A stretch of DNA of 64,000 nt from a virus, in the IMG/VR virus record IMGVR_UViG_3300032308_001297, positions 98,365 through 162,364 of that record; one strand, given 5' to 3'. This document shows positions 1-64,000 of this stretch, one piece after another. The translations under genes were made by a program, and so were the position numbers. The first letter of the stretch is position 1; every line of letters begins with the position of its first letter. Under the pieces are notes generated by a model. That model did no database searches. It had not been told where the DNA came from and saw only the letters and a program-made list of their open reading frames with translations.

Positions 1-34
1 CTTTTGATAAATCTCTCATAATTTCCTCTTATTG

Positions 35-85
35 CTATTGTGCTATTTCCATAACTGTGATATTTTGAATGCTAAGGGTTGACAT
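35..85 (-). pseudogene. 16-codon remnant (MSTLSIQNITVMEIAQ) of a fibre-associated gene
   Basis: ATG overlaps the stop of 85..729 (TAATG). The peptide joins an MSTL..NI N-terminus directly to an ITVMEIA C-terminus resembling the end of the upstream protein (FIAKEIAV). Confidence 0.5.
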
Positions 86-729
86 TATACGGCAATTTCC
101 TTTGCTATAAACGTTGAGGTCATTGTACCACCTAAGAAATTATCCGAATAGCTGATTGATCTGTTGAAATGATAAGTTGTGCTAACGTCTTGACCAAACT
201 GTATTCTATAAATTATGGATGATGTGGTAGCTGGACTATGTAAAAGTTCCATACTACATGTATTAAACTGGTTAGTATCACCATTAACAGCGTATCCAAA
301 GTGACCACGAGAACGATTGCTATTAGCATCACCAATTGGTGTCACATCGCTCCATGAGGATCCACCATTGGTGCTAAATTGAAACTTATAACGAACTGTA
401 CCTGTGTTTTGAGCACCAGTAATACAAGCTGTTAGTAATATTCTACTACTGCTTAAAGTTGGTGTTATTGTTACTCGAAACGCACTATCAAACTCATTCC
501 AACTATTTCCACTAACCGCAATACTTGTAGTGCTTGTCTTAGCTGTTTGAACAACCTGTAAAATAGAACCAGCAGGCATAGATCCTGTTGTAATACCCCT
601 CGAAGAAGTAGATAATGTGTTTGAACCAGAAATAGCGCCAGTAACACCTAAAGTTCCGCTAAAAGAAGCATTAGAAGAAAACGCTGAAGCTCCAGTAATA
701 GTTCCAGAACCGTTAATTGTAATTGGCAT
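85..729 (-). CDS. Tail-fibre-associated small structural protein
   Basis: MPITINGSG N-terminus, GSILQVVQ motif, xEIA C-terminus; lies in the fibre cluster. Confidence 0.65.
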   Translation of the reverse strand: MPITINGSGTITGASAFSSNASFSGTLGVTGAISGSNTLSTSSRGITTGSMPAGSILQVVQTAKTSTTSIAVSGNSWNEFDSAFRVTITPTLSSSRILLTACITGAQNTGTVRYKFQFSTNGGSSWSDVTPIGDANSNRSRGHFGYAVNGDTNQFNTCSMELLHSPATTSSIIYRIQFGQDVSTTYHFNRSISYSDNFLGGTMTSTFIAKEIAV

Positions 730-739
730 ACGAAACTCC

Positions 740-3637
740 TTAAACGATAGTCCAAGTTGAACCAGAAGGAACTGTAACAGTTACACCACTATCTATTGTT
801 ACTGGACCAACAGTCAAAGCATTATAATTGTTTGACACTGTATAATTAGAACTTATGTTTACTGTCATTTCTATGAAAGGACTAGAAGACATTTTAATAG
901 GCGAATTCACAAAACCATTCAAAGCAACATTAGCACTAAATGTGTGATTATTAGTCCAAGTATATTGAGCAGCTGTATTAGTTCCGACAATTGTTGACCA
1001 ATAAACAGCTGAACCGTTAGATGTTAGTGCTTGACCGTTTGACCCGAAACCACCATTAGCAGAAACACCAGCACCAGAAGAAATGACAACATTGGCGTTA
1101 TATGTATGCACTCCTGTGATGGTATAAGCGCCAGCAGTATTTACATAAGAGGCTGCAGCAACACCACCAAGATTGGTAGAATTATTTGAAGTTAATGCGC
1201 TATTAACATTCAGATTACCTTCAGTTTTACTATAAGCAGTTGTGGCATTATTAACGTTTAGGCTACCTTCAGTTTTACCATAAGCGCCAGTAGAATTACC
1301 AACTAAAGTTGAGCCAGCAAAAATACCACTAGTGTTAATAACTGCCCAGTTAGTTGAGGTATTACCAAGAGCGATAGAATTGGCTTGGAAATTAGATAAT
1401 TTAAAAGAACTGTTTGAAGTATCAATATAAACGTTGGCATCTGGCTCAGGAAGATAGCTATCAAAAACTTTCCAATATCCGTCTGATGCATCTCTAAAGA
1501 AACCAGCATGACGATACGTTCCATCATTATATCCAGCTGCTAAACCAATATCAGGATTAACATCGCTTTTACCTCTTGCTGTTCCGCCTGAAATATATGA
1601 AGCAGTATTCGTATTAGCAACAACGAAATGAGTGCCATTTGCAGATATAATATTTTGATAATCACCATTATAAGAACTGGGGTTTACATTAGTTACAGAT
1701 ACGTCCCAACCAGCTGAATAGTTATTATTGGCTGTGAATATTATCTGAGTTCCATTACCAGATATATTAGTTATATTCGCAGATACGCCTTGATTAAGAA
1801 ATAACATATTATCTGTAAAAGTAATATTATTTCCTTGTAATACAGTAGAAGTTCCTGATACTGTCAGATTACCAGTCAAAGTAAGATTTACGAAAGTAAC
1901 ATTGTTAGATGATGTCACATTCTGATCCATACGATATGGAAGTCTAGCTTCTGCAAGAGTTCCAGTATTGATATTGGATGCATTAGAAGCAAATATTACA
2001 GCATTAGAATAAGCGTTTCCAGCTTTAGCGTCAGTATAACTTACAGCATTAGAATAAGCATTGGCTGCTTTATTAGTAGCATCTGTAGATGCATCAGAAA
2101 CAGCATTAGAATAAGCATTAGCAGCTTTATTGTCTGCGTAAGTTTGAAGAGTTGTTACGTTGCCTTGTAATTGAGCATTAGAAACAACATTAGCAGCAGC
2201 CACCGTACCAACGAAAGAAGTATTATTGGCAGTAAGTTTAGCAACGTTAGCTGATAGTCCAACAGAAGTCTGATAATTTGCTAGATTAGAACTTAACTGA
2301 GCATTAGAAACAACATTGGCTGCTGGTAGAGAACCAATAAACAACGCTGAATTTGATGTTGCGTTAATAGTTTGTGAGAATGTAATGGTATTGGTAAATG
2401 TTTGGGTATTGGTCCAAGTATATCGTGCAGATGTATTAATTGTTGCTACAATATTTCCACCAATAGCAACACCACCAACATAGATAGAAGAAGAATTAAT
2501 GAAAACGTTTACGCTGGAATTACCAAGAGAAATTACAGAACTGTTTACTGCAGCGCCAGAAGTTGTTGAACCCCAATAATGATTATTAGTCCAAGTATAA
2601 GTGTCTGCAGTGTTAACAGCTGAAGTAGATGGAACATATATTCCATAAACGTCAATGACAGAATTTAAAACAGGAGGAACAACAAAGACAATATCTACAC
2701 CATTGATGATAGAAACATCATCAGAGCTCATTCTTACGCCATTAAGATATACATTCAAACGTTCTGGATTATATGGAAGAGTTGTAGAAAAAGTGTCAGT
2801 GGCACCATCGCCAATAAAAGATTCTATTACGAAATTAGCTTCTGGATTTAGATTCTTAACACCAAAAACGTCAATATTTGTTCCATTTGCAGGAGCAACA
2901 GCGAATACGATATTAGCTCCTGAAGCTGTATTTACTTCTGTTCCTGTTGCTCTAACACCGTTTAAATAAACGTTTAGTGCATTGGAAGTATATCCATTAG
3001 CAACAACAAACGAAGTATTTGAACCATTACCTATATAAGATTGTTTTACATAAACGCCGTCTGAAGCGTCTAATTCATACCCAATAAAATCAATATTAAC
3101 TCCGTTAGCAGGAGCAACAGCAAATACTACGTTGGAACCCGAAGAAGTATTAGCTTCGCCGCCAGTCATTCTTATGCCATTGACATATACATTCAAATAA
3201 TCGGCATCATAACCGCCAGTAATAGCATAAGACGTTCTTACACCATTTCCTGTCGCTGATCTTATAATATGAGGAATATTAATTTCTGTTGAAGTAGAAG
3301 CCCAATAAACAGCCGAACCATTTGATGTGAGGAATAGTCCAGAATTGCCATAAGATCCACCAGCTGACACGCCACCATTAAGAACCACGTTCCCGAAAAA
3401 TGTAGCTGTATTATGTGTAGTGGTATTTCCGATAAGGTTTGCGCCATGTATTACAGCGTTGCTTTGGACGTGCAAAACATCTAAATTGGAACCAAGCACG
3501 AAAACATTGGCACCATCAGAACTAAAAAGTTTTCTATCAGTGAGATTGATTGCTAGCTCAGCAATGGAGAGCGTTGATGTGTTAGGGTATTTCCCAGCGA
3601 CAGATGAACGTCGCAGTTTGAAAACAGTATTTGCCAT
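740..3637 (-). CDS. Tail fibre protein
   Basis: Mtd-like N-terminus (FKLRRSSVAGKYP..ELAIN), three GNG..T.F..YxNGVR repeats, N/S/T/A-rich shaft. Confidence 0.75.
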   Translation of the reverse strand: MANTVFKLRRSSVAGKYPNTSTLSIAELAINLTDRKLFSSDGANVFVLGSNLDVLHVQSNAVIHGANLIGNTTTHNTATFFGNVVLNGGVSAGGSYGNSGLFLTSNGSAVYWASTSTEINIPHIIRSATGNGVRTSYAITGGYDADYLNVYVNGIRMTGGEANTSSGSNVVFAVAPANGVNIDFIGYELDASDGVYVKQSYIGNGSNTSFVVANGYTSNALNVYLNGVRATGTEVNTASGANIVFAVAPANGTNIDVFGVKNLNPEANFVIESFIGDGATDTFSTTLPYNPERLNVYLNGVRMSSDDVSIINGVDIVFVVPPVLNSVIDVYGIYVPSTSAVNTADTYTWTNNHYWGSTTSGAAVNSSVISLGNSSVNVFINSSSIYVGGVAIGGNIVATINTSARYTWTNTQTFTNTITFSQTINATSNSALFIGSLPAANVVSNAQLSSNLANYQTSVGLSANVAKLTANNTSFVGTVAAANVVSNAQLQGNVTTLQTYADNKAANAYSNAVSDASTDATNKAANAYSNAVSYTDAKAGNAYSNAVIFASNASNINTGTLAEARLPYRMDQNVTSSNNVTFVNLTLTGNLTVSGTSTVLQGNNITFTDNMLFLNQGVSANITNISGNGTQIIFTANNNYSAGWDVSVTNVNPSSYNGDYQNIISANGTHFVVANTNTASYISGGTARGKSDVNPDIGLAAGYNDGTYRHAGFFRDASDGYWKVFDSYLPEPDANVYIDTSNSSFKLSNFQANSIALGNTSTNWAVINTSGIFAGSTLVGNSTGAYGKTEGSLNVNNATTAYSKTEGNLNVNSALTSNNSTNLGGVAAASYVNTAGAYTITGVHTYNANVVISSGAGVSANGGFGSNGQALTSNGSAVYWSTIVGTNTAAQYTWTNNHTFSANVALNGFVNSPIKMSSSPFIEMTVNISSNYTVSNNYNALTVGPVTIDSGVTVTVPSGSTWTIV

Positions 3638-3668
3638 ATGGCTCTCCCAAACTCAGTATATACTGAGA

Positions 3669-4196
3669 TTAAAATTCGTCAACCGATTTAGGGGATTCCT
3701 TAATCTTAGGTTTGCCCTTTTTTAATTCTTCATTCTCTTTGAATAATATATTTAGTTCTTCTGTTTGCCTTTTATATTCTTCTTTTAATTGTTTTAATTC
3801 TGAAATAAGATTGGCTCTCTCTTCGTTACAAGAATCCCACTCATTTCTTTTGTCCATTATCTTTTTATTCAAATTATCATATTCATTCTTTTTATTAGAA
3901 AGCATCTGTTCAAGGTTTTTAATAGTGTTCTCAAGTTTTTTCTTTTCAAGAGTAACAGCTTCGACGCCATTAGCAGCTTGCTGCATCATTTCGTTTTGAA
4001 TATCGACTTGTTTCTGAGATTCCTCGTACTTACCAGAAAAATCGTTAACCGAATGAACCAAACCTTCTATTTTTATTTCATATTCTAAGTTTTTTCTAAT
4101 ATGATCCAGAAGCAATTTTTCTTGTTTCTGGATATATTTTTGTAAATAATTAACAGCTTCTTCTAATTTTTTAACTTGACTATCATCAATTTCCAT
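3669..4196 (-). CDS. Coiled-coil hypothetical protein
   Basis: E/K/Q-rich heptad pattern, in operon. Confidence 0.7.
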   Translation of the reverse strand: MEIDDSQVKKLEEAVNYLQKYIQKQEKLLLDHIRKNLEYEIKIEGLVHSVNDFSGKYEESQKQVDIQNEMMQQAANGVEAVTLEKKKLENTIKNLEQMLSNKKNEYDNLNKKIMDKRNEWDSCNEERANLISELKQLKEEYKRQTEELNILFKENEELKKGKPKIKESPKSVDEF

Positions 4197-4224
4197 AGTA
4201 TAATTCCTTTGTCAACGATTAATA

Positions 4225-5952
4225 TTAGAAAGAACCACCATCTAGTACGTCATAGACCAATGCTGTTCCGTTAGACTGTAGAACATATCCACTGGTGCCA
4301 AGAGTTAGTTGGTTATATCCGTTTGTTGAATTACCAACAAGTAATGCATTATTTGTAGTTGTCTTATAACCAGTACCACCTTCTGTTCCTGCAAGAGCAG
4401 TAGATAGAGTTAGAGTATTAGCAACGATACTTACAGAGAAAGTTGCATTAGCTGTTAGATTTGCAGCTGTTGAATTAATGGATAGCCCACCGGATTTTAT
4501 ATAAGTGTGTAGAACTGCTAGAGTAAACCCGTTAGCAGCTGTGTTAACGTGGTTATTTCCTGCTAGTTCTTGCTCAGAACCTGTAAATAGCTTATACTCT
4601 CCATCGGTAAAATCTCTGAATAGACCAGTATGTCTTGCTTTGGCGCCATCAAAATAATTAGCAGCAAAACCAATATCCACAAGATCGCTGGTGTAGTTAT
4701 TACCAGCAAGATAGATCATAGGATCAGAAATAATGACTGACTGAACGTTAGTTGTTACTAGGTTACCAGTAACGAAAATATCTCCGCCAATATATACAGA
4801 ACTATCGAAATGACCTTCTACGCCATGCACGTTACCGGCATGCATTTCATTCCATCTAAGCGTGTTGTTACCAACGTTATATGTTAGATTAGCAGAAGGA
4901 ATAATGTTTGTGTTAACTGCAGCGACAATTGAAAGAACGTCTGAGAACGAATCGCCAATTACAACGTTACCAGTTGTTGATAATTTACCAGTTACAACAT
5001 TAGCAAAAGTTACGTTATCCGTTGTTCCAACTGGCTGACCGATGCTAACTCCTGTGGAGTTAACTGTAACACCAGTACCAGCGTCAACCCAAACTCCTGA
5101 AGAGTTAGAAATAAGACCGCCATCTAGACCAGCCTTAACAGCAACTGTTGTTGCGTTTACTTCAATACCGTTACCAGCACCAACATCGATAGTAATATCA
5201 CCAGTGTTTCCGCCACCATTTAGACCGTCGCCAGCAGTGATAGAAGAAATATCACCAACGTCGTTGTCCCAGTAAATACTAGAACCGTTAGATCTAAGAA
5301 CCTGATTAGCTGAACCAAGAGAACCGTTAGCAGAGAATCCGACACCTGAGCCAACAGTTACTTGAGTTGTATTAGCTCTAAAGTAAGATCCAACAGCTAA
5401 GATATCGGCGTTAACAATACCGCTAGTATAAACACCACCATTATTGGCGATAACCCATCCACCAACACTAAGAACAGAAGCGTTGACTGTATTGGTTGCA
5501 AAAACATTAGCAACGTTTAGAGTATTTGCAACAGAAAGATTGTTTGAAACTTTATCGAAAGTAAATCCAGCCGAAGCATTAGCAACGCCAGAATCATTAA
5601 ACTGAACTTGGGTGTTAGAACCAGAAGTACCAGTTCCCCAATAAATTGCAGTTCCATTAGTAACAAGAACCTGACCATTCGACCCTGCGGAACCGTTAGC
5701 TGTGATCGAAGTAATAACAGCGTTGGCTACGATAACTTTATCAATACCACCAGTAGCATTAGCTACTAGAGCATGACTATTAGTCAGGGTTCCTGGGTAT
5801 TGAGCGCCTCCAATACGAAGAACGCCAGAACCATCAGGAAGGCCAATGTGAAGAGTGTTTGAGGCTTGTGTAAAAGCTAATTCGCCGTTAGACAGACCTG
5901 AAACAACAGCATTAGCTACCGATCTCTTGATTTGAATTTTATTATTAGCCAT
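4225..5952 (-). CDS. Tail fibre-like protein
   Basis: IQIKRS..GELA N-terminus, GQVLxxNG..YW motifs, LDGGSF C-terminus; shares a module with 740..3637. Confidence 0.75.
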   Translation of the reverse strand: MANNKIQIKRSVANAVVSGLSNGELAFTQASNTLHIGLPDGSGVLRIGGAQYPGTLTNSHALVANATGGIDKVIVANAVITSITANGSAGSNGQVLVTNGTAIYWGTGTSGSNTQVQFNDSGVANASAGFTFDKVSNNLSVANTLNVANVFATNTVNASVLSVGGWVIANNGGVYTSGIVNADILAVGSYFRANTTQVTVGSGVGFSANGSLGSANQVLRSNGSSIYWDNDVGDISSITAGDGLNGGGNTGDITIDVGAGNGIEVNATTVAVKAGLDGGLISNSSGVWVDAGTGVTVNSTGVSIGQPVGTTDNVTFANVVTGKLSTTGNVVIGDSFSDVLSIVAAVNTNIIPSANLTYNVGNNTLRWNEMHAGNVHGVEGHFDSSVYIGGDIFVTGNLVTTNVQSVIISDPMIYLAGNNYTSDLVDIGFAANYFDGAKARHTGLFRDFTDGEYKLFTGSEQELAGNNHVNTAANGFTLAVLHTYIKSGGLSINSTAANLTANATFSVSIVANTLTLSTALAGTEGGTGYKTTTNNALLVGNSTNGYNQLTLGTSGYVLQSNGTALVYDVLDGGSF

Positions 5953-5979
5953 TAATGATGGTCCTTTGTTATTTTTATC

Positions 5980-5987
5980 TATTTATT
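5980..5987 (-). promoter_or_regulatory. T4-type late promoter (AATAAATA)
   Basis: Matches the TATAAATA family; upstream of 4225..5952. Confidence 0.55.
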
Positions 5988-5989
5988 AT

Positions 5990-6268
5990 TTAAAAAGTTC
6001 CACCGTCTAGATCGCCTATAACGTCTGCCATTTCAAGAGGTTTTACAAAATATTTATCAGTAACTAAATCATAAACTAGGGTCGAACCGTCGTTTCTTTG
6101 TGATAAATCTATATCTGTTAATTCATCTATAGCAACGTTTCCCGAAGTCGAAAGACTAGGCGTGTTTTTAAGAGTTACTGGAGTTTTAGTGTCTAATACT
6201 CCAGCAGTCCCGTTTGCAGAGACCTGAACATTTCTTTTTCTGCCTACGACTACGTTTATTGTACTCAT
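5990..6268 (-). CDS. Small virion protein ending LDGGTF
   Basis: ORF in structural operon; DGGxF end shared with 4225..5952. Confidence 0.65.
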   Translation of the reverse strand: MSTINVVVGRKRNVQVSANGTAGVLDTKTPVTLKNTPSLSTSGNVAIDELTDIDLSQRNDGSTLVYDLVTDKYFVKPLEMADVIGDLDGGTF

Positions 6269-6269
6269 T

Positions 6270-6596
6270 TTATCTTGTTGCGTTTGGTGTTACCGTTATA
6301 ATACCCTCTACCACTCTAGAAATAACTCCGCTCTGGGCGACTTCAACATCGTAAACATATCTTCCTGCCACAAGATTTGCAGTCTGGACAGCAGTAAGAG
6401 AAAGAGTTATAGTCCCAGTAGAAACATTAATAGCTGTAGAAAAGGTAGTTGAGTTTGATGAAGTATACCACTTCCTCATTTGAGAATTTGCTGTATATCC
6501 GTTAAGGTTCATAACATCGCCATTGTCGTCTGTTAACGATAAATCGGCGGAAAAGGTCGCTCCTTGATCTATGACTAAATTAGCTTTTGTTGCCAT
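6270..6596 (-). CDS. Small virion structural protein (IDQGATF family)
   Basis: NLVIDQGATF..GRYVYDVE..RVVEGIITVTP motif common in T4-like phages. Confidence 0.7.
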   Translation of the reverse strand: MATKANLVIDQGATFSADLSLTDDNGDVMNLNGYTANSQMRKWYTSSNSTTFSTAINVSTGTITLSLTAVQTANLVAGRYVYDVEVAQSGVISRVVEGIITVTPNATR

Positions 6597-7186
6597 TATG
6601 CTGTGAACCTTGTGAAAGTAACAGATAAAGGAGTAACGGATGTACTAATATACAATCTCACAGAACCAGCACTAATATTAGCATTGAATGTTGCAAATGT
6701 AGTATTAGAACCAAGAATTCCGTATTCTGTATTATAAGTGCTTGAACCGTCTTGAGATAATAAAAATTTAGTGGCCAATACTTTGGTATTAGCAGAATCA
6801 TTGACTGCAATTAAATATTCTGCAGCGCTGCATTCGGAAACAGAAAAGGTGTCTAAAAGAGTTGATCCTGAAGAAGAAACAGAAACAGATGTTCTAGATC
6901 CTGGAGTTTCAACCCACGCTCCGTTAGCGTTTAGGTAATATTTTCCAGCGCTCTGTAATGTGGAATTTGCTGCTGTGATGGCAACATTAACAGAAGAATT
7001 ACCTATAGAAATTACATTAGCAGAAAACGTACCGCCTAGAACAGCATTGCCAGAAGTAACGTTATTATTTCCAGTACCATCAGAGGTTAATACAGCCCCA
7101 GAAGTGTGATACGCTAATTCGTTTACTCTGTTAATGAAATATTCCCAAGTATTCGTATTAGCTGTATTTGCTATTGTAATTGTCAT
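6596..7186 (-). CDS. Virion structural/fibre-like protein
   Basis: NTWEYFINRVNEL N-terminus; N/S/T-rich. Confidence 0.65.
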   Translation of the reverse strand: MTITIANTANTNTWEYFINRVNELAYHTSGAVLTSDGTGNNNVTSGNAVLGGTFSANVISIGNSSVNVAITAANSTLQSAGKYYLNANGAWVETPGSRTSVSVSSSGSTLLDTFSVSECSAAEYLIAVNDSANTKVLATKFLLSQDGSSTYNTEYGILGSNTTFATFNANISAGSVRLYISTSVTPLSVTFTRFTA

Positions 7187-7189
7187 TTA

Positions 7190-7390
7190 TTACTTTCCGT
7201 TTTCTACTAGCTGTAATAATAGAGACTTTACTTCATCTATACTCGATTCAATCTTTTTAATTCTTTCTTCATGAGTGGAAAGATTTCTTAAAGTTTCTCT
7301 TTGACGTTTATATGCTGTCAACCCAGCATTATCGACGTTCAATAAAGCCGCTTTATTATTTGGTTGTCGAATATACTCTTTAGTTTCCAT
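7190..7390 (-). CDS. Small coiled-coil protein
   Basis: Follows the DUF4815-like gene; EVKSLLLQL end. Confidence 0.65.
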   Translation of the reverse strand: METKEYIRQPNNKAALLNVDNAGLTAYKRQRETLRNLSTHEERIKKIESSIDEVKSLLLQLVENGK

Positions 7391-7391
7391 T

Positions 7392-10300
7392 TTACACCAT
7401 TAAGGCTATGCCACGAAGATCGTCGATCTTAGGTACAAACACTCCGCTTGTACTTAGTAGAACAATCTTGATAGCAAAAGTTTTGTAATCTTGGTATCTA
7501 GCGCCAGATTCGCTGTTATATTCAATGATTCCGAAATTAGAAGCATTGGCGAAAGCTCTATGAACAACTGGTCCAGTAATAGTATGAACTTCACCAGCGC
7601 CAGTTCTTGATTCAGTGATATTTACATTAGCACCACCAGGAGTGTTTGCAACAGCAATTGCCGAAGAATTAGCAAACGAAACGTAATAATAACTATTAGC
7701 CGTCAGACCACCAATAGCTGTGTTTGAGGCTGGTACAGCGTAATAAACTTTATTACCAACGCTGAATATAGAATTAGCTGCTTCGATAGCAATAGTTTCG
7801 GAAGTGTTACTTACACCAGTTGTATTGGCGGTTACATTATATGAACTGTAACCTACAGATGATGGAAGAGTGTAAACAAATTCCTTGAAATCATAACGAT
7901 CGATTGGGCTACAATACAGTTCAGAACTATCGTTATTAAGTTTAGTCCAATCTTTGTCAACTAATGTTTCAGGATCGGAAGCGGATAGGAACTTAGCGTA
8001 AACTTCAACATCAGTGTTATATGGGCGATATGCAGATAGATAAATCTTCATATCTTCTGAGTCTTGACCATCAGCAAGAACGATTGGTTGACTGATATAT
8101 CGGCATAGTGCATTACCGTTTCCAGTGTCTTCGCCGAAGCTACTGAAATTAATTGTGTTATTAATAACTTTAGCTCCCTTTCTCGAAATATCAATAGCAG
8201 GAGAAACGTATTTCTGAACACAAGTTAATTGGTTTTTAATAGTTAGAGATTTAGTATTTCCACCAAGAATTCCAGGTTCGTTAGAACGACTGTAAATCTT
8301 TCTCTCGTAATCTAACATTTCTCTTTCGATATCAAATTCTAATTCGCTGTATGTTGTATCAATTATGCCCGAATTCGAAGAACCTACGAATTCAGTAGTA
8401 ATAGCAGTGCCAAGAGGAGTAATTGTCGAGAATCTTGGAACTATAGCATGATATGCATAATCATCGATACTCACAACATTCGCAGTAGCAATTAGAGTGT
8501 TTAAGTTAGCAGCAGCTTCCGCTGTATTACCAGCAGTTCTAAATCTAAAGAAACCAATTTTTTGCGCTGGTGAGAAATTACCAGTTGAACTGTCAAGAAT
8601 CAATTGATTATTTGCAAGATCGATAGACTGCAGAGAACCATGAATAGTGGCTGGAGAGTTAATAATTGCATTTGAAGATGCATTAATAACATAAACTTCG
8701 TCTCCACTAGCCGACGAAGGAGTGACCAGAGAATTTGCTAGTGCTATACTATTATAGGTAATGAATTCGTCGTTTTCATTATCGAAATATGCCTGACCTG
8801 TACCAACAGTAAAGTTAGCAACATATAGGTTAAACTTGACGTCTTCTCTTGGTAGAGCAGTCCAAGTTCTGGCGTTTGACGAACGGAAAGATTCTCCAGT
8901 GTATGGGTTTGAACCAATTTGCGAACCAGTAATTGTATCAAAATCGCCCATTTCAGCGACCCACATATTATAATCTGGAGTGCTTGATTCGGGTTCAACC
9001 CAGAATGCATATTCTGTGTTTCCTGCAAGATAAATTGGATCGTTGAAAACAATTGTTGTTGCAGCGTTTGCAATATCAGAAATACTGACATTGTTTGCGT
9101 CAACACGACCCCATCCGAAAATCTTATTGTTGTCTGGGAGTCCTGCGTTCATTCCACAAATGATTGCTCTTATACCAGTGTTTGCGTCTTTAGATTTGAA
9201 GAACAAATCAATCTTAGTTGCGAACACACCGCTTTCTTGTTGTGGAGATTCGACTTTGAACGATTGGGCGATAGGGTCGCGGAAGTATGTAGTCGTATAA
9301 TTATAACTGTAACATGTTCTTACATCAGGGGTGATTGTAGTAATTGTTGCTTCCTGAGAAGTAGTTGTAATGTTACTTGCGACATAAGTTCCAACAGCTT
9401 TAGAGAGAGCAGCATCATCGCCGTAAACCAAACTATCGGCGTCCATGATCATGAATCTTCTTTCACCAACACGGAACTGTCCTTGTGGAATATTGAATAC
9501 ACCAAAAACGTTTCCGAATTGATCAGAGAAAATTGGATCTCCAAAATTTCCAGTTCTATTTACAGCAGTATCTGGGCGTCCAGTTCTAGCGGCTGCTGAA
9601 ACAATAGCAGAAGCAGTAGCGCCAAGAGAAGTATTTAATGATCCTGGAGCACAGTAGGCGCTAACTGGAGTTTCATCAAAATAAGCATACATTCTTGAAG
9701 ATGGCTTAACACCCGTAGCAATAAATGCGATAGTTTTAGATTTAATATATGGTTGAACAGCAATATCAGTCAAGAACCTTCCTAGTTCTACTGTATTAGT
9801 CATTGGAACATACCAATGAGTTGTTACAAGCTGTTGCCAATAAGTCCAAAGACCACTATAAACGTTACCTGATTGCGCATAAACCTGCCATGGTCCATAA
9901 TGAGAACCCCAAATATTACCAGCTTCGCCCAATTCAATGAATGGTTGCATTAGGTCTAGCACAGCATCAGCGTTTGGAATGGATGTTTCGTCTTTATTCA
10001 TATCATAGTTTGGATAAAGATTTAGCGTTCCGTTCCAAGTCCAAATGTCTTGGTTGTTGTTTCTATATTTTGTAGCGTATGGCTGGAAAATATATTGCTC
10101 GTGACTATAAGGACGAGTAACAAGTTTACCAGTTAATGTTACACCAGTGCTTGTGGTGTTATTAAACGCTAGATCTATATCTTTTGTAGTGAAGGTTGGA
10201 CGACCATGACCTTGACGAATATCAATACACCATCTATAACCTTCATCGCTTGCTTCTGCAAAAAGATGGGAGGTCATAGGATCAGCAAAAATACCGTTCT

Positions 10301-13300
10301 TGAAACGATTTAATCCAGATGCATCAGGAACCTGAATGCTCTGAGTTTTCTGTTCTAATTGATTAAGAGTTGTGTAATATTCAAGCCTTTTAATTCTTTG
10401 ATCTAGCTGACCAATATCTTTCATTGTATAAACTCTATTAGAAAATAGAGATGTTCTTACAGCAAGATCTTTACGTCTATAAGTTTCAAGTTCTCTAGCA
10501 TTTAGAGTTGGGAATGGTGCAACATTAGCTGCAGCGATAACCATGGAATCAACGTCAGGGTTTGGCGCTTTTGGATCTTCAGTAGGAACGCCTTGAATAA
10601 CGCCAAGCTGTCCTTGTTGACTGATTGTAACGAGATCCATACGACCTAAGAAGTATTCAATATCAGCCTGGAAGTTTGAATCTGGTTCTGAAAGATATGA
10701 GAAAGTTCCGGAAACAAACGTATTTGTTATTGATGGGTTAACAGTCGCACCAGCCATAGTAGTTGAACTATTGGCAGTGTTAGCTTTATATGCACGGAAA
10801 TCTACAGAGTCTCTTAGATCGTAAGTAATATTTCCAGTTGTATATGTTGGTATTTCAGCCCAAGAAATTGTTGTATTAGTAACAGCTGAATTTATGGTTG
10901 GATACGAATCAACGGAGAAAAACCCAACGCCATTGTTCAAGTTAGCTGTAAAATGATCAACTTCAACTGTTAAATATGGAATTGAAGAAAGATAACCTCT
11001 ATATTCAGGTCTTAATGCTAATGTTCCGTGATCGTAGTAGTCGTCTTTTTGCCCAGAACCGAAAACGAAAAATCTAGTTATATTTTCAGCTGTTGTGTTT
11101 GAGTATGAAGAATTCGATGAACCCCAAACATTTCTTAACTTCAACAAATCAGGAAGACCAAGATTCCATGGCCCATTAAAACCGCCAGAATTGTTTGCTA
11201 AATTTAATTTAACATATCTATTTTTCTTTACGTCTTTCCTAGCCTGTGTAGCTTGGCTTCTTCTCATTTTATATTGAACAGACATAGCTGTTGACGTGGT
11301 GGTTAATGGCAGAGAAGAATTGGCAGAACCAGTGCTAATATCAAAAGTAGTAGAGCTAGTAATGTTTACATAACGACTGCCTGGATACGTAGCGTCAAGC
11401 GGAACTTCATAACCAACTGGATAGAACTTAGCAACGTTAGCAGAAGCGTTAGTGAACGCACAGTTTGCATCCATAAACATGACAGTGCTGTTTGTGGAAA
11501 CAATACGACGATAGTCCACAGTTCCACCAGAATTAAAAATCTTAACATATTCGCCATTAGCAAAATAAGTTGTTAAATTTGTTCCAGTTAATCTGTTATT
11601 TGAAGTGCTTACACCAAAAGAACCACCAACATTTACAGTAGCAGCGTTTGCTCTAAAAGTAACAATGAATTCGTTTTCTAAAGTGTCGCCTAACTGAAAT
11701 GGATAAGAACCACTATACCCTAGAGTATCAGAACCGCCAGTATAAGAAGAATTTGATGTTACGGATAGAATGCCTAAATTTGAAAGGTTAGAAGTAGATG
11801 TTGCTCTGAAATAAAACTCAGTAGCATTTACAGAACCATTAGAACTACGTAGAGTTCTTAATGCTTTCTTACCAAACGGGAACACAAGGTTTGTTCTGCC
11901 GCTCTGGTTAAGAATTGCAGTAGTAGAAGAATTAGCAATATCGGCTCTGAATTCACCATAAGTGTTAACTGCAGAATTAGCAACGATAGCTTTAGCGTCG
12001 TTTAGGAAACTTTTGCCGCTATTCATTGTAATATCAGTCAAGTAAACACGATAAGTTGTTCCTGGTAGACCTGGATCTCCTTCGTCATGAACAATCTGTT
12101 TTACTTTGGCTGTACCAATTTTACTACCATTTACTGTATAATCAGCAACACCAACAGAGATAGTTGATTGTTGAGTGTCGTATAGATCAACAGTAATAAA
12201 GTTGGAGAAATCAAGAGCTCCCATGACTTCGTTAGCGTATACGAAGTTGCCATAATTTGTGGTAATTACCTGAGAATTGGCTTCTCTAGTTGTAATAGCT
12301 TTGTTTGTATCGATTTTAAGAGAAGAAAGGAAATCTACTCTCTTACCGTGCACATAACCTGTACCAGAAGAAACTTCGTAAGAAAAGGCGTCAGTGTTTG
12401 AAGTGTTAGATGGATATGTTGCTTCGACTTGGAATGGCTTAATTACATAGTCGCCAGACTCTTCATAAGTTCTTTTATCAATATGATCGCCTAATTTTGA
12501 GTACGGATCATCTTGTCTGTTTAATACAATCTCATTAGTGATATTCGAGAATTCGAATACAATAAAGAAAGATTCGTTGTTAGCAATACTTGTTCTTAAA
12601 CGAGAAGTTAAAGATGGAACCAATTTCAAACGATGAGCGCCAGGAGCGTTTTCGTTTGAATAACCTAGAGCGTTATCTAGTAGGCTTTCGTCTTCGGTTT
12701 CAGTAACAATTGACTCGGTTGTTTCAAACCCAACAACATAATTCGCGACATTTGTATTATAATGATTAACTACGATTGTCTGACCATCAACTTTCTGGAA
12801 GAAACCTTTCTGGAAACACCATCCCTCTTCGATAGTTAATCCATAACCTTTACCGATGGCGTTGATTGTTGCATTAGTTGATATTACGTAAATAGAGTTA
12901 ATTAAATTATTAGAATTTATAGCCCCTAGTTTAGACTGATTTTGATTGTAGATTCTAATAAGTTCGCCATTAGCAAATGTAGTATTACCATTAACTCCTG
13001 TGTTTAGATATTTCACATGGAAGTGGTTAGTATCTGGATAATTTACCTCTAGACCTGCAGTTGTAACGAGAGCAACTGCACGAACATTTGAAGTTTGACC
13101 AACTAATAGACATTGGTTGTTTACGGCTGCGAATACACCATTAGCGTTAGCTGTGAAATTATCAACAACTCGAACGAAATCGAAACTTTTAATTGTGGTT
13201 GGAGAGCAACCGCTAATAACGCTACCATCGGTGAGAATTTTTGTACCAAATTTATCAATTTGGTTCTGGAGCATAGTCTGAAGCTGGGTTAATTCTCTAG

Positions 13301-13403
13301 CCTGAACTGCAACTGTTGGGCGAAATAAAATTCTATAGAATTTTTTGTTTTCGTCGAAATCATCAAAATAAGGGGATGTATTAAAATCAGTTTCTAAAGG
13401 CAT
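7392..13403 (-). CDS. Large virion structural protein (DUF4815/VrlC-like)
   Basis: PYFDDFDENKKFYRILFRP..QARELTQLQ N-terminus, APGAHRLK, DPIAQSF, PKIDDLRGIAL end. Confidence 0.85.
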   Translation of the reverse strand: MPLETDFNTSPYFDDFDENKKFYRILFRPTVAVQARELTQLQTMLQNQIDKFGTKILTDGSVISGCSPTTIKSFDFVRVVDNFTANANGVFAAVNNQCLLVGQTSNVRAVALVTTAGLEVNYPDTNHFHVKYLNTGVNGNTTFANGELIRIYNQNQSKLGAINSNNLINSIYVISTNATINAIGKGYGLTIEEGWCFQKGFFQKVDGQTIVVNHYNTNVANYVVGFETTESIVTETEDESLLDNALGYSNENAPGAHRLKLVPSLTSRLRTSIANNESFFIVFEFSNITNEIVLNRQDDPYSKLGDHIDKRTYEESGDYVIKPFQVEATYPSNTSNTDAFSYEVSSGTGYVHGKRVDFLSSLKIDTNKAITTREANSQVITTNYGNFVYANEVMGALDFSNFITVDLYDTQQSTISVGVADYTVNGSKIGTAKVKQIVHDEGDPGLPGTTYRVYLTDITMNSGKSFLNDAKAIVANSAVNTYGEFRADIANSSTTAILNQSGRTNLVFPFGKKALRTLRSSNGSVNATEFYFRATSTSNLSNLGILSVTSNSSYTGGSDTLGYSGSYPFQLGDTLENEFIVTFRANAATVNVGGSFGVSTSNNRLTGTNLTTYFANGEYVKIFNSGGTVDYRRIVSTNSTVMFMDANCAFTNASANVAKFYPVGYEVPLDATYPGSRYVNITSSTTFDISTGSANSSLPLTTTSTAMSVQYKMRRSQATQARKDVKKNRYVKLNLANNSGGFNGPWNLGLPDLLKLRNVWGSSNSSYSNTTAENITRFFVFGSGQKDDYYDHGTLALRPEYRGYLSSIPYLTVEVDHFTANLNNGVGFFSVDSYPTINSAVTNTTISWAEIPTYTTGNITYDLRDSVDFRAYKANTANSSTTMAGATVNPSITNTFVSGTFSYLSEPDSNFQADIEYFLGRMDLVTISQQGQLGVIQGVPTEDPKAPNPDVDSMVIAAANVAPFPTLNARELETYRRKDLAVRTSLFSNRVYTMKDIGQLDQRIKRLEYYTTLNQLEQKTQSIQVPDASGLNRFKNGIFADPMTSHLFAEASDEGYRWCIDIRQGHGRPTFTTKDIDLAFNNTTSTGVTLTGKLVTRPYSHEQYIFQPYATKYRNNNQDIWTWNGTLNLYPNYDMNKDETSIPNADAVLDLMQPFIELGEAGNIWGSHYGPWQVYAQSGNVYSGLWTYWQQLVTTHWYVPMTNTVELGRFLTDIAVQPYIKSKTIAFIATGVKPSSRMYAYFDETPVSAYCAPGSLNTSLGATASAIVSAAARTGRPDTAVNRTGNFGDPIFSDQFGNVFGVFNIPQGQFRVGERRFMIMDADSLVYGDDAALSKAVGTYVASNITTTSQEATITTITPDVRTCYSYNYTTTYFRDPIAQSFKVESPQQESGVFATKIDLFFKSKDANTGIRAIICGMNAGLPDNNKIFGWGRVDANNVSISDIANAATTIVFNDPIYLAGNTEYAFWVEPESSTPDYNMWVAEMGDFDTITGSQIGSNPYTGESFRSSNARTWTALPREDVKFNLYVANFTVGTGQAYFDNENDEFITYNSIALANSLVTPSSASGDEVYVINASSNAIINSPATIHGSLQSIDLANNQLILDSSTGNFSPAQKIGFFRFRTAGNTAEAAANLNTLIATANVVSIDDYAYHAIVPRFSTITPLGTAITTEFVGSSNSGIIDTTYSELEFDIEREMLDYERKIYSRSNEPGILGGNTKSLTIKNQLTCVQKYVSPAIDISRKGAKVINNTINFSSFGEDTGNGNALCRYISQPIVLADGQDSEDMKIYLSAYRPYNTDVEVYAKFLSASDPETLVDKDWTKLNNDSSELYCSPIDRYDFKEFVYTLPSSVGYSSYNVTANTTGVSNTSETIAIEAANSIFSVGNKVYYAVPASNTAIGGLTANSYYYVSFANSSAIAVANTPGGANVNITESRTGAGEVHTITGPVVHRAFANASNFGIIEYNSESGARYQDYKTFAIKIVLLSTSGVFVPKIDDLRGIALMV

Positions 13404-13420
13404 ATTTTGCTAACCCTATC

Positions 13421-14977
13421 TTATAACTTGATTACCAGTCTAAAAGTTTCCGACTGTGTGTTTGATCTTACTGTATTATTTATGTTCTGGATATACATTG
13501 TATAGATGTCTTGAGAGAAGATATCGCCTCTATCTTGTAAAGCAAAAGAAGTTACGACAGCGCCATTGGAGTTTTTAATATATTCTCCATCAACAAAATA
13601 TTTGTCTCCAACAAAATGTGCAACAGAGCCGTTTGACCAAACTATTGTGGCTCTAGCGTTACTAGTAGCGCCGATAATAACATCAGTATTAGTAAATGTA
13701 TAAGCTGGGGAACATGTTGCTATTCCAATCTGACTGAAGGTATTTGAACTATATCTTGAACCCTTAGATTGATTGTTTGCAATCAATGCGTATGGATTCT
13801 TAACTAGACCAATTTTATTATATGTGACATTTGAAGATATAGCGTTTGATTCAGTGTTTGAAAATGTAAAGGAAATCGATAATCCCTGCATATCCAATTC
13901 AATCGCAGGATCTTTACCATGACCTCCTGGTGGAGGAACGATAGGATAAACAGTAGCCCCCGAACCATATGATGAATTACTAACAACAACTGCATTAGCC
14001 CATGTAATAGAGGATCCTCTATCTAAACAAACCACAGAAGCGATAGAATTAGTTACAGCGTTAACGACTGTATAAGCTGTTGGGTTATTACCGCTAGCAG
14101 AATCACTGGTGAATAAAATTCTTGGAGAAATTTTATACAAAGAAGCGCCAGCAGTAATAGCAGCAGTGTTAGCTGCTGAATCTAAAGAAACTGTTCTTAC
14201 TGGTCCAGAAACTGTATAGTCTGTAATATTGAAAATTTGATATGAATTATTACTTGAACTGTAAATATAAATGCTGTTATTTACATAATGGCCTGGAATC
14301 GAAGAAGCATTAGCTTCAATAACCAAAGCTGTAGTATTTGTTACGCCCTGGATTGTGCCGTTATGATATGTTTCATACCCAGATCCACCAGTATTAACAA
14401 CAACAGTTTCAATTCCAGAATATGTTAAAGAAGAAGACTGAATAGTAGTGTTAGGGTAAATTGGACAATAATTAATAGTAGAAAATCTATCAAAATCTTC
14501 TGTTGAAACAGAAGCTACATATCTCCATTTATAACCATCTTCGGTAGTCTGGAAAGTTGTTGATTGAGTTGGAGTTCCTATGGATGCTGGATTTTTTATA
14601 GAAGCAGCGCCATTTGCATTGTCAATGCATTTGTAAAAATGATATGTTCCACCAATAGCTGTTGGAGGAGCGACTACATAAAACACACTATTAGACAAGT
14701 CTTTGGTGTTATCGTATCTATCATAAACTGTATTAGAATTCCAAACATACTTTTTTACTATAGGTGCGAAATTATTTGCTAATAATTTTTTACCAAATAA
14801 CATTTGCCAATCATTTATGAAATATTTTTCATAATCGTTATTTTCTATAGATGGTGTATCTCCTGGCCATGGTTCAGCGCCAGCTGCGAATGCATAATAA
14901 TGAGAAGTATTAGTTGAAACATTATCAACAATCTCGTCGTAAATAGCTTTTTTGAAAGACGGCGTTAGTTTTCCCAT
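13421..14977 (-). CDS. gp8: Baseplate wedge subunit gp8
   Basis: YKCIDN, DGYKWRY, PPGGHG motifs; synteny. Confidence 0.85.
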   Translation of the reverse strand: MGKLTPSFKKAIYDEIVDNVSTNTSHYYAFAAGAEPWPGDTPSIENNDYEKYFINDWQMLFGKKLLANNFAPIVKKYVWNSNTVYDRYDNTKDLSNSVFYVVAPPTAIGGTYHFYKCIDNANGAASIKNPASIGTPTQSTTFQTTEDGYKWRYVASVSTEDFDRFSTINYCPIYPNTTIQSSSLTYSGIETVVVNTGGSGYETYHNGTIQGVTNTTALVIEANASSIPGHYVNNSIYIYSSSNNSYQIFNITDYTVSGPVRTVSLDSAANTAAITAGASLYKISPRILFTSDSASGNNPTAYTVVNAVTNSIASVVCLDRGSSITWANAVVVSNSSYGSGATVYPIVPPPGGHGKDPAIELDMQGLSISFTFSNTESNAISSNVTYNKIGLVKNPYALIANNQSKGSRYSSNTFSQIGIATCSPAYTFTNTDVIIGATSNARATIVWSNGSVAHFVGDKYFVDGEYIKNSNGAVVTSFALQDRGDIFSQDIYTMYIQNINNTVRSNTQSETFRLVIKL

Positions 14978-16743
14978 TATTTGACATCCATTAAATATGA
15001 ACCATAAAGATTTGTGCCATCTGAAATGAACATTACAATATCTCTGGCGCCAGCAGTCGTAGTAAGTTCAGGTGCAACACCAGCAGTCCATTTAAATACA
15101 GAGTTCCAACTAATAGTTCTACTTCCAGGACTATCTTGAATCACGTGAAGAATATAATTTCCTATTTTTAGATTAGTTGGTGCAGCCATAGTTCTGTTAC
15201 CACCAAGAGTAACTGTTGCTACCTGACCCAATGCAGTGTTCCAATTAATAGTTGAACCGTCTGTTAAAGTCTGCGAAAGAACATTAGCTGCTGCAACACT
15301 TACCGTTCCGCCAAAATTAGTATTGGCGTTGAAATTGGCAACACCGTTACAATTAACTACGCCAGTGAAAGCAGAATTACCAGTAACATTCAAATTACCG
15401 CCAACGTTTGCCGTGCTAGATAAAGTGGCAGAGCCAGTAACAGAAATAGTGTTAGCAAAAGAAACATTTGATGTAATTGATGGTATAGTAACATTTGCAT
15501 TAAAAGATACAGTATTATTAAATTGAAAAATACCATAAACATTAACAGTAGCAGTATTGGTTATTGTTACGTTTGCTGCGAAAGAAGAAACATTTGATAC
15601 ATATGTTGGACCAAGAATATACAGATTAGTATTTGTAATTACGTTTGCGAAAAAGCTCGTGTTTCCAGTAAAAGTGGCTGCATTACTCCACGAGTAAAAT
15701 GCGCTCGTATTTACACCTGGAACGGTCGACCAATACACAGTCGATCCATTAGAAGTTAATAGCTGTCCAGCTGAACCTGTGGATCCATTGGCTTCTAGGA
15801 ATTTTGTATTAGGGATCACAAACCCAGAAGAGTTAATAACAAAACTATTAACAGAAATAGTATTGGCTTGAATTTCTTTATTAAAGATATGAGTATTGGA
15901 CCATATGAAATAGCCAGCTGTATTAACAGAGGCAACGCCAGGAGAAGACCAGTAAACTCTTGAACTACCGTCAGAAGTCAAATATTGACCAGCTGTACCG
16001 AGAGAACCATTGGCTTCAACAGGAAGAGCGTCGCCGAAAGAAAGCTGTGTGCTATTTACAACAAGTTTTCCACCAACTTGAACGACAGCTGCATTTACTG
16101 TTCCTGTGAAAACACCAGTGCTGTTTGCTACAGTACTGGTTCCAACAGTGTGAGAAGAAGAGTTTATAACTCCGGTATGATAGATACCAGTAGAATTAGC
16201 AATGAGATCAGAACCAACAGTATGCGCTGCAGAATTGACCGTTCCTGTATGGTACAAGCCAGTGCTATTCCCAATAAGGTTAGTGCCGACAGTATGAGAG
16301 GCTGCATTAATTACTCCTGTGTGATATACTCCTGTAGCATTACCAACAAGGTTAGATCCAACAGTGAAAGAAGCGGCGTTAGCAGAACCATTAACAGTAA
16401 GGACAGTAGAATTTACAAATAGGTAATTAGCGACGTTTGCAGTACCACCAACATTCAAGTTAGCCGAAGCGTTAACAAGGGTTGAATTAACGATTAAGCT
16501 ATTTGCTAAGTTTAAGAGGCTATTGTTGGCTGTAAATCTGACAGTAGAATTACCGAAATAGAAACCAACTGCATTAGATACAGAAGAATTTACAGTTGAA
16601 TTACCAACTGTGATCATACCAGAAGCTATGTAAGTGGTATAAATTTCTGTAAAATTATTATTGATTTTGATCATACCGTTTCGAACGGTATCACCAGTTC
16701 CATCGTTTGGCGCTGAACCTACGTTAACAACCTGTTGAGCCAA
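14977..16743 (-). CDS. Fibre/baseplate protein with gp9/gp10-like N-terminus
   Basis: NVGSAPNDGTGDTVR..KINNNFTEIY motif. Confidence 0.75.
   Translation of the reverse strand: MAQQVVNVGSAPNDGTGDTVRNGMIKINNNFTEIYTTYIASGMITVGNSTVNSSVSNAVGFYFGNSTVRFTANNSLLNLANSLIVNSTLVNASANLNVGGTANVANYLFVNSTVLTVNGSANAASFTVGSNLVGNATGVYHTGVINAASHTVGTNLIGNSTGLYHTGTVNSAAHTVGSDLIANSTGIYHTGVINSSSHTVGTSTVANSTGVFTGTVNAAVVQVGGKLVVNSTQLSFGDALPVEANGSLGTAGQYLTSDGSSRVYWSSPGVASVNTAGYFIWSNTHIFNKEIQANTISVNSFVINSSGFVIPNTKFLEANGSTGSAGQLLTSNGSTVYWSTVPGVNTSAFYSWSNAATFTGNTSFFANVITNTNLYILGPTYVSNVSSFAANVTITNTATVNVYGIFQFNNTVSFNANVTIPSITSNVSFANTISVTGSATLSSTANVGGNLNVTGNSAFTGVVNCNGVANFNANTNFGGTVSVAAANVLSQTLTDGSTINWNTALGQVATVTLGGNRTMAAPTNLKIGNYILHVIQDSPGSRTISWNSVFKWTAGVAPELTTTAGARDIVMFISDGTNLYGSYLMDVK
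16085..16375 (-). repeat. About four tandem 72-bp (24-aa) repeats SHTVG..IxNSTGxYHTGxxN
   Basis: Visible in the translation of 14977..16743. Confidence 0.8.
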
Positions 16744-16757
16744 TTTCTATCCCCTTA

Positions 16758-19535
16758 TTATGAAATTCTGTCTGTAGTGGTCGAAGAATCACAACGTAAT
16801 ATCGCACTCGAACACAAAAATTGATAACCAATTATGAGCGTGTCAGCCTGAGATGGTTCTTCTAGAATACCTAAAAGTTCTTCTTCTAGATTAATTAGTA
16901 GAAATTTACCAAATAATTCCGATCCAGAAGAATGAAAAGTTTCGTATAAAATATTCTTATATTTATCTAATGTTCTGGCGACTTGAATTTCGTAAGAATA
17001 ATCTTGATAATAATAACTGTCTTGGATATATTTATTTGAGTTTAAAAACCCTTGAGTGTTTATCCAATATCCTCTACCTCTACCAGATCCTCTTAGATTA
17101 ACTCTGCCTGTAATTTCTGCAGAAACATTAAAAGGAGCCAATGTAGCTTCTAAAAACGCTCCAGAACCATTAACTGTTTGGATAGATATTTTAGGAATAA
17201 CATCATAACCAGCGCCAGTTTCAGTTAAAGTTGTAGATATAATAGAACCGTTAGCGTCAGTGGTGATATAACCTTGAGAAGTCACAGAAGGGAAACCGCC
17301 CGAAAATATCAATTTTTCATTGTTAGCGTAACCCTGACCTGTTTGTAAAATACTAATAGTATTAGAAACCGCACCATAGAGGTAAGCCTTTACGTATTCT
17401 CCTTGAACGTAACCTTTACCAGAAGAAAACAATTTTACTTGTGCAACAACGCCAGCGCCGCCAGTATAGTTAGCGTCAATACTTGCATTCTCGCCGTATG
17501 TTTCACCTGCAGGGTTAGCCATTAAAGATTCGTAAGTTGCAAACTGCGAAGGAAGAATAGTTGGCATAACTCTATAGTTCGCAGAAGGTGTAGAATTTAA
17601 AGTTGGTTTTCCATACAAAAACATACTAGTAGAGTTAACAACTTGTCTTACAACTATTAGCTGTTTAGAGCTAGAAAGCGAACTATTGGCCTGAACCTGG
17701 ATAACACTATTACCGCTGAAGATAGTAGTAAATGCAGTATTGACACCAGTTATATAAGGTAAAAATGTAGCTTCAAATGCAGCACCAGAACCAGCAGAAT
17801 TACCGCCAGTAGAATTAGAAACAGTAATATTTGAAGTTGGTGCAGAGAAATTTGCTCCATAGTTTGATAGAATTATAGAAGTAATACCACCTGTAGCATT
17901 TGTAGTGACATTTGCTACGGCGTTTGTTCCAGTAGGATTGACAACAGTAACATAATCCGTGTTACTATAACCTGACATAGTTCCAGCAGCACCAATAGAG
18001 AAAACTCGAGTGTTTGTAGAACTATAAGAAACATTGCCTCTCATAGTGTTCGAAGCAAGAGTTGATCTTACGAATGTATTAGCTCTCTGTACGTAACTGT
18101 TACCAATACGAATGCTTGCAAGAGAAGAAATTTTACCAAAAACACTATTTGTGAAAGTTAAACACCCATTAGTAGTATTAACTGTATAAGAGAGTATTGA
18201 TGTATTTGTATTACCGTAAGCAGAACCATAAGCCACATTAGTAATCAATACAGTAGGAGTTGCGTTAACAAAAGCAGAACCATTATTAGATATAGTAAAA
18301 TAAAGAGCCCCACCAGTTGTATTTGTTACCATAGTTACTGTGGCATTAACTCCTCCTGGTTGATCGCTAACAAATACGATAACATCGTTATTGTTATAAC
18401 CTAATGGAGTTCCAGTGTATGAAATGGCGTTCAAACTTATGTTAGAGCCAATGGCGGAAACTATATTAGCTCCTGGATTATTAGGGAATCCATAAGAAGT
18501 AGCGTTAATAACTTTGTTAACATCAACCATATTACAAATAAGATCGGTGTTATAAGTTATGGTCTGAGGAGAAATAACAGAACCAATTTCAAAAGAAGCG
18601 CCTTGACCATAATTATCACGGAGACCTCTATATGTAAATGTAGAAGCGTTTGCAGTGTAACCCCAACCACCATCTAAAATATCAAAATAGATAGATCCAT
18701 AGCCAATAGCAATTTCACTGGCTTTAATTAAACCTTCAACGCCCTCTGAAATTCTTTGACCTGTTTCTAAATCATTTGATGCGATTTTAAATATCGATCC
18801 AATTTTAAAACCTTGACCGCCAGAGAAAACCTCAATGTTATCTAAAGAACCTAAATTGCGTGGAGCGGCGACAGTAGCCGAAGTATTAGCTTCTTGACCT
18901 TTTAAAACGATTGGTTCATCGATAGTAAATTCACCACCATATGGTCTTACATTAGTGATATAAAGAATACTAGAATTTTTACCGGAAAAATTTTCTCTTA
19001 CATAATTTTCCACTACAGCGGTTGTGCCTGATGTAATGCCTATGATAGTTTTTCCAACATAATCAGAAAGAACCAGAGAATCAGAAAGTTCTAGATATCT
19101 TGGTTCAACCCAAATACCATCTGAAGCTCTAAGAATATCTTTACCTGGAAGATAAATTTCAACGTCTTCTCCATAAACAAGTTTGAACAAAAGACGATAA
19201 CATTGAATTGTACCTTTTGAGCGGTAAACGTCAAGAATATGTTTTAGAAGGAATCTTTTACTTGTAATAGTTTTGAATGGGATACCATAAAGATATTTTT
19301 GTTGAAAGTGAGAAAGAAATTTAGTAAGAGTTTCGTCAATATCTCTGTAGCTTAAAAGTTCTCTCGTTTCTGCAATAGGTCCACCATCAGGAGTTTGATG
19401 TTCAATACTCTCTGTTTCCATCCATTCATAATATGCTTTTAAGAATAGGATAAAATTCTCGCCCTCTTCTTGATAGAAACGAGGTAATTGAGATTCAATA
19501 AAATTTGATATAAATTTTTCTTGTGAAAAATCCAT
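16758..19535 (-). CDS. gp7: Baseplate wedge initiator gp7-like
   Basis: FLKAYYEW, YRSKGT, IQDSYYYQDYSY motifs. Confidence 0.75.
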   Translation of the reverse strand: MDFSQEKFISNFIESQLPRFYQEEGENFILFLKAYYEWMETESIEHQTPDGGPIAETRELLSYRDIDETLTKFLSHFQQKYLYGIPFKTITSKRFLLKHILDVYRSKGTIQCYRLLFKLVYGEDVEIYLPGKDILRASDGIWVEPRYLELSDSLVLSDYVGKTIIGITSGTTAVVENYVRENFSGKNSSILYITNVRPYGGEFTIDEPIVLKGQEANTSATVAAPRNLGSLDNIEVFSGGQGFKIGSIFKIASNDLETGQRISEGVEGLIKASEIAIGYGSIYFDILDGGWGYTANASTFTYRGLRDNYGQGASFEIGSVISPQTITYNTDLICNMVDVNKVINATSYGFPNNPGANIVSAIGSNISLNAISYTGTPLGYNNNDVIVFVSDQPGGVNATVTMVTNTTGGALYFTISNNGSAFVNATPTVLITNVAYGSAYGNTNTSILSYTVNTTNGCLTFTNSVFGKISSLASIRIGNSYVQRANTFVRSTLASNTMRGNVSYSSTNTRVFSIGAAGTMSGYSNTDYVTVVNPTGTNAVANVTTNATGGITSIILSNYGANFSAPTSNITVSNSTGGNSAGSGAAFEATFLPYITGVNTAFTTIFSGNSVIQVQANSSLSSSKQLIVVRQVVNSTSMFLYGKPTLNSTPSANYRVMPTILPSQFATYESLMANPAGETYGENASIDANYTGGAGVVAQVKLFSSGKGYVQGEYVKAYLYGAVSNTISILQTGQGYANNEKLIFSGGFPSVTSQGYITTDANGSIISTTLTETGAGYDVIPKISIQTVNGSGAFLEATLAPFNVSAEITGRVNLRGSGRGRGYWINTQGFLNSNKYIQDSYYYQDYSYEIQVARTLDKYKNILYETFHSSGSELFGKFLLINLEEELLGILEEPSQADTLIIGYQFLCSSAILRCDSSTTTDRIS

Positions 19536-21397
19536 TAGTTTCTTTTCTCTTCTACATTAATCGTAACATCATTTGGATCAATCACAATAATATTTTTAGG
19601 GCCAGCGAAAATATCTCTATCAGCTGTTTTAGCATAAACAGAAACATGGCTATTATAATCAGCTATATTAATATTCACAAATATGACTTTGCCGGAAGTG
19701 TAATCTACTGTTCCAATAGTGTCTATTTTAGTAACTTGGTTACCAACTAAAGAATAAACATCGATATTGCCGTTTGAATCGTCTTCGAAATAACTAAATG
19801 GATAAGCGACACCATCAGTGTGATTATATGTGAATAAAGAAGAAATTATAGAAGCATGCACGTAATGTGTATTGTAGTTTGAACCATGAAAATCAATATG
19901 ACTTTGCGAGTATACTGGTTGATTTTCCAGATAAATTCTATTATTAAAGTATAAAGTTTCTGTGTAAGTTCTATTCACCAGAGGTGATATTCTTTTAATA
20001 ATACGGAAATCGGTTTGGTTACTTACTATACCTGGATCGCTATCGTCAATATGAGCGACCAAACGACTATAACGTAAATCTTCCGCAAACAAACCCAAAT
20101 GGTCACTGTTATAATTATCAATAGCAGTTAAAACAACATTTTTAAGTTCTGAAACTGTTTTATCTGTTAAATATTGATCGTATTGGACTTTTGAATCCAA
20201 ACGAACATAAAGGTAATCGGGATCAGCAGTTTCAACTCTATTAGGTAAAGCGATATAATCTTGTAAATATCTTATGATACTCTCTTTAACATAATTAGGA
20301 GCGATATCACCAGCCGAAGGTTTCAAACAAATAATAACTCTACCGTATTTCTTTTCTGGTAGTGTTTCGCCGCCGAACACAGCAACGTCAGAAATTTCCC
20401 CTTGGAAATTAGATCTAACAAGAGAAGCATAATCGTCAGAAGAAACCGCTCTTTGCTGTGTAGCAAAATATCTAGGCGCATTGAAACGGATAGAATCCAA
20501 GTTTTCTGAATTTGCTCCACCAGCAGAGTTAGCTGAAACCGTTACCGGAGCAGAAACGATTGTTCCGCCGTTTGATGGTCCAATATCGTCGGATAAAGTT
20601 AATTCAGAAATACCATTTCCATCTGAACCATTGGTTACAATGTATTTCACCAAAACAGTTGAAGCGTTTAATGGTTTTCTTCCGAAATTACCATCTCCGA
20701 ATAATATTTCATACTGACCATTTTGGGTTGCTTGTAGAAAGTAAACATTAGAAGTGGAATCTAAACCAAATAGTGTTGGCTTTCTAGAAAATAAAGTATT
20801 AGAAGCCCCAAAATTTTCTACAACATTAACGTCTATGGTGTCAATATCAACTTTAGGATCCGAAATAACAAATCTCTGATTTTCAATATCATAATTTACT
20901 AGGTAGGATTCACTAGCATATGTTCCTTCTTTTACTTGAAGGTTAGCTACTTGGAAAGTGTCGTTTGTTGAAGCATATGATTGCGTATCAGTTGTAACGA
21001 ACTGATATGTTCCATTCGAATTTGTACCGAAAAGTCTAGTTCCTCTAGGAACTGAAAGAACACCAGTAGTCGTAGAAATACCTGTAGTTTCGAATACAAT
21101 ATTAACGTTTGCTACTGCACCACTATATGATATTGGAACGTAGTTAAGTTCTTTGGCGTGAGAGATAACTGAATCTAGCTTCTGTGCTGAGTCCAAGAAC
21201 ATCTCGGAAGCAATCATGTTCAAATAAAATGCATTCAAATATGAATTGTATGATAGAACGTCAAGAAGGACATTCATATTTGAACCTTCATAATTATAGT
21301 CTTTCAGTGCAGACTGAGACTTTAAGAAGGTTTTAAGGTTTTCTTTTAGCGTATCAAAATCAAGAGAGCTAAGATTTAGTGAACTATTTGCGGCCAT
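19535..21397 (-). CDS. gp6: Baseplate wedge subunit gp6
   Basis: LDFDTLKENLK..DYNYEGS, EMFLDSA, QQRAVSSDDY. Confidence 0.92.
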   Translation of the reverse strand: MAANSSLNLSSLDFDTLKENLKTFLKSQSALKDYNYEGSNMNVLLDVLSYNSYLNAFYLNMIASEMFLDSAQKLDSVISHAKELNYVPISYSGAVANVNIVFETTGISTTTGVLSVPRGTRLFGTNSNGTYQFVTTDTQSYASTNDTFQVANLQVKEGTYASESYLVNYDIENQRFVISDPKVDIDTIDVNVVENFGASNTLFSRKPTLFGLDSTSNVYFLQATQNGQYEILFGDGNFGRKPLNASTVLVKYIVTNGSDGNGISELTLSDDIGPSNGGTIVSAPVTVSANSAGGANSENLDSIRFNAPRYFATQQRAVSSDDYASLVRSNFQGEISDVAVFGGETLPEKKYGRVIICLKPSAGDIAPNYVKESIIRYLQDYIALPNRVETADPDYLYVRLDSKVQYDQYLTDKTVSELKNVVLTAIDNYNSDHLGLFAEDLRYSRLVAHIDDSDPGIVSNQTDFRIIKRISPLVNRTYTETLYFNNRIYLENQPVYSQSHIDFHGSNYNTHYVHASIISSLFTYNHTDGVAYPFSYFEDDSNGNIDVYSLVGNQVTKIDTIGTVDYTSGKVIFVNINIADYNSHVSVYAKTADRDIFAGPKNIIVIDPNDVTINVEEKRN

Positions 21398-21823
21398 TTA
21401 TCGGACTCTTTTTAAGACTAGATTAAGAGTAATCGGTTCTATGTTATTTATTACTCTATAGATAATAGTGATCTCTACAGAAGTTTCATCGAAAGTTTCT
21501 GGGAATAATACCTGTTCAACTTGAGCTCTTGGTTCGTGGTTTTCTATAGTGCTTCTGACATAAAGTTCGATTTCAGATGCATAATCTCTATAATTAGGTT
21601 CAAATAACATGGCTGTGATATCAGAACCAATAGTTGGTTGGAACAATCTTTCTCCTAATTCAGTTAAGATCAAGTTTTTTAAAGATTGAGTTATTGATTT
21701 CTCATTTATAATTTTAGTAAGCTCGTTGCCAAAAGGAGTTTGTGCAAAACTATTAGGAATATCTGAATAATATTCTGTTTTCTTTGATGAACTTGTTAAA
21801 GTTTCTGCTCTTGTTACTGCCAT
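21398..21823 (-). CDS. gp25: Baseplate wedge subunit gp25
   Basis: SLKNLILTELGERLFQPTIGS, IENHEPR. Confidence 0.92.
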   Translation of the reverse strand: MAVTRAETLTSSSKKTEYYSDIPNSFAQTPFGNELTKIINEKSITQSLKNLILTELGERLFQPTIGSDITAMLFEPNYRDYASEIELYVRSTIENHEPRAQVEQVLFPETFDETSVEITIIYRVINNIEPITLNLVLKRVR

Positions 21824-21834
21824 TTATCCTACTC

Positions 21835-22848
21835 TTACGTAAAAGTTACTGGTGGCGATGGTAAGCCGCCATTTTGTACCTTAGTGGTTGCGCCCTTAGT
21901 TCTAACGTCACCAGTTGCAGTAATATCAACTTTTCCACTACCTGCATCAATAGTAATACCGCTTGAAGAAATTTCTATCTTATTGCTACCAACTTTTAAA
22001 GTAATTTTTGTATCTGCTGTAATTGTTATTTCTTGTGCTGTAATATTAGCTGAACTACTAGCAGTTATCATAACCTTTGCTTGAGAATTTACACTATAAT
22101 CTTGTTGTGATTTAACGCTATATTTTGCACCAGAATTAGCAGTCATGTCTTTATCAGACTGCATAAGCATAGTATCTTGAGAAAACGCCTGGAATGCTTG
22201 TTTCGACTCAAGTTTAAGTTTTTGTTTGGCGAAAGCGTCCCAGTTTTTATCGAAATAGAAAGCAGCATCGTCATTGTTGAGCATAATATGTTTGCCCTCG
22301 TGACCAGTCACCGTATCGCCTTCTACCTTTGTATATTTTTTACCTTTAATAGTTGTTCTATAATCGCCATTAATACCAAGTTCGTGAGTTCCAGAAGAAC
22401 CACCAGCAATAACTTTGGCCGATCCATCTTTGACTAGTTCAATTTTTTTACCACCCATTCCAAACAAACCGTCCTGAGCAGTAACAAAAGAAGCGTCTCC
22501 TCCTGCTTCGATTCTACAAGTAGATTCAGTGTTAAAATCGTAATGACCATCAGCATGAACCGACATTCCAGCACCAGCATAAAAATGTTTATTACCTGGA
22601 CTTACTTCGAAATGTCCTTCTTTAACATCGTCGTCTGCTTCTGTGACTTTATAACCACCAGAAGGTTTCAATTCTTGACTGAAAGTTTTCTTTCCTTCTT
22701 CGGCGTTTCTATAAACCCATTTATGACCACCACATTCGTCCCATTCTCCATGGACGTGACCATATTTTGGTTTGGTTTTTTGATTACAAACCTTAGTTTT
22801 TGGAACTTTTTTATTATAATCTTTATGAGCCATTTGTAGTCTCTTCAA
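21835..22848 (-). CDS. gp5-like C-terminal beta-helix spike
   Basis: Beta-helix repeats ending ITLKVGSNKIEISSSGITI (VgrG/gp5-type); lies before gp25. Confidence 0.65.
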   Translation of the reverse strand: MKRLQMAHKDYNKKVPKTKVCNQKTKPKYGHVHGEWDECGGHKWVYRNAEEGKKTFSQELKPSGGYKVTEADDDVKEGHFEVSPGNKHFYAGAGMSVHADGHYDFNTESTCRIEAGGDASFVTAQDGLFGMGGKKIELVKDGSAKVIAGGSSGTHELGINGDYRTTIKGKKYTKVEGDTVTGHEGKHIMLNNDDAAFYFDKNWDAFAKQKLKLESKQAFQAFSQDTMLMQSDKDMTANSGAKYSVKSQQDYSVNSQAKVMITASSSANITAQEITITADTKITLKVGSNKIEISSSGITIDAGSGKVDITATGDVRTKGATTKVQNGGLPSPPVTFT

Positions 22849-24424
22849 TTCCTAGTAATGTTAATAGTTCTTGCATGTCTGAGATTTCGTTATTCGATAA
22901 TCCACTATTGCTTGCATCATTCCATGCTCCGGATCCGCCAATTGTTGCATCTGGAAATCCAGATCCAGCGCCTCCGCCTCCACCACCAGAATTGCCTCCA
23001 AGAAATCCAAAACCTCCCATCAATCCACCAAGCATTCCACCAATATCTCCACCACCTAAAATACCACCAAGAGAACCAAATCCTCCCATACCACCGATCT
23101 GAGCAAGACTACTTAAACTTCCAAAAGCTCCACCACCAAGAGCAGACATACCCATATTTAATATTTGACCACTCATTCCCATTTGTTTCTGAAAATCTTG
23201 AATTACGTTTGATACGCTACCAACTACTGTTCCGTTTTTAGAACCAATTTGTTCTTGTTGAAACATTTGAATAAGCTGCATCAATAATCCAATAAGCATA
23301 CCCATCATTGCAGCCATATTTCCGCTGCCTCCACCAGAACCTACATTATTACCAATCATAAGATTACCTTGATATACTTCTATTTGTTTAATCCATTTAT
23401 CAAGAACATCGTTTAGGTAACGTGGGAATAATGGTTCAGCGCCTTGAGCCATAGTGTATTGTGTTGGATCAACATAAAAATATTTGTCTAGATCGGCAGC
23501 AATACCACGCTCGACTTCAGAATAAATTTCTTCAGAAGCAGAAGTAAAAACATAAGTACCAAGTTCTCTTCTAACATAAACTATTTTTGTAGCATCGTTT
23601 GGATCAACCCATTGATCATAACCTGGATATGGTTCTGCAGAAACTCCATAATATTGTTTAACGTAAAAGTCTGGAACTTCTTCTTTAGTTACCAAATTTG
23701 TTGGAACAATATCACCATAATAAGTCTCATCATATGATGAAACAGGAATGTTCAATGGCCCATAATAAATGGCTACTTTTAATAAAGTGGCAATAGCTTT
23801 TGTAACAATTGGTTGATACCAACTATCAAGTTGTGCCAATCCGCCATTTGGCAATGTAATAAGAACGAACATTTTTATTACTCGTTCGAAACCAAATTTT
23901 CTAACAAGGATAGCAAGAGCTCCAACAAAACCATCCGTAAGAACAATGTTCATACCTGATGGAGTTCCAGTTATTGTAAACGGCGTAGTTCCATTTCCTC
24001 CAGATCCACCACCAAGTCCAGCGCCCATGCTCAAAATGCCCATAATCATAGACATTTGTTGATAGAGTTCTGGTAATTGTTGGGCCTTTCTTCCTGGATC
24101 TACTTCTTGAATAGTTTTTGGTAGTTTTTTGCCACCCTTTTTAGCAGATGCAGTTGTTGGCTTATCGCCACTGGGCGCAACTTTTTTTCTTACGTCTTCC
24201 AGTTCTTTTGATTTGCTTTTTTCAACACCAGGAGATTCTGGATATTTTGGATCTTCAGTTTTTGGTTTATCTTGACCAAGAAACTGATTGAATAGAATAG
24301 TTTTTGCTTGTTCAAAAAAATCTTCTTCGTTTGTGCTAGTGAAACCTGGAGTGTCTGGACCAGCTGCTTTGGCTTCAATTTTTCCACCAGTTTTTTGATC
24401 TTTTTGTTTAATCTTGTTAGCCAT
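22823..24424 (-). CDS. Hypothetical protein between the gp5 halves
   Basis: 533-aa ORF, translationally coupled; Gly/Met-rich hydrophobic segments. Confidence 0.7.
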   Translation of the reverse strand: MANKIKQKDQKTGGKIEAKAAGPDTPGFTSTNEEDFFEQAKTILFNQFLGQDKPKTEDPKYPESPGVEKSKSKELEDVRKKVAPSGDKPTTASAKKGGKKLPKTIQEVDPGRKAQQLPELYQQMSMIMGILSMGAGLGGGSGGNGTTPFTITGTPSGMNIVLTDGFVGALAILVRKFGFERVIKMFVLITLPNGGLAQLDSWYQPIVTKAIATLLKVAIYYGPLNIPVSSYDETYYGDIVPTNLVTKEEVPDFYVKQYYGVSAEPYPGYDQWVDPNDATKIVYVRRELGTYVFTSASEEIYSEVERGIAADLDKYFYVDPTQYTMAQGAEPLFPRYLNDVLDKWIKQIEVYQGNLMIGNNVGSGGGSGNMAAMMGMLIGLLMQLIQMFQQEQIGSKNGTVVGSVSNVIQDFQKQMGMSGQILNMGMSALGGGAFGSLSSLAQIGGMGGFGSLGGILGGGDIGGMLGGLMGGFGFLGGNSGGGGGGAGSGFPDATIGGSGAWNDASNSGLSNNEISDMQELLTLLGIEETTNGS

Positions 24425-24717
24425 TATTCGTCCAACTCTCCACGTGCAATAGATCCCAATACAATAGGATATAATTCTTCATGATCGTGTTCAAGATAAC
24501 CAACAATCACTCTTGAACCAACTTTTAAACCAGAAGGCGTTGGACCAATTTTATGAGTTGCTGCATGAGTTACTGGCTGCATCAATATAGCCCAAGGAAG
24601 ATCGTCGTCTTTCACTTGTTGCGTGTCATCTTGACGACCATGTAATCTTATTTTCACACGTCCTGATTTAGTTGGGTCTTTTTTGTATTCAACAACATAA
24701 CCTGTTCTTAATTTCAC
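24424..24717 (-). CDS. gp5: Stand-alone gp5 N-terminal OB-fold domain
   Basis: DPTKSGRVKIRLHG..DDLPWA..GSRVIVGY..PIVLGS. Confidence 0.8.
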   Translation of the reverse strand: MKLRTGYVVEYKKDPTKSGRVKIRLHGRQDDTQQVKDDDLPWAILMQPVTHAATHKIGPTPSGLKVGSRVIVGYLEHDHEELYPIVLGSIARGELDE

Positions 24718-25961
24718 GGTTGACCTCCACCACTCTGATCAAACGCACCACCTTTAATAACTCTAAGAATCATTGTTGCTCTTGGAGTTTGTCCTAGTGG
24801 TTTGATCTTTGTTCTAATAGCAACTACACAAACTTGACCATTAAATTGTTTTTCTTTTCCTGTACCATCAGCTGTTCTTGCAGGAATATCTAGTTTTATC
24901 ATAGAACCTAATTTAATTTTTGGATTGAAATAAGTTTCTAACTCAGCAGAATTTTGAGACAAATATGAAAGAAAATTTGCTCTGCTATCTCTAGCATCAG
25001 CTGTTTTATGTTTTTCTTTGTCGTTTGCTTTATCAAAAGTTGTATAATGATGAACAGCGTTAGCGTGTTGTGCCTGACCTGAATATTCTGGTTGTCCTGG
25101 CAATTTAAATTGCTGTGGTTGTTCGGGGTCTGGCGAAGAAGGTTTATGTGTTGTTAAATTAAAAGTCTTTTGAGCCGATTTGGTTAAAACACGACTTGGT
25201 GTGAAAAAAGAATCAGAAGCTCTAAACCAAATAATAGAATTTTGTTTTTCTTGATCGCCACCTTTCGAAGCGTCAAGAGTAGTAGTCTGTTTTAAAGTAA
25301 CTACTGATTCCTCTTTAAATAATTTCTCGAATGTAGAAAACACATATTTCTGTTGATCGCCAGTTTCTTGAAAAAGAACGTAACAGGAAGATTTATCCTC
25401 TTGAGAAACATGTAAAGTATTTAAATGTTTTATTGCATCCAAAGGATGTTTATTATTGAGAATAACTCTTCTCTTACCATCGGTTTTACTTTTTTTGTCA
25501 ATCTGAAGTTTGGTTTTGAACCCCTTTTTAACAACGTCTTCTACGATATTATCAGTCGTGTCATTATAACTTTTTTGCATAAAATTACCTTGAGCGTTTA
25601 ATAACTCAGGCGAAACTGCACGAATATCATAATGCTTGTGTTTTAGATTACCAGCATTATGCATAGATCGATCATTGAGGTTTTTGTTTTGATACATTTT
25701 CAATTTAAATTTTTTCTGACCGCCACTGAAACCAGAATCAGCCCCAGTTAGAGAAATTTCAACATCTTTGTCAAAAGATCCTTGGATATTGTTTTGACCA
25801 AGAGCGTCTTTATAATCAAGCACTCTTATTTCGGCCATGGGTCCATATGGGTTTAAAATATCTTCGTAGATATTAAAACCAATGTAAGTGGCTTCTTTTG
25901 AATTGGTGAGATCTAAATCCCCAATTTTAAGAGAAGAAATTTTAATATCACCAACTGGCAT
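24714..25961 (-). CDS. Baseplate hub protein (gp27-like)
   Basis: FNIYEDI N-terminus; position between gp53 and gp5. Confidence 0.55.
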   Translation of the reverse strand: MPVGDIKISSLKIGDLDLTNSKEATYIGFNIYEDILNPYGPMAEIRVLDYKDALGQNNIQGSFDKDVEISLTGADSGFSGGQKKFKLKMYQNKNLNDRSMHNAGNLKHKHYDIRAVSPELLNAQGNFMQKSYNDTTDNIVEDVVKKGFKTKLQIDKKSKTDGKRRVILNNKHPLDAIKHLNTLHVSQEDKSSCYVLFQETGDQQKYVFSTFEKLFKEESVVTLKQTTTLDASKGGDQEKQNSIIWFRASDSFFTPSRVLTKSAQKTFNLTTHKPSSPDPEQPQQFKLPGQPEYSGQAQHANAVHHYTTFDKANDKEKHKTADARDSRANFLSYLSQNSAELETYFNPKIKLGSMIKLDIPARTADGTGKEKQFNGQVCVVAIRTKIKPLGQTPRATMILRVIKGGAFDQSGGGQP

Positions 25962-25962
25962 A

Positions 25963-26940
25963 TTAGAAAGGTTCCTTCATAAGATTAATTAAATTATCAA
26001 CAGCAATATCAGAAAGATTTTTTTCCATAACTCTGATAGTTTTATTGTATTCGTTTTTCTCATTTTCAACATCAAAATAAGTAACACCTTCCCAGTAAAT
26101 TTCTTCATCTGCTGGAATATTATTAGATACAACTAATACAGCATCATTAGTGGACTCGTTTTCCACAATAGAGATAGCTACGTTTACTTGGCTTTCTGTT
26201 CCATAAATATAACTATTTCCAGTGACAACAATACCAGAAGTATTATTGGTTTCGTATTGCCCTCTCATGTGTCGTAGAAACACGAAATTCAAATTTGTGT
26301 TTGTTGTTAACGAAGTATTAACATAAACATTAATAGTATTTGTCATGACAAATTGACCATTACCGCTGTTCATATTATCAAACACAATTTCTACTATCTC
26401 ATTATTAACAAAAGAGCTTAATTGATAAGAATTAGCAGAAACAGAATATCTAACTATTTTATTAGTCTCTTTATTCCAATCATTTTCTTTTCTTTTATAT
26501 CCATAAACAGAAGAACCTTGATAAATTGGTTCCCAATAATATTGTTGTGCAACTGTTAATGAATTGTATTCTGCTGATTTTATATTTTCGTTTTTATTCA
26601 CTTCCCAGTTGTTTCTATAATATTTAATTTTTTGTTGAGAATCAGGAATAGAATCATATTTTTTTGTTATAAAATCTGTAAACTGTTGATTGTTAAGATA
26701 CCATTCATAGTAAGGATCTGTAATTCTATTAGAAAGATAAACAATCCAACTTCTATATTGATCATCATAATACCTAAAAGAAAATTGATCTGCTCTTTCA
26801 CCAGAAGTAATTTCATATGGATAAAATACGTATGGGTTTTCTGAAACTCTATCTAATAGAGTTACCCTTTTAGTTATATCAACAACTTCATTGTTGCTAT
26901 AAGTTATTTTTGGAAACTTTTCGAAATATCTTTCTGGCAT
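25963..26940 (-). CDS. gp53: Baseplate wedge protein gp53
   Basis: YFEKFPKITY, GERADQFSFRYY..WIVYLSN..DPYYEW. Confidence 0.85.
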   Translation of the reverse strand: MPERYFEKFPKITYSNNEVVDITKRVTLLDRVSENPYVFYPYEITSGERADQFSFRYYDDQYRSWIVYLSNRITDPYYEWYLNNQQFTDFITKKYDSIPDSQQKIKYYRNNWEVNKNENIKSAEYNSLTVAQQYYWEPIYQGSSVYGYKRKENDWNKETNKIVRYSVSANSYQLSSFVNNEIVEIVFDNMNSGNGQFVMTNTINVYVNTSLTTNTNLNFVFLRHMRGQYETNNTSGIVVTGNSYIYGTESQVNVAISIVENESTNDAVLVVSNNIPADEEIYWEGVTYFDVENEKNEYNKTIRVMEKNLSDIAVDNLINLMKEPF

Positions 26941-27603
26941 TTATTGTCCCGTCTGCAGATCTTCGCGAGTCCATAATTGGACTTCTTTTAATCTTAGTAC
27001 TAAACCTACTACCACTGGAGCTCCGCTTTTATAAAACGATGGCCCACCAGCGGCTGTGTAATCAATAGTAACATTAATAACAGCACATGGTTTTAATTTA
27101 AACAAATAATCGCCTGGATGAAACGAAACTTGACAAATCTTAGGATACTTATAAGCCAAACCACCCAACCCTAAACTTGGTGCAGAACTAGCTTTGAATT
27201 CGTTTATTATACGCTTTAGCGTGTCTGATTCTTCTCTATTAGCAGCTGTCAAAGACCATTGAAGGTCGTGTTCTTTATATGCTGGTCTTTTATAGGTCAT
27301 AAATTGCAAAGGACTTAAGAATGAAGTTCCGCCACCAATTGCTCCACCTATTTGAGCCAACTGTGGAACTATCGAAGAAGCGTCTACTTCGCTCCATATT
27401 TGTGTGTTAACGTCATTAATTCTTCTCGGTAAAGGTAGTTTATAACCGCCACCAAAACTGAAATTATAACCCCCAAACCCTGCAGAATAGTCTGAAAATG
27501 AAATACTGGTATAATACTCTCTTCCGTTTTGTAACAGATCCGAAGGAAATTGACCTCCTGACCTTTGTTTCTGAGGAGGAGTAGGAAAGGTAAAATTTGC
27601 CAT
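26941..27603 (-). CDS. gp48: Baseplate tail-tube cap gp48
   Basis: LPLP, YKYPKIC, LRLKEVQLWTRED. Confidence 0.75.
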   Translation of the reverse strand: MANFTFPTPPQKQRSGGQFPSDLLQNGREYYTSISFSDYSAGFGGYNFSFGGGYKLPLPRRINDVNTQIWSEVDASSIVPQLAQIGGAIGGGTSFLSPLQFMTYKRPAYKEHDLQWSLTAANREESDTLKRIINEFKASSAPSLGLGGLAYKYPKICQVSFHPGDYLFKLKPCAVINVTIDYTAAGGPSFYKSGAPVVVGLVLRLKEVQLWTREDLQTGQ

Positions 27604-27615
27604 TTGGTCCCTTTA

Positions 27616-27643
27616 GATAAATAAGTTTTTATATCTATTTATT
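27616..27643. promoter_or_regulatory. Divergent, overlapping late promoters (GATAAATA on +, AATAAATA on -)
   Basis: Both motifs sit in the 53-bp gap between gp48 and gp4. Confidence 0.6.
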
Positions 27644-27656
27644 AGAAAAATATCAA

Positions 27657-28103
27657 ATGGCTTTACGACAAGGATTTTTTAAACCTTCTAATCCAATTAA
27701 ATACAAAGGCGACCCGACAAAGATCGAGTACCGTTCTGGGTGGGAATTGAAATTGATGTCTAGGTTAGATAGGGATCCTAATGTAATTTGGTGGCAGAGC
27801 GAAGAAACCATCATACCATATAGATCACCCATTGACAATCGCATTCACCGTTATTTTGTGGATTTTACGGTTAAATCAAAAGACATAAACGGCGGGACCA
27901 AAACTAGGTTAATTGAAGTGAAACCAGCTGCACAATGTCGACCACCAGCTATTATGGAGGGTCGAAAAACAAAACGATATATAAATGAGGTAATGCGTTG
28001 GGGCATAAACTCTGCCAAATGGAAGGCTGCTCGTGAATACTGTAAAGACAGAGGATACGAGTTTATTATTATGACCGAAAAAGAACTAGGAATCAAATTT
28101 TAA
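27657..28103 (+). CDS. gp4: Head completion nuclease gp4
   Basis: KYKGDP..YRSGWE..HRYFVDF..LIEVKP..NSAKWKAA. Confidence 0.92.
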   Translation: MALRQGFFKPSNPIKYKGDPTKIEYRSGWELKLMSRLDRDPNVIWWQSEETIIPYRSPIDNRIHRYFVDFTVKSKDINGGTKTRLIEVKPAAQCRPPAIMEGRKTKRYINEVMRWGINSAKWKAAREYCKDRGYEFIIMTEKELGIKF

Positions 28104-28666
28104 TGTCAAATAGATTTACTAAACTTCTGAGAGCCACCGCTAGAGATTTGTCCTCTAAGTCCTCAGAATCTTCACAATGGTATAACGACACTGTTCAAAA
28201 TATGGGCAAACGAGACCCAAATAAGATTTTTGAAAAAAGTTCCAGCCCTCAAATCGGGGCATTGATGTTATTTTTATACGATCCAAAATACAAAAACACC
28301 CTTCCGTTTTATGACGCCCATCCATTAGTTTTTCCTGTAGAAATGTATCACGATGGTTTTTTAGGGATCAACCTTCATTACCTACCACCTTTGGCCAGAG
28401 TTAATATGATGAAGGGGCTAGTGGATATTAACGACAACGATAAATACATACAAAATAAAAAATTGGTTCTTACATATAGTTTATTGAAATACTATTCTAA
28501 CCAATTAAGAGGCGTTGATAATTGTATAAAAAGATACCTTTTAAGTCACGTTAGAAGTTCTTTTTATCAAGTGGATCCGCAAGATTGGGAAAAGGCTGCA
28601 TTATTGCCTCTACAGAGATGGAATGTTAACCCAAATAGGCGATATGCAGGTTCGCCTCCATATTAG
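28103..28666 (+). CDS. gp2: DNA end protector gp2
   Basis: YDPKYKNTLPFYD..GFLGINLHYLPP..CIKRYL. Confidence 0.92.
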   Translation: MSNRFTKLLRATARDLSSKSSESSQWYNDTVQNMGKRDPNKIFEKSSSPQIGALMLFLYDPKYKNTLPFYDAHPLVFPVEMYHDGFLGINLHYLPPLARVNMMKGLVDINDNDKYIQNKKLVLTYSLLKYYSNQLRGVDNCIKRYLLSHVRSSFYQVDPQDWEKAALLPLQRWNVNPNRRYAGSPPY

Positions 28667-28674
28667 GATCAGAA

Positions 28675-29364
28675 ATGCCATTTAATATACAAGGTTTCAA
28701 AGAGAATCTTAATTCTTACGGTTATTTGGATAATAACAGCTTTGAAGTTATTGTTCAAACTCCACCAATCTTACAGAACGCTGTATTAAATAATCAGGGC
28801 ACCCCTACTGACACTTACAGAATTGCAAAAAACCTAAAATTGAGAGCCGATCAAGTTAGAGCTCCTGGAATCAACTTGATGACATCTCAACAGCAACGTT
28901 ATGGTATTGGTTCTGTTCAGAATATGCCAATTAATGCGCAATTTCAAGACGTTCGTATTTCGTTTCTAGTAGATCATTTTAGCGAAATTTGGCAATATTG
29001 GTATAATTGGACAAACCTTATTTTTGGGTTCAATGGATTAGCTTCTGCTAACGGACCAGTAGTAAATTCATTACCAAGTTACCAAGCAGAATATAAAGAA
29101 AACTATTCAACTATTATACAAATATACATATACGATCATTTTGGTAATAATATCCAAAAAATAAACCTTTACGAAGCCTTCCCTACAGCGATAGCAGACA
29201 TGCCTTTGGCTTGGGGAGATGGCAATTTAATGAAATTGAATGTGACTATTTCATATACTAGCTATGCTATTGTTGGTAGCTCCGTGCAACCACAACCAGC
29301 CCCACAACCACAAAGACCATTTAGATCAATAAGAAATTCAACAACAATAAGACCTGGCGTTTAA
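28675..29364 (+). CDS. Tail-tube initiator, gp54/gp19-like
   Basis: LYEAFPTAI..LAW motif; synteny. Confidence 0.7.
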   Translation: MPFNIQGFKENLNSYGYLDNNSFEVIVQTPPILQNAVLNNQGTPTDTYRIAKNLKLRADQVRAPGINLMTSQQQRYGIGSVQNMPINAQFQDVRISFLVDHFSEIWQYWYNWTNLIFGFNGLASANGPVVNSLPSYQAEYKENYSTIIQIYIYDHFGNNIQKINLYEAFPTAIADMPLAWGDGNLMKLNVTISYTSYAIVGSSVQPQPAPQPQRPFRSIRNSTTIRPGV

Positions 29365-29380
29365 ATAATGGAGATATAAT

Positions 29381-30094
29381 ATGTCAGAATTGCCAAAACT
29401 TGACCACCCTATTCATAACATTTCAATACCTTCTTTAAAGAAGAATTATAAATTCAGACCATTTCTGGTTAAGGAAGAGAAACTTCTTTTGATGGCCAAG
29501 GAAAGTGGAATCGAAACCGACATTTTGGCGGCTATTAAACAGATAGTTAATAATTGTTCATTAGATCCAAAACTTGATATAAACAAATTATCAATATTCG
29601 ATCTTGAATATATTTTCTTACGTCTTAGAGCTTTTTCTGTAGATAATAAAATTAAAGTTTCTTATAAAGACAACGAAGATGAAAAGGTTTACGAATTCGA
29701 AATTGATCTTGATAAAGTGGAAGTAATTTTTCCAGAAAAAGCAGAAAACACAATCAAAATTACTTCTAAGTCTGGACTTTCTCTCAAATATCCATCTGCT
29801 TCTTTATACGAAGATAAAGAGTTTTTGAGTTTAGATAAAGATTATTTGTTCCAGCTTATTATCCGTTGTATCGATAATATTTTCTACGAGGATCAGGTCT
29901 ATCCTGCAAAGGATTACAAAAAGGCTGATTTAGAAGAGTTTCTAGAGAATTTGGATATCAAAACATTTCAGAAAATTCAAGAGTTTTTAATTAACTCTCC
30001 AAAAATGAATTATACGATCAAATACAAAAACTCGTTGGAGCACGATCGAGAAATCGTTCTGTCATCGTTAAATGATTTTTTTACGTGGCGCTGA
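29381..30094 (+). CDS. gp26: Baseplate hub assembly protein gp26
   Basis: FRPFLVKEEKLLLMA, FDLEYIFLRLRA, LNDFF end. Confidence 0.9.
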   Translation: MSELPKLDHPIHNISIPSLKKNYKFRPFLVKEEKLLLMAKESGIETDILAAIKQIVNNCSLDPKLDINKLSIFDLEYIFLRLRAFSVDNKIKVSYKDNEDEKVYEFEIDLDKVEVIFPEKAENTIKITSKSGLSLKYPSASLYEDKEFLSLDKDYLFQLIIRCIDNIFYEDQVYPAKDYKKADLEEFLENLDIKTFQKIQEFLINSPKMNYTIKYKNSLEHDREIVLSSLNDFFTWR

Positions 30095-30264
30095 GTCACA
30101 ACTCACTAGCGAATTATTATAAAACCATATTCTCGCTGGCTCAGCACCATAAATATTCTATTACGGAGTTAGAAAACCTTATTCCGTTTGAAAGAGATAT
30201 CTATGTTGAACTGTTGATGGAATACTTAAAAGAACTAGAAGACGCCAAACAGAGAAGCAAGTAA
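30076..30264 (+). CDS. gp51: Baseplate hub assembly catalyst gp51; no in-frame ATG ahead of the conserved region, reached by -1 frameshift or GTG at 30085
   Basis: Translated by hand: LSHNSLANYYKTIFSLAQHHKYSITELENLIPFERDIYVELLMEYLKELEDAKQRSK*. Confidence 0.85.
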   Translation, partial: FFYVALSHNSLANYYKTIFSLAQHHKYSITELENLIPFERDIYVELLMEYLKELEDAKQRSK

Positions 30265-32376
30265 ATGGAATCAGCAGAATTAAAACTGGTAACAAGAAAC
30301 ATTTCAAACGAATTTGGTGGTGTTGTTGGTAATATCAGAAAAACAGCCAATGACAACCAGAAAATGTTTAGTTCTATCCTCAAAGATCTTGGACGCCATT
30401 TTGACGCTCAAAGCGCTGGAATGGAAGCTGTATCTGATTCTGTAGAAAATTCTTCTAATAAAGTTGCATCAAAAATAGATGCCACAAACAATTTACTCCA
30501 AGATCAATTAAGTCTCTTTTCTAATCTTAACGCAGAAATGAGAAATTTAAATGGATCTGTGAGATCATTAAACAATAACATTACTAATAACAATCAATCT
30601 CTGTTGACTGGTATGCTTGGTGGACTGAAAGGTCTACAAAACGCAATTATAGCCACTGCAATGAGCGCTGCTCCTAGTATGCTAGGTCTAGCTGGAGGAA
30701 TTGGTGGTGGACTAATATCTGATTTAATGGGAGATGGAAAAGGCGGCGGGGTAGGTCAAAAAATCAGTAACCCTGTTATGGCGAAAGATATCTACTCTTA
30801 TTTGACGCAAAAAGGAGTAGACCACGAGCACGCTGTTGGTATCCTAGCAAATATCCAAAACGAGTCTCAATTTAATTCTGGTGCTATTGGCGATAACGGA
30901 ACTTCTGGAGGGTTGTTCCAACATCATAACGAACGATTTACTGCTATGAGAAAAGCTGCTGGACCAGACTGGCAGAAAAATTGGAAAGGTCAAGTTGATT
31001 ACGCTTTATCCGAAGGAGATATGCAATCATATTTGAAACGTCCAGTTCGTAGTGGTCAAGAAGCTGCTAGAGCATTTGTTTACGATTTCGAAAGACCAAA
31101 AGATAAAGAAGGCGAAGCAAACAAAAGAGCGGCAAACGTAGGCAATGTAGAAAAATTAGTTGCTGGTGGTGTTCAATCTCATTCGTCCACCCCATCAACC
31201 TCAACGCCATCTTCTGGTTCGACAACCACACCTGCTGCTACACCAGTTCAAAAACCAACTGCAACTGAAGTTGGACATGCTGGTGGGGAACATTCCGGCC
31301 ACGAACACGAAGGTATTATTACTGGAAAACACAATCAAGCAGAACAAATTTCCTCTGGTTCGGCCAAAGAATTTTTACAATCAAGAGGTGGATCTCAATC
31401 TGGCGCTGTTGGCGTTAATGCCGAAAAACTTGATAGTAATTTTGCCGAAAAAATGGCCAAAGCTATTCAAGCTGCCGAACAAGCAACAGGCTCAAGAGTT
31501 ACTATTACCGAAGGTTACAGAGATCCGCACGTTCAAGCACAATATTACTCTGATTATATTGGAAAACCTATTACATATGATGGTCAAACATATCAACCAA
31601 ACCCAGCAAAATTGGGTAGATTAGCTGCTCCTCCAGGTAGATCAAAACACGGAAAGGGTATGGCTGTTGATATTGGCGAAGGTCCAGCAAGAGAATGGTT
31701 AATTCAAAATGCTCCGAAATTTGGTATTGAGAGTCTTTTTGCTAAAATCGGTAAAGACAAACCTCACTTCCAAATGCCTGGAGAAGGAGAAGGAGAAGGT
31801 CAAACTTCTGGTGCTACTCCGTATAGCGAAGGCGCACAAGTTACTCCAGGCTCAGGTTCTGCAAGCGGCGATAGACTTTCGCAAATAAATCAAATCATGC
31901 AAAATCTTGGTGGTGGTGTTCCGGGAACAGAACAATCTAGCGGTGGAATTCCTGATTTAGGGATGGGTATACCAGCGCATGGTGGGTTAGGAATTGTTGG
32001 TATAAATGCACTTGTTAAAGGCATGGAATCAAATTTGATGCAACAAATGTCTGGTTCAGTTCCTGAAGCTCCACCTGCTCCTCCAGTAGCTTCTATGGTT
32101 CCAAATCCTACTACAGCAATGTCAACTCAATCTATTGAACAATCTCAAATTGAGTCAAATATAGACGATCATACTTATAAACAGAACCTTAAAGCGTTCA
32201 CAGAACAAACTAAGAAGCAAACAACTGAAATCGCTGCTAGCGAAGCATCAAGTGGTACACCAGTTAGTTACGATTATAATAACGCCAGCGATATCGGTTG
32301 GCCAGATTGGGCTGGAATGATCGGTGGTAATCACTGGGCTGAACTTAAAAAGATAAGATTAAATATGTGGGGATAA
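30265..32376 (+). CDS. Tape-measure-like protein with tail-lysozyme and M15 peptidase domains
   Basis: Helical N-terminus; GILANIQNESQFN..GLFQH..FERP; EGYRD..APPGRSKHGKGMAVDI..PHFQ. Confidence 0.7.
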   Translation: MESAELKLVTRNISNEFGGVVGNIRKTANDNQKMFSSILKDLGRHFDAQSAGMEAVSDSVENSSNKVASKIDATNNLLQDQLSLFSNLNAEMRNLNGSVRSLNNNITNNNQSLLTGMLGGLKGLQNAIIATAMSAAPSMLGLAGGIGGGLISDLMGDGKGGGVGQKISNPVMAKDIYSYLTQKGVDHEHAVGILANIQNESQFNSGAIGDNGTSGGLFQHHNERFTAMRKAAGPDWQKNWKGQVDYALSEGDMQSYLKRPVRSGQEAARAFVYDFERPKDKEGEANKRAANVGNVEKLVAGGVQSHSSTPSTSTPSSGSTTTPAATPVQKPTATEVGHAGGEHSGHEHEGIITGKHNQAEQISSGSAKEFLQSRGGSQSGAVGVNAEKLDSNFAEKMAKAIQAAEQATGSRVTITEGYRDPHVQAQYYSDYIGKPITYDGQTYQPNPAKLGRLAAPPGRSKHGKGMAVDIGEGPAREWLIQNAPKFGIESLFAKIGKDKPHFQMPGEGEGEGQTSGATPYSEGAQVTPGSGSASGDRLSQINQIMQNLGGGVPGTEQSSGGIPDLGMGIPAHGGLGIVGINALVKGMESNLMQQMSGSVPEAPPAPPVASMVPNPTTAMSTQSIEQSQIESNIDDHTYKQNLKAFTEQTKKQTTEIAASEASSGTPVSYDYNNASDIGWPDWAGMIGGNHWAELKKIRLNMWG

Positions 32377-32377
32377 T

Positions 32378-32403
32378 AAAAAAGGGAGCCGAAGCTCCCT
32401 TTC
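32378..32403. terminator. Bidirectional intrinsic terminator
   Basis: AAAAAAGGGAGC-CGAA-GCTCCCTTTT between convergent genes. Confidence 0.9.
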
Positions 32404-32405
32404 TT

Positions 32406-33296
32406 TTACTTTGCTAGATTCTTAAAGAATTCCAATGACTCGTCATCGTCTTCATCACCAGAATACTTTGGTGCATGCGAAGCCTTAAACGTTGGAGCAG
32501 AATCCTCTTCAATCTCAACTTCCTCTGCACGTGCACGCTTGGCAGGAGCAGAATCTTCAGCAAGAACCTTTGCTAAACGAGCAGCAAGTTCTTCATAAGT
32601 CTTGAAGTTAGATGGAGCAAGGAATTCCTGAAGAGAATGCTCTGACTTCCAGATCTTCTCTAATTCCTTATCATCAGAAGATAGTGGCTCTGGAGAACCA
32701 AACTCTGATTTATCATAGTTACGATAACCTTCAAGATTACGGATCTTTAGCTTGAATGGAGCACCAGCCCAAAGATCAAACGGATTCACAGCTTCCTCAT
32801 CGGCGAATTGTGGTTCCATTGCTTCCTTCAGCTTATCAAAGATCTTCTTACCATACTTGAATAGGAAAACCTTGCCTTCATTAGCAGGATTGCTTGGATC
32901 ACTAATGACCTGGATATTTGAAATAAAATGAAGACGACGCTTCTGCTTGCGAACGATATCCTTGTTCGCTTCGATACCAGAGTTCCACAGCTTAGAATTA
33001 TACTCTGAAACAGGATCCTGCTTACCTATAGTCGTTAGGGAATTTTCGATGTACCATCCACCTGGTCCTTGGAAGCCATGATCAAACATTCGAACGAATG
33101 GAACATCCTCATCTGGAGGGCTAGGAAGAAAACGAATAACGGCATAACCATTACCTGCTTTGTCTACTGTGGCTGTCCAGAAACGATCGTCAGCGCCGCC
33201 CTTGGATTCTCCACCATTTAACTTATTTAGTTCGCTTGTGAGGGTTTCGAGGGACTTCTTACCAGAAGCTGCTTTGAGGGACTTAAAATCTACCAT
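32406..33296 (-). CDS. gp32: Single-stranded DNA-binding protein gp32
   Basis: DKAGNGYAVIRFLP, GWYIENSLTT, YGKKIFDK, acidic C-terminus. Confidence 0.96.
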   Translation of the reverse strand: MVDFKSLKAASGKKSLETLTSELNKLNGGESKGGADDRFWTATVDKAGNGYAVIRFLPSPPDEDVPFVRMFDHGFQGPGGWYIENSLTTIGKQDPVSEYNSKLWNSGIEANKDIVRKQKRRLHFISNIQVISDPSNPANEGKVFLFKYGKKIFDKLKEAMEPQFADEEAVNPFDLWAGAPFKLKIRNLEGYRNYDKSEFGSPEPLSSDDKELEKIWKSEHSLQEFLAPSNFKTYEELAARLAKVLAEDSAPAKRARAEEVEIEEDSAPTFKASHAPKYSGDEDDDESLEFFKNLAK

Positions 33297-33354
33297 GTAT
33301 ATTCTCCGTATTACGATGTATGACAGTTATATGGGCAACGTATAACGCCCACAT

Positions 33355-33362
33355 TATTTATA
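33355..33362 (-). promoter_or_regulatory. Late promoter TATAAATA upstream of gp32
   Basis: Exact T4 late consensus. Confidence 0.65.
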
Positions 33363-33416
33363 TTACCGTAGAAACCTTTATTTGTCAAGTTCTTTTTTGT
33401 TTTTTAACCAGTAATG

Positions 33417-33440
33417 AAAATAGGGACCGAAGTCCCTATT
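33417..33440 (-). terminator. Intrinsic terminator with UUCG loop
   Basis: ATAGGGAC-TTCG-GTCCCTAT-TTT. Confidence 0.85.
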
Positions 33441-33442
33441 GT

Positions 33443-33610
33443 TTATTTGACAGAGATTGGTTTTTCTGTATCTTTGTGAATTACTTTATCTCCAAGGATC
33501 TTATAATTAGCGTGATCCATCCAAAGAACCCAAATTAACTGAGAAGCAATATCAGGCTTATTTGATTTGATAATTAATTCCATCGATTCAAGTAGTTCTT
33601 CCTTTGTCAT
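33443..33610 (-). CDS. Hypothetical protein (55 aa)
   Basis: AGGAG SD; MTKEELLESMELIIKSNKPD..; TATAAATA at 33671-33678. Confidence 0.6.
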   Translation of the reverse strand: MTKEELLESMELIIKSNKPDIASQLIWVLWMDHANYKILGDKVIHKDTEKPISVK

Positions 33611-33678
33611 CTTTTTTTCTCCTATAAGATGTTTTTAATATCCCACAAGAAAATCATAATATTGCGATATTATTTATA

Positions 33679-34245
33679 CTACTCATTATTAATAACATCA
33701 ATCATTATCTGCATCATTTTGTCTTTATCATATTTCACAAAAGGAGTATATTTTACCACTTTCATTCGAACTTCGTCCCAAATTGGGTCGTATTCTAATT
33801 TGGAGTCCCAGTTCTGTAATATACCATGACTATTAACAAAAATACAAAGAGTCTCTAAACTTATTTCTCCTGCCAAATATAACCTAAGAGCAGCTGGATG
33901 TTGACCCTCTAACTTTGGCTCATCGAATATTTTCCAAAATTCTCTTTTAAAATTATAAGTCAGAGACTGTTGACGTTTTTTCCAGGCGCTGAAAATTCTA
34001 TCTGCTTCTTCTGAATACGCTAGATCTCTTATCCAAAGTTTTGGGTTTTCAGAAAGATTGGCAACCAGAAAATCATGGTAATCAGGTCTTTTAGCAAGTT
34101 TCTCAAAAAATATTTTATCTTTTCTATTCTGAAAGGAAGACTGTTTTAATCCAGTCTTCCCGTTATACTTTATGTAATCGTATGTTGGTTTGGTGAAGTG
34201 ATTTTTGATAGCGACATAATCTTTATACGCTTCGAAGGCTGACAT
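33679..34245 (-). CDS. gp59: Helicase loader gp59
   Basis: YVAIKNHF..YDYIKYNGK..RKDKIFFEKL..ISLETL. Confidence 0.9.
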   Translation of the reverse strand: MSAFEAYKDYVAIKNHFTKPTYDYIKYNGKTGLKQSSFQNRKDKIFFEKLAKRPDYHDFLVANLSENPKLWIRDLAYSEEADRIFSAWKKRQQSLTYNFKREFWKIFDEPKLEGQHPAALRLYLAGEISLETLCIFVNSHGILQNWDSKLEYDPIWDEVRMKVVKYTPFVKYDKDKMMQIMIDVINNE

Positions 34246-34769
34246 TTTATTTCTGGCTCGCCGTCTCTTAAATAAGTTAAAAATTTAAAATAAAGTCCTT
34301 TTTCTCGACCATATGCCTCGATCTCCCAAGGCTGTTCCCAATAATCCATTTCTTCGTGGAGGTATCTCTCTCCTTGCCATTTAACCATTCTGGTTGGCTT
34401 CCAGATATCTTTCATCTCACCTTTGGCGTATTGTTTGAGATGAACCATTTCGTGAGCCAATGCTAATAAAGTCTCTTTTTTACTGATCGATCTGTCAATC
34501 CCAATAACGAATTCTCTTCTATGATGATTATCATCAGTCCAGTCACAATAAGCGTAATCGCCTTCGTATGACTCCATTTTTTCAAACTGGATAGTCAACT
34601 TTATATTATTGAAAAGTTTGCCCCCACCAATTAGATATTTTCCGTAAAAATTTGCCGCCTTTTTTGACATCTGTATAGATATATGCGAGGGTTTACCAAT
34701 TGTTTTAATGTGCATAGTAGCCTCCAACAATGGGTTAACTCTGTATTTATATTGGAAGTCTTGCTCCAC
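34170..34769 (-). CDS. HExxH metallopeptidase-like protein (true start probably MHIKT, ~34715)
   Basis: LAHEMVHLKQY..PWEIEAY. Confidence 0.7.
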   Translation of the reverse strand: MEQDFQYKYRVNPLLEATMHIKTIGKPSHISIQMSKKAANFYGKYLIGGGKLFNNIKLTIQFEKMESYEGDYAYCDWTDDNHHRREFVIGIDRSISKKETLLALAHEMVHLKQYAKGEMKDIWKPTRMVKWQGERYLHEEMDYWEQPWEIEAYGREKGLYFKFLTYLRDGEPEIKCQPSKRIKIMSLSKITSPNQHTIT

Positions 34770-34965
34770 GCTTAAGAATATTGAGATTTTCAGCTTCGGC
34801 TTGGATTTTAGATTTCATGGCCGGATCTTTTTTTATCCAATAGGCTGCAGTCTCTATTTCCAAGCCGTTTTTTTCACACCAAAAAACCACCGCATCTATA
34901 TACTCTATATTTTTATCTTTACAGAGTTTTTCAACTTCTTCTACGAAGCCTGAATTTTTGAGCAT
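34747..34965 (-). CDS. gp33: Late transcription coactivator gp33
   Basis: IEYIDAVVFWCEKNGLEIE..KIQAEAENLNIL. Confidence 0.88.
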   Translation of the reverse strand: MLKNSGFVEEVEKLCKDKNIEYIDAVVFWCEKNGLEIETAAYWIKKDPAMKSKIQAEAENLNILKRGARLPI

Positions 34966-35126
34966 TGTTTTTCATATTCCTTCAATTCTGTGATTCTACG
35001 AATAAGGTATTCTTCAACATGATTATCATTTAATCTTCGAGCTTCAAACCTGTTTAATTCTTGTTGTAACGACCACAATATAGTACTTGCATGAGAATAA
35101 GAATAATACTCTTTTGTTTTTTGCAT
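34941..35126 (-). CDS. Hypothetical protein
   Basis: ORF in operon. Confidence 0.5.
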   Translation of the reverse strand: MQKTKEYYSYSHASTILWSLQQELNRFEARRLNDNHVEEYLIRRITELKEYEKQCSKIQAS

Positions 35127-35130
35127 CTGA

Positions 35131-35535
35131 TTAATCCTTAATTGTGATTGTCGTAGGTTCGCCTTTCGTCATAGTGTAAAGAATAGAGGCATTATCTGGG
35201 TGCAAACGAACGCAACCATGAGAAGCAGGACGCCCCAGATTACCTGTATGAGGAGTAGCGTGGATAGCAAATCCACCAGAAAAGAAAATAGAGTGTGGCA
35301 TCGGCGCATTGTCATACTTCTTTGAATAGTGCATTAGATGATAAAAATAAGGATGGAAAGTTCCTGTTGGGGTGTAATAACCCTTTCTAGCAGTAGATAC
35401 TGGCCACTGCTCAATCAACTCTCCATCTTGGTAAACAGACATAGACTGATGACGTTTAGAAACAACAACATGATAATCTGCAAACGCTGAAGTTGAAATG
35501 AAAACTGCAGCGAGAACAATCAACAATCTTTTCAT
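35131..35535 (-). CDS. L,D-transpeptidase (YkuD family) with signal peptide
   Basis: MKRLLIVLAAVFISTSAFA signal; WPVSTAR..TPTG; AIHAT..LGRPASHGCVRL. Confidence 0.9.
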   Translation of the reverse strand: MKRLLIVLAAVFISTSAFADYHVVVSKRHQSMSVYQDGELIEQWPVSTARKGYYTPTGTFHPYFYHLMHYSKKYDNAPMPHSIFFSGGFAIHATPHTGNLGRPASHGCVRLHPDNASILYTMTKGEPTTITIKD

Positions 35536-35543
35536 AATATATC

Positions 35544-35654
35544 CTAGTGGTTGTGGTTCTGTTTCTTCCAGATCCAAGAAGTTAAGCGTAATAGATTTTG
35601 GTGAATTGCATTAACGAAAGAACTATTCCAGAACCAGTGATTGTGTCTTGACAT
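35544..35654 (-). CDS. Small hypothetical protein (36 aa)
   Basis: AAGGAG SD; MSRHNHWFWNSSFVNAIHQNLLRLTSWIWKKQNHNH. Confidence 0.5.
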   Translation of the reverse strand: MSRHNHWFWNSSFVNAIHQNLLRLTSWIWKKQNHNH

Positions 35655-35670
35655 TTAGTTCTCCTTAGAA

Positions 35671-35747
35671 TGGCGATCCCGGCACGATTCGAACGTGCGA
35701 CCTACTGATTAGAAGTCAGTTGCTCTATCCTGCTGAGCTACGGAACC
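35671..35747 (-). tRNA. tRNA-Arg(UCU)
   Basis: Cloverleaf; anticodon arm ACTGA-CT-TCT-AA-TCAGT; GTTCGAATC; encoded CCA. Confidence 0.95.
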
Positions 35748-35777
35748 ATTATCAGTATTATACTTCATTACGTATGA

Positions 35778-36025
35778 AAAGGCAAGTTGTTTCTGTTTCT
35801 AGGGACAACTTGCAAACCCCAATGGATCATGCTGCTAGAGCAAATGTTCCAAATGATGCATCGTTATCGTTGGCATCTAACGTTTGTCTTTGGTCTCCTT
35901 AAACCTTTACCACACCAGTCGATCCTATTTCTGGCCCCCAAAAAACACCGTAATGTGCTTTGGTGGACCAGTCGGGTACTGCCCCCGAGTCCTGAATGAT
36001 TATTTCGTTTCTCTCAACGACCTCG
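35778..36025 (-). ncRNA. ssrA: Circularly permuted (two-piece) tmRNA; tag ANDNDASFGTFALAA
   Basis: Acceptor piece ..GGGGGCAGTACCCGACTGGTCCACCA (3' end 35961) lies upstream of a coding piece starting GGGCCAGAAATAGGATCGAC (35937); G3:U70 pair; tag ORF at 35874..35827. The upstream boundary is approximate. Confidence 0.93.
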
Positions 36026-36206
36026 ACAATATATTTATCTTTTTCCAACTCAACTGTCCTTCAGTGGAATAACCAATATAGACTTCGCCTGTTTCCATAT
36101 CAGTAAGTTTCCACTTTTCAGGACATTTAGTTTTGACTGTTAAAATTTTAGATTGTTCTAATTCTAATACTTCTTCTCCAGAAAGTAAAGTTCTTTTTTT
36201 CATCAT
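36000..36206 (-). CDS. Hypothetical protein
   Basis: TKCPEKWKLTDMETGEVY motif common in phages. Confidence 0.65.
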   Translation of the reverse strand: MMKKRTLLSGEEVLELEQSKILTVKTKCPEKWKLTDMETGEVYIGYSTEGQLSWKKINILSRSLRETK

Positions 36207-36208
36207 TT

Positions 36209-36805
36209 CTAAACCATTGTGCTGAAATTAAACCATCCAGTTAATATATATTTTTCTTGAGTTGGAGAAGGAATACCTCTATGTGTGAATGTCCAATCAG
36301 TTGGCCAAATTATAGTTAAGCCCTTTTCTGGTTTTATTTTCAATTTCTGATAGAAGAACTCTGTTTCTCCAGCATCAGTAACATCATTAAGATATGTAGT
36401 AAATACTAAATGCCTGGAAACTTCAGGTTGTAAACCGTTTTTCCTTTCTGTATGCCACATAAAATATCCACCAGCCGGAGCATAATATTGCACGTTTGGG
36501 ATTTGATGGATATTCCATGGTCCAGTGTCTTCACAATATGTATATTTTTCTTTATATAGATCTAAACATTTTTTTAGTTCAATAAGATATCTGTTACATA
36601 AAACATCATCGCCAATAAAAGGACAATCTATGCTGTCTTTCTTAGATTGATCGACTATCAATTCGCCTTGTTTGGTGCTATTAAATCCGCCTTGATGTTT
36701 TTTATCCGAATTTTTAAAAAACTCGATAACATCATCGCAAATTTTTGTTTCAATATACCAACCGCCAATGAAATTATCAAGACTATTTACGAGATGTTGT
36801 TTCAT
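36209..36805 (-). CDS. 2OG-Fe(II) oxygenase
   Basis: WHTE..YLNDV..GETEF..HRG..KYILTGW. Confidence 0.88.
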   Translation of the reverse strand: MKQHLVNSLDNFIGGWYIETKICDDVIEFFKNSDKKHQGGFNSTKQGELIVDQSKKDSIDCPFIGDDVLCNRYLIELKKCLDLYKEKYTYCEDTGPWNIHQIPNVQYYAPAGGYFMWHTERKNGLQPEVSRHLVFTTYLNDVTDAGETEFFYQKLKIKPEKGLTIIWPTDWTFTHRGIPSPTQEKYILTGWFNFSTMV

Positions 36806-36877
36806 TGAACTTGATTCTCAAACTCTTCCATTTGCGGAGCGGCAACACCACGATGATCTACTGAGCCATTGTGTTTA

Positions 36878-36988
36878 TTAATTACACGGATTTCTCGTAT
36901 TGTCTCTGGCGATACATTCGGCGTATTTAATAGTACTACAACCAACAACGCTAAGACTAAGAAACACCAATAGCATTAATTTCTTCAT
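36878..36988 (-). CDS. Small lipoprotein (36 aa)
   Basis: MKKLMLLVFLSLSVVG-C lipobox; overlaps the upstream stop. Confidence 0.6.
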   Translation of the reverse strand: MKKLMLLVFLSLSVVGCSTIKYAECIARDNTRNPCN

Positions 36989-37284
36989 TTTAAGATCTCC
37001 GTTAATGTATCTAAATCGCCTACATATTGGCCGTTCTTATAAGCCATAGGACGATTTTCGTCTAAACCAGCATGACGAATAAATGCTAACATGATTGAAT
37101 ATGCAGCAAAAAATTTTGGTTCTATACCAGTTTTATTTTTTATCAACGTCATTATTTCGTCAGTTTCTTGGTTATAAACTGCGCCAATAACCGACCATCT
37201 ATCAGCCGTTTTATTCACCCTTTGAGTTCTCCAAATTTGGTTCATGATTTTCTGCCTGAACACCATCCATCGAGAACCACTCAT
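36985..37284 (-). CDS. Hypothetical protein (start likely further downstream)
   Basis: ORF in operon; glutaredoxin-like C-terminus NGQYVGD. Confidence 0.45.
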   Translation of the reverse strand: MSGSRWMVFRQKIMNQIWRTQRVNKTADRWSVIGAVYNQETDEIMTLIKNKTGIEPKFFAAYSIMLAFIRHAGLDENRPMAYKNGQYVGDLDTLTEILK

Positions 37285-37453
37285 CTGATCCTTGACGTTG
37301 ATACTGGATATCCTGCATAGGAACCATTACCATTTCTTTTGTCTGAGGATGAACCATCATCTTCTGAAATACTACAATTCGCATATCAACGATTGGTTCT
37401 TTTGTCTTTAATCCACCAGTAGAAACTGAATTACCATCTGCACCTAAAATCAT
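37211..37453 (-). CDS. Hypothetical protein
   Basis: Coupled ORF. Confidence 0.6.
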   Translation of the reverse strand: MILGADGNSVSTGGLKTKEPIVDMRIVVFQKMMVHPQTKEMVMVPMQDIQYQRQGSDEWFSMDGVQAENHEPNLENSKGE

Positions 37454-37815
37454 ACCTTTTGTCCTCTCACTTTATCAAGTAATTTAGAAAGAAATTCAAT
37501 AGCAGAATCGTTAAATGTAACATTATGAATAACGCTTGTTACGCAGTATTTTTCAGCTGTAAGAGCGTTACCATCTTTTGGTTTATTATATTCAACAGTA
37601 ACTGCACGACGATCATTAGAGATGAGAACTTCTTGAGTTTTACCTGTAGTGGTTTCTCCAGCGTACACTGTTGCAAGATGGTTATCATCAATATACTTCA
37701 TAAACTCTTTATTCGGATAGCACTTATATTCTGGCTTTGCTTCTTGTGCAATAGCAATAGATAATCCAAGCATTATACCAACAAGGATACCATATATGTA
37801 TAAACCTTTAGTCAT
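37450..37815 (-). CDS. Hypothetical exported protein
   Basis: N-terminal signal/TM segment; SD. Confidence 0.65.
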   Translation of the reverse strand: MTKGLYIYGILVGIMLGLSIAIAQEAKPEYKCYPNKEFMKYIDDNHLATVYAGETTTGKTQEVLISNDRRAVTVEYNKPKDGNALTAEKYCVTSVIHNVTFNDSAIEFLSKLLDKVRGQKV

Positions 37816-37823
37816 ATTTTCTC

Positions 37824-38057
37824 CTATTCTACATCAATCACAGCATTTACACTGAGGCATGTATGTTTCCATTTATTATTTTTATAATCAAAATGAAATA
37901 TATGAGGTAATTCAATTCCTCCAGCATCTCTACAAGTTTCGTCAGAAGATTTGTTTACCTTTAAATGGTCATACATAGGAATAAACAGACCTATTGACAA
38001 AAGTAATATTCCATTCAAAAATATTATCATTAATAATGGATCTATAGATCTCATCAC
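37824..38057 (-). CDS. Hypothetical membrane protein
   Basis: N-terminal TM segment. Confidence 0.5.
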   Translation of the reverse strand: MMRSIDPLLMIIFLNGILLLSIGLFIPMYDHLKVNKSSDETCRDAGGIELPHIFHFDYKNNKWKHTCLSVNAVIDVE

Positions 38058-39190
38058 ATTACCCTCAACAATATGGTGTTCTCGTTAATACGAGACTGTA
38101 GCGTCGCATTGTGTTTGAGTTCTTGATCAATCTTTCGCAGAATGATTTTTCCAGCAGATTGTACCTTTTTAACGATCTCTTCCGGTTTCCGACCAGTTCG
38201 CAGGGTAAAGGACGATGCTTCATCGAATTTAACGATCGAAGCCCCCTTAACATCAAGACCTCCTCGGTCAAGCGCCCGAAATACTGAGAGAGTCTTATAC
38301 TTAGTATTGAACGTCCAAAGTTCTTGCGCACCAATGATTTTCTCAGGGTTGAGTGACGCAATTTTGAACGTATTATCTTCTTTCTGATACTTGAACGATT
38401 TAAGTTTCTTCTCAACTGACTGGACTCTCGGTTTACGTGGGCTACGAGTTTTTTTCGTAACATTCGCATATTTTGACGCATCGTCACACATCGTGTTATA
38501 GAACTCGATGAGTTTCTTAATCTCATTCTTCTTAAACGATTTATAACCTTCTTTGAGTTGCGGATCTTCACCATCATACGCCTCAATCAACTCATCTAAT
38601 ACTGGTGCTAATTTTGCGATAATGGAAGAAGCATACGTTGCAGGAATATTGTTCGACTGCAGCCAAGTATATAAAGAAAATTCTTCGTTCTTATAGATAT
38701 AATCGTCAATCAACCCTTCAATCTCGCCTAAAATATCATGCGTCTTTTCACGCATTCTGTCTTGGATAGAAACTATCGGTTTACCGATTTCCGTATTTAC
38801 TAAGTCTGGCTTAGTCTTTTTAAACATATTTATAATTTTATTGTTAACAAATTCCATCGTATTCTCTGATGGTTTGTATCCACGAGAGATCATACGACAC
38901 AACCAAGCAGCTGTTAAAGGAATATCATTATCAGAAATGCTAGATAATTTCTTCACCAAATCTGGTTTACCAGTATTCTTAAAATAATCTTTAAGATATT
39001 CTCTAGCTTCTGAAACATTGGACATGTAATTATACCAATTAAGACATGTCGCTAAATGAACGCCATCAACAATAATTGGCTCGTCGCCAAGATGTTTACG
39101 ATTAACCAAATATTGTTCCGAACGAGTAGTTCTAACGACTTTTGGTTTACGTTTAACAAGTGCAGGGCGACGAGCCATATTATCCTCCAA
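38054..39190 (-). CDS. Conserved T4-like hypothetical protein
   Basis: LNWYNY..PEKIIGAQELWTFNTKYK..RINENTILL; own promoter. Confidence 0.8.
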   Translation of the reverse strand: MEDNMARRPALVKRKPKVVRTTRSEQYLVNRKHLGDEPIIVDGVHLATCLNWYNYMSNVSEAREYLKDYFKNTGKPDLVKKLSSISDNDIPLTAAWLCRMISRGYKPSENTMEFVNNKIINMFKKTKPDLVNTEIGKPIVSIQDRMREKTHDILGEIEGLIDDYIYKNEEFSLYTWLQSNNIPATYASSIIAKLAPVLDELIEAYDGEDPQLKEGYKSFKKNEIKKLIEFYNTMCDDASKYANVTKKTRSPRKPRVQSVEKKLKSFKYQKEDNTFKIASLNPEKIIGAQELWTFNTKYKTLSVFRALDRGGLDVKGASIVKFDEASSFTLRTGRKPEEIVKKVQSAGKIILRKIDQELKHNATLQSRINENTILLRVM

Positions 39191-39200
39191 GTTATATTGT

Positions 39201-39229
39201 ATTATAACTTAGTTTTTACAAAAAGTCAA
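39201..39229 (-). promoter_or_regulatory. sigma70-type early promoter
   Basis: TTGACT-17-TATAAT. Confidence 0.75.
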
Positions 39230-40194
39230 GCAGCTTCTGCCATCTCGACAGCTAGTTCAAGAGCCTTTGTCTTTAGACCCTTATTGTAACCATACCAAGC
39301 AGATTGGATACGAGAGTCTGCAGAACGACCGATAACGTGATCAGTCATGAAAGTAACAGCGTTAAATGGCTGCCACCAGCTACCCTGAGCGAATTCCGAA
39401 CCAGGTTGAGTGTCGATAATGCTGAGGGCGATATCGGCATTCTTAGAGCGTTTACCTTCTTCAGGACTCTTAGAGTTAAGAGGGAAGATACGCTCGAAGT
39501 ATTCAACAATAGATTCAGTCTTAGCCTTCTTAGAACCAAGGAACTGAGCCATCTCCTTATACTTCTGCAACTTGTCAGTAGCAATACCAAGCATATCCTT
39601 CACATCAGAGGCAACGAATTGCTTACGATGCGAAATCTTAACCATACGCTCTACCTTCGAGTTGAGAGACAGAGTAAGAGTATTATTACAGACCACTCGA
39701 ATAGGAGTAAACCGTACGTCTGTAGAAAATCCATACTTATGGAAGTTAGAAAAGAGAAGATAAGAGTCAATTTTATCCCCCTTAAACAATTCAAAAGACT
39801 CTTTAACCTTGGCTAGACCCCAAACGATCTGACCATCTTTCAGCGAACCAGCAGTATGCATCTCCATATCGCCAGCCATAACGAATTCGTTGAAGAAGTC
39901 AAATGCTTCTGCATTCTGCACAGGATTCCAGTCGTCAGAAACAACATCAAGTAGTTTCTTATCCTTTGAACGAATAAGAGCAGATTGTTTAGTTTCAACA
40001 ACACTATCTGGATCATTTTCGTCGAGGATAGCAAAAGTAGGATATTTCTGCACTGTCCAATTAAGACCAGCAGCCTCGAGCATCTGCTCCGGAGTTAGAT
40101 CCGCTGGAACCTTAATACCAAGACCATGCCAAGGAACATCCCCAGCATAAGCCATCTGAGCAACACCATCAATCTCTTCAATCATATGAGCCAT
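39226..40194 (-). CDS. DUF932-family protein
   Basis: PWHGLG..AGLNWTV..PVQNAEAFDF..TPIRVVCNNTL. Confidence 0.88.
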   Translation of the reverse strand: MAHMIEEIDGVAQMAYAGDVPWHGLGIKVPADLTPEQMLEAAGLNWTVQKYPTFAILDENDPDSVVETKQSALIRSKDKKLLDVVSDDWNPVQNAEAFDFFNEFVMAGDMEMHTAGSLKDGQIVWGLAKVKESFELFKGDKIDSYLLFSNFHKYGFSTDVRFTPIRVVCNNTLTLSLNSKVERMVKISHRKQFVASDVKDMLGIATDKLQKYKEMAQFLGSKKAKTESIVEYFERIFPLNSKSPEEGKRSKNADIALSIIDTQPGSEFAQGSWWQPFNAVTFMTDHVIGRSADSRIQSAWYGYNKGLKTKALELAVEMAEAA

Positions 40195-40230
40195 AACAAA
40201 GATCCTTCACTGTTTTCATCTTATAGTATT

Positions 40231-40259
40231 ATATTACCTCGATCTTTTAAAAAAGTCAA
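40231..40259 (-). promoter_or_regulatory. sigma70-type early promoter
   Basis: TTGACT-17-TAATAT. Confidence 0.75.
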
Positions 40260-40267
40260 ACTCTTTT

Positions 40268-40492
40268 TTAGATCGCAGAGGAGATAATAATAGCCTTATC
40301 AATAGTATATTTGTGTTGGAACCTAAAACCTTCTAACCACTCTTTTTGTCTATAGAGCTCTTTTTGCACTTTTTTCTCGTCTTCCTGGTCCACAGAAAGA
40401 TAATCATAAGGACAGTCTTCAACAGATCCGCCATTATTGTAATGTAGTTTACCTTCTTCAAAGAACTGATTGGTGTATTGCCAGTCGTTCAT
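40268..40492 (-). CDS. Hypothetical protein
   Basis: EG..CPY..EWLEG motif. Confidence 0.6.
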   Translation of the reverse strand: MNDWQYTNQFFEEGKLHYNNGGSVEDCPYDYLSVDQEDEKKVQKELYRQKEWLEGFRFQHKYTIDKAIIISSAI

Positions 40493-40493
40493 A

Positions 40494-40712
40494 TTATTCC
40501 TCTTCTTTTACTTCAGGTTTAACTTTTACAGATTTACGATCAACATTTTTAAAATTTTCTGGATGTTTTAGGATTTCTGCTAGAAAAAGAACAGCCTCTT
40601 TAATCTCTTCAGAGTTATAATCTGCAGCTATCTTTTCTTCACGAAGCCATGCACTCAAAAGACAATACGCCTCATTGGCTGCATAATAACTAATTTTATT
40701 ATCAATAAACAT
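40494..40712 (-). CDS. Hypothetical protein
   Basis: ORF in operon. Confidence 0.6.
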   Translation of the reverse strand: MFIDNKISYYAANEAYCLLSAWLREEKIAADYNSEEIKEAVLFLAEILKHPENFKNVDRKSVKVKPEVKEEE

Positions 40713-40723
40713 ATCTTAATCCC

Positions 40724-41044
40724 TTAATCTTTAAAAGAAAAATAAGAATCTATTACAGTACAAAGTTGTGGTTCAAGAGCGTCATAATGCTCTCTATCCA
40801 TAATACCACAAAGAATATCTTGATAATCTTCTGGATCTAGGAATTGTTTACACATTTCTAGATAATCAAATCGTGTTTTAGGTTCCTCAACAGGAATACC
40901 ATTGATATTAGGTCCAGTATATCTTTTTATCTCTTCTGCAACATGAGTAGCGATTACGAGTTTAGCCTTGTCCACGTAATCTTTCATTGCTTCGAGTTCT
41001 AATTGTTTCTTAGACTTAGGAAAAGGAATAACTTCTGCACTCAT
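40724..41044 (-). CDS. Hypothetical protein
   Basis: MSAEVIPFPK start. Confidence 0.65.
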   Translation of the reverse strand: MSAEVIPFPKSKKQLELEAMKDYVDKAKLVIATHVAEEIKRYTGPNINGIPVEEPKTRFDYLEMCKQFLDPEDYQDILCGIMDREHYDALEPQLCTVIDSYFSFKD

Positions 41045-41204
41045 GGTTTTATCTTTCCTGGCACTTTACGCCAAATTTGGCATCGGCTCCCATGACTTTA
41101 CCATGAAGAGTTCCAATATGACACGCCTTCGGTTCAATCTCTACTTGATGCTCCTGACAAACTCCGCTGACGCACATAAAGACAATTGCTGTTATCAATT
41201 TCAT

Positions 41205-41732
41205 TTATATATCTCCTATTACACGGAACTTGTAAGCAATACTTATTCTCATAGACTTACAATGAACCGTAGGTTCGAGAGGACAATGCGGCATTTTAGA
41301 ATTGAAAAGAACTGCCGAATTGCTCTTTGGAAAGATATTTTCGATAATCTTTCCACCTGTTTGCATAAGAATAAGATGACCACCATATTCTGGTTTCCAA
41401 TTCTTATGATGATAATACACTAATGTGTAATATTCACCTTCAGTTTCTTCTAATACGTCAACATGAGGGATACCACATTGACCGTGCGTATTACCGTTGG
41501 CGTATATTTTTATGGTTTCAATTTTTTTATTGAGAAATTTTTCTATCTTTGTTTTAAACAAATTTTCTATTAACAAAGAAGTTGATAGATTTTTGTCCCA
41601 ATGATAGATAGGCTCTTGAACTTCAGGTATTGAAGAGCCTACCAATTCCCAGCTATACATTTTAAATTCTTTGTCGAGAATATTTCTTTCTTCTTGCGTA
41701 AGAAATTCTTCATCGACAAAAATATCACGCAT
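41205..41732 (-). CDS. 2OG-Fe(II) oxygenase
   Basis: PHVD..TLVYY..WKPEYGG..PH..RISIAYK. Confidence 0.85.
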   Translation of the reverse strand: MRDIFVDEEFLTQEERNILDKEFKMYSWELVGSSIPEVQEPIYHWDKNLSTSLLIENLFKTKIEKFLNKKIETIKIYANGNTHGQCGIPHVDVLEETEGEYYTLVYYHHKNWKPEYGGHLILMQTGGKIIENIFPKSNSAVLFNSKMPHCPLEPTVHCKSMRISIAYKFRVIGDI

Positions 41733-42340
41733 TATACTTGAAACTTAAATGTTCCTGTAATGCTTGTTCTATAAGTTTCATTCTTAAAACAAGGTCTCAC
41801 AGCATGTTGCAATTCACACGGAAAAAGAATGAAATTATTATTCCAATCTTCATTGACAGAAATTACGTATTCTTTCATTTTTCCTAACACGTCTGTATAA
41901 TATAGGGAAAAATTAGAATTTTTTTCTTCTGTTGGCTTGATGAAAGAAGGAGTAACCTTCAGACCAACATCAATCCATACAATAAACGAAAAAATACCAT
42001 CATGCTTATGAGGAAGGTTACATTCATGACGATCCAAAAAATTCACCATAAGAGTATCTAATACCAATGGAGCGCCATTAGTAAGATAATTAATCTCGCT
42101 TTCATAACCAAATGTATTTAAATAAGCTGAAACGTAAGGTAGGAGTAGTTTTTCTGCATGATGTTTTGATTTATAAAGATCGTAATCTTTAGAAATTATT
42201 CTTCTACCAGAAGATCTTAACTCTTCTTTAACGTCTTCTAGCTCAAGAATTTCATTCTTGATAGGAGCCAAGTCTCCATCAGAAAATTCTGACTGAATGA
42301 ATCCATAATTAGGAAACGTATTAACGACATACTCTTGCAT
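41732..42340 (-). CDS. Putative 2OG-Fe(II) oxygenase
   Basis: PHKHDGIFSF..LFPCELQHAV..RTSITG. Confidence 0.8.
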   Translation of the reverse strand: MQEYVVNTFPNYGFIQSEFSDGDLAPIKNEILELEDVKEELRSSGRRIISKDYDLYKSKHHAEKLLLPYVSAYLNTFGYESEINYLTNGAPLVLDTLMVNFLDRHECNLPHKHDGIFSFIVWIDVGLKVTPSFIKPTEEKNSNFSLYYTDVLGKMKEYVISVNEDWNNNFILFPCELQHAVRPCFKNETYRTSITGTFKFQV

Positions 42341-42341
42341 T

Positions 42342-42527
42342 TCATTTTACCTCATTTTTAATTTCTACAAAATACTTTTTCAATTCAGGAGAAGCGTTAG
42401 ATAAAGTAGACCCACAAACTCCTATTCTGATTAACTGAGATAATTCAGTTATTTCATCTATAGATATCGTATCATCTGGTTTAAATTCAAACAAAGTTGT
42501 TTGATCAAATTTTGGTTTCTTTTTCAA
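42342..42527 (-). CDS. Hypothetical protein
   Basis: AAGGTG SD, TTG start. Confidence 0.55.
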   Translation of the reverse strand: MKKKPKFDQTTLFEFKPDDTISIDEITELSQLIRIGVCGSTLSNASPELKKYFVEIKNEVK

Positions 42528-42542
42528 AGTTCACCTTTTTAG

Positions 42543-42618
42543 TGGTGCTGGCGGAGAGAGTCGAACTCCCGACCTACTGATTACTAATCAGTTGCTCTAC
42601 CAACTGAGCTACGCCAGC
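42543..42618 (-). tRNA. tRNA-Thr(AGU)
   Basis: GCTGGCG acceptor stem; anticodon arm ACTGA-TT-AGT-AA-TCAGT; GTTCGAC; encoded CCA. Confidence 0.92.
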
Positions 42619-43199
42619 TTATATTCAGTATCTTCACTCTTCACAGTAATATCAATTCTACTAAAAAACATAGTAAAAGTCAATCTTGAAGTTTCTTCTT
42701 CTCCGAAACCACACATAGCTGAATGTTTGAGTTTAGATTTATATAATACTAATCTATTATATTTGTTTTCTACATATTCTATTTTATCATCCTCTAGATA
42801 TATCATTGTACCGCTATTAATCGGAGGATCTTCATTAAGATAAACAACTCCAGCGTATATACATTTTGGGTCTTTATGAATCCAACCATTTTCGAATATA
42901 CACGTTTTATCTAATCTATGGAAAAAGAAAGTTCCTTCCCAATTATAATTATAAGAAAATTTATCGTAAGCATCGATGAAACAAGAATTAATTACATCAT
43001 TTATTAACAAATCTGCTTTTTCACCGTGATCTTTAGAAATTTTATGGAGAGGAAATGTTCTTTTTCCTCTCCAATAAGTTTTTCTTTCGTCGGTAAATCG
43101 ATGTGTATTATTTTCTCCGTATCTTTGTAAGTTTGCCCATTTTACAATTTCTTCTGGATACCGGAAAATGTCATCAATTACGTGAACGTCTTTTAACAT
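42609..43199 (-). CDS. 2OG-Fe(II) oxygenase-like protein (DUF6445-type)
   Basis: VIDDIF..WRGKRT..WIHKD..AGVVYLN..NRLVLY..H..RLT. Confidence 0.8.
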   Translation of the reverse strand: MLKDVHVIDDIFRYPEEIVKWANLQRYGENNTHRFTDERKTYWRGKRTFPLHKISKDHGEKADLLINDVINSCFIDAYDKFSYNYNWEGTFFFHRLDKTCIFENGWIHKDPKCIYAGVVYLNEDPPINSGTMIYLEDDKIEYVENKYNRLVLYKSKLKHSAMCGFGEEETSRLTFTMFFSRIDITVKSEDTEYKLA

Positions 43200-43608
43200 C
43201 TATCAACCTTACTACATCTTCTAGATTATATTCGAATGTTTCAATTTTTATATCGTATTTATCTGGGATTTCAAATATATTATTAGTGTCTTCATACCTA
43301 CTTTTTTTAATAGTATCCATCCAAATTATTATATCCGCATTAAAATAATCTCTATATGAATTTCTAGGACAAATAAAATCACAAACAACTATTATATTAA
43401 TTTCGTCGCATTTATCTGCACATTCAGTCATTCTAATTAATTGTCTAGATCTTCCAACCTCGCTGAAATCCCAATCGTTGTATTGTTCTCTCATATGATC
43501 GCCATTATAATAAACAACTGGCAAATTACTATCGTCTAATAAATCAAATAATTTATTACTAAAAACAGTCTTTCCGCTTCCTGGAAGACCAGTTACTAGT
43601 ATTTTCAT
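43174..43608 (-). CDS. Adenylyl-sulfate-kinase-like P-loop protein
   Basis: GLPGSGKT, NGD..R..DWDFS..GR.RQ, DFICP. Confidence 0.75.
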   Translation of the reverse strand: MKILVTGLPGSGKTVFSNKLFDLLDDSNLPVVYYNGDHMREQYNDWDFSEVGRSRQLIRMTECADKCDEINIIVVCDFICPRNSYRDYFNADIIIWMDTIKKSRYEDTNNIFEIPDKYDIKIETFEYNLEDVVRLIDVKRRSRN

Positions 43609-45222
43609 TTAATCCTGACCATCGTAAACATTTTCTTTTAGATAATCATACATAGTAGGACAATCTTTAACGATTTCTTTCCACTCAGCTTTTTTCTTAT
43701 CAAGATTATCGGCTGCATTCTTGAACCTTTCTTGCCATTCTTCTAAAGAAAGATCATTATATGCGCAAATAGCATCTATGTCAGTTGGAAAATAATTCAT
43801 ACCAGAAGCAATATATGGTATTCCACTCATTCCACCAAATCCAAAATTCTCCATCTTGGCGTCTGCAGCCCTTGTGAAGGCGCTATCAATAGATCTATCG
43901 ACAATTTTCATTTCTTCGCCGAAATTTCTACTACCAATATCTCTCCAATAAGGAGTATCGTCTCGATGAGACAAAGCGTAATGTAAAGCCACGAAATCCG
44001 CAAAATCTTTGAAGTATTTTCTACATGCAAAATTATAAACGTCTATGTCCCACTGACTAACATATCCTTCGGGATCTCTGTTAAGAGTGCGAACCATTCT
44101 CATGACAAACTCATGAACGCTTAACAAACCATTACTTTCTAACGGCTCAATAAATCCAGCAGACAATCCAATTGCTGCTACGTTTTTAACCCAAATACGT
44201 TCATGAATACCAACACGTGATTTGATGTTCTTGAATTTGATCCCTTGATTATGGAAATCCATCTCATCATCAAAGTGGCCAGTACCACGTAGATACTCTT
44301 TAAATTCTTCTAGTGCATCTTCATCGCTAATATATTTGTCGGAATAAACATATCCAGTCCCTATGCGACTCCACAAAGGAATTGTCCAAACCCATCCATT
44401 ATTGATGGCGTGACAGTTTGTATATGTAATCATTTCTCTACGTTTGTCGACATAAGGAATCTGAGCAGCCCAAGCAGAATTATTAGGAAGAATATGACTT
44501 AAAGAAATAAACGGTTCTTTTAAAGCTCCAGCCATGAGAATGGATCTAAAACCTGTGCAATCGATGAATAGATCTGCTGTAACCCTTTCGCCATTATCTA
44601 ACTGAAGAAAATTAATACCATTTTCGTCATCATAATCAACCATTTTTACTTCTGCTAATATATTCTTCACTCCTCGAGGGATAGAATATTCTGTTCTCAA
44701 CCAATTAGCAAATTTGATTGCATTAAAATGGTAGGCAGTATCTGTTCTGAATTTATAAGAAGGTAGAACACTATCTACTGAAATTTTATTTTCATTCACG
44801 AGTGCCATGATAGGGCACAAACAATCAGCATAATCGCTAGTTGGAGTTTCTGGGTATAAAAACTTTTTAAAATACCAATCATTCAGCTTTGCAACATTGC
44901 CGTCTGTGTTAACTGATCCAAACGGATAATGAAAAGCGCCAGCGCCTTTTTTATAAAAATCTTGAAATCTAATAGAAAGTTTGTAGGTTGCATCTGTAAT
45001 CTTCATGAAATCTTTATCTTTGATCTCAAGAAGTTTTAGCCAAGCATTGATATGCCCTAATGTGCTTTCTCCAACACCAACTGTTGGAATATTCGGTGAT
45101 TCGATTAATGTAATTTTTTTGTTTGGAAATACTTTAATTAACGTAGCAGCAGTCATCCATCCAGCTGATCCACCACCAACAATCACAATTTCATTAATTT
45201 TCTTGCTCATTTTACACCCCAA
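43609..45222 (-). CDS. Flavin-dependent (tryptophan-type) halogenase
   Basis: GGGSAG, GVGEST, ATYK (catalytic Lys), WVWTIP, FIEPLESNG. Confidence 0.93.
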   Translation of the reverse strand: MGCKMSKKINEIVIVGGGSAGWMTAATLIKVFPNKKITLIESPNIPTVGVGESTLGHINAWLKLLEIKDKDFMKITDATYKLSIRFQDFYKKGAGAFHYPFGSVNTDGNVAKLNDWYFKKFLYPETPTSDYADCLCPIMALVNENKISVDSVLPSYKFRTDTAYHFNAIKFANWLRTEYSIPRGVKNILAEVKMVDYDDENGINFLQLDNGERVTADLFIDCTGFRSILMAGALKEPFISLSHILPNNSAWAAQIPYVDKRREMITYTNCHAINNGWVWTIPLWSRIGTGYVYSDKYISDEDALEEFKEYLRGTGHFDDEMDFHNQGIKFKNIKSRVGIHERIWVKNVAAIGLSAGFIEPLESNGLLSVHEFVMRMVRTLNRDPEGYVSQWDIDVYNFACRKYFKDFADFVALHYALSHRDDTPYWRDIGSRNFGEEMKIVDRSIDSAFTRAADAKMENFGFGGMSGIPYIASGMNYFPTDIDAICAYNDLSLEEWQERFKNAADNLDKKKAEWKEIVKDCPTMYDYLKENVYDGQD

Positions 45223-45241
45223 AATACATTAAGAACGATTA

Positions 45242-45979
45242 TTATTTACCACTGAAAGGACAACTTCTTTTTTCATTTCTTTTTATTAAACCTTTAACTT
45301 TCCTCCACCCAAAAAAACTATAAGAGGGAGCGTGAACTTTTTTACCGTATTCTCCTTTGGTAAGGAGATGAACTTTATGTTTTAGTTTCTTTTCGCTTAA
45401 AGGTATAATATGAACCATAGGGTTTCCCATATTAATAATAAACTGATCTTGTTTCCTTGGAATCATAATGAAGAAATTACCAGAGGCGGCAAGATTAAAA
45501 TTTACTACTCCTGGTAGAACTTTGATATCATAATCGCCCAAACACCACTCAGCGCCAACAAACAAAAAATTTATATTTTCGTTGCATTCGAATAACCAAG
45601 GAGAACATATTTTCAAATTAAAATATTTTGAAAAAGCATTACCATATTGTTCAGTGTCATGAGAAACTGGATCTGGTGGTCCTGAAAAGAAACATTGAAA
45701 CTTATCATTTTCCGTCTTGATGCCCATGTCACACCAAGATTCCATTACTACACCTTTTTTATAAAACTCTAAAAATCCATAACAAGATCTTATGTTTCTA
45801 TATCTAACTGATGCATTATCAAAATCTAACTCAACAGGGTTTTCAGGAACATAAATGTTATGAAACCAATCTGGGATTGTCTTCGAAGCACTAACTATAG
45901 GCGTGTATTTATAAACATTTGGATCACAAGTAAAGCAATCCAAATTTAATTCTGGTGTTCTATGAAAAAAACTGAACAT
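45242..45979 (-). CDS. Hypothetical protein (beta-rich phage family)
   Basis: PDWF..SCYGF..KICSPW..LPGVV..CPF end. Confidence 0.7.
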   Translation of the reverse strand: MFSFFHRTPELNLDCFTCDPNVYKYTPIVSASKTIPDWFHNIYVPENPVELDFDNASVRYRNIRSCYGFLEFYKKGVVMESWCDMGIKTENDKFQCFFSGPPDPVSHDTEQYGNAFSKYFNLKICSPWLFECNENINFLFVGAEWCLGDYDIKVLPGVVNFNLAASGNFFIMIPRKQDQFIINMGNPMVHIIPLSEKKLKHKVHLLTKGEYGKKVHAPSYSFFGWRKVKGLIKRNEKRSCPFSGK

Positions 45980-46776
45980 TAATAAGCACTTAATCTCACT
46001 GTTGATTTTGCATCTTTTCCTAGAGACAAATCAGCTGGTTTATGATTTCTTAACATTTTAAATTTATTAATACCTAATTGCAGGTATGGTTCCATTTCCC
46101 AACGTTGATTCTGTCCATCATACTGATACATATATCTAGGGTCTTTCTGAGAACACTCAAAATCTAAACCTTTGTCGCCTCTGTTAAATTTAGAAAAATA
46201 ACCATAACAGAGTTTGGCTGGACATTTGAATGCGCATCCAGTTGTCAGGAACAGTCTCAATCTATCAAGAACTTCTTTGTCTAAAGAAGCCAAGAGCTCT
46301 AAATTCACATTAAAAGCAGATGGTAAAGGAACAACTGTGTCATATAATTCAAGAGATTTTTGTAAAGTGTAAACATCAGAGATTTCTTTAATTACTGATG
46401 CTTCTAATTTATAGAGCGGAAAGTCTCTACGAATCCATTTTGCTAGATTATTTTTTACGATAATAATAGAATTACCTTCACGATGATATTTTTCCAGAAA
46501 AGGAATTGCTTCTTTATATAGATCTTCGGTAACTAAAGAAGAAGTGAGGGGTATTCTGAAACCAATATTACGATCATACATCCACTGTAGATCGTTTTCT
46601 GTTAATTCTGGAGTTAGGTATGGTCTTCCGCCATATATTCTGCATTTTTCTTCGGCAAATCCAAATATTGAATCCAACTTCTCAAATTCAACATCTGAGA
46701 ATCCCATTTTCAAAAAATCTTCAATTGATTGAGAGGGTAATTTAGCTCTGGCCGAAACTGTTAATGTATAATTCAT
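45979..46776 (-). CDS. U32-family-like Cys-motif protein
   Basis: LEASVIK; GCAFKCPAKLCY..EC cluster; GINKFK. Confidence 0.5.
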   Translation of the reverse strand: MNYTLTVSARAKLPSQSIEDFLKMGFSDVEFEKLDSIFGFAEEKCRIYGGRPYLTPELTENDLQWMYDRNIGFRIPLTSSLVTEDLYKEAIPFLEKYHREGNSIIIVKNNLAKWIRRDFPLYKLEASVIKEISDVYTLQKSLELYDTVVPLPSAFNVNLELLASLDKEVLDRLRLFLTTGCAFKCPAKLCYGYFSKFNRGDKGLDFECSQKDPRYMYQYDGQNQRWEMEPYLQLGINKFKMLRNHKPADLSLGKDAKSTVRLSAY

Positions 46777-46800
46777 TCACTGCCTCCATTTAATATGATA

Positions 46801-46808
46801 TATTTATT
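46801..46808 (-). promoter_or_regulatory. Late promoter (AATAAATA) heading the halogenase operon
   Basis: Motif 25 nt upstream of the ATG, with a GGAGG SD. Confidence 0.55.
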
Positions 46809-46973
46809 CTTCGAGGCGAGTATATGTAAGATACGAACTCAAAGCACCACAAAGCGCCATCAGGGCGCAAATGAAATTTATTGTATTATTTTCTAAAACA
46901 AACATAAAGAATGCATTCGTCAATACGAAGAACACATTAATCTTAAACATGAAATGATGGAACTTAGGATTGT

Positions 46974-47177
46974 CTAACATTTTTTCCTCTTAATCTTGGC
47001 AAATTTAATATAATCGCCAAGCATAGCATTAGCAACACGTCGTCGATTGCTATCAAGCATATTAGACATATGAATAAGAACAGTTTCTAATATTTCTAGA
47101 CGATCAGTATGTTTAAGAGTATCATTCGCATAACACTCTTGAACTAAATTTCTTATTGTTTCATCAATTGGCGCCAT
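46974..47177 (-). CDS. Hypothetical protein
   Basis: ORF with SD. Confidence 0.6.
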   Translation of the reverse strand: MAPIDETIRNLVQECYANDTLKHTDRLEILETVLIHMSNMLDSNRRRVANAMLGDYIKFAKIKRKKC

Positions 47178-47184
47178 CTCAACC

Positions 47185-47454
47185 TCAATGACAATCGTCT
47201 AACATTGTTTCTCTTCTGTTTTCGACACGCCAGCCACGTTCCCATTCTTTCCAAGCGTATGAGTCTTTTTCATATGGATTTCTTGATCCACTAATATAGG
47301 CATATTGCCCTTCTTCGTAATAAGAAAACAGATCTTCGATATTTTGTTCTTCTTTCATTTCTAAATCTTTATCTGACATAACGCTCATTTTAATCCCACA
47401 ATCCTCGATAATACTTACCGAACAATCTAAATCCGTTATTGATTTTATTATCAT
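47185..47454 (-). CDS. Hypothetical protein (true start likely ~47388)
   Basis: EEG..NPY..EWERGW motif. Confidence 0.55.
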   Translation of the reverse strand: MIIKSITDLDCSVSIIEDCGIKMSVMSDKDLEMKEEQNIEDLFSYYEEGQYAYISGSRNPYEKDSYAWKEWERGWRVENRRETMLDDCH

Positions 47455-48010
47455 ACTCTATAATACCATTTCTGTCAATCCAATAATCCGGATTCTTTTG
47501 TTTCATTTCATATAAAGCGCTGTCATCTTCCTCTCTACCAGAAACAATAATCCATTCTATATCGGATTCGCCATGAACAAACTTATCTTCCCAGGAATCA
47601 TCAAGTTCTTGCTCAAAGGCCCAAATCATTTCATTAAGAACCCATTCCCACTTGTAATGAATCCAGTTATCATCATCTCCACCATGACGCATATGCAAAG
47701 GAAGATCCTCATCATCAACCAATTGTGAACCGTGAATGTTGTCTTTTAGCTGCTTGAGCATAGGAAGGATGATATGTGCGAGAGTTGTATTCATATTCCA
47801 AGTATCATATTCGTCAATACGAACTTTGATATTGCGTTTAGTTTTGCTGTATAACCATTCACAAACAGTATTAACCCAAGTCTTGGAAAGCCATTCACCA
47901 ATATTGTGATGTGTATCTTCACTAACGAATGGAATTAGTTCGGCAATTTGATATGGTCCCCACCATTTTTTATACGGTCCAATGTAAACTTTCATAGGTA
48001 TTTTCTCCAA
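47390..48010 (-). CDS. Conserved phage hypothetical protein
   Basis: DTWNMNTTLAHIILPMLKQL..WVLNEMIWAF..GFRLFGKYYRGLWD. Confidence 0.8.
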   Translation of the reverse strand: MEKIPMKVYIGPYKKWWGPYQIAELIPFVSEDTHHNIGEWLSKTWVNTVCEWLYSKTKRNIKVRIDEYDTWNMNTTLAHIILPMLKQLKDNIHGSQLVDDEDLPLHMRHGGDDDNWIHYKWEWVLNEMIWAFEQELDDSWEDKFVHGESDIEWIIVSGREEDDSALYEMKQKNPDYWIDRNGIIEYDNKINNGFRLFGKYYRGLWD

Positions 48011-48597
48011 TCATATTCAACATCACCATAATATGGGTCGTCTTTTTTACCAAAATCCATTATGAGATGGATTCGATTTTCTTCTGAATCATTCCTACCG
48101 GAATGAGGGATGTTATTATTAAATTCTATAACCTCGCCGACTTTCATATGAAGAGATTTATCAACAGTTGGAAATTTAAAAATAACGTTTTCGTTGGTTT
48201 TAATAGGAACATGTATTCGAATTGTTGATTCGTAATGATACATAAAATCTGTATGTTCTAATATAACGCTATGGGGTCTCATAATGGTTATCGATATTCT
48301 TTTACATTGTTTATTTTTATAATGTTGATCAAATATTTCTGTAATCTCTTCCAATTCGTTTTTAAAGAGATTAAGAAGTTCTTTGTTAATAATAAGATTT
48401 TGTAATATTATATTTTGTTTTTCTGGTAGAGCGAAAAGATAAACCATATTATAATATTGGATCTTGTCCATTATATTATATGGAGGACCAGGATCAAAAA
48501 ATAATTTGTTCCAATCATTTGGGGTTATAATTTCAGTTTTTTCAATTAGAGAAGTAGCATCAATATTCCCTAATAATTTAAAAGCATTTTTTCCCAC
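47992..48597 (-). CDS. Asp/Asn beta-hydroxylase-family 2OG oxygenase
   Basis: HTD..RIHVPIKTN..GEVIEFNN..HSGRN..RIHLIMD. Confidence 0.85.
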   Translation of the reverse strand: MGKNAFKLLGNIDATSLIEKTEIITPNDWNKLFFDPGPPYNIMDKIQYYNMVYLFALPEKQNIILQNLIINKELLNLFKNELEEITEIFDQHYKNKQCKRISITIMRPHSVILEHTDFMYHYESTIRIHVPIKTNENVIFKFPTVDKSLHMKVGEVIEFNNNIPHSGRNDSEENRIHLIMDFGKKDDPYYGDVEYDWRKYL

Positions 48598-48603
48598 AAA
48601 ATA

Positions 48604-49170
48604 TTACTTTCCTAGATTAACCATATCCAATAATTTTCTGATAGTTTCCTCGTTAATATGTTCATTATTCTCAGTAGTGAGTTCTAATCCTATTTGTTTG
48701 GCAAATTCTAAAACTTCATCTAATTGTAAATTTGGTTTGTTTTCCTGCCACGCTTTGAAGTCAACATTCCAGTAATATTCTTTACCATCGTCTGGTTTTG
48801 GAACTGGTGGAACGAGACTCATAGTTCCTTCGTCAAAAACCCAATCGCTCATTTTTGGATTTATTTTTTTATATTTTTCAATTATTTCATTTTTTTCTTG
48901 ATCGCTAATTCTAGTAATATGATGAACTTCATGCCAAGTTTCTTGGCCATATTGTTCTGAAAGTTCTGGACTATGTTCATAATCTAGATAATAATATTTT
49001 TCGTATGGATGCAATTCCGGAATTGGCGTTTTGACAAACTTAACAAATCCTGCAGGAGGATTAGTAGGATCAAAATCTATGATCATATCAATAAGATTTT
49101 GTTCTAGGATTGGATGAGTTTGTGGTCTGCCATCTTCGCCGATTTTAATGAATAATGATTGTTCTGTCAT
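48604..49170 (-). CDS. Hypothetical protein, possible fibre-assembly chaperone
   Basis: W.FDE..PPVPKPDDGKEYYWN motif; follows a Gly-rich gene. Confidence 0.6.
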   Translation of the reverse strand: MTEQSLFIKIGEDGRPQTHPILEQNLIDMIIDFDPTNPPAGFVKFVKTPIPELHPYEKYYYLDYEHSPELSEQYGQETWHEVHHITRISDQEKNEIIEKYKKINPKMSDWVFDEGTMSLVPPVPKPDDGKEYYWNVDFKAWQENKPNLQLDEVLEFAKQIGLELTTENNEHINEETIRKLLDMVNLGK

Positions 49171-49183
49171 TTATTAATTCCTT

Positions 49184-49867
49184 TTATGATGTTGACACAT
49201 ATACTGCGCCACTACCACCTGTTCCTCCATTATGGTAACCACCAGCACCACCACCACCAACAAGTATGCTGCATGTAGAGGCATAACTTGGTCCACTAAC
49301 AGCTTTCGTGAATGCGTTAGTTACTCTACCTCCACCACCGCCAGCACTACCTCCACCTCCAGAACAACCCCATGGAGTTCCGGCAGAACCACCTCCGCCT
49401 CCTCCTCCATTAATAACAGTTCCACCATAACCGCTACCAACACCACCGCCTGTTCCAGCATAAGCAGTTACGTCTATTCCACCGCCACGAATATAACTTT
49501 CTCCGCCAGCAGCGCCAGGAGCACCTCCACTTTGACCTCCACAACATGGGAAAAAGAAACCCATACCGCCCCAACAAACATTTGTATTGGATCCATTACC
49601 GCCATTACCTCCGCCACCACCACCTCTGACGTCAACATTAAAATATTGATAGGCAGGAACAACGAGGCTATATGCACCAGGACTAGTATAAGAATAACTG
49701 GCAGCAACTGGTTTCGAATAGGCACTGGTGATAGATATTTCACCAGAAGAAACACCTAGTAAATATCTAATATCTGAATTATTGAGTTCAGTATATGCAT
49801 TAGAATTATTGAATACAATTCCTGCTATGTCAGAAAACGCTATTTGGCCAGAGGATTGTAACGCCAT
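49184..49867 (-). CDS. Gly-rich adhesin-like virion protein
   Basis: MALQSSGQIAFSDI N-terminus; polyglycine blocks with a Cys-containing loop. Confidence 0.65.
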   Translation of the reverse strand: MALQSSGQIAFSDIAGIVFNNSNAYTELNNSDIRYLLGVSSGEISITSAYSKPVAASYSYTSPGAYSLVVPAYQYFNVDVRGGGGGGNGGNGSNTNVCWGGMGFFFPCCGGQSGGAPGAAGGESYIRGGGIDVTAYAGTGGGVGSGYGGTVINGGGGGGGSAGTPWGCSGGGGSAGGGGGRVTNAFTKAVSGPSYASTCSILVGGGGAGGYHNGGTGGSGAVYVSTS

Positions 49868-50071
49868 TTAATTATCCTTATCGATGTTTTCTGCACCCCA
49901 TTTATTTAAAGGACATGTCGAATCCATGAGAAGAGTTTTCAATAGCATAACACAACCACACTCTTTACATTGAGTAGTAGCTTTATTATATTTCTCACAT
50001 TCAAAGCAAACCAACATACGTTTTTTAGCTATCGTTTTACGTTGCTGGAAGTTATCAGTAATATTAGACAT
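49868..50071 (-). CDS. Small Cys-rich protein (DUF6171-like)
   Basis: R..CFEC..QCKECGC..K..CPLNKW. Confidence 0.75.
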   Translation of the reverse strand: MSNITDNFQQRKTIAKKRMLVCFECEKYNKATTQCKECGCVMLLKTLLMDSTCPLNKWGAENIDKDN

Positions 50072-50110
50072 TTTACTATCTTTAGAGTCGGTAGAGACGG
50101 TGCATATCCA

Positions 50111-50386
50111 CTATTTATAAATCTCCTCGAGCACACGCTCCAGGAACCTCAGTGGTTCACTATCATATGCACCATAGATCGCATAAGACTTCAGTTTGAT
50201 ATGCATAAGATCTTCTGTTTGACGACGAGTATGGTCAGTATTGACAAGTTCAGTAAGATATAAATTGAGTTGATCAGCAATACCTTCAATTTCCTCGCGA
50301 GGGAAGGAATGAGTGAAGAGTTCCCACTGATCAGCTGAGAAGTCACAGGTAACTGTGCGAGCAGTTTTGATTGTGAGATTATTCAT
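50111..50386 (-). CDS. Hypothetical protein
   Basis: YGAYDSEP motif; coupled ORF. Confidence 0.65.
   Translation of the reverse strand: MNNLTIKTARTVTCDFSADQWELFTHSFPREEIEGIADQLNLYLTELVNTDHTRRQTEDLMHIKLKSYAIYGAYDSEPLRFLERVLEEIYK
50112..50119 (-). promoter_or_regulatory. Late promoter TATAAATA
   Basis: Exact consensus upstream of 50071. Confidence 0.65.
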
Positions 50387-50613
50387 AGTAGATACCCTTT
50401 ATTTTCGAACTCAAGACCACGAGATTTAAATTCTCTCATGCATTCTCGAAACTCTGCCTGACATGCCTCACGTTCAGCTGTCTCTTGAGACCAATTGCCT
50501 TCGGCAGCATTATAATAAGAGACTGAACGAGCAAGTCGATGCACTTCTTCTATAAGAGCTTCGTCAGTAAGTGTAGTGTAGTTTTTCATACCATAGGCTC
50601 CGGCGATTTCCAA
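50383..50613 (-). CDS. Hypothetical protein
   Basis: Coupled ORF. Confidence 0.6.
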   Translation of the reverse strand: MEIAGAYGMKNYTTLTDEALIEEVHRLARSVSYYNAAEGNWSQETAEREACQAEFRECMREFKSRGLEFENKGYLL

Positions 50614-50915
50614 GTTTCACAAATACCATACTTGTCAAAATATTTCATAGGATTATTCTCAATACCACTGAGAATAGTCTTAGCCATAGTCTCATCATAT
50701 GTAGCAGCTACAATATATCCTGTAGTCCTATTATAGACTAACCATGTAAACTCACCAGCAAGAGCTCTTGTAGTATATGGTTCGGTGTTCTTACATTTAA
50801 TTGGTGTTGGTTTCATATCAATGATCCGTATTAAACCCTTCGTATCCATCATACCACCAAAATTTCGCACAGTCAAGTAATAACTTCTCCGTGCAAAGAC
50901 CGTTCCTCTGACCAA
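50586..50915 (-). CDS. Hypothetical protein (true start likely MKPTP)
   Basis: ORF. Confidence 0.45.
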   Translation of the reverse strand: MVRGTVFARRSYYLTVRNFGGMMDTKGLIRIIDMKPTPIKCKNTEPYTTRALAGEFTWLVYNRTTGYIVAATYDETMAKTILSGIENNPMKYFDKYGICETWKSPEPMV

Positions 50916-50953
50916 TCATCATGGCCTTATAAAGAGTATACATTGAACAATGA

Positions 50954-51208
50954 TTAGTCATTATCACCTTCTATATGTGGATGGCCAGGAACCGAATCAC
51001 TATCATCGTCTTCTGGCTCTAATTCCTCTATTAACTTTTTACAACGTCTCTTCCAATCATCACGCTGCCACTGAGCCTTCTCATACGAGAGCTCGTGATA
51101 ATCGTTAGCTATAAAGTATACTAAATTTTTGTACTTTTGTAAACGATTAAGTTCAACTTTAAGATCTTCAATTGAGCTTACGCTTTCCATCCCCATCTCC
51201 TTATCCAT
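50954..51208 (-). CDS. Hypothetical protein
   Basis: FIANDYHELSYEKAQWQRD. Confidence 0.6.
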   Translation of the reverse strand: MDKEMGMESVSSIEDLKVELNRLQKYKNLVYFIANDYHELSYEKAQWQRDDWKRRCKKLIEELEPEDDDSDSVPGHPHIEGDND

Positions 51209-51327
51209 ATTGGCCCGAAGTGATATGAAATGTATGGGTCTCCAGAGTTGAACCTTGGTGTTCTACCGATCTCCCAGAATTTAGGGTTCCACAACCAATA
51301 GATCTCTGTCTTGCGATTTAGTAACAT
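51178..51327 (-). CDS. Small Trp-rich protein (49 aa)
   Basis: Hand translation MLLNRKTEIYWLWNPKFWEIG..; AGGAGG SD. Confidence 0.55.
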   Translation of the reverse strand: MLLNRKTEIYWLWNPKFWEIGRTPRFNSGDPYISYHFGPIWIRRWGWKA

Positions 51328-51446
51328 TATTCATCCTCCTGAAATGGTATTGGTCTTAGAATGGACATTGCTTTATTCTCGATCTCAACAAGAGCTCTTC
51401 GATACTTAAACCCATCGTCCTCTAACTTTGCAATATAAGTATACCC
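51327..51446 (-). pseudogene. 5'-truncated paralog of 62276..62491
   Basis: YIAKLEDDGFKYRRALVEI..LRPIPFQEDE*; no in-frame ATG upstream of the homologous block. Confidence 0.7.
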
Positions 51447-51594
51447 ATTGAACTTTCTCCAGTGAAAAAAATTTTTGCGGATTTTTTTTTAAACACGGGA
51501 ATGAAAACGTTTTTGGGTTTCTGGGTTTTGGTGGTTGTGCGGAGATGATGTTTAGTTTCGGGTCCCCCGCACAACATTCATGCTCTCTCTACAA

Positions 51595-51606
51595 GGGGGG
51601 GGGGGG
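51595..51606 (+). repeat. G12 homopolymer next to a sigma70 promoter (51607..51635)
   Basis: Seen directly; followed by TTGACT-17-TATACT. Confidence 0.85.
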
Positions 51607-51720
51607 TTGACTTTAATCTCCCCCTATAGTATACTGATCAATCCTCGATCATACCATAAATCGCAGTCAACCCCAGAGCCACCGGAGCTCCGAAGAGCAC
51701 TACAAACATTACCAAATCAC

Positions 51721-51870
51721 TCATCGACGGATCTCCTTCTCCATAATATATGTCCATTTACCATCAGCCCATTTTTTGGACTTTGTGATTTTATACCCGA
51801 GATCGTGCATCTCTTCGATACGCTTTGCAACGTAACGGAACGAGCCAGAGAAAATAACCTGATGTGTCAT
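51721..51870 (-). CDS. Small hypothetical protein (49 aa)
   Basis: Hand translation MTHQVIFSGSFRYVAKRIEEMHDLGY..; GGGAG SD. Confidence 0.55.
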   Translation of the reverse strand: MTHQVIFSGSFRYVAKRIEEMHDLGYKITKSKKWADGKWTYIMEKEIRR

Positions 51871-51968
51871 ATCAAAACTCCCAGATTGCGAGACCGAGCC
51901 AGATCAGCCAAACATCGTCCTTTATAAGACGACAATCGAATTTCGCGAATTCTTCCATCAGTGTCATA

Positions 51969-52208
51969 TCAGTCCTCCACAATCTTTCCGGCATCATTAG
52001 TAGGAGCAGCCCCAAGAGCAATCTCACGAATCTCAGTCCAAGCACTGTTTCCAGTATACAGAGCATCAGCAGCCCACTGGAGTCTCCAGGCGTACTCAGC
52101 TTCCTGTGCCTGAGAGAGATATTGATAGATTCCGAGGAGCTCTGATCCTTCGTAGCTGGTGGCATGGAATACAGCGTATACGTTCATTCGTTTTCTCCTC
52201 ATCATCAA
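51969..52208 (-). CDS. Hypothetical protein (start likely MNVYAV)
   Basis: GAGGAG SD; YEGSELLGIY. Confidence 0.65.
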   Translation of the reverse strand: MMMRRKRMNVYAVFHATSYEGSELLGIYQYLSQAQEAEYAWRLQWAADALYTGNSAWTEIREIALGAAPTNDAGKIVED

Positions 52209-52428
52209 CTATTACTAGTATACCTGAATCTAGAAAAAAGAAAACACTTATTTTTAAAAAAATGCTCGTTTACTATCAGAACCAGGAGCTCCGCAGAAAC
52301 AACGATCCGTAATAGTAAACGAGCCCAATATTGATTTTTTTCGAAATATAGGGTAGAATGGGAAGATGATCGACCATCCACCCATTCAACTCAGAGCCAC
52401 TGGATCAAGGGCCAGCACTCGGAGACTT

Positions 52429-53001
52429 TTAGACCAGTGCCTTTACCTGATCCATATTGAGGAATTTCGGAGCCTTAAAAGAGTCCAATTCTGCCTCGAG
52501 ATTAGGCACTGCATTCTCGTCGAAAGGCTCATCCGAAACACGAGGCTCGGCGTATTGTCCTTTGGCGTATTTGCGGCCGACAGCCTTAAGACGGGCAAGG
52601 TTTTTCGCACGAATATCGGCGAGCTCCTCGACTGTCTTATCCTTGACTGGCTTACGATCTTTAGTAAAGCTCATATCGTTTTTTGGCTTAATCAGCTTTG
52701 GAGCTTTCGGAGCTTTCGGTGCCTTGGGAGCACGGACAGTCTTAGTAGCACCAACACCATTAGCCAGACCGTTCTTTACTGCATGCGTATAATATGCCTT
52801 GGCACGCTTCAGATCACATGCCTTACCAGGAAGGCCAGAAGCAACATCAGCATCAACGATAAGCTGCAATACTTCGTCCATAGGGAGCGTAGCATTAGCG
52901 TTCATCACACCATAAACAAGACCAGAGCGAGTCATCTTAGTCATCTTCACATCTCCATCATATAAGGGGTCTCTTCCGACCGTATTACAAGTATACCACA
53001 T
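52429..53001 (-). CDS. Hypothetical basic protein with APK repeats (start likely ~52944)
   Basis: (APK)4; GGAG SD; upstream promoter. Confidence 0.75.
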   Translation of the reverse strand: MWYTCNTVGRDPLYDGDVKMTKMTRSGLVYGVMNANATLPMDEVLQLIVDADVASGLPGKACDLKRAKAYYTHAVKNGLANGVGATKTVRAPKAPKAPKAPKLIKPKNDMSFTKDRKPVKDKTVEELADIRAKNLARLKAVGRKYAKGQYAEPRVSDEPFDENAVPNLEAELDSFKAPKFLNMDQVKALV

Positions 53002-53060
53002 TCCGAGAAAAAAACAACAACTATCTTCAGTTTACTATTACTTTTTTTCGTTTACGTAAA

Positions 53061-53213
53061 CTAAGACTCCAGGACCGTATACTTAATGAATTTAGGATTC
53101 TCCTTGTAAAAATCAACATAGTACTTGACTGCAGTACGAGATACATTATAATAGATCTTAGGTAGGACATAACCTTTGAACCATATAACGAGATCGAATG
53201 TCTGTACGTTCAT
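53061..53213 (-). CDS. Small hypothetical protein (50 aa)
   Basis: GAGGTG SD; MNVQTFDLVIWFKG.. Confidence 0.55.
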   Translation of the reverse strand: MNVQTFDLVIWFKGYVLPKIYYNVSRTAVKYYVDFYKENPKFIKYTVLES

Positions 53214-53311
53214 TGTATCACCTCAAGAATTTGGATCAGTACGATAAACACCATCAAACCAACAGCCATCAATCCAATACCAATAATGTTCTGGATATCT
53301 TGGGTTTTCAT
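53210..53311 (-). CDS. Small membrane protein (33 aa)
   Basis: AAGGAG SD; one TM segment; promoter at 53344..53371. Confidence 0.5.
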   Translation of the reverse strand: MKTQDIQNIIGIGLMAVGLMVFIVLIQILEVIQ

Positions 53312-53568
53312 CAGTAGACTCCTTCTTTCAATCCTCATATATGATTATACCCGGATCTAAGAAAAAGTCAACACCCCGTAGATAAAAAAGATTCTAAACT
53401 ACGTTTACTATTACTGGGGGTATCCCTCCCGCCTTCCCTAATAGGATACCTGATCCTGAGAAAAAAGTCAATCCCCTATGATAGTAAACGAGCAAAAATA
53501 AATTATAATTTACTTGTTGCTTTTTTATTGATTTTACGGTAGTATTACTAAACTATAGGAGGCTAATA

Positions 53569-53757
53569 ATGGCAATCGCTCGTAAATATAAACTAGAATT
53601 TTCTTATAATAATAAAAAATTCGAAAAATTAGTAAAAAATGAGGACGAGGCTTATAATATTATTAGCGAATTAATTAATTCCGAATTAGGGGAAGAATTA
53701 AACGATTTAGAAGTATTATTCGACGGGAAAAACGATAGAATAATAATGGTGGAATAA
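53569..53757 (+). CDS. Hypothetical early protein
   Basis: AGGAGG SD; upstream promoter. Confidence 0.65.
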   Translation: MAIARKYKLEFSYNNKKFEKLVKNEDEAYNIISELINSELGEELNDLEVLFDGKNDRIIMVE

Positions 53758-53976
53758 AGTAATTAACTAATAAAATACGTTAATTAATAGTAATTCACTG
53801 GAGCAAATAGTTAATTACTAATGCTTTGGTGGATTGCTGAGTTAATTATAAAGCGATAAACCCCACCACCGAATAACGCATCGATTTCTAAAACGGGATT
53901 TTTAATTCCACTAAAAAAATACGTTAATATCCCTAATTAACGCCCTCCGAAGGAAATCCGAAGGAAATCCTATTCC

Positions 53977-54213
53977 CTATACGGAGTTTATACGCCCTAC
54001 GAATAATTCTAATTCCTTTAGAAAATCTATTAATTCTTCGGTTGTTAATTTAATAGGTTCAATATAGCCTTTATTATTAGAAGGCCAATCAAATCCTAAT
54101 TCTAGGGCTGGTTGCATTAATTCGTTTACTCGGTTTATTGTATTATTCCTAAGCATTAGTTCCATTTCGTTCAGTTTATTTTTGAGAAGGAATAGATCAG
54201 TCATATTATTCAC
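53977..54213 (-). CDS. Hypothetical protein (start likely 54204)
   Basis: AAGGTG SD. Confidence 0.6.
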   Translation of the reverse strand: MNNMTDLFLLKNKLNEMELMLRNNTINRVNELMQPALELGFDWPSNNKGYIEPIKLTTEELIDFLKELELFVGRINSV

Positions 54214-54382
54214 CTTTCATATAATTAAGGTAGTGATTAATAAGAGCGAATAATTCATCATCATTTAGATTTTCAAATAGGTCATAGTCATCATATAATT
54301 CAGCCCAGTCATAACCGTCACGAGGACTATTAGCAGCGAAACCTTTAACAGTATTTAATAGAACCGAACGATAGGTAACCAT
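54206..54382 (-). CDS. Small acidic protein (58 aa)
   Basis: Hand translation MVTYRSVLLNTVKGFAANSPRDGYDW..; promoter at 54411..54438. Confidence 0.55.
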   Translation of the reverse strand: MVTYRSVLLNTVKGFAANSPRDGYDWAELYDDYDLFENLNDDELFALINHYLNYMKGE

Positions 54383-54583
54383 AGGATTTTCCCTTTCAGC
54401 TTATATTATTATTCTACGTGTTTTTGAATAAAAATCAAGCGAAATCTAATAGTAAACTTAATTTTTTAATAGTAAACGAGAATATGGTGTAAAATCAGTC
54501 TCGTTTACCATCAAGTATTTTTGGGCTGGGTGTTTACTTTTTTACAAGAATGGGGTAAAGTAAGTATATAAGTTGAAGGGGAA

Positions 54584-54820
54584 ATGAAAATGAAATATCC
54601 TAATTCCGCCGAGCTCTTGGTTCTTATTGCTAAAACTAAGTTTCGTCCGTTTGACAAATATGATTATATGGCTTTTAGCGGAGTTGAAAGTGATAATCCT
54701 TTAATAGCTGAATCTGAAGATTTAGAATATACAATAGTAATTGACGGCCATATAGTTAATATGCTTTATAGCGAAGACGAATATGGCGGTCAATTATATT
54801 CTCTAATTGAAGGATTATAA
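54584..54820 (+). CDS. Hypothetical early protein
   Basis: SD and upstream promoter. Confidence 0.65.
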   Translation: MKMKYPNSAELLVLIAKTKFRPFDKYDYMAFSGVESDNPLIAESEDLEYTIVIDGHIVNMLYSEDEYGGQLYSLIEGL

Positions 54821-55082
54821 TATGAATATTACCGATAAAATTAATCTAACATGGGTTGATAAAATAGAACGACTCGCCGATAAACTAGAACGAGGCGATA
54901 AGGTTATTAGTAACTTTACTAATGACCAATTACATTACTTAATATACTGGAATTTCGGTTATTCCGGTATTACTACTTCGGATCTTACTATTGCTTGCGA
55001 GGATGAATTAAATTCTCGTGGTATTAGGTATAATGAGAAATTAGCCCAGTTAATCGTTGATAAAGCGGAGGAATTATACTAA
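54807..55082 (+). CDS. Hypothetical protein
   Basis: Coupled ORF. Confidence 0.6.
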   Translation: MKDYNMNITDKINLTWVDKIERLADKLERGDKVISNFTNDQLHYLIYWNFGYSGITTSDLTIACEDELNSRGIRYNEKLAQLIVDKAEELY

Positions 55083-55312
55083 TGAATATCAATACTAATC
55101 TAACCCAATTAACTCGAAATGATATTGTTTACTTACTCGAAAAAAGCGGGTATAATGAGTCTAGTTCCGATATAGAAGAAGTAGAATTTATCGCCGTCAG
55201 TAATGGTAATGTTAGGTATAAAATGACCTATTACGATATTGACGGAAACCAAATGCAGGATAATGTATTCGTCTTTATTGATGATAAAGGCCAAATAGTC
55301 GCTGATTACTAA
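55082..55312 (+). CDS. Hypothetical protein
   Basis: GGAGG SD; coupled. Confidence 0.65.
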   Translation: MNINTNLTQLTRNDIVYLLEKSGYNESSSDIEEVEFIAVSNGNVRYKMTYYDIDGNQMQDNVFVFIDDKGQIVADY

Positions 55313-55325
55313 TAGGAGAATTGAT

Positions 55326-55622
55326 ATGAAATGGTCTATGGCTACTCGTAAAGATTCATTCCTTGCTTCATACCAAGGAGATTGCATTACTACCTATTCT
55401 CGCCTCGTTGAAGTGTTTGGTCCGCCTCACTATACTGAATCTGGTGATGGTAAAATTACCGCCGAATGGATTATCAAATTCTCAAACGGCCAAGTAGCTA
55501 CAATATATGACTACAAAATGGGCTCGACGCCCATGGAAGAATATGCTTGGCACGTCGGCGGAAAAGGACGCCAGGTAGTTAAGCTGGTCAATCAGTTGGT
55601 CGGCGTATTGGTAGCGGCGTAG
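55326..55622 (+). CDS. Conserved phage hypothetical protein
   Basis: LVEVFGPP..DGKITAEW..ATIYDYK..WHVGG. Confidence 0.75.
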   Translation: MKWSMATRKDSFLASYQGDCITTYSRLVEVFGPPHYTESGDGKITAEWIIKFSNGQVATIYDYKMGSTPMEEYAWHVGGKGRQVVKLVNQLVGVLVAA

Positions 55623-55637
55623 GTCGCCTCGTAGGTC
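55573..55637 (+). repeat. Array 1: six WGGTM units at an exact 12-bp period
   Basis: GGT at 55574, 55586, 55598, 55610, 55622, 55634. Confidence 0.8.
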
Positions 55638-55661
55638 CTAAGGTAACAGGAGATAGGTCAA

Positions 55662-55952
55662 ATGAGTGGTATTCGAATTATAGTTGGTGACTCTCAGGGA
55701 GTCTATATTCCAAAATCATTCGTCAATAATTGGTCAGAGGGTTGGTCGGCGATTGAACCCGACGATGTAAAAAATATTGAGGAAGGACCAGAAGCGGATT
55801 TTTATTGGGAGGCCTGGGATAATATATTAAGAGATGCTTTCCTAGTAGATCAGAATGGTAGGGAATGGCATCTATATCAGGACGGCGATCTATTCGCCTA
55901 TTGCGAGGAATTAATGACCGAAGAGGAAAAAGAAAACTTCTTTGGTTATTAA
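55662..55952 (+). CDS. Conserved phage hypothetical protein
   Basis: GVYIP..YWEAWD..LYQDGDLFA. Confidence 0.75.
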   Translation: MSGIRIIVGDSQGVYIPKSFVNNWSEGWSAIEPDDVKNIEEGPEADFYWEAWDNILRDAFLVDQNGREWHLYQDGDLFAYCEELMTEEEKENFFGY

Positions 55953-55969
55953 GTAGGTCGTTCAGATGT

Positions 55970-56034
55970 TGGTCATAGGGTTGGTCGAGGCGTAGGTCAG
56001 CGCCTTGGTCAGCCCACTGGTCGTTGTCTAGGTC
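55970..56034 (+). repeat. Array 2: six WGGTC units at an exact 12-bp period
   Basis: GGTC at 55971, 55983, 55995, 56007, 56019, 56031 (an extra copy at 55956). Confidence 0.85.
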
Positions 56035-56117
56035 AAAGAGTCAGTAGATGAATAAACGAGTCAACAATAAAAACTACTGCAGCGGCGTAAACTAAGCCAA
56101 TTGTAATTCCTAATACT

Positions 56118-56345
56118 CTACTCATCATCCTCTCCAAAATATTTGTCCCACTCTGCTGTCGTAATTCCTGTCTTAATAAACTCTCGTTGGCCCTCGGATA
56201 GGTCAGGGAATGCCTCTTGTATTAATAACTTCCCGTGACTCCAGGCGAGATATCTACGCTCGAAATCTTCCTGCTCGTATTGGTTAATCAGTAGGGTGTG
56301 CCATTGGTCAGTCATTGGTGACTGTTTGGTTATTCTGGCTGGCAT
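56118..56345 (-). CDS. Conserved phage hypothetical protein
   Basis: LIQEAFPDLS..QREFIKTGIT..EW. Confidence 0.75.
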   Translation of the reverse strand: MPARITKQSPMTDQWHTLLINQYEQEDFERRYLAWSHGKLLIQEAFPDLSEGQREFIKTGITTAEWDKYFGEDDE

Positions 56346-56947
56346 TAAAACTCTTTCATTCTACCGTGAATGTCTGCGAGCTTGGCGTCGTTTAAGAATT
56401 GAAACACGACAGAATAGCGAGGCGTCGGGGCGATCGTAGAGATCGGCACTGGCTTATGCATCAGCTTCGAATCAAATAATACTAGTCTACCTGGATCTGC
56501 GGATACTGCTATCTCGCACTCTCCGTCGTTATTCATAAATAGCGTCTCTCCGTGCCAGTCTTTATCCCACGTACTATTAGAGTAATATAATAGCGTCTGT
56601 GATCCCATATCTCTGGGCTCTTGGGCGTCTACGTGCCAGAAATACTTTGATCCCTCGAGAATAGCATTCGCCCAGCAGCGATTTAATATCCTACTATTCA
56701 TCTTCGAGAGAACATATCGCATATTATCGTTATCGAAGAATTCCATATTCTCGACATCTTTTTCGTTGAATGTCGAAGATGGAGTAATATACGCTGAGTG
56801 CTCTTGAAGACTCGTAGAGCTCGCTCTGAATTGAAAATAAGACATACTAACAAATTTATGGAGATAATACAATTTCTGAGGATCAAAGATCCCATCAAAA
56901 ATATGTATCTTCTCACCTGTAGTTAATGTTAGTATCTTTTCTTTCAC
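56345..56947 (-). CDS. 2OG-Fe(II) oxygenase
   Basis: WHVD..TLLYY..WHGETLF..PGRLVLFD..H..RYSVVF. Confidence 0.85.
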   Translation of the reverse strand: MKEKILTLTTGEKIHIFDGIFDPQKLYYLHKFVSMSYFQFRASSTSLQEHSAYITPSSTFNEKDVENMEFFDNDNMRYVLSKMNSRILNRCWANAILEGSKYFWHVDAQEPRDMGSQTLLYYSNSTWDKDWHGETLFMNNDGECEIAVSADPGRLVLFDSKLMHKPVPISTIAPTPRYSVVFQFLNDAKLADIHGRMKEF

Positions 56948-56980
56948 AGGATCATCCTAATTGATTGGTAGTTATATTTA

Positions 56981-57271
56981 TTATTCGTGCACCTCAAATA
57001 TATGCCATACCAGTGTTGTCTTTCTTCCTTGTTGAATAGTCCCAACATAATCATAATGTTTCTTCTCATATTCTTTTAACTCGAACCCAGTCCCGAACAC
57101 GTGAAAGACATAATTACGTTTCTCTTTCTTAGGATTTACGATAGCCCAGATAACAGGAGTATCTCCCTGAACTTGAACATCTAGTATCTTTGCGTTTCGA
57201 GGCATTTCGATCTCAAAAACAGCATTATGATGCATTTCAGAACTGAGTGGATATTTATAAATCATTTTCAT
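56981..57271 (-). CDS. Hypothetical protein
   Basis: IYKYPL..AKILDVQ..FGTG..LVWHIFE family. Confidence 0.7.
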   Translation of the reverse strand: MKMIYKYPLSSEMHHNAVFEIEMPRNAKILDVQVQGDTPVIWAIVNPKKEKRNYVFHVFGTGFELKEYEKKHYDYVGTIQQGRKTTLVWHIFEVHE

Positions 57272-57651
57272 TATGCTGCCTCCATTACCTCTCTAACATG
57301 AGAGCAATTACGCCGATAACCATATCCCGTGCAGTTACAAGAAAGGCTACCGTTATCTGCTAATGCTACAGTGTATTGCTTACCGTTCTTGCCAGGGATA
57401 CAAACGTAGCTTGGCTCTCTGTTGCTAGGCTCAGAAGGAGCAGTCCAACCACAAAGTATAGCGTCCTTCTCCAAAATACGATAGGGAGCATCTGAATCTC
57501 CTGTTGTCATTACAAATTGATCACTAGATAACCAAGGGAACCGAGGAACGATATCCCCAGTATAATCGTTGTAAGGACTAATGAGGCAAGAAGGAGAGTA
57601 ACGATCACGTTTGTCATATAATATATTCCTAATTCTAACAGTAAGTCGCAT
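57271..57651 (-). CDS. SWIM zinc-finger protein
   Basis: YTV..SCNCTGYGYRRNCSH. Confidence 0.75.
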   Translation of the reverse strand: MRLTVRIRNILYDKRDRYSPSCLISPYNDYTGDIVPRFPWLSSDQFVMTTGDSDAPYRILEKDAILCGWTAPSEPSNREPSYVCIPGKNGKQYTVALADNGSLSCNCTGYGYRRNCSHVREVMEAA

Positions 57652-57703
57652 TGTTGACTCCCAACGTTGAATATATTATACTACAAGTCGCCTAGGAAGT
57701 CAA

Positions 57704-58141
57704 TCAGAAATCTCCTGGCTGCACCTGTAAACAACGAAGTCCAGCGGCACGCCACATCTTCACCACTCGATCTCTATCGTCAAATACTAATAGAGGATTA
57801 TATCCTAATTCATATATTTGTTCGAGCATTTCGAACTTAACGATATCATCGTCACGCCGATCGTCTTTCTTACGCATATATAAACCATCGTATGGCACTT
57901 TATATTCTTCGAGCCATTCGATTGTATCCTGACGACACATCTCGTCGCGAGCAGTGCAAAGAAGAATTTTAATACCAGCGGCAGAGGCCAGATGTAAAAT
58001 TTGAATTACTCCGCTGATCGGCTGATCCTTGTGGGCGTGAGCAAACCAATTCTTCCAGTCCTTATGACCGTTGGTTATGTAATGGATACGATGCTCTGTA
58101 TCTGCAATCGTTCCATCAATATCTACGAGATAACAATCCAT
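57704..58141 (-). CDS. HAD phosphatase (PNKP 3'-phosphatase-like)
   Basis: DIDGT, TAR, MRKKDDRRDDDIVK, FDDRDRVVKMWR. Confidence 0.88.
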   Translation of the reverse strand: MDCYLVDIDGTIADTEHRIHYITNGHKDWKNWFAHAHKDQPISGVIQILHLASAAGIKILLCTARDEMCRQDTIEWLEEYKVPYDGLYMRKKDDRRDDDIVKFEMLEQIYELGYNPLLVFDDRDRVVKMWRAAGLRCLQVQPGDF

Positions 58142-58980
58142 TATTTACAACAAGTGATTTTAGTCACTTTCTCCCAGTTAGTGTTATTCGTCTTTCTGAT
58201 AGACGCAATCTTAAGAGCCATACGCAGCGACAGTTCACGGAGGCTCTCGCTATAAGCCTCGATAAATGTCAGGACATCCGCCTGTTCTTCGATATCGAGG
58301 AAATCTAGCAATCCCTGAGCAACTACCTGACGGATACGAACTAGATAATCACGACGAGACTTCATAGCCAGATCTAGATAGTGAGCACGAGAAACCATCG
58401 CCTGAAGATGCGGAGCCAGTTTATGGCCACGATCGATCATAGCGTCGAAATCGTAGTTAGAGATAAAGATAACCGTACCGTTGAACTCGAAAGAACGAGG
58501 AACCAATTCGCCAGTCTCTTCGTCGAGCAGACGACCTTCAGAAAGCCAAGAAACGACACGACGTTCGGTCGTATCGCATACAGCTTTAAGGAGATTGAGA
58601 CTGATATCGTCAAAGAAAATGGCATCGGCGTCGTCGAATACCAGAACCTGTCCCTCTTCGCGATAAGCGTAGAGTAGCTTTACAAGGCCAGTCGCACGGA
58701 CATAACCTTTCGTAATAGCGTAGTTATTACCCGATGGATCCCATTCTTCGAGTTTCTTCTCGACTGTATAAGATTTACCGAGTCCAGCAGGGCCAGAAAC
58801 GATAAGAGCACGAGAGTTACCAGCGATACAGCTGTCCGTCAATGCCTCGAGGATATCGAACCGTTCACTAATACGAGCCTCGATCTCATCTTCGGTCTCT
58901 GCGACAGCGGCGAGAGCAGCGATAGCTTCAACATTATCTTTACGGGCACGGATACCACGAGGCATGACTATCTCCTTCAA
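58141..58980 (-). CDS. AAA-type P-loop ATPase
   Basis: GPAGLGKS; VLVFDDAD; FEFNGTVIFISN. Confidence 0.85.
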   Translation of the reverse strand: MKEIVMPRGIRARKDNVEAIAALAAVAETEDEIEARISERFDILEALTDSCIAGNSRALIVSGPAGLGKSYTVEKKLEEWDPSGNNYAITKGYVRATGLVKLLYAYREEGQVLVFDDADAIFFDDISLNLLKAVCDTTERRVVSWLSEGRLLDEETGELVPRSFEFNGTVIFISNYDFDAMIDRGHKLAPHLQAMVSRAHYLDLAMKSRRDYLVRIRQVVAQGLLDFLDIEEQADVLTFIEAYSESLRELSLRMALKIASIRKTNNTNWEKVTKITCCK

Positions 58981-58990
58981 GTTATAGTAT

Positions 58991-59019
58991 ATTCTACCCT
59001 ATATCTGGAAAAAAGTCAA
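58991..59019 (-). promoter_or_regulatory. sigma70-type early promoter
   Basis: TTGACT-17-TAGAAT. Confidence 0.75.
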
Positions 59020-59336
59020 TCTTCTTCTTCATCTTCCGGTCTTTCGATGCCGTAGTAAGTATCAAGCCAGCCACGGACACGACTATCTTCTGCGAAATAG
59101 AAAACGTAGTCGCCATATTCGCGAACGAATTCTTTATTTACATACTCTCCGCCACCATAATATCGTAAAGAACCATTATTTCCTTTTTGCACAACTACTG
59201 TATCTTCGTCAACCCATACAAACCCACCTGCTCGAGGATCGAGACCGAGTTTATCTACGTATGTTTCGGTCAAATTAGTCTTAACGTAGTCGAATATTTT
59301 ATCATCTATCTCATAGAGAAACTCGAATGTAGACAT
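59016..59336 (-). CDS. Hypothetical protein
   Basis: LGLDPRA..LRYYGG..YV. Confidence 0.7.
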   Translation of the reverse strand: MSTFEFLYEIDDKIFDYVKTNLTETYVDKLGLDPRAGGFVWVDEDTVVVQKGNNGSLRYYGGGEYVNKEFVREYGDYVFYFAEDSRVRGWLDTYYGIERPEDEEED

Positions 59337-59557
59337 CAGTCCTCCTCGTCTAGTTCTTCTTCGGAAGAAATAATACGAACACGATCAGCCCAAGCCAGAG
59401 CCTCGGCGACTCGTCCTAAAGCATCGTCATCGAAACCAGTACCTCCTTGTGTGAGATACTCGTTGATTAACTTAATGGCTTCGCTAGCATCGTTGGATGT
59501 AATCGCCCATTCCTCTTTCATTAGATTTTCCTCAACAGAGAAGGAGATACTTTCCAA
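59336..59557 (-). CDS. Hypothetical protein
   Basis: Coupled ORF. Confidence 0.55.
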   Translation of the reverse strand: MESISFSVEENLMKEEWAITSNDASEAIKLINEYLTQGGTGFDDDALGRVAEALAWADRVRIISSEEELDEED

Positions 59558-59853
59558 TTAGATGCAGGGTTGGAAAGCGTTGATACTGTTTTTACTGATA
59601 TTGTTTTCTGATTAACTTTGTTAACAATACCAGTGATATTCTCGCCAGTGCGACTCTTAAAAGAAACCTTATCGCCCACTTGAAAAAACACAGCTGCACG
59701 TCTCTGTAATTCACGAAACCGAGCATTAATGGCGCTCTGGGCGTCGCGAAGATCTTCTAGATTATCGATAGCGAAAATAGCTTTATTGATAGACATCTCA
59801 CTTCTCCTCATCAACCATAGACATAGTATAGCCCGATCTTTTAAAAAAATCAA
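59521..59853 (-). CDS. SH3/KOW-like hypothetical protein (start likely MSINK)
   Basis: FQVGDKVSF..G.V.KVNQKT..WKVSPSLL. Confidence 0.7.
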   Translation of the reverse strand: MIFLKDRAILCLWLMRRSEMSINKAIFAIDNLEDLRDAQSAINARFRELQRRAAVFFQVGDKVSFKSRTGENITGIVNKVNQKTISVKTVSTLSNPASNWKVSPSLLRKI

Positions 59854-60494
59854 GCAGCTTTTTTCATTCTACGTATCTTTGCCATCATACGAGATCCGTG
59901 AGCGGGATAAGCAACTACGGATACAGTCTTATCCCAGCAAGCACGGCATTCGCCACATTTACCATCACGAGAATATGCTCCGCAGACCGTAGCAGTCGTT
60001 TCGTCCTCGGCGTAAGGAATAACTGTCGAACCATGATCCTCCGTATACTCGCCAGTTATAGAAGGCGAAGAATAACGAACAGAGGCATTCTCGAGAGATT
60101 TCATACGATCGAGGATAGCACGGATTTTAGGGATATTATATGATTTGGTGGGAAGCCAATGTTTGACATGAGGAGTTTTCTGCATGACGAGAAGGATTTT
60201 AAAGGCGAGAGCAGGATGATATACATCTCCGGAGTCGAACCAACGGAAATACTTTTGTTTCTTCAGCGCCTCCACCATTTCATCAACCCACTCGGCTCGC
60301 TTCCAATCCTCTCGGTTGGCGTCACGGACTCGCTTCGAGTTAGGCATATTATACATTCCGTCTTTGGCGTAGCAGCCAGCACAGACGGGAAGAGGCTGTT
60401 TAGAAACTGGATCGATTGATCCAGGGCAAGTATTTCCTGCCTGGAGACTCCAGGATTTAGAAGGCATTTTAGACGCTTTAGATAGGGCGACCAT
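59850..60494 (-). CDS. Phage gp88-like Cys-cluster protein
   Basis: SKMP..CPGS..CAGCYA..FRWFDSGD..HWLPT..CGECRACW. Confidence 0.75.
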   Translation of the reverse strand: MVALSKASKMPSKSWSLQAGNTCPGSIDPVSKQPLPVCAGCYAKDGMYNMPNSKRVRDANREDWKRAEWVDEMVEALKKQKYFRWFDSGDVYHPALAFKILLVMQKTPHVKHWLPTKSYNIPKIRAILDRMKSLENASVRYSSPSITGEYTEDHGSTVIPYAEDETTATVCGAYSRDGKCGECRACWDKTVSVVAYPAHGSRMMAKIRRMKKAA

Positions 60495-60520
60495 TTCAAT
60501 CTCTCCATCAAGTATAGATA

Positions 60521-60549
60521 ATTCTACCCTATCTTTTAAAAAAAGTCAA
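60521..60549 (-). promoter_or_regulatory. sigma70-type early promoter
   Basis: TTGACT-17-TAGAAT. Confidence 0.75.
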
Positions 60550-60575
60550 CACCTTTCTTTACCGAATAAAATTAA

Positions 60576-61949
60576 TTAGATAACTAGGCTCTTGAAGGGG
60601 ATCTTTTTCTTAGATCCGCCCCAATCTATCTGATCTAATAGTTCGATCTCAATCTCGAATTGGTCTTTGCCGACCTGATCGTAAACGACGCCAGCCCACT
60701 GTTTCACTTCTTCCTCTGTTATAGAGTTAATACCACCGATTTGAATACGAATAGTATTTAAATCAGTCTGAATAAATCTATATTCTTTATACTTGGTTAT
60801 GAATGGGTGGTTCTTTACCTGAATTAGGAAAGGGAATATTGATCCATCTTTTCTACGAACCAAACTCTTAGCACGACCATGTAAATTTTTAATAGTTGGA
60901 CCTCTATGACCGCATGGACATTCTTCTAGTAATTCTCCGATATCTCCAATATCATATCTAATAAATGGAGTTGCTCTTGAAGACATTTTCGTTATTAGTA
61001 ATCTACCCAACTTAGAGGAATTATTAAAATTCAAATCTTCCTCTGGTATACACTCTACAATAACGTTAGAAGTTGATACGTGAAAATGACCTTTATGTTC
61101 ATTACATTCATAACCAATCATTGCAATTTCTTCCGAAGCATATGTTGATGTTGTTCTTACACCAATATCTTCGAAGTATTTTATAATATACTCTGGAGCA
61201 GCACCACCGATTGGAGACCAAACTGTTAATCCATCCTCTTTCATTTCTTCTGGAGTATAAATTTGAATAAGAGTTTCCATAATATATGGATTAGCAATCA
61301 AATGCCCGATTGCTTCCTTTTTCATTTCTTGTTTTAATGATTCCAAATCTGGATTATTATATGAAATTACTCTTCTAATACCAGTAGCCAGAAATCCTTT
61401 TCTGCCAATACCTTCGCTTTCTTGTGTAGAAAAACCTGGATATGGTATACCACTAGATGCGAATAATTGAGTTGTGTTATCTCTTAAATCGAAATTACCT
61501 ACAAAAAATCTACTGAAAGATCTAAAACCATTTAATCCTTCGTTAAGATCTGCATAATAGAATTTAATTGGAACTCCAGAAGAGCCAGAAGTATTATGTT
61601 CAAATATTTTATGCTGTTTTTCGTCTAGTAGACATCCCTCAGACTCTACTTGTTGTTTTAAATCTTTTCTTTCTAAGATTGGTATTTCTTTTAAATCTTC
61701 TAATGAATCCAGTTTATCTTTCTTGATTCTCTGGCGCCAAAATTCAGAATTCTTTTTGGCATGCTCGATCAAATGGTTCAATTGATTTAATTGCCACTTC
61801 TCTCTTGCAGTTTTTGATGCTGACTCTAATAGAGTTATTTCTATGATGTTATGGAAAAACTCATGATGTTCTGTAGCCAAAAAATTTACATTATTTTCTT
61901 TATTGAAACAATCGTCTTGAATTGGTATTTTAGAGAAATCAATCTTCAT
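60576..61949 (-). CDS. PaaK/CapK-like adenylate-forming ligase
   Basis: TSGSSGVP, YASEE, PFIRYDIGD, CPCG..GR. Confidence 0.85.
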   Translation of the reverse strand: MKIDFSKIPIQDDCFNKENNVNFLATEHHEFFHNIIEITLLESASKTAREKWQLNQLNHLIEHAKKNSEFWRQRIKKDKLDSLEDLKEIPILERKDLKQQVESEGCLLDEKQHKIFEHNTSGSSGVPIKFYYADLNEGLNGFRSFSRFFVGNFDLRDNTTQLFASSGIPYPGFSTQESEGIGRKGFLATGIRRVISYNNPDLESLKQEMKKEAIGHLIANPYIMETLIQIYTPEEMKEDGLTVWSPIGGAAPEYIIKYFEDIGVRTTSTYASEEIAMIGYECNEHKGHFHVSTSNVIVECIPEEDLNFNNSSKLGRLLITKMSSRATPFIRYDIGDIGELLEECPCGHRGPTIKNLHGRAKSLVRRKDGSIFPFLIQVKNHPFITKYKEYRFIQTDLNTIRIQIGGINSITEEEVKQWAGVVYDQVGKDQFEIEIELLDQIDWGGSKKKIPFKSLVI

Positions 61950-62000
61950 AATATACTCCCTTTGTCTCTATTATATATAGATCTTTTTAAAAATCAAGTG

Positions 62001-62028
62001 TTGATTTTTTTCAAAGATACGGTATAAT
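62001..62028 (+). promoter_or_regulatory. sigma70-type early promoter
   Basis: TTGATT-16-TATAAT. Confidence 0.65.
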
Positions 62029-62060
62029 CATTTTTGTGATGGTGAAGAAAGGAAAGATGC

Positions 62061-62258
62061 ATGGAGTTTCTAACGAAAGATTCTGATGTCGCTCTTGTAG
62101 AAATTAAAGAAAAACTTTATGGTCGTCTATCCATACTTAGACCATATATAAAAAATATGCAGATAGACGATTATGGTCCTCTTGATTTTACTGAAGCTGC
62201 AATTGCTAACGAGATAAAATTTCTCGAGGAATTATTAGATATAATCGAGAGGTCGTAA
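62061..62258 (+). CDS. Hypothetical protein
   Basis: SD and promoter. Confidence 0.6.
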   Translation: MEFLTKDSDVALVEIKEKLYGRLSILRPYIKNMQIDDYGPLDFTEAAIANEIKFLEELLDIIERS

Positions 62259-62275
62259 TATAAGGTAGTGTAGAG

Positions 62276-62491
62276 ATGAACGATTTAGTAAAACGATTAA
62301 GAACTGCGCCAGTTGACAACAGACCAGCAACATTACTTAATGAGGCTGCTGATCGTATAGAGGCCCTCTACAAATACATTGCTAAGTTAGAGGATGATGG
62401 TTTCAAATACCGTAAGGCTCTTGTTGAGATACTAATGAAGGCACAGGACACTCTAAGGCCAATACCATTTCAGGAGGAAGATGATGAATAA
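62276..62491 (+). CDS. Hypothetical protein (DLVKRLR..EAADRIEAL family)
   Basis: Common phage motif. Confidence 0.7.
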   Translation: MNDLVKRLRTAPVDNRPATLLNEAADRIEALYKYIAKLEDDGFKYRKALVEILMKAQDTLRPIPFQEEDDE

Positions 62492-62678
62492 ATTTACTCT
62501 ACAAATCGACTATGATATAATGGATGAAATCACTCGGCAAAATCTACAAGACGCTTATAGAATGTCTGAAGATGATGAAATGCGTAATGCTCTTGACCTT
62601 GTGATAAACTACTTTTCTAGCGAAGAACAATATGCGAAATGGGTTAAGGAAACAAAAGATGGCTTGGGTCAGAACTGA
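62481..62678 (+). CDS. Hypothetical protein
   Basis: AGGAGG SD. Confidence 0.6.
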   Translation: MMNKFTLQIDYDIMDEITRQNLQDAYRMSEDDEMRNALDLVINYFSSEEQYAKWVKETKDGLGQN

Positions 62679-62979
62679 GAATGGCGGTATGTCAGATACT
62701 AGCCAGCAAATGTCTTGGCAGAGTATATTAGACTGGCAGGTAGAAATGTTCTTCTACTCCTGTTATCTCTATTATGTTCTGGACAATCCGAAATTATCAG
62801 ACGACAGTTTTGACAATATTGTCAATTTACTCGAGAAGTATTTCGATGAGTTACCAGAGCGTATCACACATGTGTGTGGCCCAGGACAGATTAAACCTAA
62901 TGCTCATCTATTCGCTCACGATCTCACCGAGGAAGAAAAAGAAAACGCCGTTAAATGGTTGAAAAATGAGTTGTTTTGA
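62632..62979 (+). CDS. Protein resembling the NAD-ligase N-terminal (Ia) subdomain
   Basis: YLYYVLDNPKLSDDSFD. Confidence 0.55.
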   Translation: MRNGLRKQKMAWVRTENGGMSDTSQQMSWQSILDWQVEMFFYSCYLYYVLDNPKLSDDSFDNIVNLLEKYFDELPERITHVCGPGQIKPNAHLFAHDLTEEEKENAVKWLKNELF

Positions 62980-63016
62980 ATAAATATAACACTTCAACAA
63001 CACCAAGGAGGGTGTC

Positions 63017-63163
63017 ATGATTAGAGTTACATATACACTAAAGGCAAACGACGGTCTATTAGTCGACAAAACTCAGGTCTTTAATACGCTTTCCGAGTGT
63101 AAATCTTTCTTAGTTTATTTACATGCAAGTGGTAATTTAGTCGGCCGACCAATCCTTTCATAA
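63017..63163 (+). CDS. Small hypothetical protein (48 aa)
   Basis: AAGGAGG SD; AATAAATA upstream. Confidence 0.55.
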   Translation: MIRVTYTLKANDGLLVDKTQVFNTLSECKSFLVYLHASGNLVGRPILS

Positions 63164-63206
63164 TAAATAATATCGCTCAATCGAGCAATTCTTTCGAAAG
63201 GAGATT

Positions 63207-63434
63207 ATGATGTCACTAAAGAATTTTTCAGCTAACTGGAAGACTACTGTTGTTGGTCTAATTCCATTGGTAGCTTATGGTCTAAAATATGCTGGTGTAT
63301 GGCCAGAGTCAATGCCTCTTCCACCATTGGACGAAGTATGGCCTTTCCTACTTTCAATCGTTGGTCTTGGCGTTGCTGCCAAGGACGGGAATGTTACTAA
63401 CGCTTCTCATCCGACAGATCCTACTACTATGTAA
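63207..63434 (+). CDS. Small two-TM membrane protein, holin-like
   Basis: NWKTT..G..AAKD motif; late promoter upstream. Confidence 0.5.
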   Translation: MMSLKNFSANWKTTVVGLIPLVAYGLKYAGVWPESMPLPPLDEVWPFLLSIVGLGVAAKDGNVTNASHPTDPTTM

Positions 63435-63440
63435 GAATTT

Positions 63441-63463
63441 GGGGAGCTAAAGCTCCCCTTTTT
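63441..63463 (+). terminator. Intrinsic terminator
   Basis: GGGGAGCT-AA-AGCTCCCC-TTTTT. Confidence 0.8.
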
Positions 63464-63486
63464 CATTTTAAAATCTCGAGGCGATT

Positions 63487-64000
63487 ATGTTGCATTTCCC
63501 AGCTTTTTGTATTGATAATTTTTATAACAATCCGGATGCTATTAGAGAATATGCTCTATCTCTGGATTTCAATAACATTGGTCCATGTCAGGGAAGAAGA
63601 ACTGCACCATTACATGAAATAAACCAAGAATTTTCTGATGCGTTTGCTAAACAATTACTTTCTGTTTTTTATGATATGGGAAAAAACGATGTTAAATGGA
63701 TGATTAGATCTCATTTCCATTTACATAGAGTAACAGATAATTCTACTTTTGCTAAAAATACAGATGAAACTTGTCATGTTGCTCACAAATATAGAGATTT
63801 TGCTCCAACGTATGAAGCAGAAATACCTACTGCTGTTCATTTAGATGATAAATGTTTTTTCTCTGGAGTAGTGTATTTAAATCCTATCGCCGAGGCTCAT
63901 GCTGGCACAGCAATTTATAGAGTTGTAGAAAATACTAATCCTATTAGAATTGGAAATGGTGATATAGAAAAAGAAACTGTAGTAGAGTCTGCCAATTTTA
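63487..64000 (+). CDS. 2OG-Fe(II) oxygenase-like protein (DUF6445-type), partial
   Basis: IDNFYNNPDAIREYAL..GRRT..VHLD..SGVVYLNP..GT; runs off the window. Confidence 0.75.
   Translation, partial: MLHFPAFCIDNFYNNPDAIREYALSLDFNNIGPCQGRRTAPLHEINQEFSDAFAKQLLSVFYDMGKNDVKWMIRSHFHLHRVTDNSTFAKNTDETCHVAHKYRDFAPTYEAEIPTAVHLDDKCFFSGVVYLNPIAEAHAGTAIYRVVENTNPIRIGNGDIEKETVVESANF

What the first reader, a model, noticed from the sequence alone, without database searches (positions are those of the whole stretch)
55573..56034. Two six-unit WGGTC arrays with an exact 12-bp period at the convergence of early transcription
Seen: GGT(C/A) recurs at 55574/586/598/610/622/634, and GGTC at 55971/983/995/56007/019/031, with variable spacers. 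A further 12-bp pair lies at 55732/55744. Array 1 starts inside ORF 55326..55622 and keeps phase past the stop codon, so the signal is in the nucleic acid rather than the protein. Inference: six sites 12 nt apart fit a hexameric ring. On the minus strand the units read GACCW (C-rich, YC dimers) downstream of the leftward operon, like an idealised Rho rut site. Alternatively they are primase or helicase loading sites (T7 primase recognises 5'-TGGTC) or packaging/injection signals.
Basis: partly seen in the sequence, partly recalled or inferred. Interest (0 to 1): 0.8.

Follow-up and report, generated by a model that had tools for sequence, protein, structure and literature searches.

The report
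Phased 12-bp GGTCA repeat arrays
An uncultured relative of phage T4 carries, at essentially one place in its genome, rows of a conserved 8-base motif (RTWGGTCA) spaced exactly 12 bases apart; at least 12 related uncultured phages keep such rows, so they are a real and apparently undescribed signal, probably docking sites for an unidentified protein.

Summary
GGT(C/A) chains with an exact 12-bp period at 55574 (x6) and 55971 (x6) are the only chains of 3 or more in the whole 162-kb genome. In 100 Markov simulations the longest chain was 2-3.

The arrays are conserved. At least 12 independent uncultured T4-like contigs carry co-oriented arrays of 3-11 units. Eleven of them show the same gene architecture, although the flanking proteins are only 36-80% identical.

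The unit is R-T-W-G-G-T-C-A plus 3-4 unconstrained bases. The free bases carry other codes: Shine-Dalgarno sequences, codons, and a terminator-like hairpin in the junction array.

In five long relative contigs the arrays occur only at this locus. One smaller contig has a second site. They are absent from T4, Cr30 and phiM12, and a capped bacterial scan gave only five variable-spacer rows, all with a CTTGGTCA core that I judged probably coding without checking.

"Six sites for a hexamer" is not supported, because copy number varies. The T7-primase analogy fails on membership: the phage has gp41/gp61-type genes and no T7-type zinc ribbon. A minus-strand Rho rut fits spacing and composition but does not explain the conserved 8-nt core.

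Best reading (about 0.4): head-to-tail binding sites on duplex DNA for an unidentified phage protein, perhaps an origin or an operon boundary. The function is unproven.

The parts
55570..55645 (+). Array 1. Six units at an exact 12-bp period: gccaGGTAg, agctGGTCa, agttGGTCg, tattGGTAg, cgtaGGTCg, cgtaGGTCc. The first four lie inside the 3' end of ORF 55326..55622, which there encodes ...VVKLVNQLVGVLVAA. The last two lie past the stop codon.
   Evidence: Homologous arrays of 3-11 units lie at the same gene end in L125, L128, L129, L130, L269, L271, L309 and L344.
55641..55664 (+). Translation-initiation region of the next gene: aGGTAacAGGAGAtaGGTCaaATG. The Shine-Dalgarno sequence sits between two out-of-phase units, and the last unit abuts the start codon.
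   Evidence: Relatives have the in-phase module GGTCAGGAGATAGGTCATG in front of four different gene families.
55967..56038 (+). Array 2. Six units at an exact 12-bp period: tgttGGTCa, ggttGGTCg, cgtaGGTCa, ccttGGTCa, cactGGTCg, tctaGGTCa. It lies in the convergent intergenic gap. An out-of-phase unit, AGGTC at 55955, follows the TAA stop.
   Evidence: Junction arrays of 5-9 units lie at the same place in relatives.
55964..56029 (+). Long imperfect hairpin built from units 1-5 of array 2, with unit 3 as the loop. It uses complementary spacers plus G.U-containing GGUC:GGUC pairs. Predicted energy is -33.1 kcal/mol on the + RNA and -16.7 on the - RNA.
   Evidence: z -4.0 on the + strand, -1.9 on the - strand. 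Junction arrays of L130, L269, L271, L309 and L329 fold better than unit-order permutations of themselves (sense strand z -2.4 to -3.1; antisense z -0.8 to -3.7). Internal arrays do not. One compensatory pair change, CCCGC/GCGGG versus CTCGT/GCGAG, is seen in L329.
55326..55622 (+). Gene for a 98-aa protein (P0039 family). In 10 syntenic loci an array always starts in its 3' end. It is the only non-acidic product of the + operon (pI 7.8).
   Evidence: AlphaFold2 pLDDT 86; no significant fold match (best VIA Z 7.2, mitoribosomal protein 6z1p_AR; adaptin-appendage chains Z 5.2-6.1; TBP/KH-like chains Z 3-4).
55662..55952 (+). Gene bracketed by the two arrays: 96 aa, acidic, phrog_21544. It is a variable cassette, replaced in relatives by another gene family or absent.
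   Evidence: Homologues in non-syntenic contexts (L127, L237, L240-L242) have no arrays beside them.
55732..55747 (+). Isolated 12-bp pair of TGGTC inside the coding sequence (TGG TCA GAG GGT TGG TCG, Trp-Ser-Glu-Gly-Trp-Ser). Probably a coding coincidence.
56118..56345 (-). Convergent 75-aa gene (phrog_20898), the constant right-hand neighbour of the junction array. In L130 and L238 an array also lies immediately upstream of its start codon.
   Evidence: AlphaFold2 pLDDT 89; no fold match (best Z 3.1).
56036..56131 (-). Possible 31-codon hydrophobic ORF (MMSRVLGITIGLVYAAAVVFIVDSFIHLLTL). Its TGA stop is the TGACC of the outermost unit of array 2. It is not a called gene.
   Evidence: Read from the sequence and translated. 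No homology test was made.

Best explanation
The arrays are cis-acting binding sites on double-stranded DNA for a sequence-specific protein, probably phage-encoded and not yet identified. The protein binds head-to-tail, one protomer per 12 bp. Each protomer reads the 8-bp core R-T-W-G-G-T-C-A and ignores the next 3-4 bp.

Because 12 bp exceeds one helical turn, successive protomers would be rotated by about 50 degrees. The protein row would therefore spiral round the DNA, or untwist it. Two or three co-oriented arrays within 1 kb would form one nucleoprotein complex at a locus that is unique in most of these genomes.

For the role of that complex my pick is an iteron-type replication origin or its control region (about 0.2). 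This choice rests on three points: the locus is single in most genomes, it lies in the zone of the cumulative GC-skew minimum, and it sits where transcription direction switches, as several T4 origins do. The near-equal alternative (about 0.2) is an insulator or roadblock that separates the two convergent early operons and controls the cassette between the arrays.

Shown: the motif, the phasing, conservation, co-orientation, single-locus distribution, and the overlap with other codes.

Inferred: that the ligand is a protein, that it binds duplex DNA, and what the complex does.
For: 1. Selection acts on an 8-position core only. In 117 distinct units from 13 loci the information per position is R 0.46, T 1.5, W 0.88, G 2, G 2, T 2, C 1.55 and A 0.99 bits. 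The remaining 4 positions carry 0.02-0.06 bits.
2. Position -1 is A or T in equal shares (57/58). This is typical of duplex recognition and argues against selection for UGGUCA self-pairing.
3. Spacing is rigid. Of adjacent WGGTM pairs 11-13 bp apart, 115 are at 12, 6 at 11 and 3 at 13. The opposite strand shows no peak.
4. All arrays of a locus are co-oriented across a convergent junction. They occur in both orientations relative to the local genes: L130 array 3, L238 array B and the second G010 site are antisense to the adjacent genes.
5. In five relatives' contigs of 22-147 kb the pattern occurs only at this locus, on one strand in four of them (one lone reverse-strand GGTCT-type match in G005). 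Control-pattern counts were 0-1. The own genome likewise has one locus.
6. The free spacer positions carry independent signals: Shine-Dalgarno sequences, codons of the upstream gene, and a hairpin stem. This is expected if only the core is read.
7. Copy number changes by whole units between close relatives: 7, 8 and 11 units in L129, L128 and L125.
8. A capped bacterial scan gave 115 arrays, of which only five had variable spacers. All five have a CTTGGTCA core and I judged them probably coding, without checking. This favours a phage-specific ligand.
9. The locus lies inside the broad minimum of cumulative GC skew, 150-160 kb of 162 kb.
Against: - No binder was found. All products of the + operon except one are acidic.
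- The two best-placed small proteins fold confidently but match no DNA-binding fold.
- No Pfam or PHROG function was found for the neighbours.
- No obvious AT-rich unwinding element lies beside the arrays (sequence).
- T4-type phages are not known to use initiator-iteron origins.
- The last unit sits precisely at start codons of four gene families. This is what an RNA-level translational operator would look like.
- One contig (G010) has two array sites 13 kb apart.
- A few 13-nt steps occur in L238 array B.
- GC skew in phages largely follows gene orientation, so point 9 above is weak.
Confidence: 0.4

Rival explanations
1. Sense-strand RNA element. On the + operon mRNA the GGUCA units are bound by a multimeric RNA-binding protein, or pair with each other. 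This occludes the Shine-Dalgarno sequence and start codon of the next cistron (a translational operator or coupling device). At the operon end the units form a 3' hairpin that terminates or stabilises the transcript.
For: - The module GGUCA-GGAGAUA-GGUCA-UG places the Shine-Dalgarno sequence between the last two units, with the A of the last unit serving as the A of AUG, in front of four unrelated gene families.
- GGUC pairs with GGUC through G.U, so only the + RNA forms the long hairpin of array 2 (-33.1 versus -16.7 kcal/mol).
- Junction arrays fold better than permuted controls, and one compensatory change is seen.
- Most arrays start in the 3' end of a + gene, in sense orientation.
Against: - Internal arrays have no excess structure (z 0 to +2.3).
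- A at -1 in half of the units breaks UGGUCA self-pairing.
- L130 array 3, L238 array B and G010 site 2 read UGACC in the local mRNAs.
- The hairpin stems are G-C spacer pairs that exist on both strands.
- No RNA-binding protein was identified.
Confidence: 0.2
2. Minus-strand Rho utilisation sites. Transcripts of the leftward operon read UGACC every 12 nt. Host Rho loads on this C-rich, G-poor RNA after the last stop codon and terminates transcription before it runs antisense into the rightward operon. Array 1 is a back-up site.
For: - On the minus strand the arrays have C/G = 1.76 and a CC dimer every 12 nt.
- This meets the published rut descriptor of a 78-nt window with C/G above 1 and cytosines every 11-13 nt (PMC6407284).
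- Array 2 begins at the stop codon region of the leftward genes, in a gap with no hairpin-plus-U terminator.
- Minus-strand windows from 56066 to 55598 all have C/G of 1.3-2.75, against a window median of 0.89.
Against: - Rho's primary site reads only YC, so it does not explain about 11 bits of conserved core with random spacers.
- Many arrays are 3-5 units (36-60 nt), well short of 70-80 nt.
- The high C/G extends over the whole antisense of the + genes, so it is not specific to the arrays.
- The junction array is partly locked in a hairpin.
- Some arrays lie upstream of or between minus-strand genes.
- In five contigs of 22-147 kb there is one locus, not one per operon end.
- Each unit also contains a G.
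Confidence: 0.12
3. Primosome or primase start sites on displaced single-stranded DNA of a T4-type R-loop origin. The G-rich + transcript forms a stable R-loop. The displaced + strand then offers a row of identical sites where the phage helicase-primase starts lagging-strand primers.
For: - The non-template strand has G/C = 1.76. By general knowledge, not tested here, this favours R-loops.
- T4 origins oriF and oriG work through R-loops and lie near switches of transcription direction (PMC3016281).
- The core contains GTC, the T7-type recognition triplet, preceded by conserved template positions.
- The locus is single in most genomes and lies near the skew minimum.
Against: - The genome has no T7-type primase zinc ribbon. 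Its primase match is gp61/DnaG-type (E 2.4e-4, below the Pfam cut-off), whose T4 homologue uses GTT/GCT.
- Primases do not need phased sites.
- No adjacent promoter-plus-unwinding-element module was seen.
- GGTC is not enriched genome-wide.
Confidence: 0.1
4. Recombination modules without a dedicated ligand. Repeats at gene borders act as homology patches that shuffle small early-gene cassettes, as the PeSL elements of T4-type phages do. The phasing is a by-product of unit slippage.
For: - The gene between the arrays differs among relatives: phrog_21544, a 105-aa family, a 54-aa ORF, or none.
- Copy number changes by whole units.
- The same initiation-region module precedes four gene families.
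Against: - Homology-driven exchange would conserve whole units. What is seen is an invariant core with randomised spacers across phages whose proteins are 36-80% identical.
- Strict co-orientation and single-locus distribution are not required by this model.
Confidence: 0.08

Closest known systems
Iterons of plasmid and phage replication origins (lambda ori/O, R6K gamma, P4 ori/crr)
   Same: Tandem co-oriented direct repeats in two or three clusters. One locus per genome in most contigs examined. Conserved core with a variable remainder. The arrays partly overlap a gene end. The locus lies near a compositional-skew switch.
   Different: The period is 12 bp rather than about 19-22 bp. No initiator gene or AT-rich unwinding element was recognised. 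The host phage is T4-type, for which only R-loop and recombination-dependent initiation are established (PMC3016281).
T4 oriE '12-nt direct repeats' (Kreuzer and Brister review, PMC3016281)
   Same: Described as evenly spaced 12-nt repeats at an origin of a T4-type phage, conserved in close relatives, with unknown role.
   Different: In T4 the repeat next to oriE is a 24-nt coding repeat of the gp5 beta-helix (GTTGAAGGTAAT...), inside gene 5. It has no GGTCA core, and T4 has no GGTC x3 chain at period 12. It is not homologous.
Centromere-like arrays parC (plasmid R1, 11-bp repeats in two blocks of five) and tubC (pBtoxis, 12-bp repeats), and P2 Cox boxes (six 9-bp direct repeats at helical spacing). 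Recalled from general knowledge, not checked here.
   Same: Short direct repeats of 9-12 bp, head-to-tail, in blocks of 3-6 or more that flank a central segment. They are bound cooperatively by small proteins that form a helical filament, and copy number is variable.
   Different: No ParR, TubR or Cox homologue and no partner NTPase was recognised. The phage looks lytic and T4-like, so it has no evident need for partition or an excision switch. The arrays here overlap coding ends and ribosome-binding sites.
Rho utilisation (rut) sites
   Same: The minus-strand RNA is C-rich and G-poor, with cytosine dimers every 12 nt over about 72 nt, downstream of a stop codon at an operon end (PMC6407284).
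   Different: rut sites have no conserved sequence core and are not confined to one locus. Here an 8-nt core is conserved, copy number is 3-11, and part of the array is a hairpin.
T7 gp4 primase recognition sites 5'-(G/T)GGTC
   Same: Half of the units read TGGTC.
   Different: The other half read AGGTC. No T7-type primase-helicase is encoded. T7 sites are dispersed, not phased.
PeSL mobile regulatory cassettes of T4-type phages (recalled from general knowledge, not checked here)
   Same: Repeated intergenic elements that flank small early genes in a plastic region. A stem-loop is included, and gene content between the elements varies.
   Different: PeSLs are promoter-plus-stem-loop units dispersed at many sites. 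These arrays are motif arrays with exact phasing at one locus.

Membership tests
Rho utilisation site | C/G ratio above 1 with cytosines spaced every 11-13 nt on the transcript | tested here: met
   The minus strand of the arrays has C/G 1.76 and CC every 12 nt. Criterion taken from PMC6407284.
Rho utilisation site | At least 70-80 nt of unstructured, untranslated RNA | tested here: inconclusive
   The window arrays are 72 nt, but relatives have 36-132 nt. The junction array folds (-16.7 kcal/mol on the minus RNA). Some arrays lie between genes.
Rho utilisation site | Termination depends on Rho (bicyclomycin-sensitive 3' ends) | not testable with these tools
The phage is uncultured.
T7-type primase recognition sites | A gp4-type primase with the T7 zinc-ribbon is encoded | tested here: not met
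   PF08273 has no match in the 98%-complete genome. A separate DnaB-like helicase is present, with a weak match (E 2.4e-4, below the Pfam cut-off) to a DnaG-type zinc ribbon.
T7-type primase recognition sites | Site sequence 5'-(G/T)GGTC or GTGTC | tested here: inconclusive
   Position -1 is T in 58 and A in 57 of 117 units, and never G except once.
Iteron-type replication origin | Several co-oriented direct repeats with a conserved core at one locus | tested here: met
Iteron-type replication origin | Adjacent gene for the iteron-binding initiator | tested here: inconclusive
   The P0039-family gene is always fused to an array, but it has no recognisable DNA-binding fold. PF09681 is absent.
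Iteron-type replication origin | AT-rich unwinding element beside the repeats; initiation maps there | not tested
   Only visual reading of 56040-56120 showed no striking AT tract. Initiation mapping needs experiments.
T4 oriE iterons | Repeat homologous and syntenic to the gene 5 / repEA-repEB region of T4 | tested here: not met
   The T4 repeat is a 24-nt coding repeat in gene 5. The arrays here lie between small early genes near the nrdC.10 homologue.
ParR/parC or TubR/tubC centromere | Adjacent adaptor gene plus actin-like or tubulin-like NTPase gene | not tested
   No such domain appeared in the Pfam or PHROG scans of neighbouring ORFs. The whole genome was not searched for ParM or TubZ.

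The most novel reading that the evidence does not exclude
A clade of uncultured T4-like phages uses a so far undescribed cis-element. It is a phased row of RTWGGTCA sites read by a dedicated oligomeric phage factor that acts on one strand, either nascent RNA or displaced DNA. The factor could be a phage-specific termination or anti-termination machine, or a primosome-loading platform that defines a protein-dependent origin in a T4-type genome.
Probability: 0.2. Interest if true: 0.8.

Novelty: new variant of a known kind. Interest (0 to 1): 0.6.

Why it matters
T4-type phages are among the best studied viruses, yet no phased, sequence-specific repeat array of this kind is described for them. 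The only '12-nt iterons' in that literature, at T4 oriE, turn out here to be a coding repeat.

The present arrays are under clear purifying selection and are conserved across phages whose flanking proteins have diverged to 36-80% identity. In most of the contigs examined they are confined to one locus. They therefore mark something the phage needs in cis.

If the locus is an origin, it would be the first iteron-type origin in the T4 superfamily. It would also give a handle for finding origins in the many uncultured relatives. If it is a transcription boundary, it would be a new way to end convergent early operons.

The element also shows how tightly several codes can be packed: a protein-binding core, Shine-Dalgarno sequences, codons and a terminator stem share the same 12-bp frame.

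Tried and rejected
- **Protein-level repeat.** Rejected. The two arrays lie in different frames relative to the upstream ORFs, and no frame is consistently open (15-117 stops per 532 codons).
- **Stop-codon readthrough or recoding.** Array 2 is in frame with the upstream gene in W, L125, L128 and L130. This is explained by the first unit overlapping the conserved C-terminal Phe-Gly codons. In-frame TAA and TGA stops recur inside the arrays.
- **Plain tandem duplication.** Rejected, because the spacers are random.
- **Hairpins as the whole explanation.** Rejected, because only junction arrays fold better than permuted controls.
- **Homology to the T4 oriE repeats.** Rejected.
- **Link to the AAA protein.** The co-occurrence in L031 is a coincidence. 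L031's arrays are a 6-nt coding repeat, and the AAA protein is the widespread T4 NrdC.10 homologue.
- **Binder search.** Pfam and PHROG scans of 20 neighbouring ORFs gave nothing useful. AlphaFold2 plus Foldseek and VIA searches of two families gave no significant match. A search for longer fused forms of the P0039 domain gave no informative partner. Atlas look-ups gave only unnamed viral clusters, and DUF7205 / MscS-beta-like clusters for the basic 96-aa protein 59521..59811.
- **Close cultured relatives.** None were found in the phage collection. The arrays are absent from T4, Cr30 and phiM12; DLP_6 has two lone GGTCT-type matches.
- **Host counterpart.** Script filtering kept 115 arrays and only five variable-spacer rows.
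- **Pattern scans.** Counts of array-bearing contigs are therefore lower bounds.
Full report
**Source.** The window is the last 64 kb of a 162,364-bp viral record that is 98% complete by CheckV and has 36.9% G+C. Gene content marks it as a distant T4-type myovirus:
- baseplate wedge proteins nearest to Caulobacter phage Cr30, Sinorhizobium phiM12 and Stenotrophomonas DLP_6;
- a gp41-like helicase, and a weak match (E 2.4e-4, below the Pfam cut-off) to a DnaG/gp61-type primase zinc ribbon;
- homologues of T4 NrdC.10 and of the PseT phosphatase.

No close relative exists in the phage collection. An identical 8.3-kb stretch occurs on a 160.8-kb metagenome scaffold.

**The observation.**
- GGT[AC] chains at period 12 with 3 or more members exist at only two places in the whole genome, on one strand: 55574 x6 and 55971 x6.
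- In 100 first-order Markov simulations the longest chain was 2 (96 runs) or 3 (4 runs).
- GGTC is not over-represented overall.
- The two arrays are read in different frames by their upstream ORFs. Across 24 arrays of this family no frame is kept open. The signal is therefore not a peptide repeat.

**Conservation.** Homologues of the bracketed 96-aa protein led to syntenic contigs, and pattern scans of viral contigs led to more.
- At least 12 independent phages carry the arrays: W, L125/126, L128/129, L130/131, L238/239, L269, L271, L309/336/277, L344, L329, L298 and L279. L349 is a further candidate with the convergent layout but no homologous flanking genes.
- Copy numbers are 3-11, and the arrays of a locus are all co-oriented.
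- The flanking proteins are 50-63% (98-aa family, syntenic loci) and 38-79% (75-aa family) identical to the window's.
- From 117 distinct units the logo is R(0.46 bit) T(1.5) W(0.88) G G T (2 each) C(1.55) A(0.99). The other four positions carry 0.02-0.06 bit.
- Adjacent units are 12 bp apart in 115 cases, 11 in 6 and 13 in 3.
- Close relatives differ by whole units: 7, 8 and 11.

**Architecture**. A rightward operon of small acidic proteins ends with a 92-98-aa gene (window 55326..55622). An array always begins in the last 12-16 codons of that gene, forcing the helix ...VVxLVxxLVA.
- Homologues without arrays end differently (L121, L123).
- Downstream comes an optional cassette: the 96-aa phrog_21544 gene in W, L125, L128 and L130; a 105-aa family in L269 and L309; a 54-aa ORF in L271; nothing in L344 and L329.
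- After the cassette comes a junction array, and then the convergent 75-aa gene (phrog_20898).
- L344, L269 and L309 have a further array in front of the 94-aa gene.
- L130 and L238 have one immediately upstream of the 75-aa gene, antisense to it.
- G010 has a second site 13 kb away, between two leftward genes.
- The arrays fill the intergenic space completely. The Shine-Dalgarno sequence sits in a spacer (GGTCA-GGAGATA-GGTCA-TG), and this module precedes four unrelated gene families.

**Distribution.**
- In five relatives' contigs of 22-147 kb, GGTC-N8-GGTC-N8-GGTC occurs only at this locus, 5-9 overlapping matches. Four of them have matches on one strand only; G005 has one further lone GGTCT-type match on the reverse strand elsewhere. 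Control counts were 0-1.
- The pattern is absent from T4, Cr30 and phiM12. DLP_6 has two single GGTCT-type matches, which I regard as chance-like.
Filtering gave 115 arrays and only five variable-spacer rows, all with a CTTGGTCA core. I judged these probably coding, but did not check.

**Embedded hairpin.** Array 2 folds on the + RNA into a 66-nt hairpin (55964-56029, -33.1 kcal/mol, z -4.0). It uses complementary spacers and G.U-containing GGUC:GGUC pairs. The minus RNA reaches only -16.7 kcal/mol.
- Against a stricter null, permuting the order of the same units, the junction arrays of L130, L269, L271, L309 and L329 are more stable on the sense strand (z -2.4 to -3.1). Four of them are also more stable on the antisense strand (z -2.4 to -3.7); L329 is not (-0.8). 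W is weaker (z -1.35). Internal arrays show no excess (z 0 to +2.3).
- The conserved stem is CCCGC-TGGTCA-TTAAGT-TGGTCA-GCGGG. L329 has CTCGT...GCGAG, one compensatory pair change.
- The junction array therefore also carries a terminator-like stem written into its free positions. This does not explain the arrays as such. No U-tract follows, and the consensus scan found no intrinsic terminator in the gap.

- *Hexamer.* The count of six is not conserved.
- *T7-type primase.* No T7-type zinc ribbon is encoded, and half of the units read AGGTC.
- *Rho.* The minus strand meets the formal rut descriptor (C/G 1.76, CC every 12 nt). However, high C/G extends over the whole antisense of the + genes. 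Rho reads only YC, whereas about 11 bits of core are conserved. Short arrays, arrays inside leftward operons and the single-locus distribution all fit a general terminator poorly. I keep it at about 0.12.

**What it most likely is.** Several features together fit a sequence-specific protein that polymerises head-to-tail on duplex DNA:
- a short, fully conserved core with A/T equivalence at one position;
- rigid 12-bp spacing and strict co-orientation;
- occurrence in both orientations relative to genes;
- one locus per genome in most contigs;
- free use of the spacers for other codes.

ParR, TubR, omega and P2 Cox bind their repeat arrays in this way (general knowledge). What the complex does is inference. 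A single conserved cis-locus in a lytic phage, in the zone of the cumulative GC-skew minimum and at a switch of transcription direction, as for several T4 origins (PMC3016281), suggests an origin or its control region. An insulator between the convergent early operons is about as likely. The precise overlap with start codons keeps an RNA-level operator alive as the main rival (0.2).

**The binder is unknown.**
- The 98-aa and 75-aa proteins fold confidently (pLDDT 86 and 89). They match nothing significant: best Foldseek E 0.16; VIA Z 7.2 for a mitoribosomal protein, 5.2-6.1 for adaptin-appendage chains and 3-4 for TBP/KH-like chains; Z up to 3.1 for the 75-aa protein.
- The only strongly basic neighbour is the 96-aa product of 59521..59811 (pI 11.0). 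Its gene is preceded by an array module in L308. This is a lead and was not tested.

**Limits.**
- All relatives are metagenomic fragments.
- Gene calls in relatives are simple longest-ORF calls checked by BLAST against the window.

Noticed in passing
L031:5860-9231; also L144, L166, L206 and many other viral contigs: A separate, very common repeat: (GGTCTN)n / (NAGACC)n hexamer arrays in modules of about 209 bp. They read as tandem small ORFs made of (Thr-x)n ending ...SDATWNAW. In three T4-like contigs they lie between genes homologous to the own genome's C1:9611-10657 ORF and its gp41-like helicase gene. The own genome has no such array.
   Followed up: partly
L227:1580-1668, L261:431-507, L289:6299-6375, L300:1344-1420, L252 (reverse strand) 7913-8001: 12-nt TTGGTCAA repeats lie inside genes for siphovirus-type replication proteins. 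These have an N-terminal replisome-organiser-like region, and L227 has a C-terminal Phg_2220_C domain. The repeats encode (V/L)-D-Q-x linkers. They could be origin iterons embedded in the initiator gene. The motif resembles the one studied here, but the resemblance may come from the codons GAC CAA.
   Followed up: partly
L477:1866-1935 (G010:C1:13865-13934): Here the array is preceded by a strong Shine-Dalgarno sequence (GAAGGAGG) and a GTG start. It is open as a 17-codon ORF, (V)LWSPTWSMSWSLCWSL, in the Trp-Ser frame. The nine-unit array of L279 is open in the same frame but has no start codon.
   Followed up: no
L238:1974-2048, 2591-2654, 3377-3439, 7161-7226 and others: A family of intergenic repeats of about 65-75 bp (77-90% identical) is dispersed between small early genes of the L238/L239 phage. 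They resemble the PeSL-type regulatory cassettes of T4-type phages.
   Followed up: no
window 56036-56131 (-): An uncalled 31-codon hydrophobic ORF overlaps the end of the 75-aa gene. Its start lies in GGAGAGGATGATG, and its stop codon is supplied by the outermost repeat unit.
   Followed up: no
window 55518-55534 (-): A terminator-like hairpin plus T-run (ATGGGCGTCGAGCCCAT TTTGTAGTCA) lies on the minus strand just downstream of array 1, inside the 98-aa gene. It may be a chance match.
   Followed up: no
window 43609-45222 (-); L127:3059-4090: The phage encodes a flavin-dependent tryptophan-halogenase-like protein (Pfam E 2.6e-109). A related contig carries a cytochrome P450 gene in its early region.
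   Followed up: no
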